A stretch of DNA of 64,000 nucleotides from Amoeboaphelidium protococcarum X5 (lineage: Eukaryota; Fungi; Aphelidiomycota). Shown in pieces: positions 1 to 64,000 of the stretch. The number at the start of each line of letters is the position of its first letter. Positions within the stretch are counted from its first letter, which is position 1. A program made the translations under genes and the position numbers. The DNA is taken from NCBI GenBank assembly GCA_023515725.1, contig JALDTO010000098.1, positions 1,266,164-1,330,163 on the forward strand. The letters are read 5' to 3'. The notes beneath the pieces were generated by a model. That model saw nothing but the letters and a program-made list of their open reading frames with translations, searched no databases and was not told the origin of the DNA.

Positions 1-465
1 GAATTTGCGCATAATACTGTTGTCATCAACCACGGTGCTCATTCTCAACTACCAATACTCTCAATTAATAACACACGGAAAACGTCAATATTATAGAGCA
101 TAATATTTATTGACAAAACTTACTTCAGCTGAAGAGCCAAGCACGACACGCGGCCGAGTTATCACACCTTGCCCAGTTGATAGATTGACTTTAATCAAGG
201 ATCCTACTCAATAATAGTTATCACAGAAGGTTAATTAATACTCAGACTCGGATAAAATTCAGAATAATAGAATACCGTGTCCTTAGTTGATAACTTCACA
301 TTATGGCAGTTAATTAGGTTGTTTAACCACAGTTTAAATATTCTCAGCTTCAGAAGAAGCATATTTCACATCTTGTTGGGCCTGACTACCGCTGCAATAA
401 CGTCTTGAAGAGACAGAACACCTGCGACTGACATAACACTTGACCAAACTAGTACAGCTTTTCAT
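1..465 (-). CDS. 5' part of a probable mitochondrial protein, possibly AIM24-like; two short introns; runs off the window edge
   Basis: ATG at 465. Presequence-like MKSCTSLVKCYVSRRCSVSSRRY, then GHGSLIKVNLSTGQGVITRPRVVLGS after GT..AG introns (~206-276 and ~49-123). The AIM24 similarity is from memory and weak. Confidence 0.4.
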
Positions 466-992
466 TTTAAATGTATATATGTGAGGATAGACGGGAGTAT
501 ATATACCACGAAAATCTATACAACAAAGACTGATGATTTACAGGTATGAACAAAGAACAAAAATTCAAGCCGACAATGATTTGCGTAAAAGTATCACTAG
601 AAACGGCTCAATTGAACAATAATACTTGAAGCGCGATGACTCGACAGCTTACCGTCAAAGACCTCGCAATTGACTATCGATGACAGTAGAAGAACAGCTA
701 TTGTAAGAAGCCAGCGGGCTTAAGGGGAAACCAAATATATTCGCTGCAGACTGGCTAAAGTACCTAATGTTCACAGAAAACGGATACAGCGGCTTGGTCA
801 CTTACTCCATATACGCTTTACATTGATAATTGGGTAATGCTGCTTGGTATAATGGCCATTTATTGATTGATAGTTTTCATAAATACTGTAGTCGTGCTTG
901 AATTAAAATAAAATCAGCGAAAGCGCAGCAAGGGCACATTGTAAGTAAAAAACATATTTCAACAATTACCATAATAAGTTCTATTATAAAAG

Positions 993-2314
993 ATGACAAC
1001 GCCCGTTTTTAAAGATATATTGGAGGACGAATGTGAGATAAAAGTCCGCGTATATGGCCGCGAACAACACATGGATAACAGCATTGCAAGTGATCAATAA
1101 TCTACCGCCAGCTTATATCTGGAAGCCGAAATGCTCGAGAGGCAATCTCTGCTCTAGCCACTTGCCTAAGTGTATGCTGCGAGAAGATAAGAATTTGAAG
1201 AATTCGTACAAGGCCCTAGATGCACTATAGAAACACGCGTTGATATTGTGGATGGCTAGGCCCCTGGAAGCGTAAAGTTCATAAAAAATCCTGGGGCTTC
1301 CAAACTAGTCCATACGCTTTTTCATCCGTCCACATATAGGTCTGTGTAATCTCTTGGGTACGGCAGTGACGGCCTTGATGGTTTAGCATCGTTTCTGGGT
1401 GTTGGTGAGAACTGGAAAGCTGCAGCCGCGTATTGTGAGGCTGATACCCGAGTAATTTATCGGCTTAGTAGACTTCAGCAAAGTGCCAATGAGTCTTCAG
1501 CCATAATTTAAGTACGCTCGTTGATAGGATTTGCGGCTTGTTAAATGTTGAGTCAGATATCCTTTGTGAAAACTCTGCCGTCATTGGTGGAATTATGTGT
1601 GATTAATCTTATGATTACGGTTCAAACATGGACATATATTTTGCTTAAGGTCCGGGTAATAATCCTCAAACTCCTATTTACTTTGGCACTGAATTGAAAA
1701 CTCGCAATAGCTATCCGGATGGCCATCTCTAATCGCGTCTTGCTCAAGTTCTTGCTGCCGTATACTCTCTTAATGCACCGATATTATTGACAACACCGTC
1801 TCAATTTAAAGTATTTGTCGAGAATAAGGATAGAGATGCCATATTTACGTATCCGTAATATACTCCTAATAATGACGAATCTGAGTCTACTGCTTCAAGT
1901 CATTCTGATCATGTCTCTGGCAATCTAATTAAAGCACTTGTGATCCTTTTGTCGCGTTTGGGCAATGTTAAGAAGTTTCCAAATTCCGCGCGCACTAAGT
2001 CTGTGGTCTCATCAGCACCCAGGACACCGATGAAGTTATTGTATACAACGGCGAAGGATACTGTGTAAAAGTTGGTGAAGAAGTTAGATTTCGGTGCAGG
2101 GCGTTAGAAAGCTATAGATAGTAGTGTTGTTAAAACTCCTCGATTTATAATTGGAATTAATGCCGATGGATCTCCTCAGTACTAAGAGGTTAGGGTAGCT
2201 CCCCGTGATATAGCTGAAAAACTTATGGAAAATGTCGAAGAATAAGATGATCTGTAATTTGAGTCTGCTTTAGACTCTTCCTCCGTCGATTGTTATAAGC
2301 TTTCTAAAGGTTGA
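993..2314 (+). pseudogene. PD-(D/E)xK restriction-endonuclease-fold protein (Crinkler CR-REase-like), one frameshift near 1520
   Basis: With TAR=Gln, the first frame runs from ATG 993 to ANESSAIIQVRS. A -1 frame continues DRICGLL...NMDIYF...FGTELKT...RLAQVLAAVY to TGA 2314. The NE, D, ExK and AQ motif order fits REase-fold effectors. Confidence 0.45.
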
Positions 2315-2830
2315 AGTCATATTGTCGGGTGAAATATGAGACAAGATGTACAGTAGTTGAATACTAAGTATTGTTGTCGTTTAATCATATATTACCAAAC
2401 CTTGGCTTGAGATGTCATCATAGTCCGATGACGGCCAAACTGACACTTGTACACTGACTGATGAAACTGTTTAAGTATATGCCTTGCATTACAGTATGAG
2501 AGGATAGCCTTGCGCGTACACTGAATTAGACTTCCCTGTTCCACTCTTTTGTAAACTGATTACGCCAACGATACCTACAAATAAATTCATTATCTTTAAC
2601 AAATTGAGATAGTTATTAATTTAAGATAAAGCTTTAATTTATAATTAGAAAGAGAAGCCGAACTCAAATCTCATCCTTATATAGTGTACACGCAAAATGC
2701 TCTTATGCTAAAGCTCTTAAATCGCATGATTGGCGCAATTTTACGATAATGAATGGCAACCAATCGTTTTTACGCACGATATAGTTTGCGACTATTCTTT
2801 GTTAATACTAAATGTTAGTGCAACCCCTAT

Positions 2831-2920
2831 TTTTAGAAGCAAGTTGTAGATTATATTGAAGAGACAAGTTGTGGATTATATTGAAGATTTTTAGAAGCAA
2901 GTAGTGGATTATATTGAAGA
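2831..2920. repeat. Three imperfect tandem copies of CAAGTTGTGGATTATATTGAAGA
   Basis: Read directly; lies just downstream of the ECM29 stop codon. Confidence 0.85.
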
Positions 2921-2942
2921 TAGTGCAGTTTCTACAGTAACG

Positions 2943-5900
2943 TCATTGATTTGATAATTAAGATACAGCATCGTTAATTTACTGCTTCAACATCAGACTA
3001 CTTTCTTACGATACCGCTAACTAGAGCAATGTACGACATTGAGCAATCTATTCTTCGGACAGTTTAGATTATCCCATTGCCAGTAAACCACGAATAACAC
3101 CGAGGGATTACTCGCGCAAGGTCAAGTGTTTGGAGTTGGTTAAATGCGCGCTAACGCTTTAAATCACATTCATAATCATTGAGCCATCAAGTGCAGCTTT
3201 CAATCCACGACTTACTTGCTAATTAACGTATTGCAATAATTCAAAATGAACATCCCATTTAAAGCTCGAATTCTACAAATCATTGCACAACAAGTTGACA
3301 ACAGGCTCACTATAGGCATATTCATAGCAAAGTAATGCGACAGCGCATTTGAATGAAAATACTACTAAATCACTAAAACTGCCAGATTAAACGTCCATAT
3401 CATCAACATTGGCGCTTTAATTTTACTACTATTAAACGTCAGAGCATAGATCAATTACAGATGGAATAGTTTAGTTTGATAGCATACCAGAAGAGAGATG
3501 GAACTCAAGACTTTGATACGCAGAGGTTCGATACTAAAATCCACCTCGAGAACATTCTTTCAACAACAATTACTCGTAATCTAAAAATTACTTACTGTTA
3601 GACGATAAACCAACTTTACACAATAGTTAAGCAAGTGCCAAATGATACTTCTCTTTTCCACTAAATATCGGGCCAGACAAATTACTAACTGTTAACTCGG
3701 CCAAGGTACTCGAAGTATCTGAGTCAAGGAACTTTGATTGCTCCAACAGTTGGGCGATCACAGAACCAGCCTGAGCGCGCATATCCCACTTTGTGCTTGT
3801 GCCAGCTATTTTCAATATATCTACCAGATCAGGAGTGCAGCTATTCAGAGCTCCTTCGACAGACACAGATTAATCATTCCAAATTTATTTGAACAACTGA
3901 GACTTTTCTAAATGAGCATCGCCCATTCCAAAGTAAGTCAAAGCAGTTAGAAGGGGATGAGATTAGACACAAAGAGAGGAGTGTTTAGATATCTCCAAAA
4001 TGCATAGAGACGCGCCATGCTTACTTGGAGTAGAATCACGCTCGACATACAAAGTCTTCAAATGCTTTACAAATTTCTTTTATACGTCCAGTGAGCAGTA
4101 CTTGAACAAATAACCGACGCATACTGCAACTGACTATCTCACAATATCATCATTATCCCCAACTGTACCACTCAGAGCTTTCAACAAAGTATCCAGCGAA
4201 GACTCGTGCGACTTTACAATATTCTAATGCTTCAACACAATAAATTGAATTACCCGAAACGTTCCCACCTTAGTAGGTAATCCAACGCCACGTCTGACCA
4301 AATCAGCCAACTTTACAAAGACCTCATCTGCATTTTCATCGACTAATGCACCTGCAGCACACTGCTCAATAATGGTCATAAGAGACGACTATTTAACAGC
4401 ACTAGATCTTGCAGAATTCAATTGCTACTCAGTAATACCATACTTTTCAGTGTGGAAAGAGAGATAATTAACCTGCTATGGCTCAAGTTCAGTCAGCTTG
4501 GACACTAACAAATGTATAATCTCTGCACAATATAGACACAGAAGCGGCGAAACCTACTTGCAGAGCTAGCGTAACGCGTCCAAGCATACTTTTTGAGCAT
4601 CCGCAGAGTAGTTATGACCCAGAGCTTTGAGCAGAAATGGGAGTAAAAGACTAATTAACCGCTTCTTTTCATTAAGGGAGACAGCTTCGTCACAGATCTG
4701 TTTAACGCAAACACTGAGCAGACACTTCAAGATTCCAAAGGCAGCTATGCGCACACTCTCCTTATCGTCCTCAAGACATACAAGACACATGGACCATATT
4801 TAGTTTAGATACGGAGAGAATGAGTCAACCGAGTGCATGATCAACAAATCCTGCACCGCAAACGCTGAGGCTTCTCTCAAACGCCAAGAGTCACTTTATA
4901 GTCCATGAATCACCTAATTAACAACGTCAGAAAAAAACTACTAGGTAATCTTTTACTTGCTTTCAAAAAGATTATTCCACAAACGTTTCATCGCCTACTT
5001 TACTTGGTTATTCGCATCAAAAGTCATACAGTACAACTTTGGTACCAATTGAGGTTGGCAATTCAGTAGACGAATCCTACTCTGATTAAGCATTTAACCA
5101 ACTAATAATGAAGAGCTCAAGTTAGACTACAAACCTATCGGATCACTTGATAAAGCAGCTAGATCAAAGAACATATGTGACGCGCTGATATCAAGTGAAA
5201 ACTGCACAAGTTCTCTGATAACAGCTAAAAATGAAGTCTTAAGCTCAAACTTGGACAATTTACTGACGAGTGGACTAGGACGATCTGCAGCCTTGGTAAG
5301 CAGAACTTAAATTTGATTAAAAAGATCTGATTACTCAGACGAGTCAACCAGATTGTTATGTAACAGAGAGAGACCAGTTAATGATAAATCTGCTAGCTCT
5401 CTAATGCCAGCCAGATGTAATAGCGACTATAACAACTCAGTCTGCAACTCCTACAACTACACTCTAGGAGCAAAGCGAGCTAAGGCAAGCATAAATATAA
5501 GCATTGGTCGCTTAATAGCTGCAGTTGAAGATTCACTGGTGATGTGCTAATCAAGAACCTTCACAATTTGAGATTGAGCAGTCTCACTGACTATGGTTCT
5601 GCCCCATGATATTGGACTGAGAGTATCACCCTTCTCATCGCAGTATATTTAAAACTATTGAGCATATCTAGACTAATGACCGAATAGAGCAGATATCATC
5701 ATGCAAGACCATTTGTATAATAAATCATCGTCTTTATTCCACTGATTGACCACTTTTAAAGTTTCTTCCATTATTTTGAGACCCATATCAGTGCTACTAA
5801 AGCAAATCGATAACAATAAATCAATATGAGCCATCAATAAAGAAGTATTCTCTGTTACTTTTAATTGAGTTAAAGTAGTATCCACTATTGCACTAACGGA

Positions 5901-8333
5901 AGCAAGATCACCATCACTCATTCCAAATCGCCAAGATTCAGCCAGTAATGTGATATTATCAGCACTATAATTAGACTTCATATTATCAGTCAGAGTGCGA
6001 TTGATGGATTAAAATAACAAACTGTAGTTCTGTTATACCAATTCTACGCCATACATATACACCAGATTCCGGAACGCAAAGACTTGTGTTCTTTCAGAGA
6101 TTTGAGCGTTACTTTACATACTTTTGAAGAAATCAATCCCTAACACAGCTATTACGTGACAGAAACATAAGGACAATTTAGCGCATACTTTACCATTAGA
6201 TTTAAATTTGCGTTCAATATTTAAGAGAACTTCAATGATTTTCATAACGGCAGGCAATAACTCTCCATTACGCAGCAACAACAGCAAGTAGAAGGAATCT
6301 AGAACTGCAACAACAGTAGCTCCACTGTGGCGCTCATCAATAGATGTCAATATGGCTGAAATAAAATCAGATACGCTTTAAAATTGCTGACGGATGGATG
6401 CATTCTGATTCGAACTAATGAGAGATCTTAGCCTTTGAATATCTTATTCATTCGATTCCAAAGTGCTTAAATTCAAATCTTCCAATAGAACACCATCCTA
6501 CCCAAACTAACATTGGCTCAGAACAACATTTTTATCCACAATAAACAGCAGAAGCCAGATAATCAATTAAGATGCCTGACCAATGGCTTTATGCTTAACA
6601 GTTTCACTAACACCATTATCTTTACTATTCAGATTCGCATCATCATTGCTAAAAGTCCGACTTAAAACTTACAATACTGAAGGTACATCGCATTTAACGT
6701 TCTTGGCAAACTTTAAAAAGTTCAAAGAGATTTTAACAACTTCCGCATTGTCATCCACAGTTCCCGCAACACCAAGCAAATACTTCTTATCCGTGGTGTC
6801 TTCAAATATTCGTTCAGCTAGCCGAAATGCAGACAATCTGACATTTTCGTTCTCACTCATGCAATACCTGGTAGATATCGTATCCTATAACTCCTAAGAA
6901 TCTTCTACTATCTCGGATATTTGCGAGATTGACAACATAATCTACTGCTTCAAATCCTTGTTGGCAATACTTAATCGATCAAAGCAGAGTTGGATAAAAT
7001 CTTAAATACCTTTAGAATCAATAACAGACTTTTGATCACCCAAAGATCCGATTTAAGCAATGATTTAGAATGCAAATCCAAGCAAATCTTCCCCAACTTT
7101 TGCATTTTCATTCTAGAGAATACCCATAGCCATTTGGTAAATACTTTGTAATACCGCAGAGTCTTCACAACCACTAACAAAGTGGCGAGCGAATGCAACT
7201 ATAGACTGAAAGGCTTTATCATTTCCCCTGATTAGCCCGTCATCTACCAGCATTTGAATGACATTAACAGCTATCAAATACTATTCTTTTGCAATTTTAA
7301 ACCGACACAGTTCATTCATGAGTTTTACAAACAACTAAGTGCTAATGCGACAGAAAGCATCTTCAAGTCCCTGAGGCCGTTAAGCACACAGACTCAACAT
7401 CTAACCAGTGACCACCGAATAAGATTTTAATTTGGCCAGATTTCTCTTTCTGTACTCTTCGCACAGAGCTTATACTTCATGATTGCCATCAATTGACCCG
7501 ATTACAGCAATGACATAGTTCATCTGCTGAGCAATAAGAAGATTATCATTCATCACATCATTATCATTACTTTTACCAACACCATCAGCGGACTAAATCT
7601 TGAATACATTCGACAAAAGTTTCAGTTTAAGATTAGTCAAATGTTGATAAGATCGATCTATTCCATTGGCTTCTCCGTCAGTGATCAGATTAACATCACG
7701 CAAAGATAATCCATCAGGCTATCGCGTAATTTATAACTATTAACCTTGAGAATTAAGCAGGCCCCTCGTCGAGGCATTTAGAGCTATTTGTTACATAGAA
7801 GGTAGCCTCACCTTATAGTACATGATAAAAACAATGAGCCATCTGAACAGATGTTCCAAATCAACCTTGTCAAGAGCAAAATCGTTGGAGAACAGCGCGG
7901 ATAGTTCAACTGAGGGATCAGCACATAAAGAGTGCAATACAATAATTCTGAATAGCCTATTTCTCAAAGAACTATCTGCAGATGACAGTCCTATGACAAG
8001 CAGAGGTAATAACTTTTACTTGAGAGTCGAATCAATAACTCTATTCCACCCAATGTCCACAAATATCAGACTAATACTCTTCAGCAACAAAGATTTTCCC
8101 TTTGCATAAAGCTAAACTAACTAAGCCAGAGGCAAAACTATGCTGTTATTGAGTCTGGCTTTCAAATGGTCAACAATAGAAATGACTCTATCCCTGACAG
8201 CTTAGTCTTCAGAATCCAACTTCAGAAGCATCGCAGCCAAAAACTGATTAATGCACACCTACAACTTCTCATTCGTATCGGCCAGAGCAAACTTGAACTC
8301 TACTTGTTCTAACAACGAAAGATCTGCAGACAT
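2943..8333 (-). CDS. ECM29: Proteasome adapter/scaffold Ecm29 (HEAT repeats), ~1796 aa, single exon
   Basis: N-terminus MSADLSLLEQVEFKFALADTNEKLQVCINQFLAAMLLKL. Five ORF-track fragments share this frame. Length is a multiple of 3 and it ends in TGA. Confidence 0.9.
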
Positions 8334-8639
8334 ATTAAAAAGAGGTCTATATGATAGCTTGATGAATAACTTTTAGTGTGATAACAACTTCAACTTGATT
8401 GTTTATCAAAGCAGAGAGTGTTGAGAAAGGAAGAAATGTGAATCGGAACGGATTGAGTTGTGCTACTGACGGTCAAAGGCCTCGCGAGTTCAAAGTCAGT
8501 CTAAACGCGTCTCGTAAGGAATGTTAAGCTACCGGTTCTGAGCTGAAAAGGTGTCACATGCAGATGAGATAAATGAACTTTCGAGCCTAGATTGAAACTT
8601 GTAATGTCAATGCAAAATTAGAACTGATGCGGAACATAA

Positions 8640-10094
8640 TCACTTTCCCTACTATTTATTCATGAGTTTATCAACATACTTGAGCAGGAAATTGTCACAG
8701 CCATAATCGGCAATCAACTGCACCGATTTCCATTCATCCTGACGGGGAGGAACTGAGATAGACGGAAGCCCGGCAAGGCTAGATGGCGTTGTGAACACAT
8801 CATTCAAATACTCATCTACACTAGAGGATGATTTCGACGATGATGAGGAGGTGCGATTACCACCATTCACGTTCTCAATCAAGGGAGGATCACCTATGCT
8901 CACCGGCGTGAGTAATATATCCACCTTCTTGAATGCTTCTGAGTAATCTTGCGCAATCAGCCGCCTCACTTTCAACGCATTCATATAAAAGTCGTGATGT
9001 TCTGCTGAACTGGTCACATAATTTCCAAGTAAAATTCTTCGCTATACTTGACTTCCAAAATACGTTGATCTAGTCTCAGCAATCTCTGCCTGATACTACA
9101 TATCCGATTTCTATGTCCTCTAACCGAATCTTATTCCGTCATAACGTGCTAGATTACTAGCTGCCTCAGAACTAGCAATGGTATAGTATGTAGACAACGC
9201 ATATTTGGTATGAGGCAATGATACAGGTACAATATTCAAATTTAACTATTCAACATCATGCAATAATAGCTCATAATCAACTTCAGATGGAAAGTACTCA
9301 ATAGGTATACCAACTTTAATAACGGAGGCATTATCATCTGTGTCAACTTCTTATTGATTGAGACGAGAACATAGTAGATCACACTTTTATTTCAAAAGCG
9401 ATCTGCTTTCAACCGTTAACGAAGTAGGATCTTAAGAATCGTATACATTCATTACATTAAAAACACGGTCGATAGTGCTGATATCTCTTGCGAAAATGCC
9501 AACAGTGTCCAGCGATGACGCGTACGTGATCAGTCCCCAACGCGAGAGCATACCATAAGACGGTTTGAACCCATAGACGCGACAATACGCAGCAGGTAGA
9601 CGTGTTGATCCACCAGTATCAGTTCCAAGGGCAAAGTCGCATTACTCAGTACTTACTACCACTGCAGATCCACTACTTGAGCCACCGGCGACCCGCTTTT
9701 GATCATGAGGATTGCGGGCGGGTGGACTATAACTATTCAAACCATACGAACCCATTCCAAACTCGTCCATACTTGTCTTTCCAGTGCATACCGCGCCGTT
9801 CGCTTTGAGCAACCTAATCACTGTAGATTCAGTCTAAACGGGTGGATTATAATTTGCGAGAAATCGAGAATCGGCACTAGATGGGAACTCTGGCGTACAA
9901 AATGAATCTTTCGCCATGAATGTCATTCCTTTCAGTGGTTGGCTATCATCATCATCCAAGTGGTGTTATATTTGTGATAATACATCTGAGCGCGACTTAC
10001 TATGCAGGACAGCATTTAGCGACCTATGTCGAGATATCGATTCAAGTTATTTCGAGATTTTCTACATCATCATCTGTAGGCGATTAACTTTCAT
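8640..10094 (-). CDS. HER2: Mitochondrial glutamyl-tRNA(Gln) amidotransferase subunit A (amidase family)
   Basis: [42 protein letters not shown] and [11 protein letters not shown] motifs. Confidence 0.9.
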
Positions 10095-10191
10095 GCAAGT
10101 AAAAGTAGATAGATCGCTGCTGTCAAAAACTAGTTTGAACTTACTGAGATTTTATCGATAAACAAAATATCAAATTGAATCATTATATCAT

Positions 10192-11433
10192 TCATTAAGC
10201 TTGCTGAGACTATGTATCAGCACTTCTAGCGGTACTCGCCACTAAACCATTAGGAGGAGGTATTTAAGATACTGCAGGAGAATCTTAAATTTCGACCCAT
10301 CCTAAGATTTCTGCTCGACAGGCAACGCACTGAGTGACGCGTGCTTATTGTTACTACACTTCCAAATGTCCATCATCAGCTCTTTACGCGACTTGTTATT
10401 GAGGAAGTTTAAAGCAATCAAAGCACATACAATTATGTCTGCAAGGAAGTGTTATTATTCTGGCATAATCTGAAAGACAGACAACGCACTGGGGCAAGTT
10501 TATAGCGGTCCCCTTGTTATCAAGAGACTATAGCGATTTCATAGACTGAGATGAAGATATGAATATGTCCTCTAATAGCAGCCATTGTTCAGTCTCATTA
10601 TCCTGTATAAGCATTTACTCATGCTGTAAATTGAATTGGACATCATTGATTGAAGCACTTCTCCGCCGTTCTTCGGGATCCGCGTCTTGTCGCAACTGCC
10701 CTTGAGCAATAAATACTATCTAAAATCGCGTGTCCTTAACAATTTTTAATTCTATAAGACTTGTTACGGATGAATTATTTTCGATCCTCTATTACTATAA
10801 TGGAATACTAATATCATTGACTCCTTGTTTTAGTTGAAATTTTCGCGAACTTTAGGATTTAGTTTACTACAACTCGACTTACTCTTGACGATTGTCGGAT
10901 GACTTTTAAATGTCCAGATTATTACCATTAGAGTTGATATTTTACTACTTTATGAGGATCTATTCAATTTCTTTTAGCGTAATATCAGAATGAATTACAT
11001 ATTCAATTTCACAATCTTGTATAGATTGACATTGAAACTGTACATGATAACTCTAATCCGGTTCATCTCCAACAGCTTTAATCTAAAAGGTATTCTTCAC
11101 CACCATAAAAGGACATTGCAGAGCAGGGCAGTTTAATGACGGTATCGGAATAGAAGATTTCCTCATAGAATTTAAATGAAATGCTGATAGTTGTTCAAAA
11201 TACTAGTACGGCAAAGATATCCCAGATATCAAATCACTCTCAAACTATAACGGTGTATACTTGTTACGGAGATAGAGCCTCTCTGCAAAGTTAATGCGAC
11301 GATTATCCACCAACTTTCGATATACCATCATTATCAGAAAGGTGACTATTAGCGATGAGATAAACTAAGTCCAACTACTATTATTCATATCAGACCAGAG
11401 AACGTCATTCCAATTATACTTTGAACTCGCCAT
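10192..11433 (-). CDS. N-terminal TM + C-terminal RING finger protein (CGRRF1-like E3 ligase)
   Basis: Hydrophobic FISSLIVTFLIMMVY, then CVVCLSDYARIITLPCRHNCMCFDC...CVACRAEI; 413 aa. Confidence 0.75.
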
Positions 11434-12024
11434 ACTAAGTGTTTTTAAACGTATCGTCTATTGTTTTGCCAAGAAGTTAGTGCACTGTAGAAGAACTCTT
11501 GTTTTCACTGCGCGTCAATGAGCGATATATTTTCCTAGAGCGTTTGTTCCTGACAATTTTAATTATTTTCCATTGAAAAGGTATCACGAAAGCTATGTTG
11601 TTTCAACACTAATAACGCGTACCGTTCCGTTCCGTGTAAGATTGGCTTCTATTACAGATACCCTGTAAAGAATCTCCTTTTTTATTAAGAACTGTTTGGA
11701 ATAATTAATAAGAAATCTTTTATATAGCTTTGAATTCAGGGCATATTGTAAATATTTAAGAAATGTGCGCTCTCAATAAATATCTGTTAGTAAGCTGCCA
11801 CCTGTGAACAATTACATCCATCCAACAGTGTCGTTGTTTGACAATTTCAATTCGGACGATCGTTAACAGTGAGAAACAACAACAACAACAACTTTCATCA
11901 CCAAACAGACGCTAGCCCCTTATTCCTTCATATTCGCTGCTTTATTCACTGGAACTTAATTCCTGATTTTTAGTACTGTGTGGAGTAAAAAGAATTAAAT
12001 ATCAACTGTAACAATAATTTAAAG

Positions 12025-12474
12025 ATGCCTGTATCAGAAGATCAAGTTACCGAGTACAAGGAAGCTTTCAGTCTGTTCGACAAGAAGGGAAATGGTACTA
12101 TTGAAGCTGGCAGTCTGGGAGATTTGCTGCGCTCTCTGAACCAGAATCCAACTCAGAGCCGTTTGAGTGAGCTGGTGCAGCAGTTTGGTGGCGACAAGGC
12201 CTCATTGGTCAACTTTGATCAGTTCCTAGCCCTGGTCACCAGTGGAGAGGAATTCAAGCCATCTGGTACTTTGGAGGAGTTTGTTTCCGCTTTCCAAGTG
12301 TTTGACAAGGAGAGCAACGGATCTATCAGCAGTGGTGAGTTGCGTTATGTTCTGACATCTCTTGGTGAGAAGTTGAGCGATGCCGAGGTTGATGAACTGT
12401 TGAAATGCGTTGAAGTTGACAAGAATGGATTTGTGAATTATGAAACCTTTTGCAAGACCATTTTGGGTGCTTGA
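12025..12474 (+). CDS. Myosin light chain (EF-hand, Mlc1/Cdc4-like)
   Basis: [27 protein letters not shown] and [14 protein letters not shown] motifs. Confidence 0.9.
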
Positions 12475-12645
12475 TTTGATTTGACTACTGAAATATATAT
12501 ATACCTGTTGGTGTTTGTATGTCATGTTTTGGTGTTTATTTCATTTGAGATGGCTACTTTATTCTAAAACAATATACTAGTCACTATAAAGAATTGAATG
12601 CATACCATCTTTGAACCAATTACATTACTCTATGCACGGTAGAGA

Positions 12646-13578
12646 TCACAAAATATTCAAGAATCTAATCTCTTTCACCATCCATTACTGGTCAGAATGC
12701 TTTTAATCACGTGAGCTTTGTAAGGTAATGAGCATCAAGTTACCATCTTTGAGTGAGCCTGGATTGAGGACACTGATATTACCAATTTACTATCTACCAA
12801 TACCATAATGAGTGTGACCATGAATGTTCAAACAGACTGACGATTGAACATACGAGTCCATTAGATATTGATTTAAGGCAAATGAGCCAGAGTTGATGCG
12901 CGAATTTTAATATAGAGGTTACCGATTAATGTCTGTGGTGCTAGCATAAGCTGGTCCGCAATGTGTCATCAGAATAGTATTTCTTCCACCATGTCCACCT
13001 TAGTGTGATATTTGCGATTGCTATTAACTTAACAAAGATCCCAAATCACTGCTCATCCACTCTTCCGGATGATGATGAAATTTGTACGGATACCCATCCC
13101 ATTCAAAGTAATTGAAATCATGATACTTATATCCAGGCGTAGATCCTCCGAGTCCAGCTATATACAGCGACGCATCTTTACAATGTGGTGGTGTGATATC
13201 AAGTACTCTTCTATGAACGCTGACAACATTCCTGAAGTGATGACCACCACGCATTGAATCCACCTAATTATTACCATCACTACACACTCTAAACGCGGAC
13301 TCGACATCATGATTACCAGGAATCCAATAGAATTTAATGTCATTGACGCATAGTTGTTCATCTATATACTCTAGCATTGTATAGAGCTAAGTTTCATGTT
13401 GGTCAATCTCGCGTTGGCTAATGTTTGCTTTATCATGGTACACGTTCCCCAGATCTCCTGGACAGAGAATCATGTCATACTTCAACTTGTTATCCAGAAT
13501 AAAGTCCTTCAATCGCTGGAGATTCTACATGGAGAAGTGAATATCAGACATTACCAGTATGGTGATTGCATTGACCAT
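12646..13578 (-). CDS. Calcineurin-like metallophosphoesterase
   Basis: SDIH, PGDLG, PGNHD, MTHCGP, HGHTH and NPGSL motifs; 310 aa. Confidence 0.88.
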
Positions 13579-14860
13579 TTTTATAGCCTTGGTATAGAAT
13601 AATATATGGAAATTTAACTGATCTGCTAAAGGGAAAACCAGATGGAACTTGTTTTAACTTGTCTGATCTCTAAACACGATAATGTTGATATCAATCAAGT
13701 TTCCATTTTAATCAATAAGAAGCTGATGATTAATTGGAAGACTTTTTTCTCATTAGGCAGCTGGGTTATGAGGTTCAGTAATAGTAGGCCAAATGTAAAT
13801 TGCAATGGTTGCATTTATGATGTACGTTTCAACTGCAAGGTGCCAAGTCGAGGCAAAGTTGTCATATTTGACGATTGGCGGTTGACTACGATTTGTATCA
13901 TCTCTATGAGTTGAGTGTCGCGTAAGTTTGCCGTGTTAGTATATCCAAGTATTAGTCTCTGCTTGATTGATATAAAACGGCGTAAAAAGGCATATCTTTC
14001 ATTTTAAGATGAAAAATAGTGTATGAGATTAAAGTGATTAGCGTGAATTATGAGTGAACACAATAATATTGCTTCTACATCGCCTGTCTGAGTGTCTGCA
14101 TCCCCAATGAAACTGTAACAATACTCATTTCCAAGAGTCTGAATATAATTCTTACTAACAGCCGCCACAACATTGGACTCATAATGTTCCAAACAAGGAT
14201 GAGGACTGAAAGTTGATTAGAAATACCGCCATCAAGCTGTTCCCCGGTGATCGCCTTGATCAAGCTGCTTTCGCTGAGCTTTGCGTGGCGCTTACTGCAA
14301 CGGACTGTTATCGTTTTGCATTCAATGAAAGCCATGGGTCAAGGATGTAACGTGTCCCTTTTGGTATTCGATTATTATACTGTAGTGATTAAAATAGAGA
14401 TTTATTTACACGAAAAAGAGTGTTCACCTGATGCGATTGCTAAACGTGTCAGTATCCAATAACAGTTATTAGGACAATTCTAGAATACAAGAAAGGCGAA
14501 AATTGTGGCGGATCAATCATTCGTGCACCAAGTCCTTTTGAAATTTTTTATCCATAAAGTATTTGTATGATAGTTAGTCTTATTTTAAATACGATTATCA
14601 ATGAGATTCTATATATTTTTACATACTCTTCAATACAAGTCAATAATCTAATTACTCGTTTACTTTATTGCCAATCTTCTGAGCTTGTCTCAATACCGTC
14701 ACAATACCAATAACTCCTGAGTGGTTTTAAGCTGCGACCATCCTCATTGATATCACAATGAAATGATGACTGGTCGTGTCACATCTCATCATTGCATTGT
14801 ATTCAATGCTTACTGACAGTGTTCTAATTCTTTCATCGCAATACTGATAATCATTTGAAA

Positions 14861-17047
14861 ATGTAGCCAAGCCAAAAACGTGAATTATCTGCGGCTGCAA
14901 AGACAGCACTAGAAGATTTCAAAACTTAAGCATATCATCAAGATATTCCCGGATTTCTCTCCGTGTGTGCTAAGGTGATCAATGAAGTTGATATTCGGAT
15001 AGTCAAAGAACTTGGCGCATCATCATTTGCCGCATTTGCTCCAGTATTTGCCCCTTGGTATAATACTAAATCTGAATGGTTTGGACATTATGTTTGGAAT
15101 GGCAACACAGACGCGTTCAATTAACGACTGTTGTTAAAATGCACTGACAAGGACTGGCAAATACCGTAATCTTAATAAACAGAACACTCCTTAACAGCAA
15201 AGTTCAATCCTAATTTGAATCGTAAAGACATGGGACAAAACGTAAGTGAGAGCCAAGAGAAGTAAAGTTTTAGTCAGGTGCAGCATTAAATTGAGAATAT
15301 CATTGAATCCAAAATGCGGAATTAGTAGATTGCATCAGATACAGACTCTCTAATGGCTAAATGGAAATCTAAGCAGTAATAGTCGTCATCTAAGAGTTTG
15401 AAGAAGAAGAAGAAGAAAGTGCTACAGCTTTCGGAATAATCTAAAGTGGCGTTGGAAAACATGAAACCAAAAATCGGCAAGATGAAAAATCGGCAAGAGA
15501 TTGCCGAACTGAATCAGTATGATCAGATACGCTCGATTAATATTCGTATATTCCCTGATAAGAAGTTCATACACAAATTCAATGAATGGCTGGATCTCAA
15601 GTTTCAAATGGTCAATTTCATCATTAACATTTTGAATGATTCCAGAGATTAAGGAGAAAAGGTGTCAATACAAGCGCTAAGGAACCATGTTGCGCTAAGT
15701 TAAGTCAAAGCCAAAAAGTGCCGCGTGCCTGATGACGACCCAAGATTGCGTTGGATGCGAATGCCATCTACAGTGCAAGATGAGATTATTAATGCGACTC
15801 GCACGTATTACTATGCGGCTCATGAGAAGTATACAAAGGGTGATATCAAAGACTACAACTTTATGCCAAATAGAGATGATGATTAGTTTTAGATGCTCCA
15901 GTTTCAAGCGTAAGATGCCCGTGTAGATCCAGATAGCAATCGCGTCCGCCTACTGCCTTCATTCCTCAAGAGCTTTGGGAAACTGTATGCCAAAGATCCT
16001 CTATTCTAAGAGCCTGGCAAGATTGACTACTGGCCCCGTTTCATCAAGTTTGGCTATGGCAGAGGAAGAGAGTTCAAGCTCGTGAAAAGAAGAAAAAAGT
16101 TCTTTGTGATTGTTTCGTATGATGCCTCCTGTATATAAGGTCCATTCACTGATTGGTATTACTAGCAACTGCAAGATATGAATAATGCAGATGAGAATCT
16201 TGAAGGTGCTAGATCATTTATAAGCCGCCGTGATGCGCGTTGCCGTTAAACTGGAAACACTTGCTCGGTGGATCCAGGTGTTAGAGTGAGCATGACCGTC
16301 TTCGATTTGGATCGCAGGTCATTCATTGCGATTGCGCCTGATTTCAAGTAGCTTTATAAGAATAAGAGTGAATAGATTTCCAATGCATAGTCTCTGAAAG
16401 ATTAGATGGATAATCGCGCAGCTGCTTTACAGAATGGACAATTGAGTCTGGAGGAGTTTAAAGCGTAGAAGAAAGAATTATGGCACACATGGAAGTAATC
16501 AAAGAATAATGTTGTTCCCACTGATATTGGCATTAGTCGTGCTTACACCAAATTCTCTGCATATGTATCGAATTTGCATAACCGAATTGGCAACTTTTTG
16601 ATGCGGCATTATGATCTAATCATTCTTCCCGAGTTTCTGACTATTAAGATGGTGAAGAAACGGAGAAAGCGTTTGAATCTACCTCCCGTTCTAAGTGATA
16701 CGGCCGATGTACTGGTAACACACTCGCGTGGTTAATAAAATTCTGGGCATATTCTCCATAAAAATACGCGGAACACTCTATTGGCGTTTAGCCATTACAA
16801 GTGTCGTATGAAACTTATTGCAATGGCATAAGCTAATATATTTAGATCTGGAAAGTAAGTGCTCGTGACAACGGAGGAGTTTACGTCGAAACAACATCCG
16901 TTTCAGAATGTGCTACATAACTGTCTTGGTGCTGATGAGTACTTCATGTTGGGTGATTTTCGTGCATATCGGGATAATGTTGGATCATATAATGTTATGT
17001 CTCGAAGTTTTTCTAAGGAAGAAGTGAAATTGGTTACTGCGAACTGA
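14861..17047 (+). mobile_element. Fanzor2 / IS607-TnpB-like RNA-guided endonuclease ORF, 728 aa
   Basis: Open frame under TAR=Gln. APWYN..W N-terminal motif, poly-K NLS, IRSINIRIFPD, RuvC-I SVDPGVR (16271), YDLIILPEF (16628), SHYKCRMKL, TEEFTSK (16874) and RuvC-III RDNVGSYNV (16973). Confidence 0.88.
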
Positions 17048-17409
17048 GCGGATTAGACACTATACAAGGAGTTCGTGATGTCCATATGAAGGTCTTGCAA
17101 GAAACTCTATTGCGCCTTGCTTAACATCTGATCACTAAATCATAGAAGTGTTTTGTAATTGCTTATCGTTATGCTCGTACTATACTGTTACTCTGCTATT
17201 AAGGGGCTATGTGGGGACCCCAATGAAAAGATTGCTGGAGCTTTTTTAAAGTGTACCAATGATCGATTAACCCACATGAAAACTTATTGATAATCTAAGA
17301 GGAGATCAACGGATTGAAAATCGTAGATATCAGATAAAGATCCCAATGATTCTGCCACGGAGACTAAGAGAGCATATGAAGCATGATATATATAAAATAG
17401 ATGATATAA

Positions 17410-20235
17410 TCACATTTTATTAATATTACCACCACTGCTTCCGTTTGATGACTTGTTAAACCCCCAACTAACATAAAACAAGGAGTAAGCAGCCGGCGTC
17501 TTTATACTTTGCTCTGGCACCTATCGAACGTGAGTATCATCAAAATTATACCAGTTTCCATCGAATCTATTGCGAGCAAATGCGGTATAATGTCCTCCGT
17601 TCATTCCACCATAATGGTTCGAAATAGCGTACAGACTATACTTTTGATACGGAATTATTGCTTGAGAGTTTGGTTATTATTACTATTGATAATATCCACC
17701 AAGTTACTACTAAAGAGATCCAGAGAGGTACGGGAATAGATCAAGGCCATTAACAGGGAAATCGACGTAATTCTCAACTTTCTACTTGAACATTCCATCA
17801 GCACTAAATCGTTTCAGGTGTACGAGTAAAATAGGCGGCAACCTGACAATGGTCAACTTTTTGACAGCCCTCCGCGGTACTTTGCACTGAGGACATCTCC
17901 AAGACTCTTCTTGATCTAAAATCTCATCCTTGGTAAATTCATTAATACAATCATAAAGCCGGATACCACTAGAACCTCCTCCATTGACGGGAATAGGAAG
18001 AGAGAGATACATAAACGGATTATACGTAGTACTAGTCTTGCCACACACGGAGCATTATAATGTAGATTTCAACTAACCCTGAAACAACTCCGTAATAGGA
18101 CTATCATTCCGACTGACGTATCGCAGCCAGCCTCTTATGGATCCAACATTCTCAGGATACGCGTCATCGTCCTCTTTAGGGTTCATCTGCTGATACCACT
18201 AAGGAAACTCTTTCAGTAGGTAACCATGTCCACCTTTAATCTATATGCCTTGATTAATGTCTTCATGTAATCCATCCAGAAAGAAGGCGAGAAACTCTTG
18301 AGCATCATGCTACTCGTGACCACGAAATTGTGGAGTAAATTAACAGATGACATCTCTAAATACGGATGGAGATAGAGCGCGATCTTCTCTGTTCATTTAC
18401 TACAAAAGAGCAGAGAAAGCTTAAACCAAATTGCCTTTAGTTCCGAGGGGATTCTATTAATTGATCATCCGACGGTAAGTGCCATCCATAAACAGCTTAG
18501 ATAAGGGACGAGTGGCTGCAAGACATTGAAGAATGGAGTTCATATAGCAGGTATTACCAAGATTCTTAAGACCACACATACCACGAGATACATTGGATAT
18601 TGAGGAGGCGGAAGCCGAGGAATACGCAGATATGTTCTAGAACTCACCTGGCTGATGATAGTCATGAAATGTCAAGCTAGTAGACGATCCAGGCACTGGA
18701 GGTGATGGACCACGTCTCTGCATACTTTCCCTTCTACCAACCAATTACTTCTACAAAGGCACAGATTATGATAAAGATTCATTCTATTATTACAACTTCA
18801 GCGTCTACTCATCAAGTGCAGGAGCAGAAGGTTAAGTGTCCAACACAATATGATCCTTCTTTGGAAGCGGAGGTGGAATGTCCAACTGAGACTTACTTTC
18901 CACTGGAGTTAACAAAGCAGAAGTATGCTCAGGATAATAGACAAGAGGCCGTGGACTCTCAATTCGCTATGGCTTATTCCTGGATAGCTGGGTACTTGCA
19001 AACTAATCGAATGAGAATTAATTGAAAGGATCAGATGCAGTTAACATAGGAGGTTAGTACTTGACACCAGAACCTGAATCCAACTGCTTACTTTAATAAG
19101 ATCGGGAACCAGCACCCAACACACCTTTAGATAAATAATCCGCAGCAGATACGTTTAAGCTTTTAAAACTATCTTCAACAACTCCAGAACTGCTAAAACC
19201 AGAAGTGGGTGATGGTGAAGAATAATCAGATACACCATCCGTGTTGCCAAACTCAACTCCAACAATAGACTTGATAGGAGCAGATCTACAAGTTCTCAAC
19301 CATTCCTGCCATCCACCAGAGAGTAGAGCTGGCATTCGTTGTAGTGTCTAATCATTCCAGTCTTGATTGCCAGTAGAGACAAGGGCATCATGAAGCCGCC
19401 TGAGAGCATCATTCTAACTCCTATTGGTGGAACCTTCATCCATATACACCACCAAATCAAACTCACCGCGTCTCTTAAAATTATCTTTATGAAAGCCAGT
19501 CAGATACAATTCCAAATCTCTGGCTGTAACATGATCAGAACTGAGTAACTCTGGTGGAATATTACACAAACGGTATCCACTGAAATGAGCATCAATAAAA
19601 TCATCGCTCCGCCTGACATCAATAATTAGGATATTCGGTGAATTGGCCCATGATAGATAGTTATAAATCTTACTAGCATCAATCTTATCCGGAGTCAATT
19701 TCATTCCAGATACTTTTGAAGGTTATTCGCCATTATAACTGCTATTCTTATTGTTATTATTATTACATCCCACAGTAGATTGACTAGAACTGGAACTAAG
19801 TCCAGGTGTACGCTAAGAATATGCATCAGATCCATTATTAACGGAACTATCTCCCACATCAACTAGTTTAGCATCCGACACCTTCCTAGAAGATGGGGTA
19901 GATGCTGATATAGCTGAATTTCGAGATTCTATAATCTTTGCTTTAAGTTACTCCAATTACGCGATAACTTCCACCAATTACTTTTTTCTCTACTGATACT
20001 CACCAGCATGAATCCTGATCCACTACTCAAAGTCTGGATGCTTTTTCAAATCTGTAATAATATTGCAAAACTTCAAGTACTACACATAACTAGACTCTAG
20101 CTTTCCCTCCAGCTTGTACAATTCAGCCTACTACTTGACCATATCTGCAGAGCCAAGCCAATTTTTAATCGAATACGAACTGCTCATCTGAACCATGGCC
20201 TTTTCCGACAATGCCGAAATAGAACTCTTGCTCAT
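17410..20235 (-). CDS. Ubiquitin-specific protease USP8/Doa4-like (MIT + rhodanese + USP)
   Basis: [30 protein letters not shown] and [12 protein letters not shown] motifs; rhodanese ILIIDVR. Confidence 0.9.
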
Positions 20236-20655
20236 GCTTAGAAATACTTGGCACTCTTGAATTCAATACAATTTGTTCTATAAAGAGTGAAAGTGCAGTG
20301 CCGTAGACTATAATACTGAATGAATATATAAAGGAGCAGTAAATAGTTCTGTCGACCTGTGCTGTATTCTGAGCGAAAGAACAAAAAAATTCCAGAAAAC
20401 GTTCCAGAAAGGAGCCAAGCGAGCTTCGTTCTTTCAGTCAGTTGTTCAAACCATCTGCGTCTTCTTCTCGTTAACACAGTGAGCGATCGTTGTTTCTCTC
20501 CTTCAGCGATGTTGTTGTTGTTGTTGTTGCCTCTTTAAACTTGTCCCTTCTCTCTTCCCGTTTTATTAGCATTGTCACCTTTTTTGAGTTCCTTCCAACT
20601 GCTAACCTCTCGCTGTATAACTTACGCTAGTAAAAGTAATCTAGTAAGACTTGAA

Positions 20656-21618
20656 ATGGCGATTGTTGATACTGTAACTTCAAAGGCACCGGGTGAACGG
20701 AAGCCCATCTCATTTAGTAACTTGGCGCTAGGTGCCGGATTGAATATATTTGAAATCTCTACTCTGGGTCAGCCGTTTGAAGTGCTCAAAACTTATATGG
20801 CTGCGAATAGAGGCATCTCTATGGTGGAATCTATGAAGTAGGTGTACAGTCGTGGTGGTGTAGTCGGTTTCTATCAAGGCCTGATTCCGTGGGCATGGGT
20901 GGAGGCAAGTACTAAGGGTGCAGTGTTGCTCTTCACAGCCAGCGAGATGGAGCATGTATTCTCATCCAAGTTCAAGTTCAGTCCGGGAACTGCTGGCATT
21001 CTCGCCGGATGTTGTGGTGGTATTGCATAGGCGTACACCACCATGGGCTTTTGTACGTTCATGAAGACTGTGGAGATTACCCGCCACAAGAGTCCGCCTG
21101 GTACCGCGGATGTTGGCTCTATCCAGATTGCCAGGGATATTCTGAGGCGGGAAGGTATCCGCGGTATAAACAAGGGTGTGAATGCTGTCGCCCTGAGACA
21201 ATGTACCAATTGGGGTAGTCGTCTCGGTCTGTCGAGAATTGCCGAGAACACCATCAGGTCGCTGAGAGGTGATAGTGAAGAGGAGATTAGAATGAAGAAG
21301 GCGCTCACTCCAGGTTAGAAGATTTTGGCTTCCACCATAGGAGGAGGTTTATCCTGTTGGAATCAGCCGATCGAAGTGATCCGTGTTGAGATGTAGTCTC
21401 AGGTCGCCACAGAAGGTCGTCCCAAGAAGATGACTATTGCCAATGCTGCCAAATGGATTTATCAGAATAATGGTTTGAAGGGATTCTTTAGAGGCGCTGT
21501 CCCTAGGATTGGACTAGGTGCTTGGTAGACAACTTGCATGGTTGCCCTCGGTGACACTCTGAAAGAGAAGGTGGAACACTGGAAAAAGTCTAAAATTGTT
21601 GCTCCTATTAAAAAGTGA
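20656..21618 (+). CDS. YHM2: Mitochondrial citrate/oxoglutarate carrier
   Basis: [61 protein letters not shown]. Confidence 0.9.
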
Positions 21619-22093
21619 TTTATTATGCTCGTTTCGCTGAAAAAGACCTTTTTATTTATTTATTAATTTCAATATATTGATTGTCTAACGTAACAATGCC
21701 TTATGAAGCGTGTTTTGATTGAGCTTTCACCCACCACTCCCGGAAATGCCAAGACTTTTCGGTCAAAGGCGCAATCCACTGTTTCATGTGCGTTTCATTT
21801 GATCAATTCTTGTCTTGGTCGCATTCGTTGACCAAAGAAGAAAGCAGCTGCCAGTTCAGCAGTTCATTTCTCTAAAGCTGTTCCGGACGTGGCTTGACTT
21901 GAAAATAAACGAGAGAGAGAGAGAGAGAGATTTGATTCATTCATCAACTCTTCTTCACCTTAAACTATCGTGTTGTTGAAACTATTGAATTTTGCACGTT
22001 AAATTTGATCTTCTGAAGTTAGAATTTTGGGGTTTATTAAATTAATTTCAAGAATTGGCACACCAAAATTTGTAAAGTTCTGTAATAGTAATA

Positions 22094-24799
22094 ATGTCTG
22101 AGAATAGTTTGGACGCGAGAGATAGTACTGCTGATCTGCTGGCGACTGGTTCCTAATAAATTGCGTCTGTTGGATGGAGACCTTTGGAGCAATTGTCATC
22201 GTCTACGTAGAATTTGAATGTGTAAAGTCATCGTCCTTCCATTAGCTCTTAATAGACAACAACTACTACCCCCGTCCAGGATGGAAGTGTTATGAAACCA
22301 CCGAGACGTCACACAAGTCGTCCAGTGTCGGCAGTGTACTCTAATGCAGACACTGTGCTGGAGATGTAAGATTTGGCTCAGAATGGGAATAGAGAGAAGC
22401 TTGAGGGTAGTATGCCTAAGTCACCTCTTTTGTCGGCGCAAATTGATGAAGATGTAAACCGTAAAGCTGACCAGCCTAAACGTATCGGATGTCACACCTT
22501 CCAACTTCCTCAGAGTCGAGATGTGAGGAAGGCGTAAGAGCCTGCTTACAGAGAGTCTGATGAGTTCTCCTCATGCTACTACACGCCCATCGTACACGAT
22601 CCAGAAGACTTTTCAGTGCCAGAGTTCAAGTACACCATGCGGTAGTGTATGATGCAGAGACGCACAGAGCTGCTTATTGCGATCACAATGTACAATGAGT
22701 CGGACGAGTTTCTTATACGGACACTTGATGGCGTCCTGGCTAACATTAGGTACATTTATGATTTGTACCGTAATAATCGCAGTGTTGCCGCAGTGAATAT
22801 GATGAAGGATCCGCTTGGTTCGACGTTTATTAGTCCGTAGACATCATCTGCTACTAATGCTGCAGTGGTGCGCGGTGATGTTGTTTGGCGTGACGATCCC
22901 TGGCAGAAGATTGTATTGATGATCATAAGTGATGGTAGATAAAAGTGTCACCAGCGAGTACTGGAAATGCTTCAACTTATGGGTGTCTACCATCCAGATT
23001 CGGTGTTAACTAAACGTGCAGATCCAACTGATGACAATCAAGTTAAGGATGTGACTTGCCACCTGTTTGAGACCACCACTATGGCTGTGATTGACCAAGA
23101 TATGTATATGAAAGGGTATTAGAAGCGCACTGTACCTATTCAAATCGTGTTTGCCTTGAAAGAGAAGAATTAGAAGAAGCTTAATAGTCACAAATGGCTC
23201 TTTAGATCGTTCGCACCTATGCTGAATCCATTCGCGTGTATTCTAATTGATGTAGGAACGAGGCCAAAAACTGATGATTCCATCTATAATCTGTGGAAAG
23301 CATTCGATCGGAATTTGACTGTGGCTGGTGCTTGTGGAGAAATTACTGTGCTGATGGGTAGAGGTGGTGAATATGCCTGTAATCTTTTAAATCCGCTTGT
23401 GGCTGCGTAGAATTTCGAATACAAGATGAGTAATATTCTGGACAAGACTCTGGAATCCTGCTTCGGGTACATCAGTGTATTGCCTGGTGCTTTCTCCGCC
23501 TATAGATGGGAGGCATTGTAGGATATTGATGCTGATGAAGGCCCGCTGTTTAGTTACTTCAAAGGCGAGGATCCTCGAGGTGCGGCTGCTTAGAAGGGAA
23601 ATGTGTTTGAAAGTAACATGTACTTGGCAGAGGATAGAATTTTGTGCCTGGAGCTGGTGGCCAAACGTAACAGTCAATGGATTCTGACGTATATAAAGGA
23701 TGCCATTGCAGAGACTGACGTCCCACCTACAGCTCATGAGTTTATATCCCAACGTCGTAGGTGGAATAATGGGTCAATGTTCTGCTCAGCGTATGCCATT
23801 TTTAATTTGGGGAGATTCTACAGTACCAACCACTCGATTATGCGTAAATTGTGTCTGACATTTGAAATGTTTTACAGTTTCATTAATCTGCTGTTTGGTT
23901 GGTTCGGTATTGGCAACTTTTATCTGTCCTTCTACCTGTTGACGCAGTAGACATTCCGGCAATAGTACGTAATTGTGTTTGAACTGCTGAGATATGCATA
24001 CTGGGCCGTGATTATCTCAATTTTCGTGTGTGGGCTTGGTAATCGGCCATAGGGTGCGAAAGTGATTTACATTGGATCTATGGTGGTGTTTGCTTTGGTG
24101 ATGTGTTACCTGTTGACCATATCTGTCCTGCTGATCATTTAATCATGGCCCACTTCAGGAACGTCATGGATCGTAAATGGAGGCACTAGTAGAGATATAG
24201 TTCTTGCTGTAGCTAGCACGTATGGTGTGTACTTTTTGAGTTCTCTTATGTATGGAGAACTGGTGCACATTGTCACTTGTATAATACAATACCTATTGCT
24301 CCTACCGAGCTACATAAACACTGTATCTGTATACGCGTACTGTAACATTAATGATATCAGCTGGGGAACTAAAGGCGCCACTGAGATGAGCACAACGGAG
24401 AAGAAGAAGATCACTCAGGAAATCATGAACATTGACTAGCACGAGTGTATGGCGCCTCCTGCAGTCTCTCAGAATACACTTGATGATAATTACAAGTAGA
24501 TTGCTACCAAGTTCGCCGTTCGTCCTCCCAAGTAGCACATTCCACGAGATGCCAATAGCAAGAAGGAGGATTATTACAAGAACTTTCGCACATGGCTGGT
24601 ACTGGCGTGGATTTTGAGTAATGGCCTGTTGATAGCTATAATAAGCAGTCCTCTAGTGACCAATGATCTAGCTGGAGGTGGCGCTAATCAGCAGAATCCA
24701 TATGTGGCATTTCTGATGTATTTCATTGCTGTGCAGTCCTTAGTGAGACTCTGTGGTTGTATAGTCTACCTCATTAATCGCAAGCGTCGCGGATTTTGA
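22094..24799 (+). CDS. Chitin synthase, division 1 (class I-III type)
   Basis: [50 protein letters not shown] and SWGTKG motifs. Confidence 0.95.
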
Positions 24800-25196
24800 C
24801 ACTGATTCTAGAAAGTGGTTAGTTGAAACATTCATAATAATAACCTAAAAACTATATTCATATTAATTTTTTGAACTAGAATTTAATTGACTTTCATCTA
24901 ATAACGTTTATCACCAATGGCAAAATCATCAATTGGAATATTTATGGGCGGCGGCTAATCGCGTCTTCAAGGGACGGCCGCCACTTTTCCTCCAAGTCGA
25001 TGTTTTGTTGAAAAATTGACCGTTTCAGTTCTTTATTCCAAAGAGACAGAACTGCGCGAGTATTTCATTCATTCAGTCAGTCATTCTCTTGTGGAACATA
25101 CTATTCATTGTAATAGGTGGCTTAGACTGGTCAATTATTGTTCGCTCTTTCTATATTTCTTAACTAAATTCAAGCCTTCTGTATATTTGAATAAGA

Positions 25197-26231
25197 ATGT
25201 CTGAAGATTAGGCTAAAGCTTACAGTGCGCTGATGGGTAATGCAGCGAAAGATCAGTAGTAGGAGGAGAGAGTGAGACTGCATGGAATTCGTTGTCTCAT
25301 CTCTTCCAGGGATGCCGGCCTCATTATTGGTGTTGGTGGTAAGACTGCTCAAGAGATTAGAGATTCTTGCCAAGTAAAGTTGAGGCTGAGCGAAGCGGTA
25401 GAAGGCGCCAAGGAGAGAGTGTTGTTTATCAGTGCGGAGAAGGCTGAGCAGATTGGCAAAGCCGTGCAATTCGTGAGCAGTAAATTGTTGCATCACCGTC
25501 TTGAAATGGCCAAGAGTGCTGAGGAACAAGGTAGACGGGTGTATACACCAAGATCTGTACTTTCCGGTTAGCCATTGTCTGATTCCGAGGTGGAGGTTAG
25601 CCTGCTAATCCCTAATTTCTATGTCGGCGCTGTTATTGGTAAAGGTGGATCCACTATAAAATCGTTGTAAGAAGACTTTGGCATAAAGATGATGGTGTCC
25701 GATAACATGCTAGGACATAGCGATGACAGAAGTGTTAGTTTTGTAGGCGCAGCTGATAAGGTTGGTTTGGCTGTGGGTAGAACCGTTGGGATTGTTCGCG
25801 ATGCTGAGAGTGAGAAGAAGGTTCTAGGTAATACGTACTATCAGCCAGGAGTTGACTCGTCTCAGTATAGTCAGTCTTCATCTACTCCGCGAAGAGGTCG
25901 CTTGTCTTCTGGAACACCGTAGACGAGAGGTGAGCCTGAGGAGACTAGAGATATAAGTGTCGACTCTGTGTACGTTGGATGTATCATTGGTCGCGGTGGT
26001 AAGAATATACAGCATCTTCGTCGAAAGTCTGGCTGCCAAATACATGTTGAGACTGCTCAAGATGGTAATGATATGTTGGATGGTGCGGCCTCGACTTCCC
26101 AAAAGAGAGTCATAACTATTGCTGGATCACCTGCACAGATTGATGTGGCTATTCAATTGATCAATCAGAAGATTGAGTAGGAGAAGGAGCGTCTAGCTAC
26201 TATCAATTCTGAAGGTGGTGAAGGTAACTGA
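25197..26231 (+). CDS. Triple-KH-domain RNA-binding protein (PCBP/hnRNP K-like)
   Basis: Three GxxG loops: IIGVGG, VIGKGG, IIGRGG. Confidence 0.88.
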
Positions 26232-26487
26232 TCGTTATAAGGATTCCCTGTTCAAGGAGTTATTTAGCAGTATAAATGAATTGGCAGATGGGATGGTAAT
26301 AATAACAAGAGTGTTTGGCTGGAATGATTAAAGCCAGAGTTTTTTGCTTTGTGTGCCCTAATAATAAAAGGTTTTAGGTCTAATTACCTTTCTAATAGCT
26401 TTGGCATATAGTTAATCGCGCGCAATTTAAAAAAGAGAACTCAGATATAAGCAGAATTATATTACAACAGCAATCCATAACATTTAA

Positions 26488-27225
26488 TCATTCAAGAGAA
26501 GAGAGTAATTGCTTGCGCTTAAAGTCAACAAAGAAGCTTTAAACTTGATCGTGAGTGGGCAGATCGGTGGGCCATTAGAAGTTTGGTTCTACAACGCTAA
26601 CACCCATTTAAGATTACGCGGCATTTTCAGCTTCCAATAACTGTAGATATGCTCCATCATCTTTCGAATCTTATTACCGCGCATAGCCATAGTATAAATC
26701 CTCTTGAATAACCTTCATCCAGGCCTCTCTGTCCTGGGGATAGCCCGCTCTTAATCGCTTCAACTGATCCTCCTCTTTGAATAGATCGCGCACTTCAGGT
26801 AGCTCTACCGAACGGCCATAATACTTATAATCCATCCTACCATCAGCAATCGCTCGCCCCTAATCTAGATTAGCTATAGGATTAGTGGCTTGAAGCACAT
26901 TCTTTTTATAATCGTGTCCACCTCTATTCACAATATCAACTTCAATCTAATTCTTCTCCCGCATCAGATCATTAATCTCATCATTTAGCTAACGCAGCTC
27001 ATCCTCTGAAATTTTCTTTTACTTTATATCATCCACGATGACATTAATCTTCTTGCCAATCTATTCCAGCAGTTGCAATCTGCGTATCTCTAGCTGAGAT
27101 GTCTTTACAGGGCCATCTCTTCTCTTCACTGGCTTTGAGCGCGGCACAATCAATCCCAACTCTGCCAGCTGAGTCTCCCGCCATCTATACAGCATAGACT
27201 TGGACTTTTCCGCATTCTTTGCCAT
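26488..27225 (-). CDS. ISY1: Pre-mRNA splicing factor Isy1
   Basis: MAKNAEKSKSMLYRW, LRQLNDEINDLMREK, YKYYGRSVELPEVRDLF. Confidence 0.88.
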
Positions 27226-27341
27226 TCTATCTATTTATTATTAACTAGCGATAAAGTATTTTCTGTGAATGAATATAATATACAGTCGCTAAATGTGAAA
27301 AGGAAATGAAAAAGTCAAAAATGATAAATTTTCTATTAAGA

Positions 27342-29105
27342 TCAAGCAGCAGCGACATTGTTTGGTCTTGTCACCTAGTTCCCTTGATACGCTTTGACTG
27401 CAGCAGAAATTTCCTAATTCTCTTTAATTACTCCGTACTGGCTGTGATAGGCAAATTTAATCGCCTCACTAACATCAACGGGATTAATTAACGCGTCCAA
27501 CTATTGGATCATTGACTGAAGAGCATCAGTCGAAAGATCTGACCCATGATCCATTTGCTATTTGATCGAAGCTAAAGTTTATGACAAATGGGTTTAAGCT
27601 TCGACCGCTGGATTGGTTGCTTCATTAGGATAAGCCTGTTGAAGCTTTCTAGCCAAAAATTCCAGAAATCTATCCATACCTTCGCCAGTGGTCAGACTGA
27701 CTGCAAACGCGTCCATGCATCCCACACCACTAAGACCAGATTTAATACGCTGCTCAAATTCTTCAATAGTCTCATCGGACGGAGCAGTCACCACTTCAGT
27801 CTTACCTGGAACTTTAGCACCGGCGATTTTAAGCGCATTCAACGCAATATCCTCCCTGACTCCACCACCAATTTCGCAGACAATCTACTTGTTACACACT
27901 TTGGCCTCCCAGTGATCAAGTGCACCTTTTCCCTTACCCATACGCACACCCAGCGGCTTGGAAGACATAGGATGTGTTGGCAAGACACGCAACCAGAACC
28001 TACCACCCTTCACCTACTTGACATGACGATGCAGGGTGGCGCGGACTTCTTGCAGACACTTTTCAGTGAGGCGAACGTCTTCCAACACCCTCAAGCCGTA
28101 ATCGCCAAACTTCACGTCATTACCATCCGTGTTGCCGTCCAGTCTTAATGGAATCTTGCCTCGGAAAGCAGTTCGCTTAACATCATCGCCTTATGGACTA
28201 AGAGGGGCCTACTTGTATCTCAACTTGGCAGGTCCTAGAGGTGTTCTGATACTAACCTAATCTCGCTTGGTCAACAGAATCACGGTATCTTGATCGATCT
28301 GGTCCTAAATAATTTGTGGAATAAGCAGCTTATTCTTAGATTTGTACAGCTGAGGCATATCAAGCAACATCAATTTCATATTAGGCTTCCATTCTTCTTT
28401 CTCCGAACGTGATAGCTCCACAGGATATCCAGCAATTCTGGTTCTCACAGCGTCACTTTCGCCATTATTAGGACTGATTAGATCTAGCAATGCCGATTTA
28501 CCAGAGGTATCAGTTCCAGATAAATTAATGCTATAAAGCGCATTCACATGACCACTCAGAAAATCGATATCACAGCAAAAGCGCGATACAATATCTTTCA
28601 CCAGACCATCAACTTTCCCCTTCACTTCAGTACTTTCAGTATGACATTCGCGTAAATCTTTCGCCTTTTATATGGCTTCTTTGATAAGTTGCAGCTAACA
28701 CGAAAGACCGTATTAAATGAATTGATTCTAGTTTGGGAAATTTGAGAGTCTTAATTGGTCTTTGTTGTATCTTATAACGTCATCAGTGGCAGCTAAACGA
28801 ATATCGGCATCACTTGCGCTTTAAACGCGTAATAATTTTTTGATTGTGTCCAAATTCTAATCATTATCAGCAAATACAGATAGAGTTCTATTATCCAGGA
28901 TAGCTAGACAATTTCCGCTTTAGGACACCAGTGCAGCGCTTGCCACCTTGCCGTTCTATGAAGATTACATCTGTCCGGTTAGCTTCTAGAACGCAGACAC
29001 GCGCTTAGGACCATAAATCTCCATCACTGGACCTTTAACTAAAGCCAGAGAAGTTTAAAGATTTTACACCTATGGCTTCCTAAATATCGATGTAATTTGA
29101 CTCAT
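27342..29105 (-). CDS. Chimeric protein: degenerate MnmE/MSS1 (TrmE) GTPase with mitoribosomal uL16m inserted in its G-domain, 587 aa
   Basis: L16 motifs [34 protein letters not shown] and CEIGG (~27790-28210). They are flanked by G1-like [13 protein letters not shown]4 LLTKRD and G5 [11 protein letters not shown], plus a TrmE-like C-terminal helical region. Single uninterrupted frame. Confidence 0.8.
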
Positions 29106-29331
29106 TATAATGTATATCTTTGTGGTCTTTTGGCCAGAATACAATCGCTGATCACAAAATTAGAAAAAATCTCGCGTTTGGAAAGCAGCGCGGTTCGTCT
29201 CTTAAGATTCCGCGCAAGGGCGAATTGAATAAGTTGCTGAAGGCGTTCTGCATTGATATCACTCAAGTGGGGCTTGAAATCAGCATTTTTCTTAGTGAAA
29301 CGTTTCAATAACATCTTACTAGGTAGTTTAA

Positions 29332-29823
29332 ATGTCCAAGTATAAAAATCCAGCCTGTACTGTTGATGCTCTACTTCTAAGAAAACATGGTACAGTTTTT
29401 GACTTGCTGGTGATTAAAAGGAAGAAAGATCCATTCGCTGGTCAATATGCTCTACCCGGTGGATTTGTAGATTATGGAGAGGATCCGGAGAAGGCTGTGT
29501 TGAGAGAGCTCACAGAAGAGACTGGACTGAACACTGACGGTGCTTAAGTTATACTTTCATCAGTACACGGCAGTGCTGAACGTGATCCGCGTGGACATAC
29601 TATCTCAATCGCTTATGCTGTTAAACTTACACATAATGACTGTGACAAGATTTAAGGCTCCGATGATGCCGATTCTGCTGAATGGATAGAAGTGGAAAAG
29701 TTTTAAAACAAGACTGAACAACTTGCCTTTGATCATCTAAGTATCGTTGATCATTTTATGACATGGTTCCGGAACGGTTACCCATCAGGTCAAGAACAAG
29801 GATACTTTATGGCATCGAAATGA
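29332..29823 (+). CDS. Nudix hydrolase (ADP-ribose pyrophosphatase-like)
   Basis: Nudix box GGFVDYGEDPEKAVLRELTEETGL; RDPRG, SDDA and LAFDH motifs. Confidence 0.9.
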
Positions 29824-30057
29824 AATTCATTGTTATTGCTAGGACGAATTATTTGATAATACACTGTACAGTATTTGAACTTTGACCTCCACGCTCTCGC
29901 GATGTGCTATAAATAAACCTTGTTTCACTCCGCTGCTTGGTGATCGCCAATTTTCAACTAATCAACTCCATTTTAGTCCAGTCCAGTTCTTTATCGCCAA
30001 ATCTGTTCACTCATATTTTCATATCAGAGACATTTAAAAAAAAGTATCCATAAAGTC

Positions 30058-33000
30058 ATGTCTGATATCATAGAAAAGTTGAGACGTGAGAGGGAGGAAA
30101 GATAGAAAAAATAGGCTGAAGAGATGGCTAAATTTGAAGCTGATTTGAAGAGTAAGAGGGAGTAGAGATTGAGAGATAAGATGCTGTTAAGTGAAAATAA
30201 AATCACAACTGCTCCCATCTCGTAGCAAGTGAGCAAGACTGCGAAAATAGACACCACCACAAGTATCCTCAAACAGATAAACAGCTCTCTATCCCAAGTG
30301 GAGGCAAATTAGAATCTGGCCAGTCAGTCCATTATGAACTTGAACAAGGACTTGCAGAGGAAGCAGCAGCACAGAGACAACGAGCAGCAGAAATGGTCAG
30401 ATCTGAAACGTCAAGATCGCCTGAAACATCTGGAACGGACAATGAAGCTCGACTCTCTCGCCGCGTCATTCAAGTTTGGGCGAACAAAGCCGAAGCGTTT
30501 CGAGGTGAATCCCAAAGAGTTTTATGATTTGGATTTCTCATATGATGCCAATGGTAGAGATTAGTCTGAGTCTGCGAATAATGCTTTGAAGAATATCTCT
30601 GAGCGTGAATAAGAGTTGCTCGCAATGGTGTAATCCAGGGAGGATGAATTGCTCCAAGATCCTGATGCTTTGCACAGTCTTATATTCAAGGGTGAGCTGA
30701 TTGTAAAGGGAATGAAAGACACTGCGACTTTTGGATTGCTTGGTAAAGATTAATAGGAATCCCTTATAAAAGCATAAATATAAAACAGTCGCGTTGAGAA
30801 CTAGACTGCTAGTGATACTGCACAAGATGATCATCTATTAGCTTCTCCTCTTGCAAGTGATGATGATCAGCCTCAGCTTCGTGAAAACAGATTCAAAGAG
30901 AGAATGAAAAGCTCAATACAAAAAATGGACTATTCAGAGTATTTCCCGTCTAATATTGGCTTGGTTGAAGGCGTCTTTGTGTTTAGAATTGAGGACATGT
31001 AGCCAGCTCAGCTTCCATTGTCAAAGGATTCTGTTTAGCTCAGTGTTGGGGACTGTTACATTGTGCTGAAAGTATTTGAAAATTAAAATAATCAGCTGGA
31101 TTGGAGGATATTTTAGTTTGTAGGTAAATAGTCTTCAATGGATAAGTAAGCTTGTAGCGCTATTTATGCAGTTGGTCTTAGAGATTTATTGCCGCAATCA
31201 TCATCATTAGGAGTGAGATCTGATATTTAACGTGAGCAGTCTGGAGAAGAGAGTTAAGAGTTTCTTAATGTCTTTAGAGCTCTTGGTTTGGATTATCATC
31301 TATCTGATGCATCTTAGGCAGCTTCTGGTGGTTTGTACAGAGTACTAGAGCGCGAATATCCTTTACTCTGCTATCAGGGACATGTTTATTCCTAGCGTCA
31401 CAGAAGAATAGTATATCGTTTGGTTGAGTCTAATTTTTTAGCATTCTCTTCCAAATATAGTTACATTGTTGATGCTGGTAAGTCAGTCTATGTTTGGTAT
31501 GGCGCTGAGTCTCCTTTAAATGATAGAGCCAAAGTTCATCTTCAAGCTCAGCTTATAGTCAGCAATGAACGCTCCTCGATCATGACATCCGCCGTGCAAG
31601 AAGTCTATCAGGGGAGAGAGTTTGAAAACGAAGACTTGATGGAATTATTTTCTGATTGTCAATTGTAGTCTATATCAGAAGAAGAAGAATCTGAGGATGA
31701 TAATGTGACTGTAGGCAGCAATGACATTATATTGAGAGAAATCAGCGCTGAGACTTTGCGAGATGTTAAAAAGACAAAATAGCTGGAGATTGGTAATCTT
31801 GAGATTAGATAGTTAGACTTTGCCACTTTACGTGAGGAATGTTGCTACTTGCTGGATTGCGTCAGTCAGATATTCTTATGGGTCGGTCATTAATGTAGTG
31901 ATCAAGTCAGAACGATTGCTGAACAACTTGCTTTGCCATTGTTAGTGGAATCTTAAACCCGGCCTGGTTATATGTAAATAGTTAAACTTTATTAAAAGAC
32001 CGAGACGGAGATTTTTAAATCCTATTTCAACAATTGGCCTTAGATTAAAGCTGGTAGTCAGTAGAGTCGTGATAATTAGACTGATGGTGAGCAAAAGTCG
32101 GCTTTCTAGACAAAAATTGATATTAGAGCCATTTATGATCAGAGCCCTGGCGGAAGGCTTACGCGTAAAGAAGACGAGTTTTATCAAGAGTTATTTACGA
32201 GAGCCAATAGTCTTCTCCTTAGTTTCAAAGTATTCAGATACAGCGAGGATAGGAGAAATTTTGTTGCAGCTCAAGATTGGAATGTTGATCTTCCTATATC
32301 ATAATCATCACCCACAGCTGATGGTTCAGAGTTTGGACACTTTTGCAGTGATCAAATGTATATATTCCTCTGTGTCTATCGAAAAATATAGAAATAAGAA
32401 GATACGGAGGGTGTCGCCGTATCTAGCGACGCTGACAACGTCCCCCTAGATATGCAAGAGTGTGTCACTTATGTCTGGACTGGGAGACACCTTTAGACGC
32501 CATCCATTGCGTACCTGAAGTTTTAGCATCATTTTAAGGAATAAATTAAAGCACTGATTCTCTAATTAAGTGGTGGTAAGTCGGATGTACGTTTCGTTTA
32601 TATGAACTAGGAGAAAGAGTCTTTAGCTCTATGCGCTCACTTGAGAAAAAGTATTATTGTCCATTGGGGATCTTCGTTAGCATCAGGTAAGGACTCTGAC
32701 CAAGGCTTAGCTCGACTATATCATATTCGAACTGATATAAAATATAAGGTGACTAGATGTATTTAAACGACACCCATGGTGAAGTCGCTGTGTACCAGGG
32801 ATGTGTTTCTATTGATAGGACGTGAACAGTTACCATATCTTTGGATTGGTAATGGTGCTAGCAAAGAGGAAGAGAAATTGGCAAAGCTTGTCGCATTGAA
32901 ATGTCTTCGATTGGATCAAGAGGCGGATATTAACAAGCATGTACAAGTATTTAAAGAGAAACTGGAGCCTGACGAGTTTTGGCATCAGCTCGGGCCCGAC

Positions 33001-33639
33001 TTTGAGAAAGTTAAACTGGCTTCTGGAGCTAAAAGTATCGTATCTCTTGGTCAGGGATATTACTATTCATTGCCACCACCGCGACTATTTAAAGGCTCCA
33101 CAGCATCAGGATCTTTTGTTGTCACTGAGCTCACAGCTGGAAATAATGCTATTTTATATGCTGATATCTAAGGCTCAGGCCAGAATGGCGACTAATCTGT
33201 ATTCTGGTTGGATTCTTGCCCTGGTCGCGGTAAGCCATTTCTGGTGTATGTTTGGATCGGCGCGCAAGTTTCTGATGTTGTTGTAAAATTGGCAAAGAAA
33301 GCTTTAGATTCGTATCTACAGCATTTGGCTGATGGTAGATCTTTAAATTTCAGTGAATGGGATGATGATGCGCGACGCCTAGAAACTTCTAAACGGAGTG
33401 CTGCGGTAGTCAGGCATGATGTAGTCATTGTCAGATAAGGCTCAGAGCCTGACGAATTCCGAGCATTTTTTCATGGCTGGGGATCAGACTTTAGCATTAG
33501 TACTTAAGGAATGACCAATCTATAGATTAATTCACAGCAGCGTCAGAAGTTGATTGAATAGTATATCATTGGAAAATAGATGTAAGAGCCACAAAGTGCC
33601 TTTTAGAGGGGAGAATTGAAAGAAGGTCAATTAGTTTGA
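30058..33639 (+). CDS. Flightless-I-like gelsolin-repeat protein without N-terminal LRRs, 1193 aa
   Basis: MDYSEYF..., GDCYIVLK, SSMDKQACSAIYAVGLR, REQSGEESQEFL and several WxG gelsolin segments. The N-terminus is charged/coiled. Confidence 0.8.
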
Positions 33640-33715
33640 TGAAATACTTTAAAAGTAAATAGAAATTTTCATTCATATTTTATTTTATCAGCGAATCCTC
33701 ATGTCACTCTTTAAA

Positions 33716-34195
33716 TCAATGCATCTGAACGTGAGCCTCGCGAATCGGGGAGAGGAAGCTAGGACGTCTTATGATCGATGAATTATTGTAAGGCATACCA
33801 TTATATAGAGTGACGATAGAACTAGCAGGAGAATTTGGTGGCGTAGGCGCGTACATCAGCGTCTTATTCGGCGAAGGTAGCTACATAATGCGCGACCACG
33901 ACGATAGAGGAGATGCGTACAAAAGTGTACGCGTTAAATCAGAGTCTTTTCCATTCATCGCATCCAAAGCAGACGAAACTCTTCGCTTACAGCTAATATA
34001 TGGTGTACCGGCTGGAGGAGCAGAATGGGCCGTCTATCTTTAATCATTAATTTCCGCAGCCGCAGCTACAGACTTGCGACGCTTGTGTCCAATAGCAAAC
34101 GCAGTTGTTTGATCTTTAGCCTCCAAGTGCAGCATTCTAGGAAAGGTCATCACCTGCAAAGTGGATCGCTTATCAACTGACGCAGATTTAATCAT
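33716..34195 (-). CDS. Hypothetical S/P-rich protein, 159 aa
   Basis: ATG in AAAATG context and an open frame to TGA under table 6; no recognised domain. Confidence 0.45.
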
Positions 34196-34567
34196 TTTTA
34201 TATTTATTATCTATTTCTATGCTTCAAGATTAAATGTGTTTTAAGAGTAAAAAATGGATAACCTGTATTTTTCCAACATTGTTGTAACGTATGTTGAAGC
34301 GTGACCATTCTTAGCCAATGATTCGTGTAACGATGTTACACCATCACACGTTTCGATCAGTTACGACGTGGATCTTGTTTGCGACTGTCTAGTGCACCTG
34401 TAGCTGCTATATGTTTAAGAGTCAGCCTCAAATTTATCTCGACACGTATATGCTTTAACATCTTTACTCTGTTCAAGACGAAAGTTCTTTCAAACGCTAA
34501 ATGTCGCTGTCAAAGAGAAATAACGCGTATCATACTTTCAATACATTAACATCGCAAGTCAAAATCA

Positions 34568-36211
34568 TCAATTCTTTTACCACTGACTCTTTTTACGCGC
34601 CTTTTCGACGCTTTTAACGTACTCACTGACGGCCTTTTCCAATTTCTTGGCGCGGTTCACTTCGCCATGACGCTCATCACTAAGCTTCGATTTCAGTACT
34701 TCATACTTCTCAGCCAGTTGTTGATACTTCTGATCCTATTGCGATTTCAACACATTCGCTTCAGTTTCCAGCTTATTAATCAGATTCTGACTAGATTCCA
34801 GTTGATTAGTCAGGTATTCCACTTGAGACTTTAACGATAGTTCAGAATCGCTGACGAATTTCTAACATTTCAGGAGATTAAATCTTCCATTTTCATCAAT
34901 TTCATACTGATTTCCAGTCTTGTCGAGTAAATCTTAGAAAGAACGCTTCAATTCCTTATTTTGTTATTCCAGCTCTTACAGGCCATTTTGATTAGTCAAA
35001 TGTGGCTAATCAGCTGATGCATTTTTGTGCTTTTACAACTAAGGAGATCTTGAATTAGATCTAGAATAAGTTTGATGGTAATCTGATGAGCCAGCAGCTT
35101 ATAATTTCTATAACAGGATAGATATTTACTATTGCGAAGACTCTCTCTCTTGAGAATACACAGCCTCTTGCTATAGCAGATGCTTCTCAGCTATCTTGCG
35201 CCTGCTTATTTCTACTCTAAGCTGCTTTTTCAGTTGCTAAACTGTCTCTTACGCATCAACATTCTCAATATAATCCTCTTACTCCACATCAGAACTGGCA
35301 GATTAGACGGGTGTTCGCCTATATGACGTCCTTAGAATACTTTTCATAGACTGCCTGAGATCATCATTCTAATCCTCTTAGGCTTCTGGTACTCCCTGCC
35401 TAGAAGTAACTAATCCAACATTGCGTTATAAAGCGAGTTTTATACTCTCTTGAATATCATCCGGTACCTCTGAGCCATCAACTTGCAACTGCAGCAGAGT
35501 ATAATTATGATGAAACATTTTAACTAATTATTTACCACCATTTAGACCAATGTTATTCCAGCGAAGATCCAGATTAACCAATGATTTATTACTCTTCATG
35601 GCTTCATATAACGCCAGGCATCCATCAGGTCCAATTTTGTTATTACTCAAATTGAGGTACTGGATGGAGCGATTAATAGCAATACCATCAGCCAGACTCT
35701 ACATGGCAGTTTCCCATAGACCAATTTAATTCCATTCCAGCGACAACCAAGTCAGAGTATTGCTCAACTTTAAATACTGTGCCAGAGCTAGAGCTCCATC
35801 AGTACGGATATTGTTACCTTTGAGATCTAAATTCTATACATTATCGCTATGCTTCAATGCCTGACAGAGCACTATGCAGCCATCATCGCCCATTTAACAA
35901 TCAGATAGACGAACAACTTAAAACAATTAATCATTAGCTAATGCTTCGCACAGTGCCTTAGCCATCTTGAGATCAAGCGACTAACCAGACAGGTCAAGTA
36001 TCCGGCTATATCGCTACTATTAAGTAGATGGATATGAGTCAATAGATTTATTTATATCAGAGAGAGCTTCTTACAAGGAAGACGGTTTGACATAAGCAGC
36101 ATCAGACCCTTCGCCACCATTCTAAAGCGTTAAACTGTTCACTAATGTCGCCAGCGGCTCAATCCCCAGCTCTCTACAACTCTACTCATAAGTCTCCCTA
36201 AATGCGATCAT
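34568..36211 (-). CDS. LRRC45: LRR + coiled-coil centrosomal protein, LRRC45-like
   Basis: FRETYEQSCRELGIEP, LDLSGQSL, LDLKGNNIR, LSLEWNQIGLW; C-terminal RAKKLEKAVSEYV. Confidence 0.75.
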
Positions 36212-36571
36212 AATTATTAAATACCATCCAGGTGGTTGTTTTCAGTTCCTAAATCAGCGAAAGAGAAACCGTTTCAGCTTATGATAGATATGCTGATGAA
36301 TCTTCTACAGCCGTGAAACAACTCGCGCAGAAGATCACTTGATACCAAAAGTAGAAGCGAAACTGTTTCAGGGGCATCATCAACCGCCGTAAGTCGTTCA
36401 ATTGAATTTATAAAACGGCAGCGCCACAAATTGTCCAAGCCACTCTAGAATTTATTGATTGTTCAATTAGGTAGATAGATCCTATATTCTTCATAAGCTT
36501 AGATATATCCTGATCCGTGGCAATACAGCGCGTTCTTATTAAATATCAATTGCAGTAGTTTGGGCGATCTA

Positions 36572-37714
36572 ATGGTTAGCATGGAGAATGACTTTTTGGA
36601 CTTGTCATAGTATGATACATAATTACACGCTTCTGGCTTGGAGCAATTACAAGAAATTTAGAGAGGATAAGCGACTGGCACCAAGAAGAAAGGACCGCTA
36701 GTTCCGAAGATTTAGACAACTTTTGATCATTATGAACAGTCACTGAATTCGCTGTCTGCCCTTAACATTAGTGGCATAGATTTTTATAATTAATTTCTAA
36801 AGGTATCTGCACAGTCCCCTCGATCTGCACGGACACCCAAGACACCGCTATTTGTAAAGTAATTTGGCGCACATAACTCTGCTTTTGCTGCTAATAATTA
36901 TCTCAATATTGGAGAATCTTCGAGTTTGTAATCTGGTGGACGCGTCAAGCTTCTCTCTCCAACTACTCCCGCAGTGGCTGGTGGTGTCGGCGGTGCGAAT
37001 GTTAATTCTATTGGCATATTTGTGGATAATGGTATTCTTACTCCGATATTTGATCAATTTCAGTAGAGGAATGCCTTTTAGAATTAGGTTCATAATGGTG
37101 GATTTTTGAGTAGAGAAAGTAATGATAGTTTGCCAGACTTAAGTTCTCAGTTGAGTCAACACTAGCAAACGTATGAACCATCGCATCAAGTTGACTTTGT
37201 TCAACATTTGGGATTTATACAATAAAATTTACCTATTGACGCTGTAGATTTTGATTAGTACGTGTAAGATTAACATTTACAGTAGACTTTGCAAGTACCT
37301 GCTTAGAATAAGAATTAGGTAAAGTACTTGAAGAGTCCTAATGGAGGCCTTTATTAAAAAGTCTGGTCCCCGTCTGTTGTTGATAAGAGTCAGGTTAATG
37401 CTAGCGATTCTGACTTTGATATGCAGCATCTTCCTGGTGCATATGGAAACAACTGGTAAAATCAATCCAATGAAAATGCGAACATGAAAAAGTATGATTG
37501 TCCACATGCTCCTTCATGCCCTCATACGTTCTCTAGGCGACATGACTTGCTGAGGCATATGCGTCTACATTCTAATGACGCTTAGTATCAGTGCTCCAAG
37601 TGCGGAAAGCGATTCACACGTAAAGACTCTCTTAAAAGACATATGGACGTGAGTGATAGATATGGTGGCAGATGCAGATAGTCTCGCGGACGTGTCCCAA
37701 AGAGCATGGTATGA
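36572..37714 (+). CDS. C2H2 zinc-finger transcription factor (two C-terminal fingers); start may be 36581
   Basis: CPHAPSCPHTFSRRHDLLRHMRLH and CSKCGKRFTRKDSLKRH, after a low-complexity Q/S region. Confidence 0.85.
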
Positions 37715-37857
37715 GATTTGCAATTTATCGTTATAGTTAGAGGTGAAGACTACAATAAAAGTATTAAATTTGGTTATTATGTTGATTATAATTTTCAAAC
37801 TTTTTCTTCACTTCGTTCATACTTTAAGCTGAGTAGAGCATAAAGATCTCCACCTAA

Positions 37858-39519
37858 TCAGTTACCAGTACGCGTCTTCTTGCGATTTCTTCCATGTTGC
37901 ATTCCACCTGAAGCACCTCTCTTTCCAGAATGGCGATCTGACTGCGATGGAACATACACATTAGCGGTCCAATACTCTTCCTCCTCTGCTCCAGATACAA
38001 GAGACAGATCAAACTTGCACTCCAATTGCTTGCCAGCGGCGTCAGATCCTGATGGTGTGGCAATGTACTTCAAAGACTCCAAATCACCGCTATGCTATTC
38101 CAACAGCTCCTTAGCCTTGGCATCATACAGTCTAACGAGACCAGTCAACTTGTTCTCTGCAGCCTCCGTCTCCAAAGGAAAGTCAATGTATTTGATCACG
38201 CCGAATTTGGCTGCAAAGTAATCTTTCAACTCATGACGCGTAGGCAATTGAATCTTATCATTACCAGCACTCAGATCAACTTCAACTCCATCAGAGTCAA
38301 TAATCTACTTTACCTAGAATTTGACCAGCTTGTTGTGATCAACAAAGGTGTTAACCACCTCCATTTCTGGTACCAGATACAATTTACCTTTAACAACAAC
38401 AGATTCTTACTATTCACTTTCACCTTCAGCCTTCTTCGTATCCAATGACAATTTGAAGAATGTAAATTTCTCCACAACCTTCTTGGTGTTGTTGGATGCA
38501 AACTTGACAATGAACTTCACCTTCTTCAAGTTGCTCTTTGGAGCACCTTCAGACTACTCCTACTACTATTACTCCTATTCAGGCTGATTTTCCTAGCTCT
38601 GCTCATCAACCTTCTCAGCCTTAACATGTTACAACGACACAACATAATTACTGTCGACAGAGTTCAACTCCTTGCGCAATGACAAAATCAGCTTGAAAAG
38701 TAACTCCTAATCAGCATCAACATCCAAACTGTCTGGCAAAAATAGCTTCACCTTGGCGCAGGTGGTCACCTTCAACTTGGCCTATTCTTCAAGATACGAC
38801 TTTTTATCCAAAGCAGTAATGGTGCGATTAGATCCATCGGCAACAGGATATTGCAACAGCTTCTTGGCAGACAGATCAGTCAGCCATTTGACGTCCTCAA
38901 CACGCTTCATCTCCACCCAAGCCTGTCCGTTGAAGCTGCGCTACTTATTTGCACCCTCTGCAGATTCACCATCAGTCTTTTTAGCACTGAAATTTCCCGG
39001 AGTACTACGATGCTACATCTTGATCAGAGCAACTCCGGCATAGGAACTCTTCGCATCACCTTCAGCAGAGGATTCAATAAACTTCAACACTTCAGTATTT
39101 AGGAAATTCATCAAATCATCCAGCGAGGCAGTAAAAGGGAAATTAGTCATGTGCATAGTCACCGCGTCAGACTTCTCTTGCATAGCTTGAGGATCAGCAG
39201 TAAGATCATAAGGAGTCAGTCTGCCCACAGTCTTTGCATCGCTATCAACCTTCAGATCCGAAGACTTGCTCAATGCTTCGATAAGAACAGCTATCTGCTT
39301 CTCCTGATCAAAGGCATCGCTTTCCACATTATCCGATTCCTGTTGATATTACTACAGCAGAGATTGGACGCGCTTAAAGGTCAGCAACGTGGCCAGTGGA
39401 ATCTGCTCACTTTTAGCCAATTCGATACGCATGAAATTGTCCCTCTTCAGATTGCTATCGCTAAAGTAAAACTCAATCTACTACTGTAATTTACTATTTA
39501 TCAATTCAGCGGATGTCAT
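37858..39519 (-). CDS. La-family RNA-binding protein (La motif + RRM + C-terminal RRM2/xRRM)
   Basis: QIEFYFSDSNLKRDNFM, IPLATLLTFKRV; C-terminal KYIDF...GLVRL...VSGAEEEEYW. Confidence 0.85.
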
Positions 39520-39741
39520 TATGATTACTACTGATAACTCTATTTTATCACTTTATTCACTTAAAATTCGGTAACATTGATTTGAGAAAAGAGGGCAAAG
39601 TGCTTTAGCTGAGTGACGAGAGAAAAACGCGCAAATTTCTGCTTGAAGATTTCTCCCTGAACAAAGTCACAGCGGAACTCCTTTGCTATCATAAAGCAGT
39701 ATTTGTTGAATTTAAAGAATCTGATATCCTTAGTTTTCATA

Positions 39742-41106
39742 ATGGTTAATCTAGGCAAGACTCTGAAGCGAGCGGCTGGGTATGAGATGCAGTATGATTC
39801 TGATATGAACTTGGATGGTGGCTCGTCATCTTCTGATGGTAGTGAAATCTATGATGGTGTTAGTGACCGGAATGAAAATGATACTCTGATAGTAGACCAG
39901 GTATCGTAAGGGAAACCAAGTTCATTGAGAGCAAGTCTTGCATTAGACGATCTTGCATAGATGGAAGGCTACAAATCTGCCAAAGTGAATCGCGAAGATT
40001 TATATTCAGACGAAGATTAAGACTCCCAGGATGCTTTCAGTCATAGCGATGTTAGTGGAGATGAATACCTGAAATAACGCGGCGACGATAGTGAAGATGA
40101 TTATTCAGAATCTGATTACGGTGACGGCTATGATGATAATAATACTGACTTGGGTAAAGTGGTACAAAATCTTCAGGCTGAGTAAAGCGCGTTCATCCAC
40201 TAAGTGTAAAAGGGTTCGAAGAATGATCATTTGAAGGGTCTACATGTACGTAATCAGCTCAAAATACAGGATAGTCTTCTGGATATGAGAATTAGAATGC
40301 AAAAGTTATTAACTGTCGCTAATCAGCTGCCGGATGCTTAAATAGCGCCCTTGTATTATCAGACCATAGGAGAGGATGAGTCTGAAGCTGCAACTCTTAC
40401 GGCCCGCACTGCTGCGTAAACGGAGTTGAAAGTTCTGATTAAGTAATTGATGGGTATGTAATTCTAGTCATTTAATAAGGCGGCTAACATGCATGGAGTA
40501 AAGGATAAAGTTAGTCTTGAAGGCGGTAATGATTAGAGTATCGAAGACGCGTATTAGACTTATGTTCAGTTTTAAGCAAAGTAATTACAATAAGCTATTG
40601 CTAGTACCATACCAAAGTGGTAAAATAAACTTGCCAATCCATCGCAGAAGGGAATGAAAGTTTTGAACCAGCCTATGCACTAGCAAATTGATAGTATTAT
40701 GAAAAATGACTATGAACGGGTAATCAAACGGGTCAGAGTCAACTCTGTTGCACAATAGAATAAGATTGGATCTTAGCTGCTGAAGGATGCACAAGTATTT
40801 GATGATTTTGACTTTTACTCTCAGCAACTCAAGGATTTGATTAATTCAAAATCATCCATAAATGGAACTGCTGATACTGTTGCATTATCTGAGCATATGG
40901 TCAAATTGAAGCAGCTTAACAAGAAGAAAAAGAAGCGTGAGAGTTAGGATAGGAAGTTGAACAAGGATCGAACCATAAAGTATGTGCCTATGGATAAGTT
41001 GGTCAACTTTATGGTATCCCGATCTGATCCTCTTATTTCATCCGACTTTAAATGGCACGAATCCATGGTTGATGAGCTGTGCAAGTCGCTTTCTAGTTAG
41101 AAATGA
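39742..41106 (+). CDS. BFR2: Ribosome biogenesis protein Bfr2/AATF
   Basis: Acidic N-terminus; KGLHVRNQ..LLDMRIRMQK, FDDFDFYSQQLKDLI, KYVPMDKLVNFM. Confidence 0.88.
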
Positions 41107-41154
41107 ATTTATTAATAAACCTCATACTATATCGTATCAAGTAAAGGGATAATA

Positions 41155-42030
41155 TCAATTCTATTTTAGCAATTCGTCAAACATTAAAAGCATCCTTTGA
41201 GCGTAATTTCGCGGCTCGATAAAGCGCGGGAAATACCAATAGGCGGCCGGTATGAGATACCTACCAATATCACGCAGTCTTGAATAATCTCCTAGAATAT
41301 CTATTATGGCAAGGTGAAAGTATCCGTCATTGTACACATCCAGCAGAAAACTATAGTCATTAACGTTGATACTGATGAGGAACTTTACGTCTTCTTCCAC
41401 AATTAATCTCAAATTACTGATTCTTGCAGGATCTCTATTAGTCGCTGGTTTGTCATCAAGATACCGTTTATAATCGCGGATATCACGTCCATGAAGTAAA
41501 TCTTTCGCTTTAATATCGTAAGAATCGACTTTCTACCTCTACATCCTCACTATCTGATCATTATCGATTCCACTCATAGGATCGACATTAGACATTAGAA
41601 CAAGGTAAATCTTCTTTCTCTGTCTTTATCCATCTGCACCTTCACTTACGCGATATGCTCCCAAGAACTTGCATAAAATACTATTAGGATTTCGCGCTAG
41701 ATGCTCTTCATACTTTGGCAGTTATCTAAGCAGGTATTACATCTCATGATGAGCCAGCGATTTAATCAGAAACTGATCGTCGTGAGTAAAGAAGAACGTC
41801 GATCCTGAATGAGCCAACTGCCCGGCAGAGTTTAGCGGTTGTGACATTGATTACAAAATCTATTCCAGATTAACGTTTAGTGTCTTTCGGATTTTGTCAA
41901 ATACCAGAGGATTATATTTTTTTACATTTATTTACTTATAATCCTGATTAGTTATTTTTAACCCATATTTTTCGCTGACTATTTCAACATGATCATCGTC
42001 TGCAAAGTGGTTTTCGTGAGGCTCATGACT
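41155..42030 (-). pseudogene. Phosphatidylinositol-phosphate kinase (PIP5K/PIP4K family), main 3' part; interrupted by the 42031-45767 insertion
   Basis: YNPLVFDKIR, HSGSTFFFTHDDQFLIKS, YDIK, DYSFLL and AIIDIL motifs. There is no in-frame ATG on this side of the insertion. Confidence 0.8.
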
Positions 42031-42076
42031 GATTTAGTCCGTCAGTTTTTATATAAAAACTGACGGACTAAATCAG
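42029..42076. repeat. Perfect 48-bp palindrome at the left end of the insertion
   Basis: CTGATTTAGTCCGTCAGTTTTTAT|ATAAAAACTGACGGACTAAATCAG, with no spacer. Confidence 0.97.
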
Positions 42077-42740
42077 AAAACGGAAAAAAGTCGAAAAAAA
42101 TCCGTGGAAGAAAAGTAAAAAACGGAAAAAAGTCGAAAAAAATCCGTTTTTGGGATCTTGAAGTTTGTGGAAGTTTTGTAGATTACTTTTCTTCCAATGT
42201 CTGTATCACGGTGTAATTTACTGCGGGTTTGGAATACTTTACAATTATGCGGGGTTAAGAATTGTCTTGGGTGTTTTTGGGTGTCTTTGGGTGTCTGAAA
42301 GCGCCCCGATGATTTTAAAGCGCTTTTTGTCATTTTTGTCATTTTGCGGGGGTCTTTTCTCCTAAAATAGTTTGGGTGTTTTGGGTGTCAAAAAAAGGGT
42401 CCAAAAAACCGGTCCTGAGAATAAAAACTTTTTTCACGATGAAATTTTTTTTGAAAAAAGTTTTTATTTTTCAGGACCAACCCATTTTTTACAAGATCTC
42501 ACACCCAAACTATTTTAGGAGTACTTCTCCTACTTATTAAAATATTATTATTTTTTTAGGTATAAATTTACTCCTATATTTCTGGGTGTTTTGGGTGTCT
42601 TTGGGTGTGGGAAAGCGCCCCACCCAGAAAAAACAAAGACGCTGATTGGTCAATATTTTAGGGAGACGTAAACAAAAACCCCGCAGTAAATTACTACGGG
42701 GTTAGTGTGATTTGGTTGGTTGGTGGTATTTGGTTGGGGT
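42077..42740. repeat. Origin-like region with direct repeats and three nested inverted repeats
   Basis: 29-bp DR at 42077-42105/42119-42147. IR pairs at 42213-42227/42680-42694, 42359-42379/42501-42521 and 42411-42436/42452-42478. ~40-bp DR at 42268-42307/42583-42621, built from TTTGGGTGT units. Confidence 0.9.
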
Positions 42741-42750
42741 TGTGTGGGTT

Positions 42751-44940
42751 TCAAAGACTACAATAATCTGTTTCTTAAACTACTAATTTCATATTCTCAA
42801 TCACTAACCTTTTAGCTCTATTCTTTTCGTTGTATTTGCTACAACATCCCTTGACAGCTTTGTTTTAACAGCTTTTACAGATATGTTGATATCTCACTTT
42901 AAAATCATTCTTCTACAGTACTTCATTGTCTTTGTCAAGGTATAAATCTATTCTTTAATTTGGAAATTTCACCTTGATATACTAATTTAAGCTGTTCTTA
43001 AATCTATCCCATGAAGTTTACGCCCCTTCTTCATATGAGCAGTAATATCTTCTACCCTTATACTCTTCTCCAGCATCATCAAGAAATTTCTAAACAACAT
43101 TGACTTGTTCAAAAATACTGCTTCTCAAACTTCTAAAGTATTATGGACAAAAAGTCCAAAAGTCCTAACCACTCGTTTTGATATGTTCATTGATATCCCA
43201 ATACACTCTCAAAGCCTTCAATAAAATCCCAGGAGCTTCAAGCTGTATTTTCTTGTCCAAATTAACATCCTTCTTATGACTTCTTTTTGTAAAATGAAAT
43301 GGAACAATTCTTCTCATATGTTACTCTTCACTGTAATCTAACCATTCGTTTCCACAGGTTATAATATTACTCTTCCACTCATCAATTTCTTCAGGCTGTT
43401 TACCTTTAACCGGAACAAGTAATGACTCTCCGGCAACCATCTTTAAGAACTTTTCGGATGCAAGATTATTACTAAATCTTTATTGGACTTCAAGACACAT
43501 TAAAAGTTCTTTATCTACCCAGCTCATCATTCCAAAGGTCTTTTCATTTTAAGCTTCAATCTAACCTATAAATTTCATACCTATTAAATACTATATAACG
43601 TTCTTCAAAATTGTAGATTTGCCTGTCCCGCTTCCTCCTCTGATGTGAAACATAATTTGTAGGTTATCTTCCTAAGGACTAAAAAAACAGCGTCCTAAAG
43701 CAAACAAGAAGTATTTAATGACCTCATCTTTTTCTTCTAAACCCCCAAATTGATAATTAAGCATTTGATCAAAGTTAGGGGTCTTTTGATCTTATTAGAT
43801 TTCTTAATCTATATAGTTTCTAACAACAATGTCTGTGTCCACTTTCAGGTCTTCATATGAAATGTAAGCAAATGTCCTAATGTTAAATATACCGTTCTTA
43901 AAACCAATCCAATCTAAATCTCTCTTCAAGTCTGTAAATGCATTGTTCTATTTCAAATATCTAATCATACTTTCAAAGTAGGAGCTCTTAGTGGAAAAAA
44001 GATTGTAAAATGAATTCTCTGTATTGAACACTACATTTTTGACAAACTCTTTGAAGTTGACAAACTTTTTGTAAACACCAGGTTTACCTTCAATTTACTT
44101 GTATACGTCTTCGTTGTAAATCTTACACTTTAATTTGTTGAATACTATAATCATCTCATGTAACAATACCAACTCAACAGTCTCTTTATCTTCGTTTTAC
44201 TATAACTTGATCTCTTTGTATCCGCAGTTTCCAAAACATTTTAATATGATATTATTCTAGTTTATAACCGCATAACTTTAACAATGTGAATGTTATTTCC
44301 CACTAACAAGACACGTAATTGAATTATTCCAAAAAGATTTATTGTTTGAAGTCAACCAATTACAATCCAACCCCAACTTTTGGTTTAATAATTCTTGTTT
44401 TCTTTGTCCACAATCCTTACCATTCTCTTTAATGTTGGTCATGTCCATTATTTTATCAACCATTTCCTCATTCATTTCTATAATAGGACAGTCCTTTTCT
44501 ACGGGGTAAAGCTCACCTTAAAAAGCACATCCGCCGTTTGTCAAGAGATCAATACTCATACCCCCAAGTTTAATAATTGGTTTCTTTAGTCTTTAGTCGT
44601 ACTTGAAGAACATATGGACACCACCACTAGGACTTTTAAAGGTAAGTGTGTTTAAGTCAGTGTAATCAAATCCAAAGACCTCTTGAAACTGTTCAATACC
44701 GTTGTCAATATTGGGTTTGACATCAATATCAAGACATATTAAATTGTATTCTTCACCCAATTTAACTCCTATATGACGGTCATTGATATTGAAATCATTA
44801 GACTAGATATCTCTCCATTTCTTTTTAACGCTTGTTAGGACTTTTCCATCTTATTATACTGTCTTTTCAACACCTCCAAATACTACACAGTCCTTAAAGT
44901 AGTTATTGACGTAATCAGTGATTCTAAATTGGCTTACCAT
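42751..44940 (-). CDS. Prim-Pol (bifunctional primase/polymerase) + D5-type SF3 helicase, 729 aa
   Basis: LICLDIDVK and KSPSGGVHMFFKY (AEP motifs); IGFKNGIFNI (D5_N); Walker A GGSGTGKST; motif C IITCGNE; RRIVPFHF; C-terminal CKSC..KGCC. Open only with TAR=Gln. Confidence 0.9.
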
Positions 44941-45024
44941 TTTGTTTAATCTTGTCTAATCTTGTTTTTCTTTAATAAGTATTAAAGAAAATCTTTTAAA
45001 TAGATTACGTTTGGGTTTAGTAAT

Positions 45025-45357
45025 TCAAACTTAGATTAAAAAGCCTCTTTAATGCTTGTTCTTTGTTGACTACTTGGTTTTATAAATAGCATTCATACTG
45101 AGTTTGAAAGCCCCTGAAAATTCGCGCTTACATTTCTTATTGTTTGGAAACATGGTTTTAAAAGTTTCAAACAGTTCAACAGTTGAAATGAAGATAAAGT
45201 CTTTATAGTTTGACATCTTCTAGCAGCTGAATTAGTTGTAATTATTCTTGACGTATTCCTTGAATTTTTCAACGTCTTCGTCTTTTTGTGTAATTCTAAC
45301 CTCTAGTAGCTGCTTTTAGAGTTGACTTAGTTATTAGAGAATTTCCTGTTCATTCAT
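45025..45357 (-). CDS. Small protein, 110 aa, putative winged-helix DNA-binding (D5 C-terminal-like)
   Basis: Coiled N-terminus, then FKEYV...ISTVELFETF...KREF...QRGF; AAAATG start. The fold is inferred. Confidence 0.55.
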
Positions 45358-45368
45358 TTTATTAATTG

Positions 45369-45431
45369 TATAGATATAATTTTTTTTAAATAACTTAGAT
45401 AAAAAGTTATTTAAAGTTTTTTATATCTATA
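45369..45431. promoter_or_regulatory. Symmetric bidirectional promoter-like inverted repeat between the divergent element ORFs
   Basis: TATAGATATAA..TTTAAATAACT / AGTTATTTAAA..TTATATCTATA. The same motif precedes both ATGs (45357 on -, 45447 on +). Confidence 0.55.
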
Positions 45432-45446
45432 ATGTTAAAGACAAAA

Positions 45447-45614
45447 ATGAACGGAGTTACAAGTATTGAAGATAATTTCTATTGGTATTTTTCAAATGGC
45501 TAGATTTTCAATAAGAAGTAGGGATAATTTTAAAAGCTGAGCCCAACAGGTGGATATTTAAAATTTAAGGATAAAAATGTGAAAAAAACCGTAGGGGTAC
45601 ATCGTAAAATATAC
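45447..45614 (+). pseudogene. NUMOD4/HNH endonuclease N-terminal fragment, truncated by telomeric repeats
   Basis: YWYFSNGQIFNKKQGQFQKLSPTGGYLKFKDKNVKKTVGVHRKIY runs straight into the repeat tract. Confidence 0.65.
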
Positions 45615-45767
45615 AGGCAGGGCAGGCAGGGTTAGGGCAGGGTTAGGGCAGGGTTAGGGCAGGGTTAGCAGGGTAGGGCAGGGCAGGGTTAGGGTTAGGC
45701 AGGGTAGGGGAAGGGCAGGGTTAGGGCAGGGTTGGGGCAGGGTTGGGCAGGGTTAGGGCAGGGTTAG
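45614..45767 (+). repeat. Interstitial telomere-like tract, irregular (TTAGGGCAGGG)n
   Basis: TTAGGG and CAGGG units interleaved with variants over ~150 bp. Confidence 0.92.
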
Positions 45768-45833
45768 AATTCCCAACCAATGCAAAAATAATTAATAGAT
45801 GATGCTCGAGCACGTTGATTTTGTTGATTTCAT
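45768..45833 (-). pseudogene. Probable first 22 codons of the interrupted PIP kinase
   Basis: MKSTKSTCSSIIYQLFLHWLGI joins in frame to SHEPHENHF at 42030. Confidence 0.6.
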
Positions 45834-46716
45834 AATCACTGCTAATTCTGGTCTTCATCAACTGAATGAATTGGGCTCTCAGTACGCGATTCCTTGGTAC
45901 ATTGAAGATGTCCTTGTGGGATATATGAAACCAGACTTTGTGAAACTGGTGATGAGCTAATGCGAAGACACGTTCATAATGGGTTATTAGAATAAGCGAC
46001 TGCTGTTAAATCCGCGTTATAGTACCTTCCATTAGCGGTCTGTGGCTTTGTAAGACGCGATGCTTAAACTGTATCATTCTTAGTTGATTTAAGTCAAGTT
46101 GCGATACGAACTTTATCTTGTTTGCGGTGAATTAGGATCTGAAGAAGCTGTATGTGTCGTTGAGCGTGCCTTCTCAAAATTGCTTGGTATCAGGCAATAT
46201 GGTAATCATCTCAATGGATACGTGATCGACACGATTACTGGTGAGATGAAGATGTATGTCTGTAAACGATCATAAAGTAAATCTTAATATCCAGGGATGC
46301 TTGATAACTTGGTAGGCGGCGGCCGTCCATATTTGATGAGAGATTTCGATAATATTGTCAAAGAAGCATGGGAAGAAGTTTCAATGCCACCTGAAGTTGC
46401 GCGTCAATGCAAATAAGTTGGCTCTGTATCTTTTGTAAAAGACCATTCAGAGGGCGGAATTATCCGTGAGACGGAGGTGATATTTGACATTGATCTATCC
46501 ATTGGTAGTAAGAATGGTGATGACTTCTAACCAGTGCCAAATGACGGCGAAGTGTCTGAGATTTACCTATGGTCTATACAAGACGTGGTTAATCGTTTGG
46601 AAGATTTTACACCTGAGGCTGGCTTGATAGTCATTGACTTTCTCATTCGCCATAAATTTATAGACTAGCATTCATAATATGCTAAGATTATTAAATTATT
46701 ACACTAAAATATATGA
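45799..46716 (+). CDS. Nudix hydrolase, YJR142W/thiamine-diphosphatase-like
   Basis: VERAFSKLLGIRQYGNHLNGY, KRSQSKSQYPGMLDNLVGGG, KEAWEE, PNDGEV, DFLIRH. Confidence 0.88.
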
Positions 46717-46797
46717 TTTCTTAACTTGCGGCAAATGCATTACTCTCGTTTCATTTTCTGTTTCGTCTAAACGCGTCTTGAATCTTCAATTCCAATT

Positions 46798-48497
46798 ATG
46801 GACCATGATTAGAGTTTTGAAGAGTTTGATCAACTGCTGCAGTAGTCTCTGGATGTGATAGACTCTGTGAGTGCGTCTCAATAGCCACAGAAGGGAAATA
46901 TTTAGAGTAATAAGCAGTTTGCTAACATTTCTGTTCGATTCACTGAAGCTCTTAAAATTCATGACATTCACTCTGTCCAATCAAGTTGTCAACAGTCTGA
47001 TAAACAGCCATTGGAAGAAACTCAATCATATGCCCGTAAAGTGGTTGATGATAATTTAAGTAATCCTTCGCCTGAGAATGAAATCATCATGTAAAAAGAT
47101 GGCGAAATTAGTATTCTGAGGGAGAGACTAAAGAGCACGGAAGGTGAATTGGAGAAATTGAAGAAGCAGATGGATGGTGATCAGAGGAAGATTGAGCAAG
47201 AATCCAAGTAAAACTAGTCATTGTACGAGACGGAGATTTAACAACTGAAAACTCAGATTGCCTTCCTTATGAGTGAGAAATAGTTTCAAATGGCTCCTGT
47301 AAACTCTGCTGTATAACCTGATAAATAATAGTTAGCCATACGTTAAAAGTCTAGTCGGGACGCGTCAGTGATGACAACCGCGTCGATTGTTTCAAGTGGT
47401 CGCCCAGCTAGAAAGTTCAAGATCAAACGTAGAATAGATCACCATGTGGACATATTATTGGCTTTGATAGCAAAGTTTCCCAATAGTTAATTACCTGAGG
47501 ATCTAGTCTCGTAATTGATTAAGCAAAAACCAAAGATGTGCGTGCTGCTACCTCAACTCCTGGAAATTTTGTAGCTGGCTTAAACGACTCAACGTTAAGA
47601 TGTCTTTGATGCTATTAATCGCGTGATAATCGATAATTGTGATTTCATACTAGTTGAAGATGCTCGCACTTTTGTTGATAAATGTGTCCAAGCGTTGGAT
47701 TCTTCTCTAATGCCTGGAGTAGTTATCTCAATCATTGCGGTGGTCAGAAAGTATCCAGAGCTGTTCTCGTCTGAGGTCTTGAGTTTGATGTTGAATGCTT
47801 CTTAATACTTTGCAGATGTGCTTTAGTTATTGACTATCGCTTGTACTGATGATGCACGGATTAATGTGTATTTTAGCGTGCCTGATAGACTCAAGTTGAT
47901 ACAAAAAGGAATGTACGACACTGCGAGTCCCTCTCCTATCCGCAATGACATTTTCTCCGTTCCTAGAGAGTAAAATGTCTAAAGACTTATCGATTTTTAT
48001 CGGTATATGTTGAGCTCTATTTACAAGAATGAATAGTTGCTTCAAAATTTTTGTCAGGAGGTAAAGATTTAGTATGTTATTATCTGTTGTCTCATGTGAA
48101 CATGTCCGTGTAGTGCCTTCAGGTGTTATTACCGTATGTCAAAGTTACATTTGAAAACTTTTATAATACCAATGAAAAGCCTGGCATTGTTCTAGAGTAA
48201 TCTCTCCATCTACTTGGTGATGTATATCGGCTCAATCCGGCGCTATTTATTACGTGTCTGAAGAATACAGAGACTTTCTTACCTCCTCACCGACTGGCTG
48301 TGAGTGCAACTGATTTGCTGTATGTCGTCCTTAAAGATGCAATGCACGAGATTCAGTAGAATGTTCAGTCTAACATACTGCAAAACTCTCTAGGTATGAC
48401 TTTCATCTGAATGCCTATATATTTGTTTGTCGTGATTACTGAAGAATGTGTAGCGTCCATCAAATTGTTAATCCAGGCTATTAAACAAAAGACTTGA
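46798..48497 (+). CDS. ATRIP/Rad26-like checkpoint protein; two 3' introns (~48061-48113, ~48394-48453)
   Basis: KDGEISILRERL coiled coil ...EIQQLKTQIAFL, followed by a helical region; GT..TGTAG introns. Confidence 0.55.
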
Positions 48498-48746
48498 AGC
48501 AGTGCATTTGATTCAATGTACTTCCACTAAGAATCTCGCACATAATTGCAATGGTACACAACTCTAAAATGAAGGCATTGTAAATAATATTGTACCATTA
48601 CTCTATATGGCATAATGCTGTTTGCTGTATATTCATCCTGTGCTCATATCCAGTGATCTCGGTAATTGAAAGCCGGAAATTGACTGACGCGTTAAATTCT
48701 CTCTTTCTCTTCCGTTGAACGAAACTTTGCTTTTATTGTAGATCGA

Positions 48747-49112
48747 ATGGATATCACATGGGAAAAGGCGGTAAGAATGCATTATAATACTTGAATGATT
48801 TCATTATTAATAAATAAGCTGAGTATTATGTAGGATTTTCCAATTGCTTGCGAACGATGTCTAGGTGAAAATCCGCATATGAGAATGAATAAGGTGGAGT
48901 ATGGAGCGTAGTGCAAAATGTGCAACACCCCTTTCACCGTATTCAAGTGGAGCCCTGGTAGAAATATGCGATATAAAGTGACTGCTATCTGTTAGAAATG
49001 TGCTAGAGCGCGTAATGCATGTCAAACATGTCTTAATGATTTGGATTTGGGTATAGATTCTCACACTAGAGATGTTGCGATGGGAAGTAGAAGTGTTAGT
49101 AATAGACGATGA
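48747..49112 (+). CDS. Slt11/Ecm2/RBM22 N-terminal zinc-finger domain only, 100 aa; intron 48771-48833
   Basis: WEKA|DFPIACERCLGENPHMRM..CKMCNTPFTVFKW..ICQKCARARNACQTCLNDL, then TGA. Confidence 0.85.
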
Positions 49113-49178
49113 ATATCTCATTTAATTATGGCCAGAGATTAGTTTTTGAATTTAAATAAATGATTGATATTATATTAA

Positions 49179-50009
49179 TCATTTGAGTTCATGTAACTTG
49201 CAGAGTCCAAGAGTCCTGGTCAAATCTTCAATTTCAACGTCATGAGTGTCTTCAACCTCACCCCACATCATCGTCTGATGGATAGTCTCTAGTCGTGCGG
49301 CCTGTACTGCCTTCTCTACACTTAAATCAAGGTCACTCAAAGCCATAGCAATAAGCCAGGACTTGGAATTCATAACAGCCTTTTCAAATGATGCCAACTT
49401 TAACGCGTCATACTAATCAACTATGCTCAGTAGGCGCTCAATAGCATGGCGATCTTGTGTGATTGAAGACAGGCCATTTGTGGTTTTCAGATTGATCTTC
49501 AACTACTCTTGCACAGTATCAATGATAGGTAGCCACAATTACTCTTACAGCTCTATAATCTAACTTGAAGTGTCCTGCTGATATAGAATCGAATCTGTAT
49601 CAATATATCTCTACAAAAACTTCAAAGTCTAACTTCGGACAGTCGTGTCAGTCTGAAATTCAATGGCGCGCGTCAACAGAGAAGTCGCCATCAAACTGGA
49701 TGATTTCAAATGATCTACATCTTGTGCATCCCATTCATGTGCCACAATCTCGGCCAGAACGCGTGATGGAGCCACAATTATTTGACTATCAGGCGTTCTC
49801 AGAGGACGCGAATCTAACCGTATCACGTAGTTATTCGTAGCTTAAGGACGCAGAACGACCGCCTTCTAAAGTTGATCACGCCCCAGCGATGATAAGTCAT
49901 CCACTTCAACCTTTTTCCAAAATTTCTTCAAAGTCTTTGGCAGCGCAGAGGATTAGAATCTCTTCGACAGAATATAGGCAGCGTTTCTTCTGGATACAAT
50001 TTTCTACAT
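49179..50009 (-). CDS. ATP12: Mitochondrial F1-ATPase assembly factor
   Basis: KKFWKKV, LDSRPLRTP, AHEWDAQ, AARLE..QTMMWGEVEDTHD. Confidence 0.9.
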
Positions 50010-50117
50010 ACTAAAGAGTGCAACTATTTTAAGTGTTCAGTTCTGATCGTATTTTCATCAAAAGAGCGAGATCTCTCCGCCATTGTTTACTCTGCGAGAA
50101 AATACGTAAGAGAGAAA

Positions 50118-50573
50118 ATGAGTTTATCAAATGCGTATAGGCGTGTCTTGAAGGCTTCATTAATGGCTTTCAAAGGTGATAGCTAGGCCAAACAGAGTAT
50201 GATATCGTAATTTATCATGCATATCATGATTTTGTGTCAAAGTGTAGAATTTAGGCAAGAGTTTAGAGCAGAGTGCTAGAAGTATAAGACCACTTAAAAA
50301 GTAATCTAATCTATAAAGCTATCGGAATATTCATCATACATTATTGTTACTTGTAGAAGCTCGCGTTAGCTGAAGGTGTCAGTTCTTTATTAGAGCATAA
50401 TGTTGCGAAAGCTACTTTAAATTAATAGACAAATAGATTAGGTAAGTCTGTACTCACAACATGCATCGCTTAACGCTCATATCGTTGATGTATTTAAGTT
50501 TATTGTAGAGTTGAGAATTGATCCTAGCAGACATTAGCTTGGAGATAATAATGATAGATTCTGTAAGAAATGA
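50118..50573 (+). CDS. MZM1: LYR-motif complex III assembly factor (Mzm1/LYRM7), three short introns
   Basis: AYRRVLKASLMAFKGD, LLEHNV, ELRIDPSRHQLGDN across GT..TGTAG introns. Confidence 0.7.
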
Positions 50574-50735
50574 AAGTTATAGATTTTGCTGTCTTGCACA
50601 GTGTCTATCATACTTAACGTGGTAATAATTCCTGATTAACACGTAAGTTCGATTCCAAGGTAAATGGCACCATATTCAAGCTGACTAAATAAAAAGTAAG
50701 CGCAATAACTCTATGTCAAATAATCTTCACGCTGT

Positions 50736-51713
50736 TCATTCTTACTTTTGGGATGGCGCCTCCAGATCCGGAACTATAATACTCTGATTACTTAGTGCAA
50801 ATATTCCAGTCTTCTTTACTGGCTACTTCTTACGAGCGTTCACAGTAGGACGCGCTTTGATGATCATTGGGTTCAAGTGCTTCTTCACAGTAAAGACACC
50901 CTTAGTAATCTTGCCCCATGGCGACGTGGATGGCATACCACGACCTCTACCGCGACCTCCCATCGGATGATCGACAGGATTCTGTGCAACACCTCTAACA
51001 CTTGGCCTTTTACCGCGTCGTCTATTCGCACCTGCAGTTCCCAAGATCTCCAGCTTATGGAATGGATTAGACACTGTGCCAATAGTAGCTTTCGCTCCAA
51101 CAGGGATAAACCGAATTTCACCAGAACACATTTTAATCTATGCCAAACCTTTCTAACCTGTTCTTAGCAATTAAGCATATGTGCCAGCAGAGCGCGCAAT
51201 CTTGCCCGCTTCACCATTCTTGAGTCCGATATTGTGAATCAGAGTACCTGGTGGTATGGCTGATAGCGGCAGACAATTACCAATATCAGGTGCAACGCTT
51301 TCTCCATTATGCAACACTTGACCTGGAACGACGCCCTTTGGAGCGACGATGTAACTCAACATATTACTCTCCAGGTGCTTTAACAATGCGATGCGCGCAG
51401 ATCTATTAGGATCGACTTCGACGCGCATCACCTCATGCGCACCCTCACTAGATCTATCCCAATCCATCAGGCGATATGAATGCTTCTCTCCACCACCTCT
51501 ATGACGCGCCGTTATCCGTCCAGTATCTCTACATCGACCTCCAGTCTTGTGCAATTTAGTCAATAGCGATGGGATAGGCGCTCCTTGATATAAATCATCC
51601 GTTTTAACTAAACGTTTATGTCTCAATCCAGGCGTTCTAGGCTTCCATACGTTGAAAAACTATAACAAGGTAGCTGGTAATTACTAACTATGGCGCACTA
51701 ACGTCGGCTACAT
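50736..51713 (-). CDS. RML2: Mitochondrial ribosomal protein uL2m; start uncertain
   Basis: KPRTPGLRH, RHRGGG, DPNRSARIAL, RSAGT, PSVRGVAQNPVDHPMGG. Confidence 0.9.
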
Positions 51714-52090
51714 AACTTATATTGAATTCAGCGCGCTTCTCTTACTAATGATGATGATGAAAACGATCAAAAGCTGCAGTTTCACGATAAAACGATTGCA
51801 AAAATCGGTCGTGTATTAAAGGTGAATGAATCAAAGACTACAGCTCACTTGGTCAAAATAATAAAATAGCGTATTAAACAATATTATGAAATTTGACATA
51901 GAAACAGTGGAATTGAGATGAGATATTTGAAGATGCAATGTATCACGCACAGACAGGAAACGTCATAAGAATTGCTTAGGAAGGAAAATTCACGACATGA
52001 GTTGCGCGCAGGTTCGTTGCGCATAGTTTTCCTTTCTCGCACGAAAAAAAAAGATATCGCGAGAAAACCCACACGCGCACACAACTCACA

Positions 52091-53275
52091 ATGGACAACG
52101 ACAATGCCAAAGGGAACGACCAGAAGCTGCCGGCTGAGTAATAGGAATAGGCTGCTGCAGCGATAACTAGTACTAATGTGTTGCCGGAATAACTAATGCA
52201 GAATATGGCGCAATAACTCTTGGCTGGTAGTGTACCGTTCCCCTCTGTATCCCCTCAGGCTGTAATGTCCCCGCAGAGTGCGAGTGGAGTTAATATGCAG
52301 ACCGCTAATGTGATTGATCCAAACGTTGTCATTCCTGGCCTGAATGGTGTTCCATCTATGCCTGGAGCTCCTCAAATTCCGTTCGCTCCCAATTATCCAT
52401 ATGATATGAATATGCTCATGTATCAAATGCTTCAGCAAGGCTATAATCCAGGCGCGCTCCTCATGAATATGAATTTGGCTCAGCCATAGTAGTAGCAGCC
52501 GCCATTATAACAGCCTGCGCGCGGATCAAGTAAGAGAAAAGCTTCGAGCGGCGGTGCAGCATCCAAGAAAGCAAAACGCGTCGTCTACACAGGCAATGAG
52601 CCAGAGCTTAATCCACCTCTTTAGCCTGAGATGCCAGTCTGGGTGGTGAACAAGAAATTTGATCACTGGCCGGCTTGGTTGGTGGATATCAATCAGTTTG
52701 ATTAGTTGAAAGAGTACGAGAGACGTGATGCCTATTCACTTGTACACTTCTTTGGCACCAATGAATACTGCTACGTGCCAACAGAGTGTATTACTCCTTT
52801 ACTGACTCTGCACCCTAATTGGCGAGAGCGTAGCAAAAAGAGTAGGGCGAAGATTTTCATGAAGGCTGTTCAAGATGTACTTGGCTTTATTGGTGAAAGT
52901 TGTCAAGGGAATGAAGTTGCATCGCTAGAGATACAATCGCAAATACCAAAGACTAAGATCGTTCCAGATGGATGGGGAGAAGGACCAGATGCTGGCGATA
53001 TCAAAGTGTATAATGCTGATGGGGAGATGATCCACGGAGAACCTTTTAAACCACCTGCCGAACTTTACAAAATTAAGAGCAAGTCTGTTAGCGCCACCAA
53101 TGTCAGCGAAGTTGATGATAAAGACCTCGGCCCACAGTCAACGGACATCATCATTGAGCACCATAACTTCAAGCCATTGAAGAAGGTGGCGAATGACGGC
53201 TCAGTACAGAGTTTGAAGAAGCGAGAGAAGAAGATGAAAGTTCTACGTCATCTTGGTCTTATCAAGCTTGGGTGA
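52091..53275 (+). CDS. PWWP-domain protein with Q/P-rich N-terminus
   Basis: VWVVNKKFDHWPAWLV...LVHFFGTNEYCYV. Confidence 0.7.
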
Positions 53276-53418
53276 TTAATTGATTGATTGTCTTACTCTG
53301 CTCATCAAGGAGTGTGTTGTTTTCTATTGCTTATGTACCTTATATACAATTTGTACTGCTAAATATTATTTGCAATAAAATGAATTTTTAACTAATCAAC
53401 GTCTATCTATTATTATTT

Positions 53419-54114
53419 TCAATTATCAGACTATATGACTCCAACTTGAGCGGCACGTAGAACAATGCCATGTAGTTTATATCCCTTCATGGTCACAGTG
53501 AACACTGATCCCGGATCCTTGTGCTATTCATTAGGAGGCACCTAGAACATTGCCTGATGAACATTAGGATCGAATTTATCACCAACCACAGGTGAATATT
53601 ACTCTAATCCATTTCTCTTAAATACATGGAACATCTCATGCAGAGTCATCTTCAAGCCTTCATGAAGACTGAGCAGATGCTTCTTGGTATCCTCCGTACA
53701 CTTTCCATCCTTATCCAACTACTAATCAGGGACGGATTTTAGAGCCATTTCAAGAATATCCGGGATGGATAAAAGATCCTTGGCAAATGACTTTATAGCC
53801 AACTAATGCGCATGCTCCTTCTCACGACGCGTTCTCTCACGCAAATTCTCAGCATCGGCCAGTGCTCTCAAAAAGTTGTCTCTATTCTCTTTAACAGCCT
53901 TCTCCAGCTCTGTGATTTTGCCATTTAATTACGTGATTTGGTCCTCATTTTACGCAGGAGCAGCAGCAGCATCGGCAGCTTGATTGGCATTCCCTGCAGC
54001 ACTGGATTACTAATCGCTACTACCGCTAGTAGTGGCAGACATGAATCTGCCCATATATAATCTGTAGCTTCCAGATTTCGCAATCTATTTAGATAATTAT
54101 ACACTACGTAGCAT
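53419..54114 (-). CDS. MGE1: Mitochondrial GrpE nucleotide exchange factor
   Basis: RALADAENLRERT, FAKDLL, KFDPNVHQAMF, LHGIVLRAAQVGV. Confidence 0.92.
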
Positions 54115-54288
54115 CTTGATTAAAAAATTCGCTTCCCTGATTTAAAATACAGCAAGACTTTATTAAGAAATGACGATTTAAATTTTAAAAACTTTCGCCA
54201 ATCAACGATCAACCCTTGGCCCACCCAACGACCAAATTGGTAAAACTTATATCACTGGTTTAATACATTGAAAGATAGATAGAGAGGG

Positions 54289-55617
54289 ATGCTTAAAATT
54301 GCAAGACGCGCATAGAACGCTTTTGCCACGGCTAAGAGCAGTAATCAAGAGTCATTGAATGGTCTTCGAATGCTTTAGATATGCGGTAAACAATACGCGT
54401 GTGATGATTGGACCAACCTTCCAAGCTCTATATTGATCAAAGCTTAGCGTCCTATTAAATTGCACAACTCTTTGGATCATCCTCTCTAAGTTGTTAAAAA
54501 AAGGATTCAGAATGCTCTCATAAGTTCAGATACATGTAGTAAATACGCGATTCGAGACGAATTGGATCCTGTAGTCAGTGCCGTATAAAACTTTGATCAA
54601 CTTCTAGTCCCCACAGATCATGTATCGCGATCCAAGTCTGATACTTATTACGTGAATGAAAAGTATCTACTGAGAACTCATACCTCAGCTCACTAGTCTG
54701 AGCTTATATCTGAGTGCATCATGTCAGGATCTTATGACGGATTCTTGGCGGCTGCTGATGTCTACAGACGAGATGAGATTGATTCCGTTCATTATCCTGT
54801 ATTCCACCAGATGGAAGGAGTGAGATTATTTAAATCAGTGCAAGATGTAACTCGGGCCCTGTAATGTATATAAAACGTGGATTTAGAGACTGCATCATGC
54901 AATTAAGTAGAAAATCCTAGATAATCAGTACATGATCCAAAATTTTAACACATGGTGTCGGTGCATTTGAAAGCCACGATGGAGAGTGTGATGAAGTCGA
55001 TATTCTAGAATCCTAATCTACAATTTCGATGGATTGACACTTACTTCCCGTTCACCTCCCCTAGTTATGAGTTAGAGATCCTTTGGCATGGGAAATGGAT
55101 CGAAGTCTTAGGCTGTGGAGTAGTTAGAGATGAGATTATAAAGAATGTCGCATCGCCACACTAAATTTAGATAAACGATTACAATAACGGTATCGGATGG
55201 GCATTCGGAATCGGTCTTGAGCGTATTGCAATGATCTTGTTCAACATTCCTGACATCAGATTATTCTGGACTGATGACGAGAGATTCCACTCTTAATTCA
55301 AAGGCATTGACAATCGGAATATTCAATTTAATCCATACTCCAAGTATCCACCAGTGTATAAAGACGTGTCATTCTGGACTAACGCGCAGTTTCACGAGAA
55401 CGATTTCGCCGAGTTGGTTCGCGAATACGCTGACGATCTGGTGGAGAATGTGACTCTAATTGACAGCTTCACTCATCCCAAGAGTGGGCGTGAGAGTCGA
55501 TGTTACCGCGTGCTCTATCGATCTATGGAGAGAAATTTGCTGAACACTGAGATTGATACGATACAAGAGCAGGTGGTTAAAAATCTTAAAGATGTATTGA
55601 ATCTTGATATTCGGTGA
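54289..55617 (+). CDS. MSF1: Mitochondrial phenylalanyl-tRNA synthetase
   Basis: [48 protein letters not shown] and a C-terminal FDX-ACB domain. Confidence 0.93.
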
Positions 55618-55992
55618 TTTTCATTAAGTGAATGGTTTGAACTCTCTCGCTGGTTTACTTTTTTATCTCTCCTTTGTCAATTTATTGTCTCAGCGACTTT
55701 CGTGACACATCTCCAAGCATGAAGTCTCTTCAAAATAAATTTTTGGTACTGAATTACATAAATACCTCGCTGACCCCAATTAGAGATACAATCGAGATTT
55801 TCGCTCAATCTGAGTGCGATCATCGCGAGTTTTGCTCAATTTGAGTTTTTCGATCTCGCGGCCGCTCAGATTCGTTTCGTTTCGTTTCGGCTCAGATTCT
55901 TCTTTCTCTTCTCTCAGTCTCTCTCTCTGTCCAACCTGTGCAAAGTGATCACTCAGACATTGTATACAGTGTGAGTTATATATATTATTAAA

Positions 55993-57795
55993 ATGATGCC
56001 TTAAATGCACATGTAGTATGCTCCATAATAATATTAGGGGTAGCCTGTTGCATAGCACGGTTAGGTTCCTCAGTAGCATCCCGGATAAGCTGCCGTTCCG
56101 CATCCTTACATGTATCCTCCTGCTCATGCGGCGCAGCAAAGTTAGCAAGTACAGCCGCACATGTAACATTAGTAATCGTAGTAGTAGTAGTAGTAGTAAT
56201 AATAATAGTAGCAGTAGTAAGCTTAGTAGTAGTTTGCTGGCTCTCATATGCATCATTATTAGTAAAACTAGGCTATCCATCAGCATTAGTAGCCGTAATA
56301 GTAATAGTAATTGGCTCATCATCATCAGTAGTAGTAAAAGTAGCAAGAGCAGTAAATTGTTCATCAGGCTATGCATTAGAAGTTGGTGCAGATGAATGAG
56401 AGCTCTTGGATTCTGCTTGGAAACCTGGCGGAGACTCTTGGTGAGGCTGACAGAGCATTGGTGTGCTTTGAGAATGCTCTGCGTCACAATCCTTACTCTA
56501 TTCATGCTCTTTCTCAAGTGGCTTATCTGTAGTAGCATAAAGAGCGTTATCATCAGTCGATTGAGTATTTTCAGAGGGTGCTGAATGTGGAGCAGAGTAA
56601 CGGCGAAGTATGGGCATCTCTTGGACAATGTTACCTGGCCGTGGAAGATCTGGGCAAGGCTTACAATTCGTTCCAGCAGGCGCTGTATTATCTGCAGAAT
56701 CCAAAGAGTGCCAAGCTGTGGTTCAATATTGGTCTGTTGTATGATCGCTATTACTCTTTTGATCACGCAGAGGAAGCGTTTACTTCTGTACTCAAGATTG
56801 ACCCTCAGTATGAAGCGTAAGGAGAAGTGTACTTCAAGTTGGGCTAAATTTATATGAATCAGCAAAAGTTTGAAAAGAGTCTTCAGTGCTTCAATCACCT
56901 ATTATCGAACAAGGCGTTGATTAAGTCGCCGTTAAAAGATACGGACGTTAAATTGCAGATTGGACACATTTATGAAGTGTAGAAAAATTTGAGTAAAGCC
57001 AAGGAGATTTATCATTCGCTTTATGCTGAACATCCTGATGATCCAAAGTTATTGCAATAGTTTGGCTGGCTTTCTGCTTAGAACAATACAGACTTTTATG
57101 ACTTGGACAAGGCTGTGAGTTTATTACAAAAGTCTGCAGAACTGGATGCCTCTGATGCTCTTACTCATTACCTGCTGGGAAGATGTTACATGTAGTAGTA
57201 AAAGTATAACCATGCGTACGATAGTTATCAATAGGCTGTGTACCGTGATAGTAGGAATGCAATTTTCTGGTGCTCTATCGGTGTTTTGTATTATCAAATC
57301 TATCAGTACCGTGATGCGTTAGATGCTTACACTAGGGCCATTCGCTTGAATCCGTACATAAGTGAGGTGTGGTATAATCTGGGTATATTGTATGAAAGCT
57401 GTAACAATCAAATCCGCGATGCTCTGGATGCGTACTAAAGAGCGGCCGATATGGATTAGAAGAACACTCTGATCCGTGACCGTCTCACCTATCTGAAGCA
57501 GTTGTAGAGTAGTGGTGGTGGCTCAGGACAGGTTCAGTAGCCCGGAGAAAGTGCAATTAAACCACCGCCAGCAGTTGAAATTGATCCTCTTACGTATCGT
57601 CCATAACAGCCTGCTGATGGTGATAAGCGTGCAGTTGGAAAGATGCGCGGTTTTGATGAGTAGAATACTGGTAATAATGGCAGTAGTGGAGGTTAGTCAT
57701 CCCATCCACATGTTGCTCCTGTGAATTTGAGTCAGTAGTAATAGAAAGAACAAATTTAACAAGGTTCAGCCTAATAAGATGAGAGGTAAAAATGA
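55993..57795 (+). CDS. CYC8: General transcriptional corepressor Cyc8/Ssn6 (TPR) with polyQ N-terminus
   Basis: AYDSYQQAVYRDSRNAIFWCSIGVLYYQIYQYRDALDAYTRAIRLNPYISEVWYNLG. The polyQ is encoded by TAG/TAA runs. Confidence 0.92.
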
Positions 57796-57936
57796 AGTTT
57801 TAAATCTCTGTAAATTGACTATAATGAATCTTTATGAATAGTTTGAATTGAATATAAAATGTTTGGTTTCAGATGATGATTTTAACAGTCGATTTTAACA
57901 GTCGATTTATACAGTATGTATTGATTAAATTTACAA

Positions 57937-59106
57937 TCATTAGTTGGACTAAACACCTTATCGCTGCTGTTACTACTTTTAAGATTATAGCCTCAGCTCA
58001 ATCTCACGTTGAGCCAGCGCACGTCTCCGATCAGCTTCACTCTGTGGTGGCTATTAATGCTTTAACTTTGACGGAGATGGATTCTTCAGAGGCGACGTTT
58101 ATTATTGAGGCTACTAAAGCTATTACTACTACTACTGTTACTAATAGTAAGTATTGGATTAATTCGCATTGACTGAGTTAACAATCTAGATGGGAGAGTT
58201 AAATGCACCACCAGACTATTGAGAGTGAGGCAACTCTTGATCGACACGTCGAGGTATTAACACTGAAGATTTAGACGCTAATTTATAAAGAGCATCCACT
58301 ATATACTTGGTATATTTATGAGTAGATTGAGGGAGAAATGACATGAAAGCAAAGTGATCCACACCGCCATCGATCAATGTATTAACTCTGACAGAACTTT
58401 AGAATCGCAGGTAGTACCACGAACTAAAAACAGCTATCGTGCTCGATAAGGCAATATTTTAGAAATTACGCAGCGGTAAAAGTATCGACCAAAAGGACAC
58501 AGAGTCCACCAACAGCCATTTATCCTAAAATCTTAGTGCTGACGTGATCAATGCAAAAACACCAAGCGCAGAAGTATAATACAGCCATAGATCTGAATAT
58601 TAGACGGTAAGCGATAGTTGAGGCATTTTTACAACTTGATTCGGTTCGAGGTACTTTAAGGCTACCATGTACGCACTAAGAATCGGCCACTGACCATAAA
58701 TCATGGTGTCATACCAGTACAGAACATTACCACCGGCAGCCGCAGTGATGATCAATTGACAAAGTAGAACCAGATAGGTAATTATCGTTGAAGTCGCGAC
58801 AGTGAAAGTAATCAACCTAACAAACTCCACTGAACCTAATTATCTCTCTAGTTGCTGTCCTACTGACAAAGTCACAGCAATATTAATAAAGAACATAATT
58901 AAAGACGGTTCTATAAGACTGCTGGTAAATATTCGCCAAACTTATGCAGGATTCGCTGGTAGAAATGCCAAAAATCTAACCAGCGTTACTGCTCCTAGAG
59001 CATACATAATCAAATTGAGTAGATGCAAAGTAGCTTGCGCACCCGCCAAATACTTTGTACACTGCGGTAACCTCTTTACATACTCTATAAACGATTTAAA
59101 ATTCAT
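57937..59106 (-). CDS. TMEM115/DUF1751-like Golgi membrane protein
   Basis: VWRIFTSSLIE, LERQLGSVEF and multiple TM segments; C-terminal EADRRRALAQREIELRL. Confidence 0.75.
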
Positions 59107-59277
59107 TTAATTTATTTAATCTACTTTAAACGACTTTGTTATTCTTCACAGTAGACGACTAGATGGAAACTTCCAAGAATTTATGAAAAAGAGACTTGCG
59201 CCAAAGCGTTTCTTTCAGTGAAAAATCTCAACGCTTGAATTTTCGCTGGTGAACAATCGGTGCAGCGTTGGAATACC

Positions 59278-60285
59278 ATGACAGTATCGAGAGCATATTC
59301 GCATGTACCAGTTTTATTGAATGAAGTAATGTAGTGCTTGAATCAACTAAAATCTATCAATATTGTATGTGATATGACATTTGGATACGGTGGATACTCT
59401 AGCGAAGTTTTGACGCGATTTCCGTCCAGTCGCGTATTTGCAATCGATAGAGATCCATTGGCTGTTGATAGAGGTTAATAACTAGCATCTAAGTACTAGG
59501 AATAAAGATTAATTGTGCGGTAATCGAAATTCAGTAATCTACTTAATGTCTTGCCTACGGATGTAAATGGCAGCGTTGATGCGATCGTATTCGATCTTGG
59601 TGTCTCATCAATGCAGGTAGTTTGATTTGACTTATGAGATATCATTAAATATTTTGCCGCGTTATATCTTTGTAGATTGATGATCCATAGCGAGGATTTT
59701 CGTACAAGAAGGATGGACCGCTTGATATGAGAATGTCTAGTTCTTCCACTGGGGGAACATCAGCGGCAGAACTGGTCAATTTCGCTCCTAAACACGAACT
59801 GGCGCGCATCATCAAGGAGGTATTATAATATCCGAACACTATGGGATTTTAATTCGTCATTTTGATTGTAGTTTGGTGAAGAAAGAATGGCTGATAAGAT
59901 TGCCTAATAGATTGACCTTGAGCGATCACGAAGATAAATTGTTTCAACTTTCGATTTGGCTCGAGTAATTGAGTAAAGTGTGCCGCGGTAATCCAGTTAA
60001 AAATCTGTAAGTCGCGTATTCTAAGCGTTGCGTATGGCAGTAAATGAAGAGTTGACTGAGTTGCAAGCGGGATTGAGTCTTAGTAAGCATGTATTACGAC
60101 CAGGAGGCATGCTGATTTGCGTGTCTTTCCACTCTCTTGAAGACAGAGTGGTAAAGAATTTCATAAAACGATCACTGGCTGATTTCTCGATCATCACCAA
60201 GAAGCCGATCCTCCCATCGCATGAAGAAGTACAGACGAATCCTCGTTCGCGCAGTGCCAAATTAAGGGCGGCTATAAAGTGCTGA
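59278..60285 (+). CDS. METTL15: rRNA m4C methyltransferase RsmH/METTL15; introns 59617-59675 and 59820-59871
   Basis: [25 protein letters not shown]|[31 protein letters not shown]. Confidence 0.9.
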
Positions 60286-60344
60286 ACTTGACATGACGGT
60301 CATATGTCCTACTATGCAGTCAGTTGTATATATAAATACATTTA

Positions 60345-60974
60345 TCAATTTAATTATTTCAAACAACTTTTCAGACATTCGTATATGATATTTGACAGCG
60401 TTTGAATCGAATGAGGACGATCTTCTTCAGGAACATGGATGAACAAAGCTTTGGATTGAGGCATCAAAGTCAATGCTTTGTAATAGCTGTAGTTGCATAA
60501 GTATCTCCCAGGGTCTTTACTTAATTCGACTTCTATATTTAAAGCAGTCTTGACGTGATTTTAAATTAAAGATACCGATAGCTAAGTAGAGAGAATGTTT
60601 CCAACTTGATCTCTGTTATTTACCACTTTATCAATCGGTTCTTGACCGTCAACATCCAAGCCCTTGACTTCGTTATAAGCTTATTACTCGAGTCTGACTT
60701 GATCGCTTTTACCAGCTACTCCAACGTGAACAATGATCAAGGGATATGGGCTGTGGTTAACAGAAGGCTATAATTTAAGCAATTAATTTGCGTATAGATC
60801 ATCAACTGTTTTGTAAGAGACGCGAAGTTCAAGTTTTACCACATCCACATTACGGCTGCCATCTTCACCCTCGCCTATTACGACTGCAGATGGTAGCTCT
60901 TTGACCGCCTTTGTACTTGGATTATCAGGATGATTCTCAAAAGCCGAGAATCCTGTAACTAGAATCCAATCCAT
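60345..60974 (-). CDS. Pyroglutamyl peptidase I (C15)
   Basis: ILVTGFSAF..NPS, IVHVGV, RLE, DPGRYLCNY and FIHVP motifs. Confidence 0.88.
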
Positions 60975-61182
60975 TGATTAACCTTGAAACTTTACGAAAA
61001 GGCGAATTAGATTTAAGCTTTATTCGTAGATTGAAGTCTGGCGAACCTCTGTTCACTTATAACTTTAAATCAATTATCTAAATCTTAAAATCGACAAAGA
61101 TCAGTGGAAATTGCAACTATAAATATCAAACATCTTCATAATTATTCATTCACGTCGTCAATTTCAACAATCATATTCATCA

Positions 61183-64000
61183 TCATTGTTACTGAAAGCT
61201 CATACTCTTCATACTATCCACCAGGTTCTACTTGTCGATGGATCCAAGTACATTCAAAGCCTCGCTGGTCAATCTTGTGATAAGAGCAGTGGACTCGATA
61301 AACTTGCCCAAATCAATAATACCGCTCTTGACTCCTTGCAAAGACACGCCAGATTGAGCCACCATGTACTCAAAGAATCTCAGGAAATCAAAAGCTTCAA
61401 AACGCTTCGACTGATTAAAACAATGGATCAACGTAGTGCCAGCATAGAGAGGACTATCTCCGAAAAGATCACGATTAGTATACTCATTATCGCTGGGAGG
61501 AGGAATAGCATATGCAAACAGTAATCCACTCCATAAACGATAAAACTCCTCAGAATGTTCGATTGGTAAATCATCATTTGCGACTTAAGGCTCCCATTGT
61601 GGCCTAATCTCAACTAGCAACAACTTCAACTTTTCCAAATACAACTTCAACATACTAGGTATACGAGTAGATTTTGTAGCATTGTGACAATTATCAGCTT
61701 GTTCAGCAAAAGACCATACCATGTTTCTTCCATTCAATAACTTCTCCGCTTCAGTGATCACATTCTTTGCAACAAGCTTCGGATCGGCTTTACCCTCCAT
61801 CGTGCCGCAGACTTCTCCTACCAAATCTCCGTACTATACAACAGATGAAGCTGCATCATTGGCAATTACAACATCCATTAGCATAAAGAACAGCACATAA
61901 TTACCAACCTCTCTGAACACCTAAAACACCCCAGATCTCAAATCTCTGTAACTAATAAGCGGCTTCAAAATAAGGGAGAAGTAATCAAACGCTCCCTGTG
62001 GACCATACTCAAATGGTGGCAATTTAGTAGAGTGAGGCATACCTTTCATCAGAGCTTACACATAAGGTGTAACGTTCAACTTTAGTATTAAATCTGTACT
62101 ACGAGCCATCTCTCCGACAATTACTCCCAAATGCTTAGCACCAATAATTCTATACAAAGCTTCAAAGTGAGGTACACCAATAAAATCTTTATACAACTGG
62201 CAAATTGCATTATGAGCCTAAAACAATTGCTTAGAACCACACAAATACATCGGCAACGTCTTTGGAAGGGGAGGACGCTGACTCTCGGAAGCTACAGACA
62301 GAGGAGTTCTAACAAAACGACCAGTGAAGGAATTATAACAGTAGTTGGTTGTAAAGTCATTCAAAAGCTCCTGAATTGAATGAGCAACAATACGGCCATT
62401 AAAAGTGACAAGACTAGTCTCTTCATCCACCTCTGCCATAAAACTCTCAAACGGCTCCAGCACCATAAATTAGCTCAAGAGCTTGTGAGTGTATTTGTTG
62501 TGCTGAATAAGACGCTCCAACTCGATGACGCTGCAAAATTCAGATGCTTCATATCTAGACACAGCAACATCTAAGCTCTACCTTAGATGAATCTCACAAT
62601 GCTGAGCTACTAACTTTGAAATATTAATATGGCGGCCGAGCAACTGGAAAGTTTTCTACTACAAAACTGTCCCATAAGGAATATCTACAAAATCGAAGCG
62701 ATCATCGACAGCCATCAATTTGTCTGAGGCGGCCTTTTTAAAAGCAGTATCGAGTAGCAGGGACGAGGCCTCAATCTTGAAATGAGTGAATACTTTCTGT
62801 GCCATTTTCCATATAAACTAATCAAAGCACAGATTCAACTCGGCCTCCAGCTCATCATACAGAAATCTAGAACGCAAATGATGCAACGCACGGTTGGCAG
62901 CATCGTTATATATCTCAAGAGGATACATGAGATATTCCACAAGATCAGGACTTTCACTATCGAGCACAGTCTCGGCCAGAATCCAAGGAAGAGACATTTC
63001 AATAGGAAACTAAATCTATTTCGTCACTTCCAAGTAAAACTCTTTGTACCACAGCTCGGACATGTCAGAGCATTCCAAAACGCATTAATCAAAATTTAGC
63101 ATTGCAGCAAAGGAATGGGTTCTACTAACAAAATCAGAAACATCCTGCACATGCTAATCCTTAAAATCCTTTTCCTTCAGGAAACCACCTTGCATCCCCT
63201 TGGATCTTTCGTTGATTAGAGATTCCAGAAGACTACTCACATAATGGATCTAAGTGAGAGATGCCACAAGCATTTTACCATTCAGACCTCCAACAACAAA
63301 TGAAGGCATCTGATTTCCAAGCTGCGACACTCCACCGGTCTGAGGAAGTGGAGAAGGCTTCTTGACGCCCTCTTCCAGAACATCTTGATCGAAACGATCG
63401 TTCAAGATGCTATATAACGACTACAAAATATTCAAAGAAGGCTTCTTCTTCTTTTACAAGTGCTGAACCATGTCTTTTAGTGTCGTCCTAATAAATGATT
63501 GGATACACAAGTAGACATGCTTGTAAATGCACTCGGTAAATGACACACCAGATGATTATTCCAAAAACATACCAGCCAGAGACTTAATCATCCCAATACA
63601 CTCAACAAGGGCACATCTCTCCTCGACGCTGTAGTTGTAACGCACGGCCAACTCATAAAGGGACGCATCTTCTGGAATACTTTTATTAGAAGCAGCACTC
63701 ACTGGATTCGCAAACTTCCAAGCACTCTACTCCAAGACTTTAGATGTCCAGTCTGACATCAATTAAACTCCTTTCAGAGCCAGCGAATAGATAGAATGAA
63801 CTTCAGATTCAGGAAATACTCTCATGTGTGCTTGACAAGCCAAAACTTGAGACTACGTAGCCTTGAGTTGTATAACAAAGTCAAAATACGTTGACCGGAT
63901 AGAGTCGATCTAATTCAAAAGACTGTACGAACTAACCAGAATCGCATCATTGGGGTCATGTTCAAACTTTAAAGAGGCCAATCTAGGAGTTTTTACAAAG
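61183..64000 (-). CDS. CYFIP: CYFIP/Sra1/PIR121 WAVE-complex subunit, 3' part; continues beyond the window
   Basis: [54 protein letters not shown]. Confidence 0.9.

Follow-up and report, generated by a model that had tools for sequence, protein, structure and literature searches.

In the aphelid Amoeboaphelidium protococcarum X5, a fungus-related parasite of algae, the mitochondrial form of ribosomal protein uL16 (uL16m) is encoded as a complete domain nested within the G domain of a degenerate protein of the MnmE/MSS1 family of tRNA-modifying GTPases. As a universal core ribosomal protein, uL16 usually exists as a small polypeptide on its own; throughout a deep lineage it is instead enclosed in the GTPase fold of a different protein. 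Positions given below refer to the window, that is, the whole 64,000-nucleotide stretch of contig JALDTO010000098.1 (GenBank assembly GCA_023515725.1) that was analysed.

Reading frame, gene copies and neighbouring genes

The nuclear code of the window reads TAA and TAG as glutamine: code 6 yields 79 open reading frames (ORFs) of at least 150 aa, versus two with the standard code. Under code 6, the fusion ORF (Table 1) specifies a 64.7 kDa protein from 587 codons, 25 of them in-frame TAA or TAG, lacks introns and ends in TGA. The initial annotation had described a single intronless frame, and every motif that it listed was found there in the order given. An identical 587-aa protein (P0004) is present in NCBI's collection, where its cluster-mates are annotated as A. 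protococcarum hypothetical proteins, and a search of all proteins with aa 147–266 returned as its sole match a full-length record from the same species. Contig C249 carries a second copy of the fusion (90% DNA identity, 587 aa, no indels relative to the window copy), whose product, P0001, is 94% identical to the window protein. An upstream extension of the ORF from a non-AUG start was rejected, the frame being lost between the two copies beyond ~19 codons. Upstream, on the plus strand (29332–33639), lie a Nudix-like gene and a 1,193-aa gelsolin/villin-like gene, both named by sequence only.

Table 1. Features of the fusion gene and of neighbours whose linkage to it is kept in distant relatives (window coordinates).
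Feature	Residues	Position	Strand	Remarks
Whole ORF, MSS1/MnmE remnant with nested uL16m		27342–29105	-	587 aa, code 6
Leader	1–26	29028–29105	-	Weak presequence; clearer and basic in relatives
Degenerate TrmE_N (folate-binding/dimerisation)	27–110	28776–29027	-	Pfam TrmE_N in orthologue P0008, alignment, model
MnmE helical domain, N-terminal half	111–190	28536–28775	-	Alignment, AF2 model
G1 and short switch I/K-loop	191–243	28377–28535	-	G1 at 28494–28520; Thr at Asn226 equivalent; G3 DxxG and Glu282 gone
G-domain strands to G4	244–283	28257–28376	-	G4 TKRD at 28260–28271; insertion point next
Pro/basic, acid-poor linker	284–297	28215–28256	-	Conserved; ends R296-Y297; candidate MPP cut 28215/28214
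Complete fungal-type uL16m	298–441	27783–28214	-	RMGKGKG loop at 27915–27947
Remaining G domain (α4, G5 strand, α5)	442–492	27630–27782	-	G5 at 27678–27701
MnmE helical domain, C-terminal half	493–563	27417–27629	-	YGVIK at 27423–27437 replaces FCIGK
ISY1		26488–27225	-	Neighbour
KH-domain gene		25197–26231	+	Neighbour
Chitin synthase		22094–24799	+	Neighbour

The uL16m insert

The inserted domain proved as complete and conserved as first proposed: on P0001, the Pfam uL16 model matches aa 324–439 with an E-value of 1.7e-32 and TIGR01164 exceeds its curated cut-off, uL16 family models being matched above curated cut-offs over their full length with the RMGKGKG loop kept. Four uL16 matches were found in the genome, namely two cytosolic RPL10 proteins and the two fusion copies, and no uL16 was found on the mitochondrial DNA (mtDNA) contig, C346. 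The fusion is the organism's only mitochondrial-type uL16, and the check for a separate MRPL16 gene advised in the initial annotation found none.

Phylogenetic analysis placed all fused uL16 domains in one clade (support 100/99) that stands beside yeast nuclear uL16m, against bacteria (support 96/93), and shares indels with it, in a tree that sampled yeast-type fungi only, with no early-diverging fungal uL16m, and in which the grouping with yeast joins two long branches. Given this grouping and the shared indels, the donor of the insert was most likely a nuclear MRPL16 gene; a bacterial origin was disfavoured by the tree. A search with the uL16 part alone, among candidates of 82–262 aa, detected no close free-standing relative, the next matches being 35–45% identical.

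The MnmE-derived host

The TrmE_N domain and the helical domain with its inserted G domain are clear in orthologues and weak in the window copy alone. Pairwise BLAST of the flanks against E. coli MnmE alone gave nothing significant, and Pfam and PDB searches of stop-free pieces left them unassigned. The TrmE and P-loop similarity on which the proposal of a GTPase host depended is nevertheless present in the orthologues P0006, P0008 and P0009, which match MnmE up to G4 with E-values of 8e-43, 3e-39 and 3e-30, respectively; P0008 also contains TrmE_N (E 1e-6), with MnmE as the best PDB matches to its N-terminal half, and the C-terminal flank of P0001 matches the NCBIfam MnmE model (E 1.3e-5). 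When the insert (155–159 aa) was removed in silico before alignment, seven members were collinear with MnmE throughout, N-domain to C-terminus.

In an AF2 model, the G4 strand precedes the insert, and α4, the G5 strand and α5 follow it, so that one G domain is built around uL16m. The model matches G domains with Z-scores of ~14–15 and MnmE structure 3gee with a Z-score of 14.2 over residues 23–542 at an rmsd of 18, which means that domain positions differ; its confidence is low (pLDDT 63, below 50 in the linker) and it is uninformative on docking. Alignment and model agree with the initial annotation that this is a domain insertion rather than an end-to-end fusion, and narrow the insertion point, at first placed between G4 and G5, to the gap between G4 and helix α4. 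Since MnmE's own G domain sits inserted in the helical domain, with which our alignment is consistent, the fusion is nested three deep.

The nearest Atlas clusters to P0008 are eukaryotic MSS1/GTPBP3 proteins (score 0.89, a lead only) and the host is probably the native MSS1. A separate MSS1 gene was looked for, as had been advised, and no other MnmE homologue was found in the genome, either by family models or by the MnmE half of P0008, which retrieved the fusion copies only.

Loss of catalytic residues and selection on the flanks

Glu282 (E. coli numbering) is absent from all seven members that could be mapped, and Cys451 from the same seven and from every member that reaches the C-terminus, where an ending of the type (Y/F)G(V/I)L is found throughout and FCIGK has become YGVIK or similar. 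Thus, the initial statement that FCxGK was missing holds for the catalytic cysteine, but the motif itself survives in altered form. The window copy additionally has threonine in place of Asn226 and lacks the K-loop (switch I being shortened) and G3. In MnmE, substitutions E282A and T251A abolish tRNA modification (PMC3695501), and the role of the C-terminal FC(I/V)GK cysteine is named in the title of a further study (PMID 12730230, as cited in PMC2749940). Comparison of the sequences shows that the host has lost residues that MnmE requires for GTP hydrolysis and tRNA modification, in keeping with the earlier description of the GTPase as a pseudoenzyme.

Decay of the G domain is graded among relatives. 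P0006, P0008 and P0009 keep G1 with its asparagine, the G2 threonine, DTVG and NKxD, with Arg252 replaced; these three may remain able to bind nucleotide. A. protococcarum, A. occidentale and P0011 have a shortened or missing switch I; G3 is lost in A. protococcarum, whereas several relatives have DTVG. Some relatives retain Glu80 of the folate site and a basic residue at the position of Lys120.

Between the two A. protococcarum copies, dN/dS is 0.08–0.12 in the flanks, 0.02 in uL16 (which upholds the constraint first proposed for that domain) and zero in the linker and the α4–G5 segment, the latter with ten silent and no amino-acid changes. The GTPase flanks are under purifying selection and not decaying, although the constraint might stem solely from the need for a precursor that can fold and be imported. 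Across species, identity is 63–65% in the linker and uL16, 38–45% in the adjoining parts of the G domain and 21–24% in the distant domains. From its position as the sole mitochondrial-type copy and its dN/dS of 0.02, we infer that uL16m is incorporated in the mitoribosome.

Relatives and a probable single origin

When the full-length protein was used as query, eight long proteins containing uL16 were retrieved, and then two more; one cluster includes A. occidentale KAI3657244.1. This survey of related taxa, recommended in the initial annotation, established that the nested architecture is common to A. occidentale (36% identity) and nine environmental eukaryotic lineages, which came from eukaryotic contigs wherever context was seen. 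The insertion point is identical in all members, and gene order is partly conserved: ISY1 follows the fusion gene in four relatives, as in the window, linkage to the KH-domain gene is kept in two, and linkage to chitin synthase is kept in an A. occidentale-like contig. All members are probably aphelids, A. protococcarum and A. occidentale being those identified to species; no Paraphelidium or Aphelidium record turned up among the fusion matches, and two JGI metagenome scans yielded no further fusion loci. We infer a single insertion event, in an ancestor shared by Amoeboaphelidium and the environmental relatives.

Some relatives, read as called, have introns elsewhere in the fusion gene, and in every one both junctions lie in one open frame. 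Among sequencing runs recorded as RNA, none holds the fusion stretch. In run X5 (2021, filed under another organism), depth changes stepwise gene by gene, dropping to zero between genes on the upstream side, and a 1,171-nt contig over 27370–28540 spans both junctions without gaps; this run is probably RNA, and would fit the host–parasite dual RNA-seq of PMC8657485. If the run is RNA, this contig would supply transcript evidence of the kind that the initial annotation called for at both junctions. The intact frames and ungapped contig speak against separate splicing of the uL16 portion.

The N-terminal junction as a candidate processing site

At the boundary between linker and uL16m, here R296-Y297-K298-Q299 after a 14-residue linker, the motif R-[YFM]-K-[NQ] is kept in 12/12 fused proteins, which are related and so represent one inherited motif rather than 12 events. 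In yeast-type uL16m precursors, R-x-[KS]-H occupies this register to within two residues, and the lysine of R-F|K38 is the first residue of the solved yeast chain 5mrc_K. The motif is expected by chance ~0.015 times per 20-aa window and has about three other occurrences in the fused proteins. It fits four of the five positions of the yeast MPP consensus (PMC5063612).

The linker is acid-poor, with invariant Ile, Arg, Pro and Lys, and is probably a remnant of the uL16m presequence. These features suggest that MPP nicks the fusion at K298, freeing the native N-terminus of uL16; on the simplest reading of the sequences, the last part of the MRPL16 presequence was carried in with the insert, and cutting there would continue. 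Presequences are usually less conserved than this linker, and its high conservation could instead mean that it binds rRNA in an uncut chain. At the C-terminal junction, which is acidic, no conserved MPP-like motif was found in the fused proteins; Arg453, after the insert, is nearly invariant. The candidate N-terminal targeting sequence is weak in the window protein; that of relatives is basic with few acidic residues, and P0012 has a strict MPP motif there.

Mitochondrial rRNA, tRNAs and modification partners

The mitochondrial large-subunit (LSU) rRNA gene is much shortened and broken into two pieces, the 5′ piece lying downstream of the 3′ piece (mtDNA contig C346, L060 8290–7236 and 6861–6390, minus strand). 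Where the model has 82 positions in the 5′ piece, this gene has 11 nt; we take this stretch to be helix 38 in E. coli numbering, a neighbour of uL16, most of which is lost, leaving a short stub. A 5S rRNA gene was sought and none was found. The loss of most of helix 38, together with the missing 5S rRNA gene, would leave room for extra protein beside uL16. On the same mtDNA, cox1, cox2 and cob (L060–L062) are interrupted by introns, in which some in-frame ORFs look like homing endonucleases.

MSS1, MTO1 and MTU1 modify U34 of mitochondrial tRNAs for Lys, Glu and Gln (PMC9917222). Neither MTO1/MnmG nor MTU1/MnmA was found in the genome (one assembly, of unstated completeness); GIDA Pfam matches, considered as MTO1 candidates, proved to be dihydrolipoamide dehydrogenase. 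The 28.4 kb mtDNA encodes four credible tRNAs, Trp (CCA), Gln (UUG), Asn (GUU) and Tyr (GUA), at L060 5641–6226, so most mitochondrial tRNAs are presumably imported. With MTO1 and MTU1 not found and most substrate tRNA genes gone from the mtDNA, the function of MSS1 could be lost, and it looks dispensable; the tRNA-Gln (UUG), an MSS1/MTO1 substrate that is still mitochondrially encoded, counts against this.

With no MTO1 or MTU1 found, U34 of this tRNA would have to be kept from reading His codons by other means. The mtDNA reads Trp as TGG, and the codons of the Gln, Tyr and Trp tRNAs neighbour stop codons; as speculation, retention of these three tRNAs may be related to the nuclear reassignment of TAA and TAG to Gln.

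Discussion

The reading that we prefer, with a probability of about one half, is that the fusion is imported by its MSS1 N-terminus and nicked at K298, and that uL16m is built into the mitoribosome with the dead MnmE body as structural filler. An MRPL16 coding sequence would have been inserted once in the MSS1 loop after G4, bringing with it the last ~14 residues of its presequence and the cleavage site. After import through the MSS1 N-terminus, MPP would cut at R296-Y297|K298 to give uL16m a free N-terminus as in yeast; uL16m would stay joined to α4-G5-α5 and the C-terminal helices (31.6 kDa), and the N-terminal piece (up to 33 kDa) would remain non-covalently attached, because both pieces contribute to the G domain as well as to the helical bundle. 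The MnmE body would then sit on the large subunit beside uL16, filling space where most of helix 38 is gone and no 5S rRNA gene was found. A little more tentatively, we suggest that aphelid mitoribosomes carry, beside the peptidyl-transferase region, a permanent pseudoenzyme module of MnmE fold (~45 kDa, possibly dimeric through TrmE_N), acquired through one uL16m insertion, processed by a single internal MPP nick and filling the helix 38/5S rRNA space, its G domain grading among relatives from nucleotide-binding to dead. The conserved MPP-like site at the N-terminal junction means that the roles first put forward for the host, structural module and import carrier, are not necessarily alternatives.

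Less probably, the fusion stays uncut once its leader has been removed and enters the mitoribosome as a single chain of ~62 kDa, with the linker as an rRNA-binding arm. The linker's 63% identity, equal to that of the uL16 core, its invariant residues and the imperfect fit to the MPP consensus would suit such a chain, but R-[YFM]-K lies where the yeast precursor/mature boundary lies, and the residues before that boundary are outside the solved yeast chain.

We consider it less probable still that MnmE acts solely as an import or solubility carrier, with uL16m cut out or left short-tailed and MnmE released or degraded. Mitoribosomal proteins are frequent products of known tandem precursors, which may keep them from being misincorporated into cytosolic ribosomes (PMC5063612), and the candidate MPP site and near-invariant Arg453 could serve excision. 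Against this, the acidic C-terminal junction lacks a conserved motif and is predicted to form a G-domain helix; purifying selection on all three MnmE domains is not expected of a disposable carrier, and α4–G5 is unchanged between the two copies.

That the G domain became a nucleotide-binding assembly factor, delivering uL16m at a late step of large-subunit maturation and now vestigial in Amoeboaphelidium, seems improbable. Bacterial uL16 does load late, with GTPase help, and the motifs kept by P0006, P0008 and P0009 would be in line with such a role, but Glu282 is lost in all mapped members, Arg252 is replaced, switch I has eroded in the two Amoeboaphelidium species and P0011, and G3 is gone from A. 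protococcarum. There is very little to recommend continued help in modifying U34 of mitochondrial tRNA-Gln (UUG): that tRNA remains, as do Glu80 and the Lys120-equivalent basic residue in some relatives, but Cys451 and Glu282 are gone and the MTO1 and MTU1 genes were not found. An assembly or annotation artefact, or separate splicing of uL16, can practically be discounted, for although no run recorded as RNA holds the stretch, the second copy is collinear without indels, both junctions share one open frame in all relatives and the ungapped contig from the probable RNA run spans them.

If the host does stay on the ribosome, this would be a clean, traceable case of gain of protein mass by the mitoribosome, in which an essential protein drags along a redundant enzyme, whose loss is thereafter prevented and which may eventually take the place of rRNA. 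Laboratory studies use cultures of A. protococcarum with its algal host (PMC8657485), and the relatives form a graded series, so ideas of neutral complexity and of composite precursors for mitoribosomal proteins are directly testable here. The fusion also carries a warning for annotation: in these genomes, MSS1 looks absent and MRPL16 oversized. We found no published description of uL16m within MnmE in the literature searched, a scope that left out most subscription journals and the aphelid genome papers.

Comparison with known systems

The fusion shares with MnmE, Mss1 and GTPBP3 the order and fold of TrmE_N, split helical domain and G domain, but differs in the 155–159-aa insert after G4, in the loss of Glu282 and Cys451, in a genome where MTO1 was not found and, for the window copy, in the missing K-loop and G3. 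It is descended from MnmE/Mss1 while failing that family's catalytic sequence tests, and is unlikely to be a working member. Its uL16m resembles yeast Mrpl16 in having the full domain, shared indels and motifs and R-[FY]-K at the mature boundary, and the two are sisters in the tree; unlike Mrpl16, the fused uL16m has no N-terminal presequence of its own, and the C-terminal half of MnmE replaces the yeast C-terminal extension.

Mitochondrial tandem precursors, such as yeast Atp25 and further cases in N. crassa, S. pombe and plants (PMC5063612), also fuse a mitoribosomal component to an unrelated mitochondrial protein, and the present fusion has a candidate internal MPP site. Atp25, whose parts are joined end to end, gives rise to two distinct proteins, whereas here one protein is nested inside a domain of a catalytically dead host, and one cut cannot separate the two folds.

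Catalytically dead enzyme folds have been recruited to the rRNA-reduced mitoribosomes of mammals and kinetoplastids. As we propose for aphelids, an enzyme fold is kept there for structure beside shortened rRNA; those recruits are separate polypeptides, whereas here recruitment would have come about through a core ribosomal protein inserted into the enzyme.

Follow-up and report, generated by a model that had tools for sequence, protein, structure and literature searches.

DNA replicons with hairpin ends include poxviruses, parvoviruses, and phage N15, and a perfect palindrome corresponds to a hairpin end that has been copied. In Polinton-like viruses, an end module has been described that consists of an inverted repeat, a D5-like primase-helicase, and a tyrosine recombinase, the primase-helicase being proposed to adjoin the terminal inverted repeat (available text of PMC11296320). 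Mycodnaviridae also possess D5-like helicase-primases, and their integration in zoosporic fungi is described in the accessible part of PMC13533422. The pFOXC retroplasmids of Fusarium oxysporum are mitochondrial, 1.9 kb in length, and encode a reverse transcriptase (RT); one of their ends is a hairpin, and the other carries 3-5 telomere-like repeats of their own making (PMC3035579). Membership in this class would also call for a free molecule with a closed hairpin and a 5'-linked protein. In Acanthamoeba castellanii, foreign DNA gains telomeric repeats and sometimes integrates; as far as the available text of PMC11995660 goes, these transgene minichromosomes are artificial tandem arrays with very high copy number and two telomeres.

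The locus described here is a 3.7-kb block of virus-like DNA (42029-45767) that is present as a single copy and lies between two chromosome blocks of Amoeboaphelidium protococcarum. Positions are those of the window, the 64-kb stretch that was analysed, which contains no N. As in the Polinton-like end module, the primase-helicase gene lies directly beside a terminal repeat region that is a putative origin (PMC11296320, same part), and HNH genes are annotated in Polinton-like viruses too (PMC10120064, accessible part). In contrast to these viruses, the block has no recombinase, capsid, or second terminal inverted repeat (TIR), measures 3.7 kb rather than 15-30 kb, and has a perfect terminal palindrome and a telomere-like right end. 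For membership in the Polintons, the layout of the end module was found in this copy, while capsid/packaging genes, an integrase, and TIRs or a target-site duplication were not. With Mycodnaviridae and Nucleocytoviricota the block shares the architecture of the primase-helicase, relatives of which occur in giant-virus MAGs, and a host that is sister to fungi. However, it is about 100-fold smaller and lacks 9-34-kb terminal repeats, and its helicase is distant on the tree; the giant-virus hallmarks (MCP, PolB, and A32 in 80-350 kb) were not found in these 3.7 kb between host genes. The likeness to pFOXC would hold if the block has a free form, but the block is nuclear (code 6, nuclear flanks), encodes a primase-helicase and no RT, and carries a tract that looks host-made. 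Unlike the Acanthamoeba minichromosomes, it is natural and single-copy with one tract, and in contrast to the hairpin-ended replicons, this copy lacks genes for a protelomerase, an HUH Rep, or a resolvase. No such element was found for aphelids in the open literature, the Mycodnaviridae paper included; subscription papers, among them the genome paper, lay outside this search.

Organization of the block

The block has a GC content of 33.3%, lower than that of its flanks (39.9% and 40.1%), in agreement with the AT-rich block of the preliminary description. From left to right, it comprises a 48-bp palindrome, a non-coding region, the helicase gene, a 110-amino-acid orphan, a cut HNH-like gene, and a tract of 154 bp. 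Three open reading frames (ORFs) were considered credible; a 133-amino-acid frame at 42309-42710 gave no family match and was taken as a shadow of repeats. The ORF list and the family and profile searches revealed neither a capsid gene nor an integrase (tyrosine recombinase or rve) among the ORFs of the block, and the TIR score of its ends was 23 versus a shuffle mean of 23.6, so that the absence of TIRs, integrase, and capsid noted earlier was borne out. No target-site duplication was present at the junction edges, the sole shared word being a 6-mer located at some distance from each junction. Likewise, no capsid, integrase, or polymerase tying the block to a named virus group was found in this copy. 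Bacterial or phage contamination was ruled out by the code-6 reading and the host flanks.

Palindrome and adjoining non-coding region

The left end is a perfect, spacer-less 48-bp palindrome with an A/T center (42029-42076; arms 42029-42052 and 42053-42076), as had been reported. The next-longest palindrome arm in the window was 7 nt, and shuffling the block 300 times gave arms of at most 10 nt. In run X2 the palindrome formed a separate 48-nt contig with a depth of 82.2, which fits one copy because it is counted on both arms. In each of the sample's four runs (X1-X4), contigs stopped at the palindrome, a break that does not separate the order flank-palindrome-element from a fold-back. At the left junction, the Ser25 codon of a PIP5K-family gene and the palindrome share 2 nt, a CT microhomology; the junction was represented by a contig of 58 nt that includes 28 letters of the flank, short of the 31 letters required for a bridge.

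The palindrome is proposed to be a natural terminus, presumably the opened and copied form of a hairpin end. This is supported by a diverged relative (relative B), in which the same edge of the palindrome adjoins other DNA. Relative B, a 1733-nt contig with a depth of 88 in X2, aligned to 42026-42118 with 9 differences and was present in X2, X3, and X4 but absent among the matches listed for X1. Outside the palindrome its sequence differs from the window, and its interior gave no alignment to the block at 80% beyond 42118. The outer sequence is probably host DNA: its 30 letters, read by eye, contain LYDY, which we take to be an SH3-like motif (chance of about 5e-4 for LYDY). Both relative B and a further relative (relative C, below) were seen as alignments with 30-letter loose ends.

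ACGGA/TCCGT motifs in alternating orientation occupy 42038-42147, the last four spaced 21 nt apart (42080, 42101, 42122, and 42143); they resemble iterons and may be binding sites. A 42-nt direct repeat (D3) was also recorded here. The structured non-coding region as a whole (42077-42750) combines GGGTGT repeats with perfect inverted repeat pairs at 42359-42379/42501-42521 and 42420-42436/42452-42468 and a 94% pair at 42213-42230/42677-42694. The folding of 42020-42760, palindrome included, gave z = -11.7, with 0 of 20 shuffles as stable. No credible Rfam family was matched by the region; MIR1120 matches at 42401-42488 were far below the gathering score and were dismissed as a generic hairpin. 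Judged from these features, the region is a candidate origin.

Primase-helicase

The gene at 44940-42751 (minus strand, code 6) is an open frame of 729 amino acids encoding an intact Prim-Pol plus D5/SF3 helicase, as the preliminary description had claimed. This assignment is supported by Pfam matches (DUF5906/D5_N), PHROG matches to primase families that include the N-terminal part, and a D5-type primase-helicase fold in structure comparison, the best fold match being the D5 primase/helicase of an Aureococcus anophagefferens virus. The C terminus bears a CxxC..CC motif. Glutamine is encoded by TAA/TAG at 30 of 45 positions, from which it was deduced that the helicase evolved in a code-6 host; the TAA/TAG = Gln code is on record for A. 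protococcarum (accessible part of PMC5304391).

The helicase family comprised 2149 representatives at E ≤ 0.001, the best having 43% identity and lying on an 11.7-kb contig. Two members are located in giant-virus MAG contigs that also encode SNF2, multicopper oxidase, phytochrome, and S1/P1 nuclease. The giant-virus MAG helicase L001 belongs to the same family as the block helicase but is distant on the tree (2.47, versus 1.08 for P0018), in which it was the one giant-virus MAG helicase kept and named Mycodnaviridae proteins were absent. Viral scans gave no full-length close relative with context (no locus in most, two loci in one). A metagenome scan with the closest-pair query gave four loci matching the N-terminal domain only (24-33%), with no long palindrome or tract, and a word-based protein search gave three distant matches and, among named aphelid proteins of 400-1276 amino acids, no paralogue. 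For P0018, the ESM Atlas returned generic Prim-Pol/D5 clusters only.

Right part of the block

The 110-amino-acid orphan ORF (45025-45357, minus strand, code 6) has a coiled-coil-like N terminus. Its sole match was phrog_37887, a family with no assigned function (E = 1.5e-4); no other homologue was found, and the structure model was poor (pLDDT 53). The earlier label of wHTH-like drew no support from family, homologue, or structure searches. Between this ORF and the divergent HNH-like gene lies an AT-rich imperfect inverted repeat (I1, 45348-45452; 49-nt arms, 73%), a candidate two-way promoter.

The earlier mention of a broken HNH gene was upheld, although by weak PHROG matches only (phrog_59, E = 0.002; phrog_959, E = 0.04), with no Pfam match and no meaningful PDB match. 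The fragment is the 5' part of an HNH-endonuclease-like gene (45432-45613, plus strand; start at 45432 or 45447), cut at about codon 61 by the repeat tract. Relative C aligns to 45435-45541 (13 differences), has a depth of 3.2-4.5 times that of the element, and continues the HNH-like gene in frame over a contig stretch of 1058 nt; the 30 letters shown contain no tract. All four listed differences in the HNH-like frame are synonymous. Relatives B and C and the present copy need not be one family.

The block ends in a degenerate (GGGTTAGGGCA)n tract of 154 bp (45614-45767, plus strand; period 11, 13 copies, 80% matches), with its G strand directed away from the element. All eight matches of a 14-nt motif in the window fall inside the tract, where 0.10 would be expected, consistent with the G-rich telomere-like tract first noted. 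Element contigs of runs X1-X4 extend 42-53 nt beyond 45600 into it. No aphelid telomere motif was found in the literature searched; the tract is telomere-like and a putative host telomere.

Flanking genes and rearrangement

The left flank retains the 3' part of a host PIP5K-family gene (41155-42030, minus strand; Pfam PIP5K, E = 1.7e-29), which lacks its promoter and codons 1-24; its orthologue P0009 has 317 amino acids (92%). Contigs of the intact PIP5K allele diverge from the window after 42030 in seven of eight runs (all except X5). The right flank starts with an intact DUF4743 gene (45799-46716, plus strand; Pfam DUF4743), presumably of the Nudix type, which begins 31 bp from the tract and has 305 amino acids, like two named copies. 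The element had been described as inserted into a host gene. The PIP5K gene is indeed broken, but the right flank does not contain the 5' part that it has lost, and with no target-site duplication a simple insertion was ruled out. In one annotated copy, the tags corresponding to the two flanks (007816-007820 and 007368-007379) lie on one 2.24-Mb contig, 436 tags apart and colinear with the window, on the assumption that tag numbers follow the gene order of each contig. The remaining named annotated copies have the flanks on separate contigs. As read from sequence, the block is situated at a rearrangement junction between non-adjacent host blocks.

Copy number

Runs X1-X4, from one sample, were compared as assembled contigs, depth being contig depth. 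The element had 0.61-0.92 of single-allele depth in all four runs, and in X2 its depth of 54.1 was matched by 52.6 for the same-haplotype flank. The element is one chromosomal copy without episomal excess; the excess coverage that had been suggested as a check was not seen, and a high-copy episome was ruled out. The element is absent from a second sample of the species; a 35-nt match (43502-43536) in runs X6-X8 was treated as chance. In run X5, a metagenome from a separate 2025 sample, three contigs of 96-98% identity lay inside the element, covering about 500 bp at a depth of 2-2.4 and reaching neither end, and all four listed helicase changes were synonymous.

Origin of the block

On balance, we favor the block being the natural left end of a larger aphelid element, a DNA virus or linear plasmid not described before, that was broken, telomere-capped, and captured at a rearrangement. 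The parent would replicate by means of its own Prim-Pol/SF3 helicase, starting in the repeat-rich region next to an end closed by a hairpin. If this hairpin were nicked site-specifically at 24 nt from its tip and then copied, a blunt end with the perfect 48-bp palindrome would result. Joining of such ends to host DNA would let independent copies share the edge, here with the 2-nt microhomology. The far side probably broke within the HNH-like gene, and telomeric repeats would have been added, likely by host telomerase, on free DNA or after the element had capped the broken PIP5K arm. The short degenerate tract may then have been fused, likely by end joining, to a second broken end that lay 31 bp ahead of the DUF4743 gene, a fusion that would have removed or relocated about 0.6-0.7 Mb (estimated from locus tags). 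It follows from this scenario that the telomere-like end would be an accident of this copy rather than family design. Precedents are the primase-helicase end module (PMC11296320) and, in the part available, telomere addition to foreign DNA in Acanthamoeba (PMC11995660). Against this reading, only this copy's part of the parent element is seen, the hairpin form is deduced, and the right junction at 45767/45768 is a candidate based on assembly.

The preliminary description had offered a captured linear replicon, either hairpin-ended or one arm of a ~7.4-kb palindrome, or else the last piece of a larger virus or replicon with hairpin ends; this last option fits best, given the edge shared with relative B, and a captured free hairpin-plus-telomere replicon found no positive support. 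It seems doubtful that a small linear replicon, closed by a hairpin on one side and ending on the other in a telomere that the host maintains (or one arm of a telomere-capped palindrome of 7.4 kb), replicated with its own primase-helicase and was captured whole at a chromosome break. The parts needed (terminus, repeat region, and intact helicase) are all in the block, the X5 pieces with their synonymous helicase changes lie entirely within it, the contig breaks at the palindrome are compatible with fold-back too, and telomere-capped episomes of foreign DNA are described for Acanthamoeba (accessible text of PMC11995660). However, element depth shows no excess, the depth of the palindrome contig is explained by one copy, the tract cuts a gene that continues in relative C, and the low X5 depth fits free or integrated DNA alike. 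A whole family of capsid-less nuclear plasmids in aphelids, with a hairpin end, a telomerase-kept end, and a giant-virus-type primase-helicase, occasionally patching chromosome breaks, was judged similarly improbable; if real, such plasmids would reshuffle host chromosomes via a ready-made telomere.

Even less probable is that the left arm, element, and telomere form a true chromosome end capped by the block and that the DUF4743 block was joined by the assembler. The outward G-rich strand is as at chromosome ends, repeats are often misjoin points, and the right junction is drawn from the assembly; yet no N occurs in the window, and the tract is degenerate and short. Another annotated copy, moreover, has both blocks in colinear order on a single contig, which would be rare for a random misjoin. 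Least credible was an internal scrap of a giant, Mycodnaviridae-like endogenous virus, the palindrome being an internal origin or a chance breakpoint. HNH genes are common in giant-virus genomes, and members of the helicase family occur in giant-virus MAG contigs. Integration of Mycodnaviridae with D5-like helicase-primases in zoosporic fungi would also agree (PMC13533422, part available). This is opposed by the tree distance of L001 relative to P0018, by two junctions at the same palindrome edge, and by the 700 bp of repeat-rich non-coding DNA, which suits an end module.

The favored reading, the end of a larger element, makes the recurrent junction at the palindrome edge a prediction on the end chemistry of the parent. 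The host grows in culture, so that a free form is directly searchable. The locus looks like virus-derived, telomere-like-capped DNA that bridges a large rearrangement and wrecked one host gene copy, and it suggests that aphelids, the sister lineage of fungi, have among them a host whose TAA/TAG = Gln code a family of DNA viruses or plasmids has adapted to.

Anatomy and coding content of the element

The AT-rich block at 42029-45767 (GC, 33% versus 40% in the flanks) begins with a perfect 48-bp palindrome (42029-42076) of two 24-nt arms with no spacer, both points being as given in the preliminary description. The longest other palindrome in the window has 7-nt arms, and the longest arm in 300 shuffles was no more than 10 nt. 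ACGGA/TCCGT motifs were found in alternating orientation at 42038, 42063, 42080, 42101, 42122, and 42143, and the region from 42020 to 42760, which includes the palindrome, gave a folding z of −11.7. At the other end is a 154-bp tract of period 11, the sequence of which did not occur again in a whole-window scan. The absence of a matching TIR pair was confirmed by comparison of the block ends, and no duplication was found at the junction edges. The CpG observed/expected ratio was 0.49 for the helicase and 0.81 to 0.87 for the flanks.

Code 6 fits the window, as long ORFs were obtained with TAA and TAG read as Gln, and UAR=Gln has been reported for Amoeboaphelidium protococcarum (PMC5304391). 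The helicase ORF (44940-42751, minus strand) is open throughout its 729 codons, with TAA or TAG at 30 of its 45 Gln codons. Beyond it lie a 110-aa ORF and then a divergent HNH-like fragment. The 110-aa ORF had been called wHTH-like, which was not supported by profile, homology, or structure-model searches. The fragment runs into the tract; its HNH label is weakly backed by profile search (E = 0.002). The feature is real and in part as first described. AAAATG is present at a candidate start of each of the three genes (44940, 45357, and 45447), and the divergent genes (candidate starts 45357 and 45447) face each other over an imperfect inverted repeat.

Relationships of the primase-helicase

The proposal of an intact Prim-Pol/D5-SF3 helicase was borne out by Pfam matches to DUF5906 and, weakly, D5_N; by PHROGs matches to DNA primases, one spanning residues 47-120; and by the structure model (pLDDT 85), whose top fold match was the Aureococcus anophagefferens virus D5 primase/helicase (E = 1e-44) and which matched poxvirus E5/D5 and SaPI primase-helicases among solved structures. 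The full phmmer scan returned 2149 representatives at E ≤ 0.001 (138 at 1e-30), the closest being P0018 (43% identity), from an 11.7-kb contig. All 35 aligned sequences retain the same Walker A residues and the same four cysteines at the C-terminus. In the helicase-region tree (FastTree, midpoint root, 150/156 sequences kept, with P0008, P0074, P0149, P0160, P0166, and the L002 protein dropped), P0018 was the partner (support 1.0, distance 1.08), followed by P0023/24/32 (support 0.86). Family members with readable context were found only in two giant-virus MAG contigs, L001 and L002, the L001 protein being at a distance of 2.47. The element protein is a predicted Nucleocytoviricota/PLV-type replicase whose nearest relatives lack readable context.

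In L001, a phytochrome-like histidine kinase (12770-15061; PAS_2, GAF, PHY, and HATPase_c) adjoins the helicase, and a multicopper oxidase and a CAP protein are also encoded. L001 also has a perfect palindrome (14-nt arms) near 12650, some 560 bp downstream of its helicase gene, which is the side that the palindrome occupies in the window; it may be due to chance, the contig being only 26% GC. The clusters of P0019 and P0031, two distinct family members, both have a longest contig of 124,495 bp, suggesting two helicase copies on one large contig.

In its arrangement the element corresponds to the end module that has been put forward for Polinton-like viruses (PMC11296320). The element was not assigned to these viruses because the capsid, integrase, TIRs, and usual size of 15-30 kb are missing (PMC10120064). 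Mycodnaviridae integrate in zoosporic fungi and have 9-34-kb terminal repeats; "aphelid" and "hairpin" are absent from the main text of that paper, and its supplements may list aphelid genomes (PMC13533422). In the open-access literature searched, neither a description of the element nor an aphelid telomere motif was found.

Chromosomal site

The left PIP5K-family gene (41155-42030, minus strand) lacks codons 1-24 in the window; intact orthologues are 317 aa, and a 92% identical one is named from A. protococcarum. Such named copies were found for 7 of the 10 flanking sequences (two lie outside the collection, and one has no named member). Intact-allele contigs diverge from the window after 42030 in seven of eight runs (all but X5), and therefore CT at 42029-42030 is common to host and palindrome. 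To the right, an intact 305-aa DUF4743 gene (45799-46716, plus strand) begins 31 bp from the tract.

In the named copies, the locus tags are 007816-007820, 011899-011903, and 010650-010654 for the left genes and 007368-007379, 009715-009729, and 000031-000040 for the right genes. Both flank blocks occur on one 2.24-Mb contig in the window's order, 436 tags apart (about 0.6-0.7 Mb, estimated from the local spacing of 1.4-1.6 kb per tag), and on separate contigs in the other named copies. Because of this separation, the block as assembled probably marks a deletion or translocation junction, on the assumption that tags run in contig order. Over 38500-42030, a second host copy of equal depth differs by about 10% in DNA (e.g., 47 differences in 449 nt); its PIP5K gene is intact, and it resembles a hybrid-genome situation.

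Copy number and diverged relatives

The read evidence consisted of assembled contigs only. In the four runs of one sample (X1-X4), 92-95% of the words of 41000-45600 were present, and the element was recovered as one or two exact contigs from 42047. Its depth relative to the listed single-allele flank contigs was 0.92, 0.87, 0.61, and 0.81 in X1, X2, X3, and X4, respectively. The excess coverage anticipated for a replicon was not seen. Contig depth is a poor copy measure, but ratios taken within one isolate run are still incompatible with an abundant episome. In X2, the element had a depth of 54.1, its same-haplotype flank 52.6, and the 58-nt junction contig 43.1; the palindrome reached 82.2, as expected when both arms of a single copy contribute to the count. 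The left junction contig carries 28 flank letters, under the 31-letter bar for a bridge, and contigs break at the palindrome, which is compatible with a linear junction and with fold-back alike. The second sample (three runs, same species label) gave an intact left gene and no element cover; a 35-nt element match there was taken as chance.

Two diverged contigs of the first sample align partly with the element. Relative B (1733 nt; depth 88 in X2; listed in X2, X3, and X4 and not among the X1 contigs listed) aligned over 42026-42118, where 9 differences and 2 gap letters were counted. Another 69 letters, unlike those of the window, lie on the outer side of its palindrome, and 1573 that do not align lie on the inner side. 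By eye, its 30 outer letters spell an LYDY motif, with a chance probability of about 5e-4 over 30 nt; we take the motif to be of the SH3 type. This reading suggests that a second, SH3-domain-like host gene may be joined at the same palindrome edge. B also has an A-to-C change at 42057 within the palindrome and diverged ACGGA/TCCGT repeats. Relative C (1762 nt, at 3.2-4.5 times the element's depth in X1-X4) matched 45435-45541 with 13 differences, all 4 of those listed being synonymous, and its next 30 letters continue the HNH-like frame under code 6. C could be an element that was amplified recently or exists in free form. The link of both to the element is partial because neither aligned at 80% to the helicase. 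In X5, a run that dates from 2025 and belongs to another study, three contigs were 96-98% identical to the element over 42123-42401 and 43076-43295; their depth was 2-2.4, at which differences may be errors. All four listed helicase changes were synonymous third positions (1.2% by chance from position alone).

Proposed origin

Two copies have a precise left end, and the right end is ragged and interrupts a gene; this combination suggests a natural terminus on the left and an accidental one on the right. A left end cut by a transposase would be equally precise, but the block has no transposase gene. In hairpin-telomere replication, a fixed-site nick followed by copying turns a hairpin end into a blunt perfect palindrome. 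A hairpin end of the element, nicked at a fixed site and then copied, would likewise give a palindrome usable by end joining, and the HNH-like protein is no more than a candidate for the nuclease that would open the hairpin. For the right end, the preferred reading is a break that telomerase would have healed and that was then fused to a second break in host DNA. In Acanthamoeba, foreign DNA has been reported to receive telomeres (PMC11995660).

With pFOXC (PMC3035579), only the hairpin-plus-repeat outline is held in common. A true class of hairpin-plus-telomere plasmids appears unlikely. We lean instead, with some reserve, toward a telomere-healed terminal fragment that lies at a chromosome rearrangement and comes from an aphelid DNA virus or plasmid, so far undescribed and adapted to code 6. 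Relative C offers the most promising route to the parent element.
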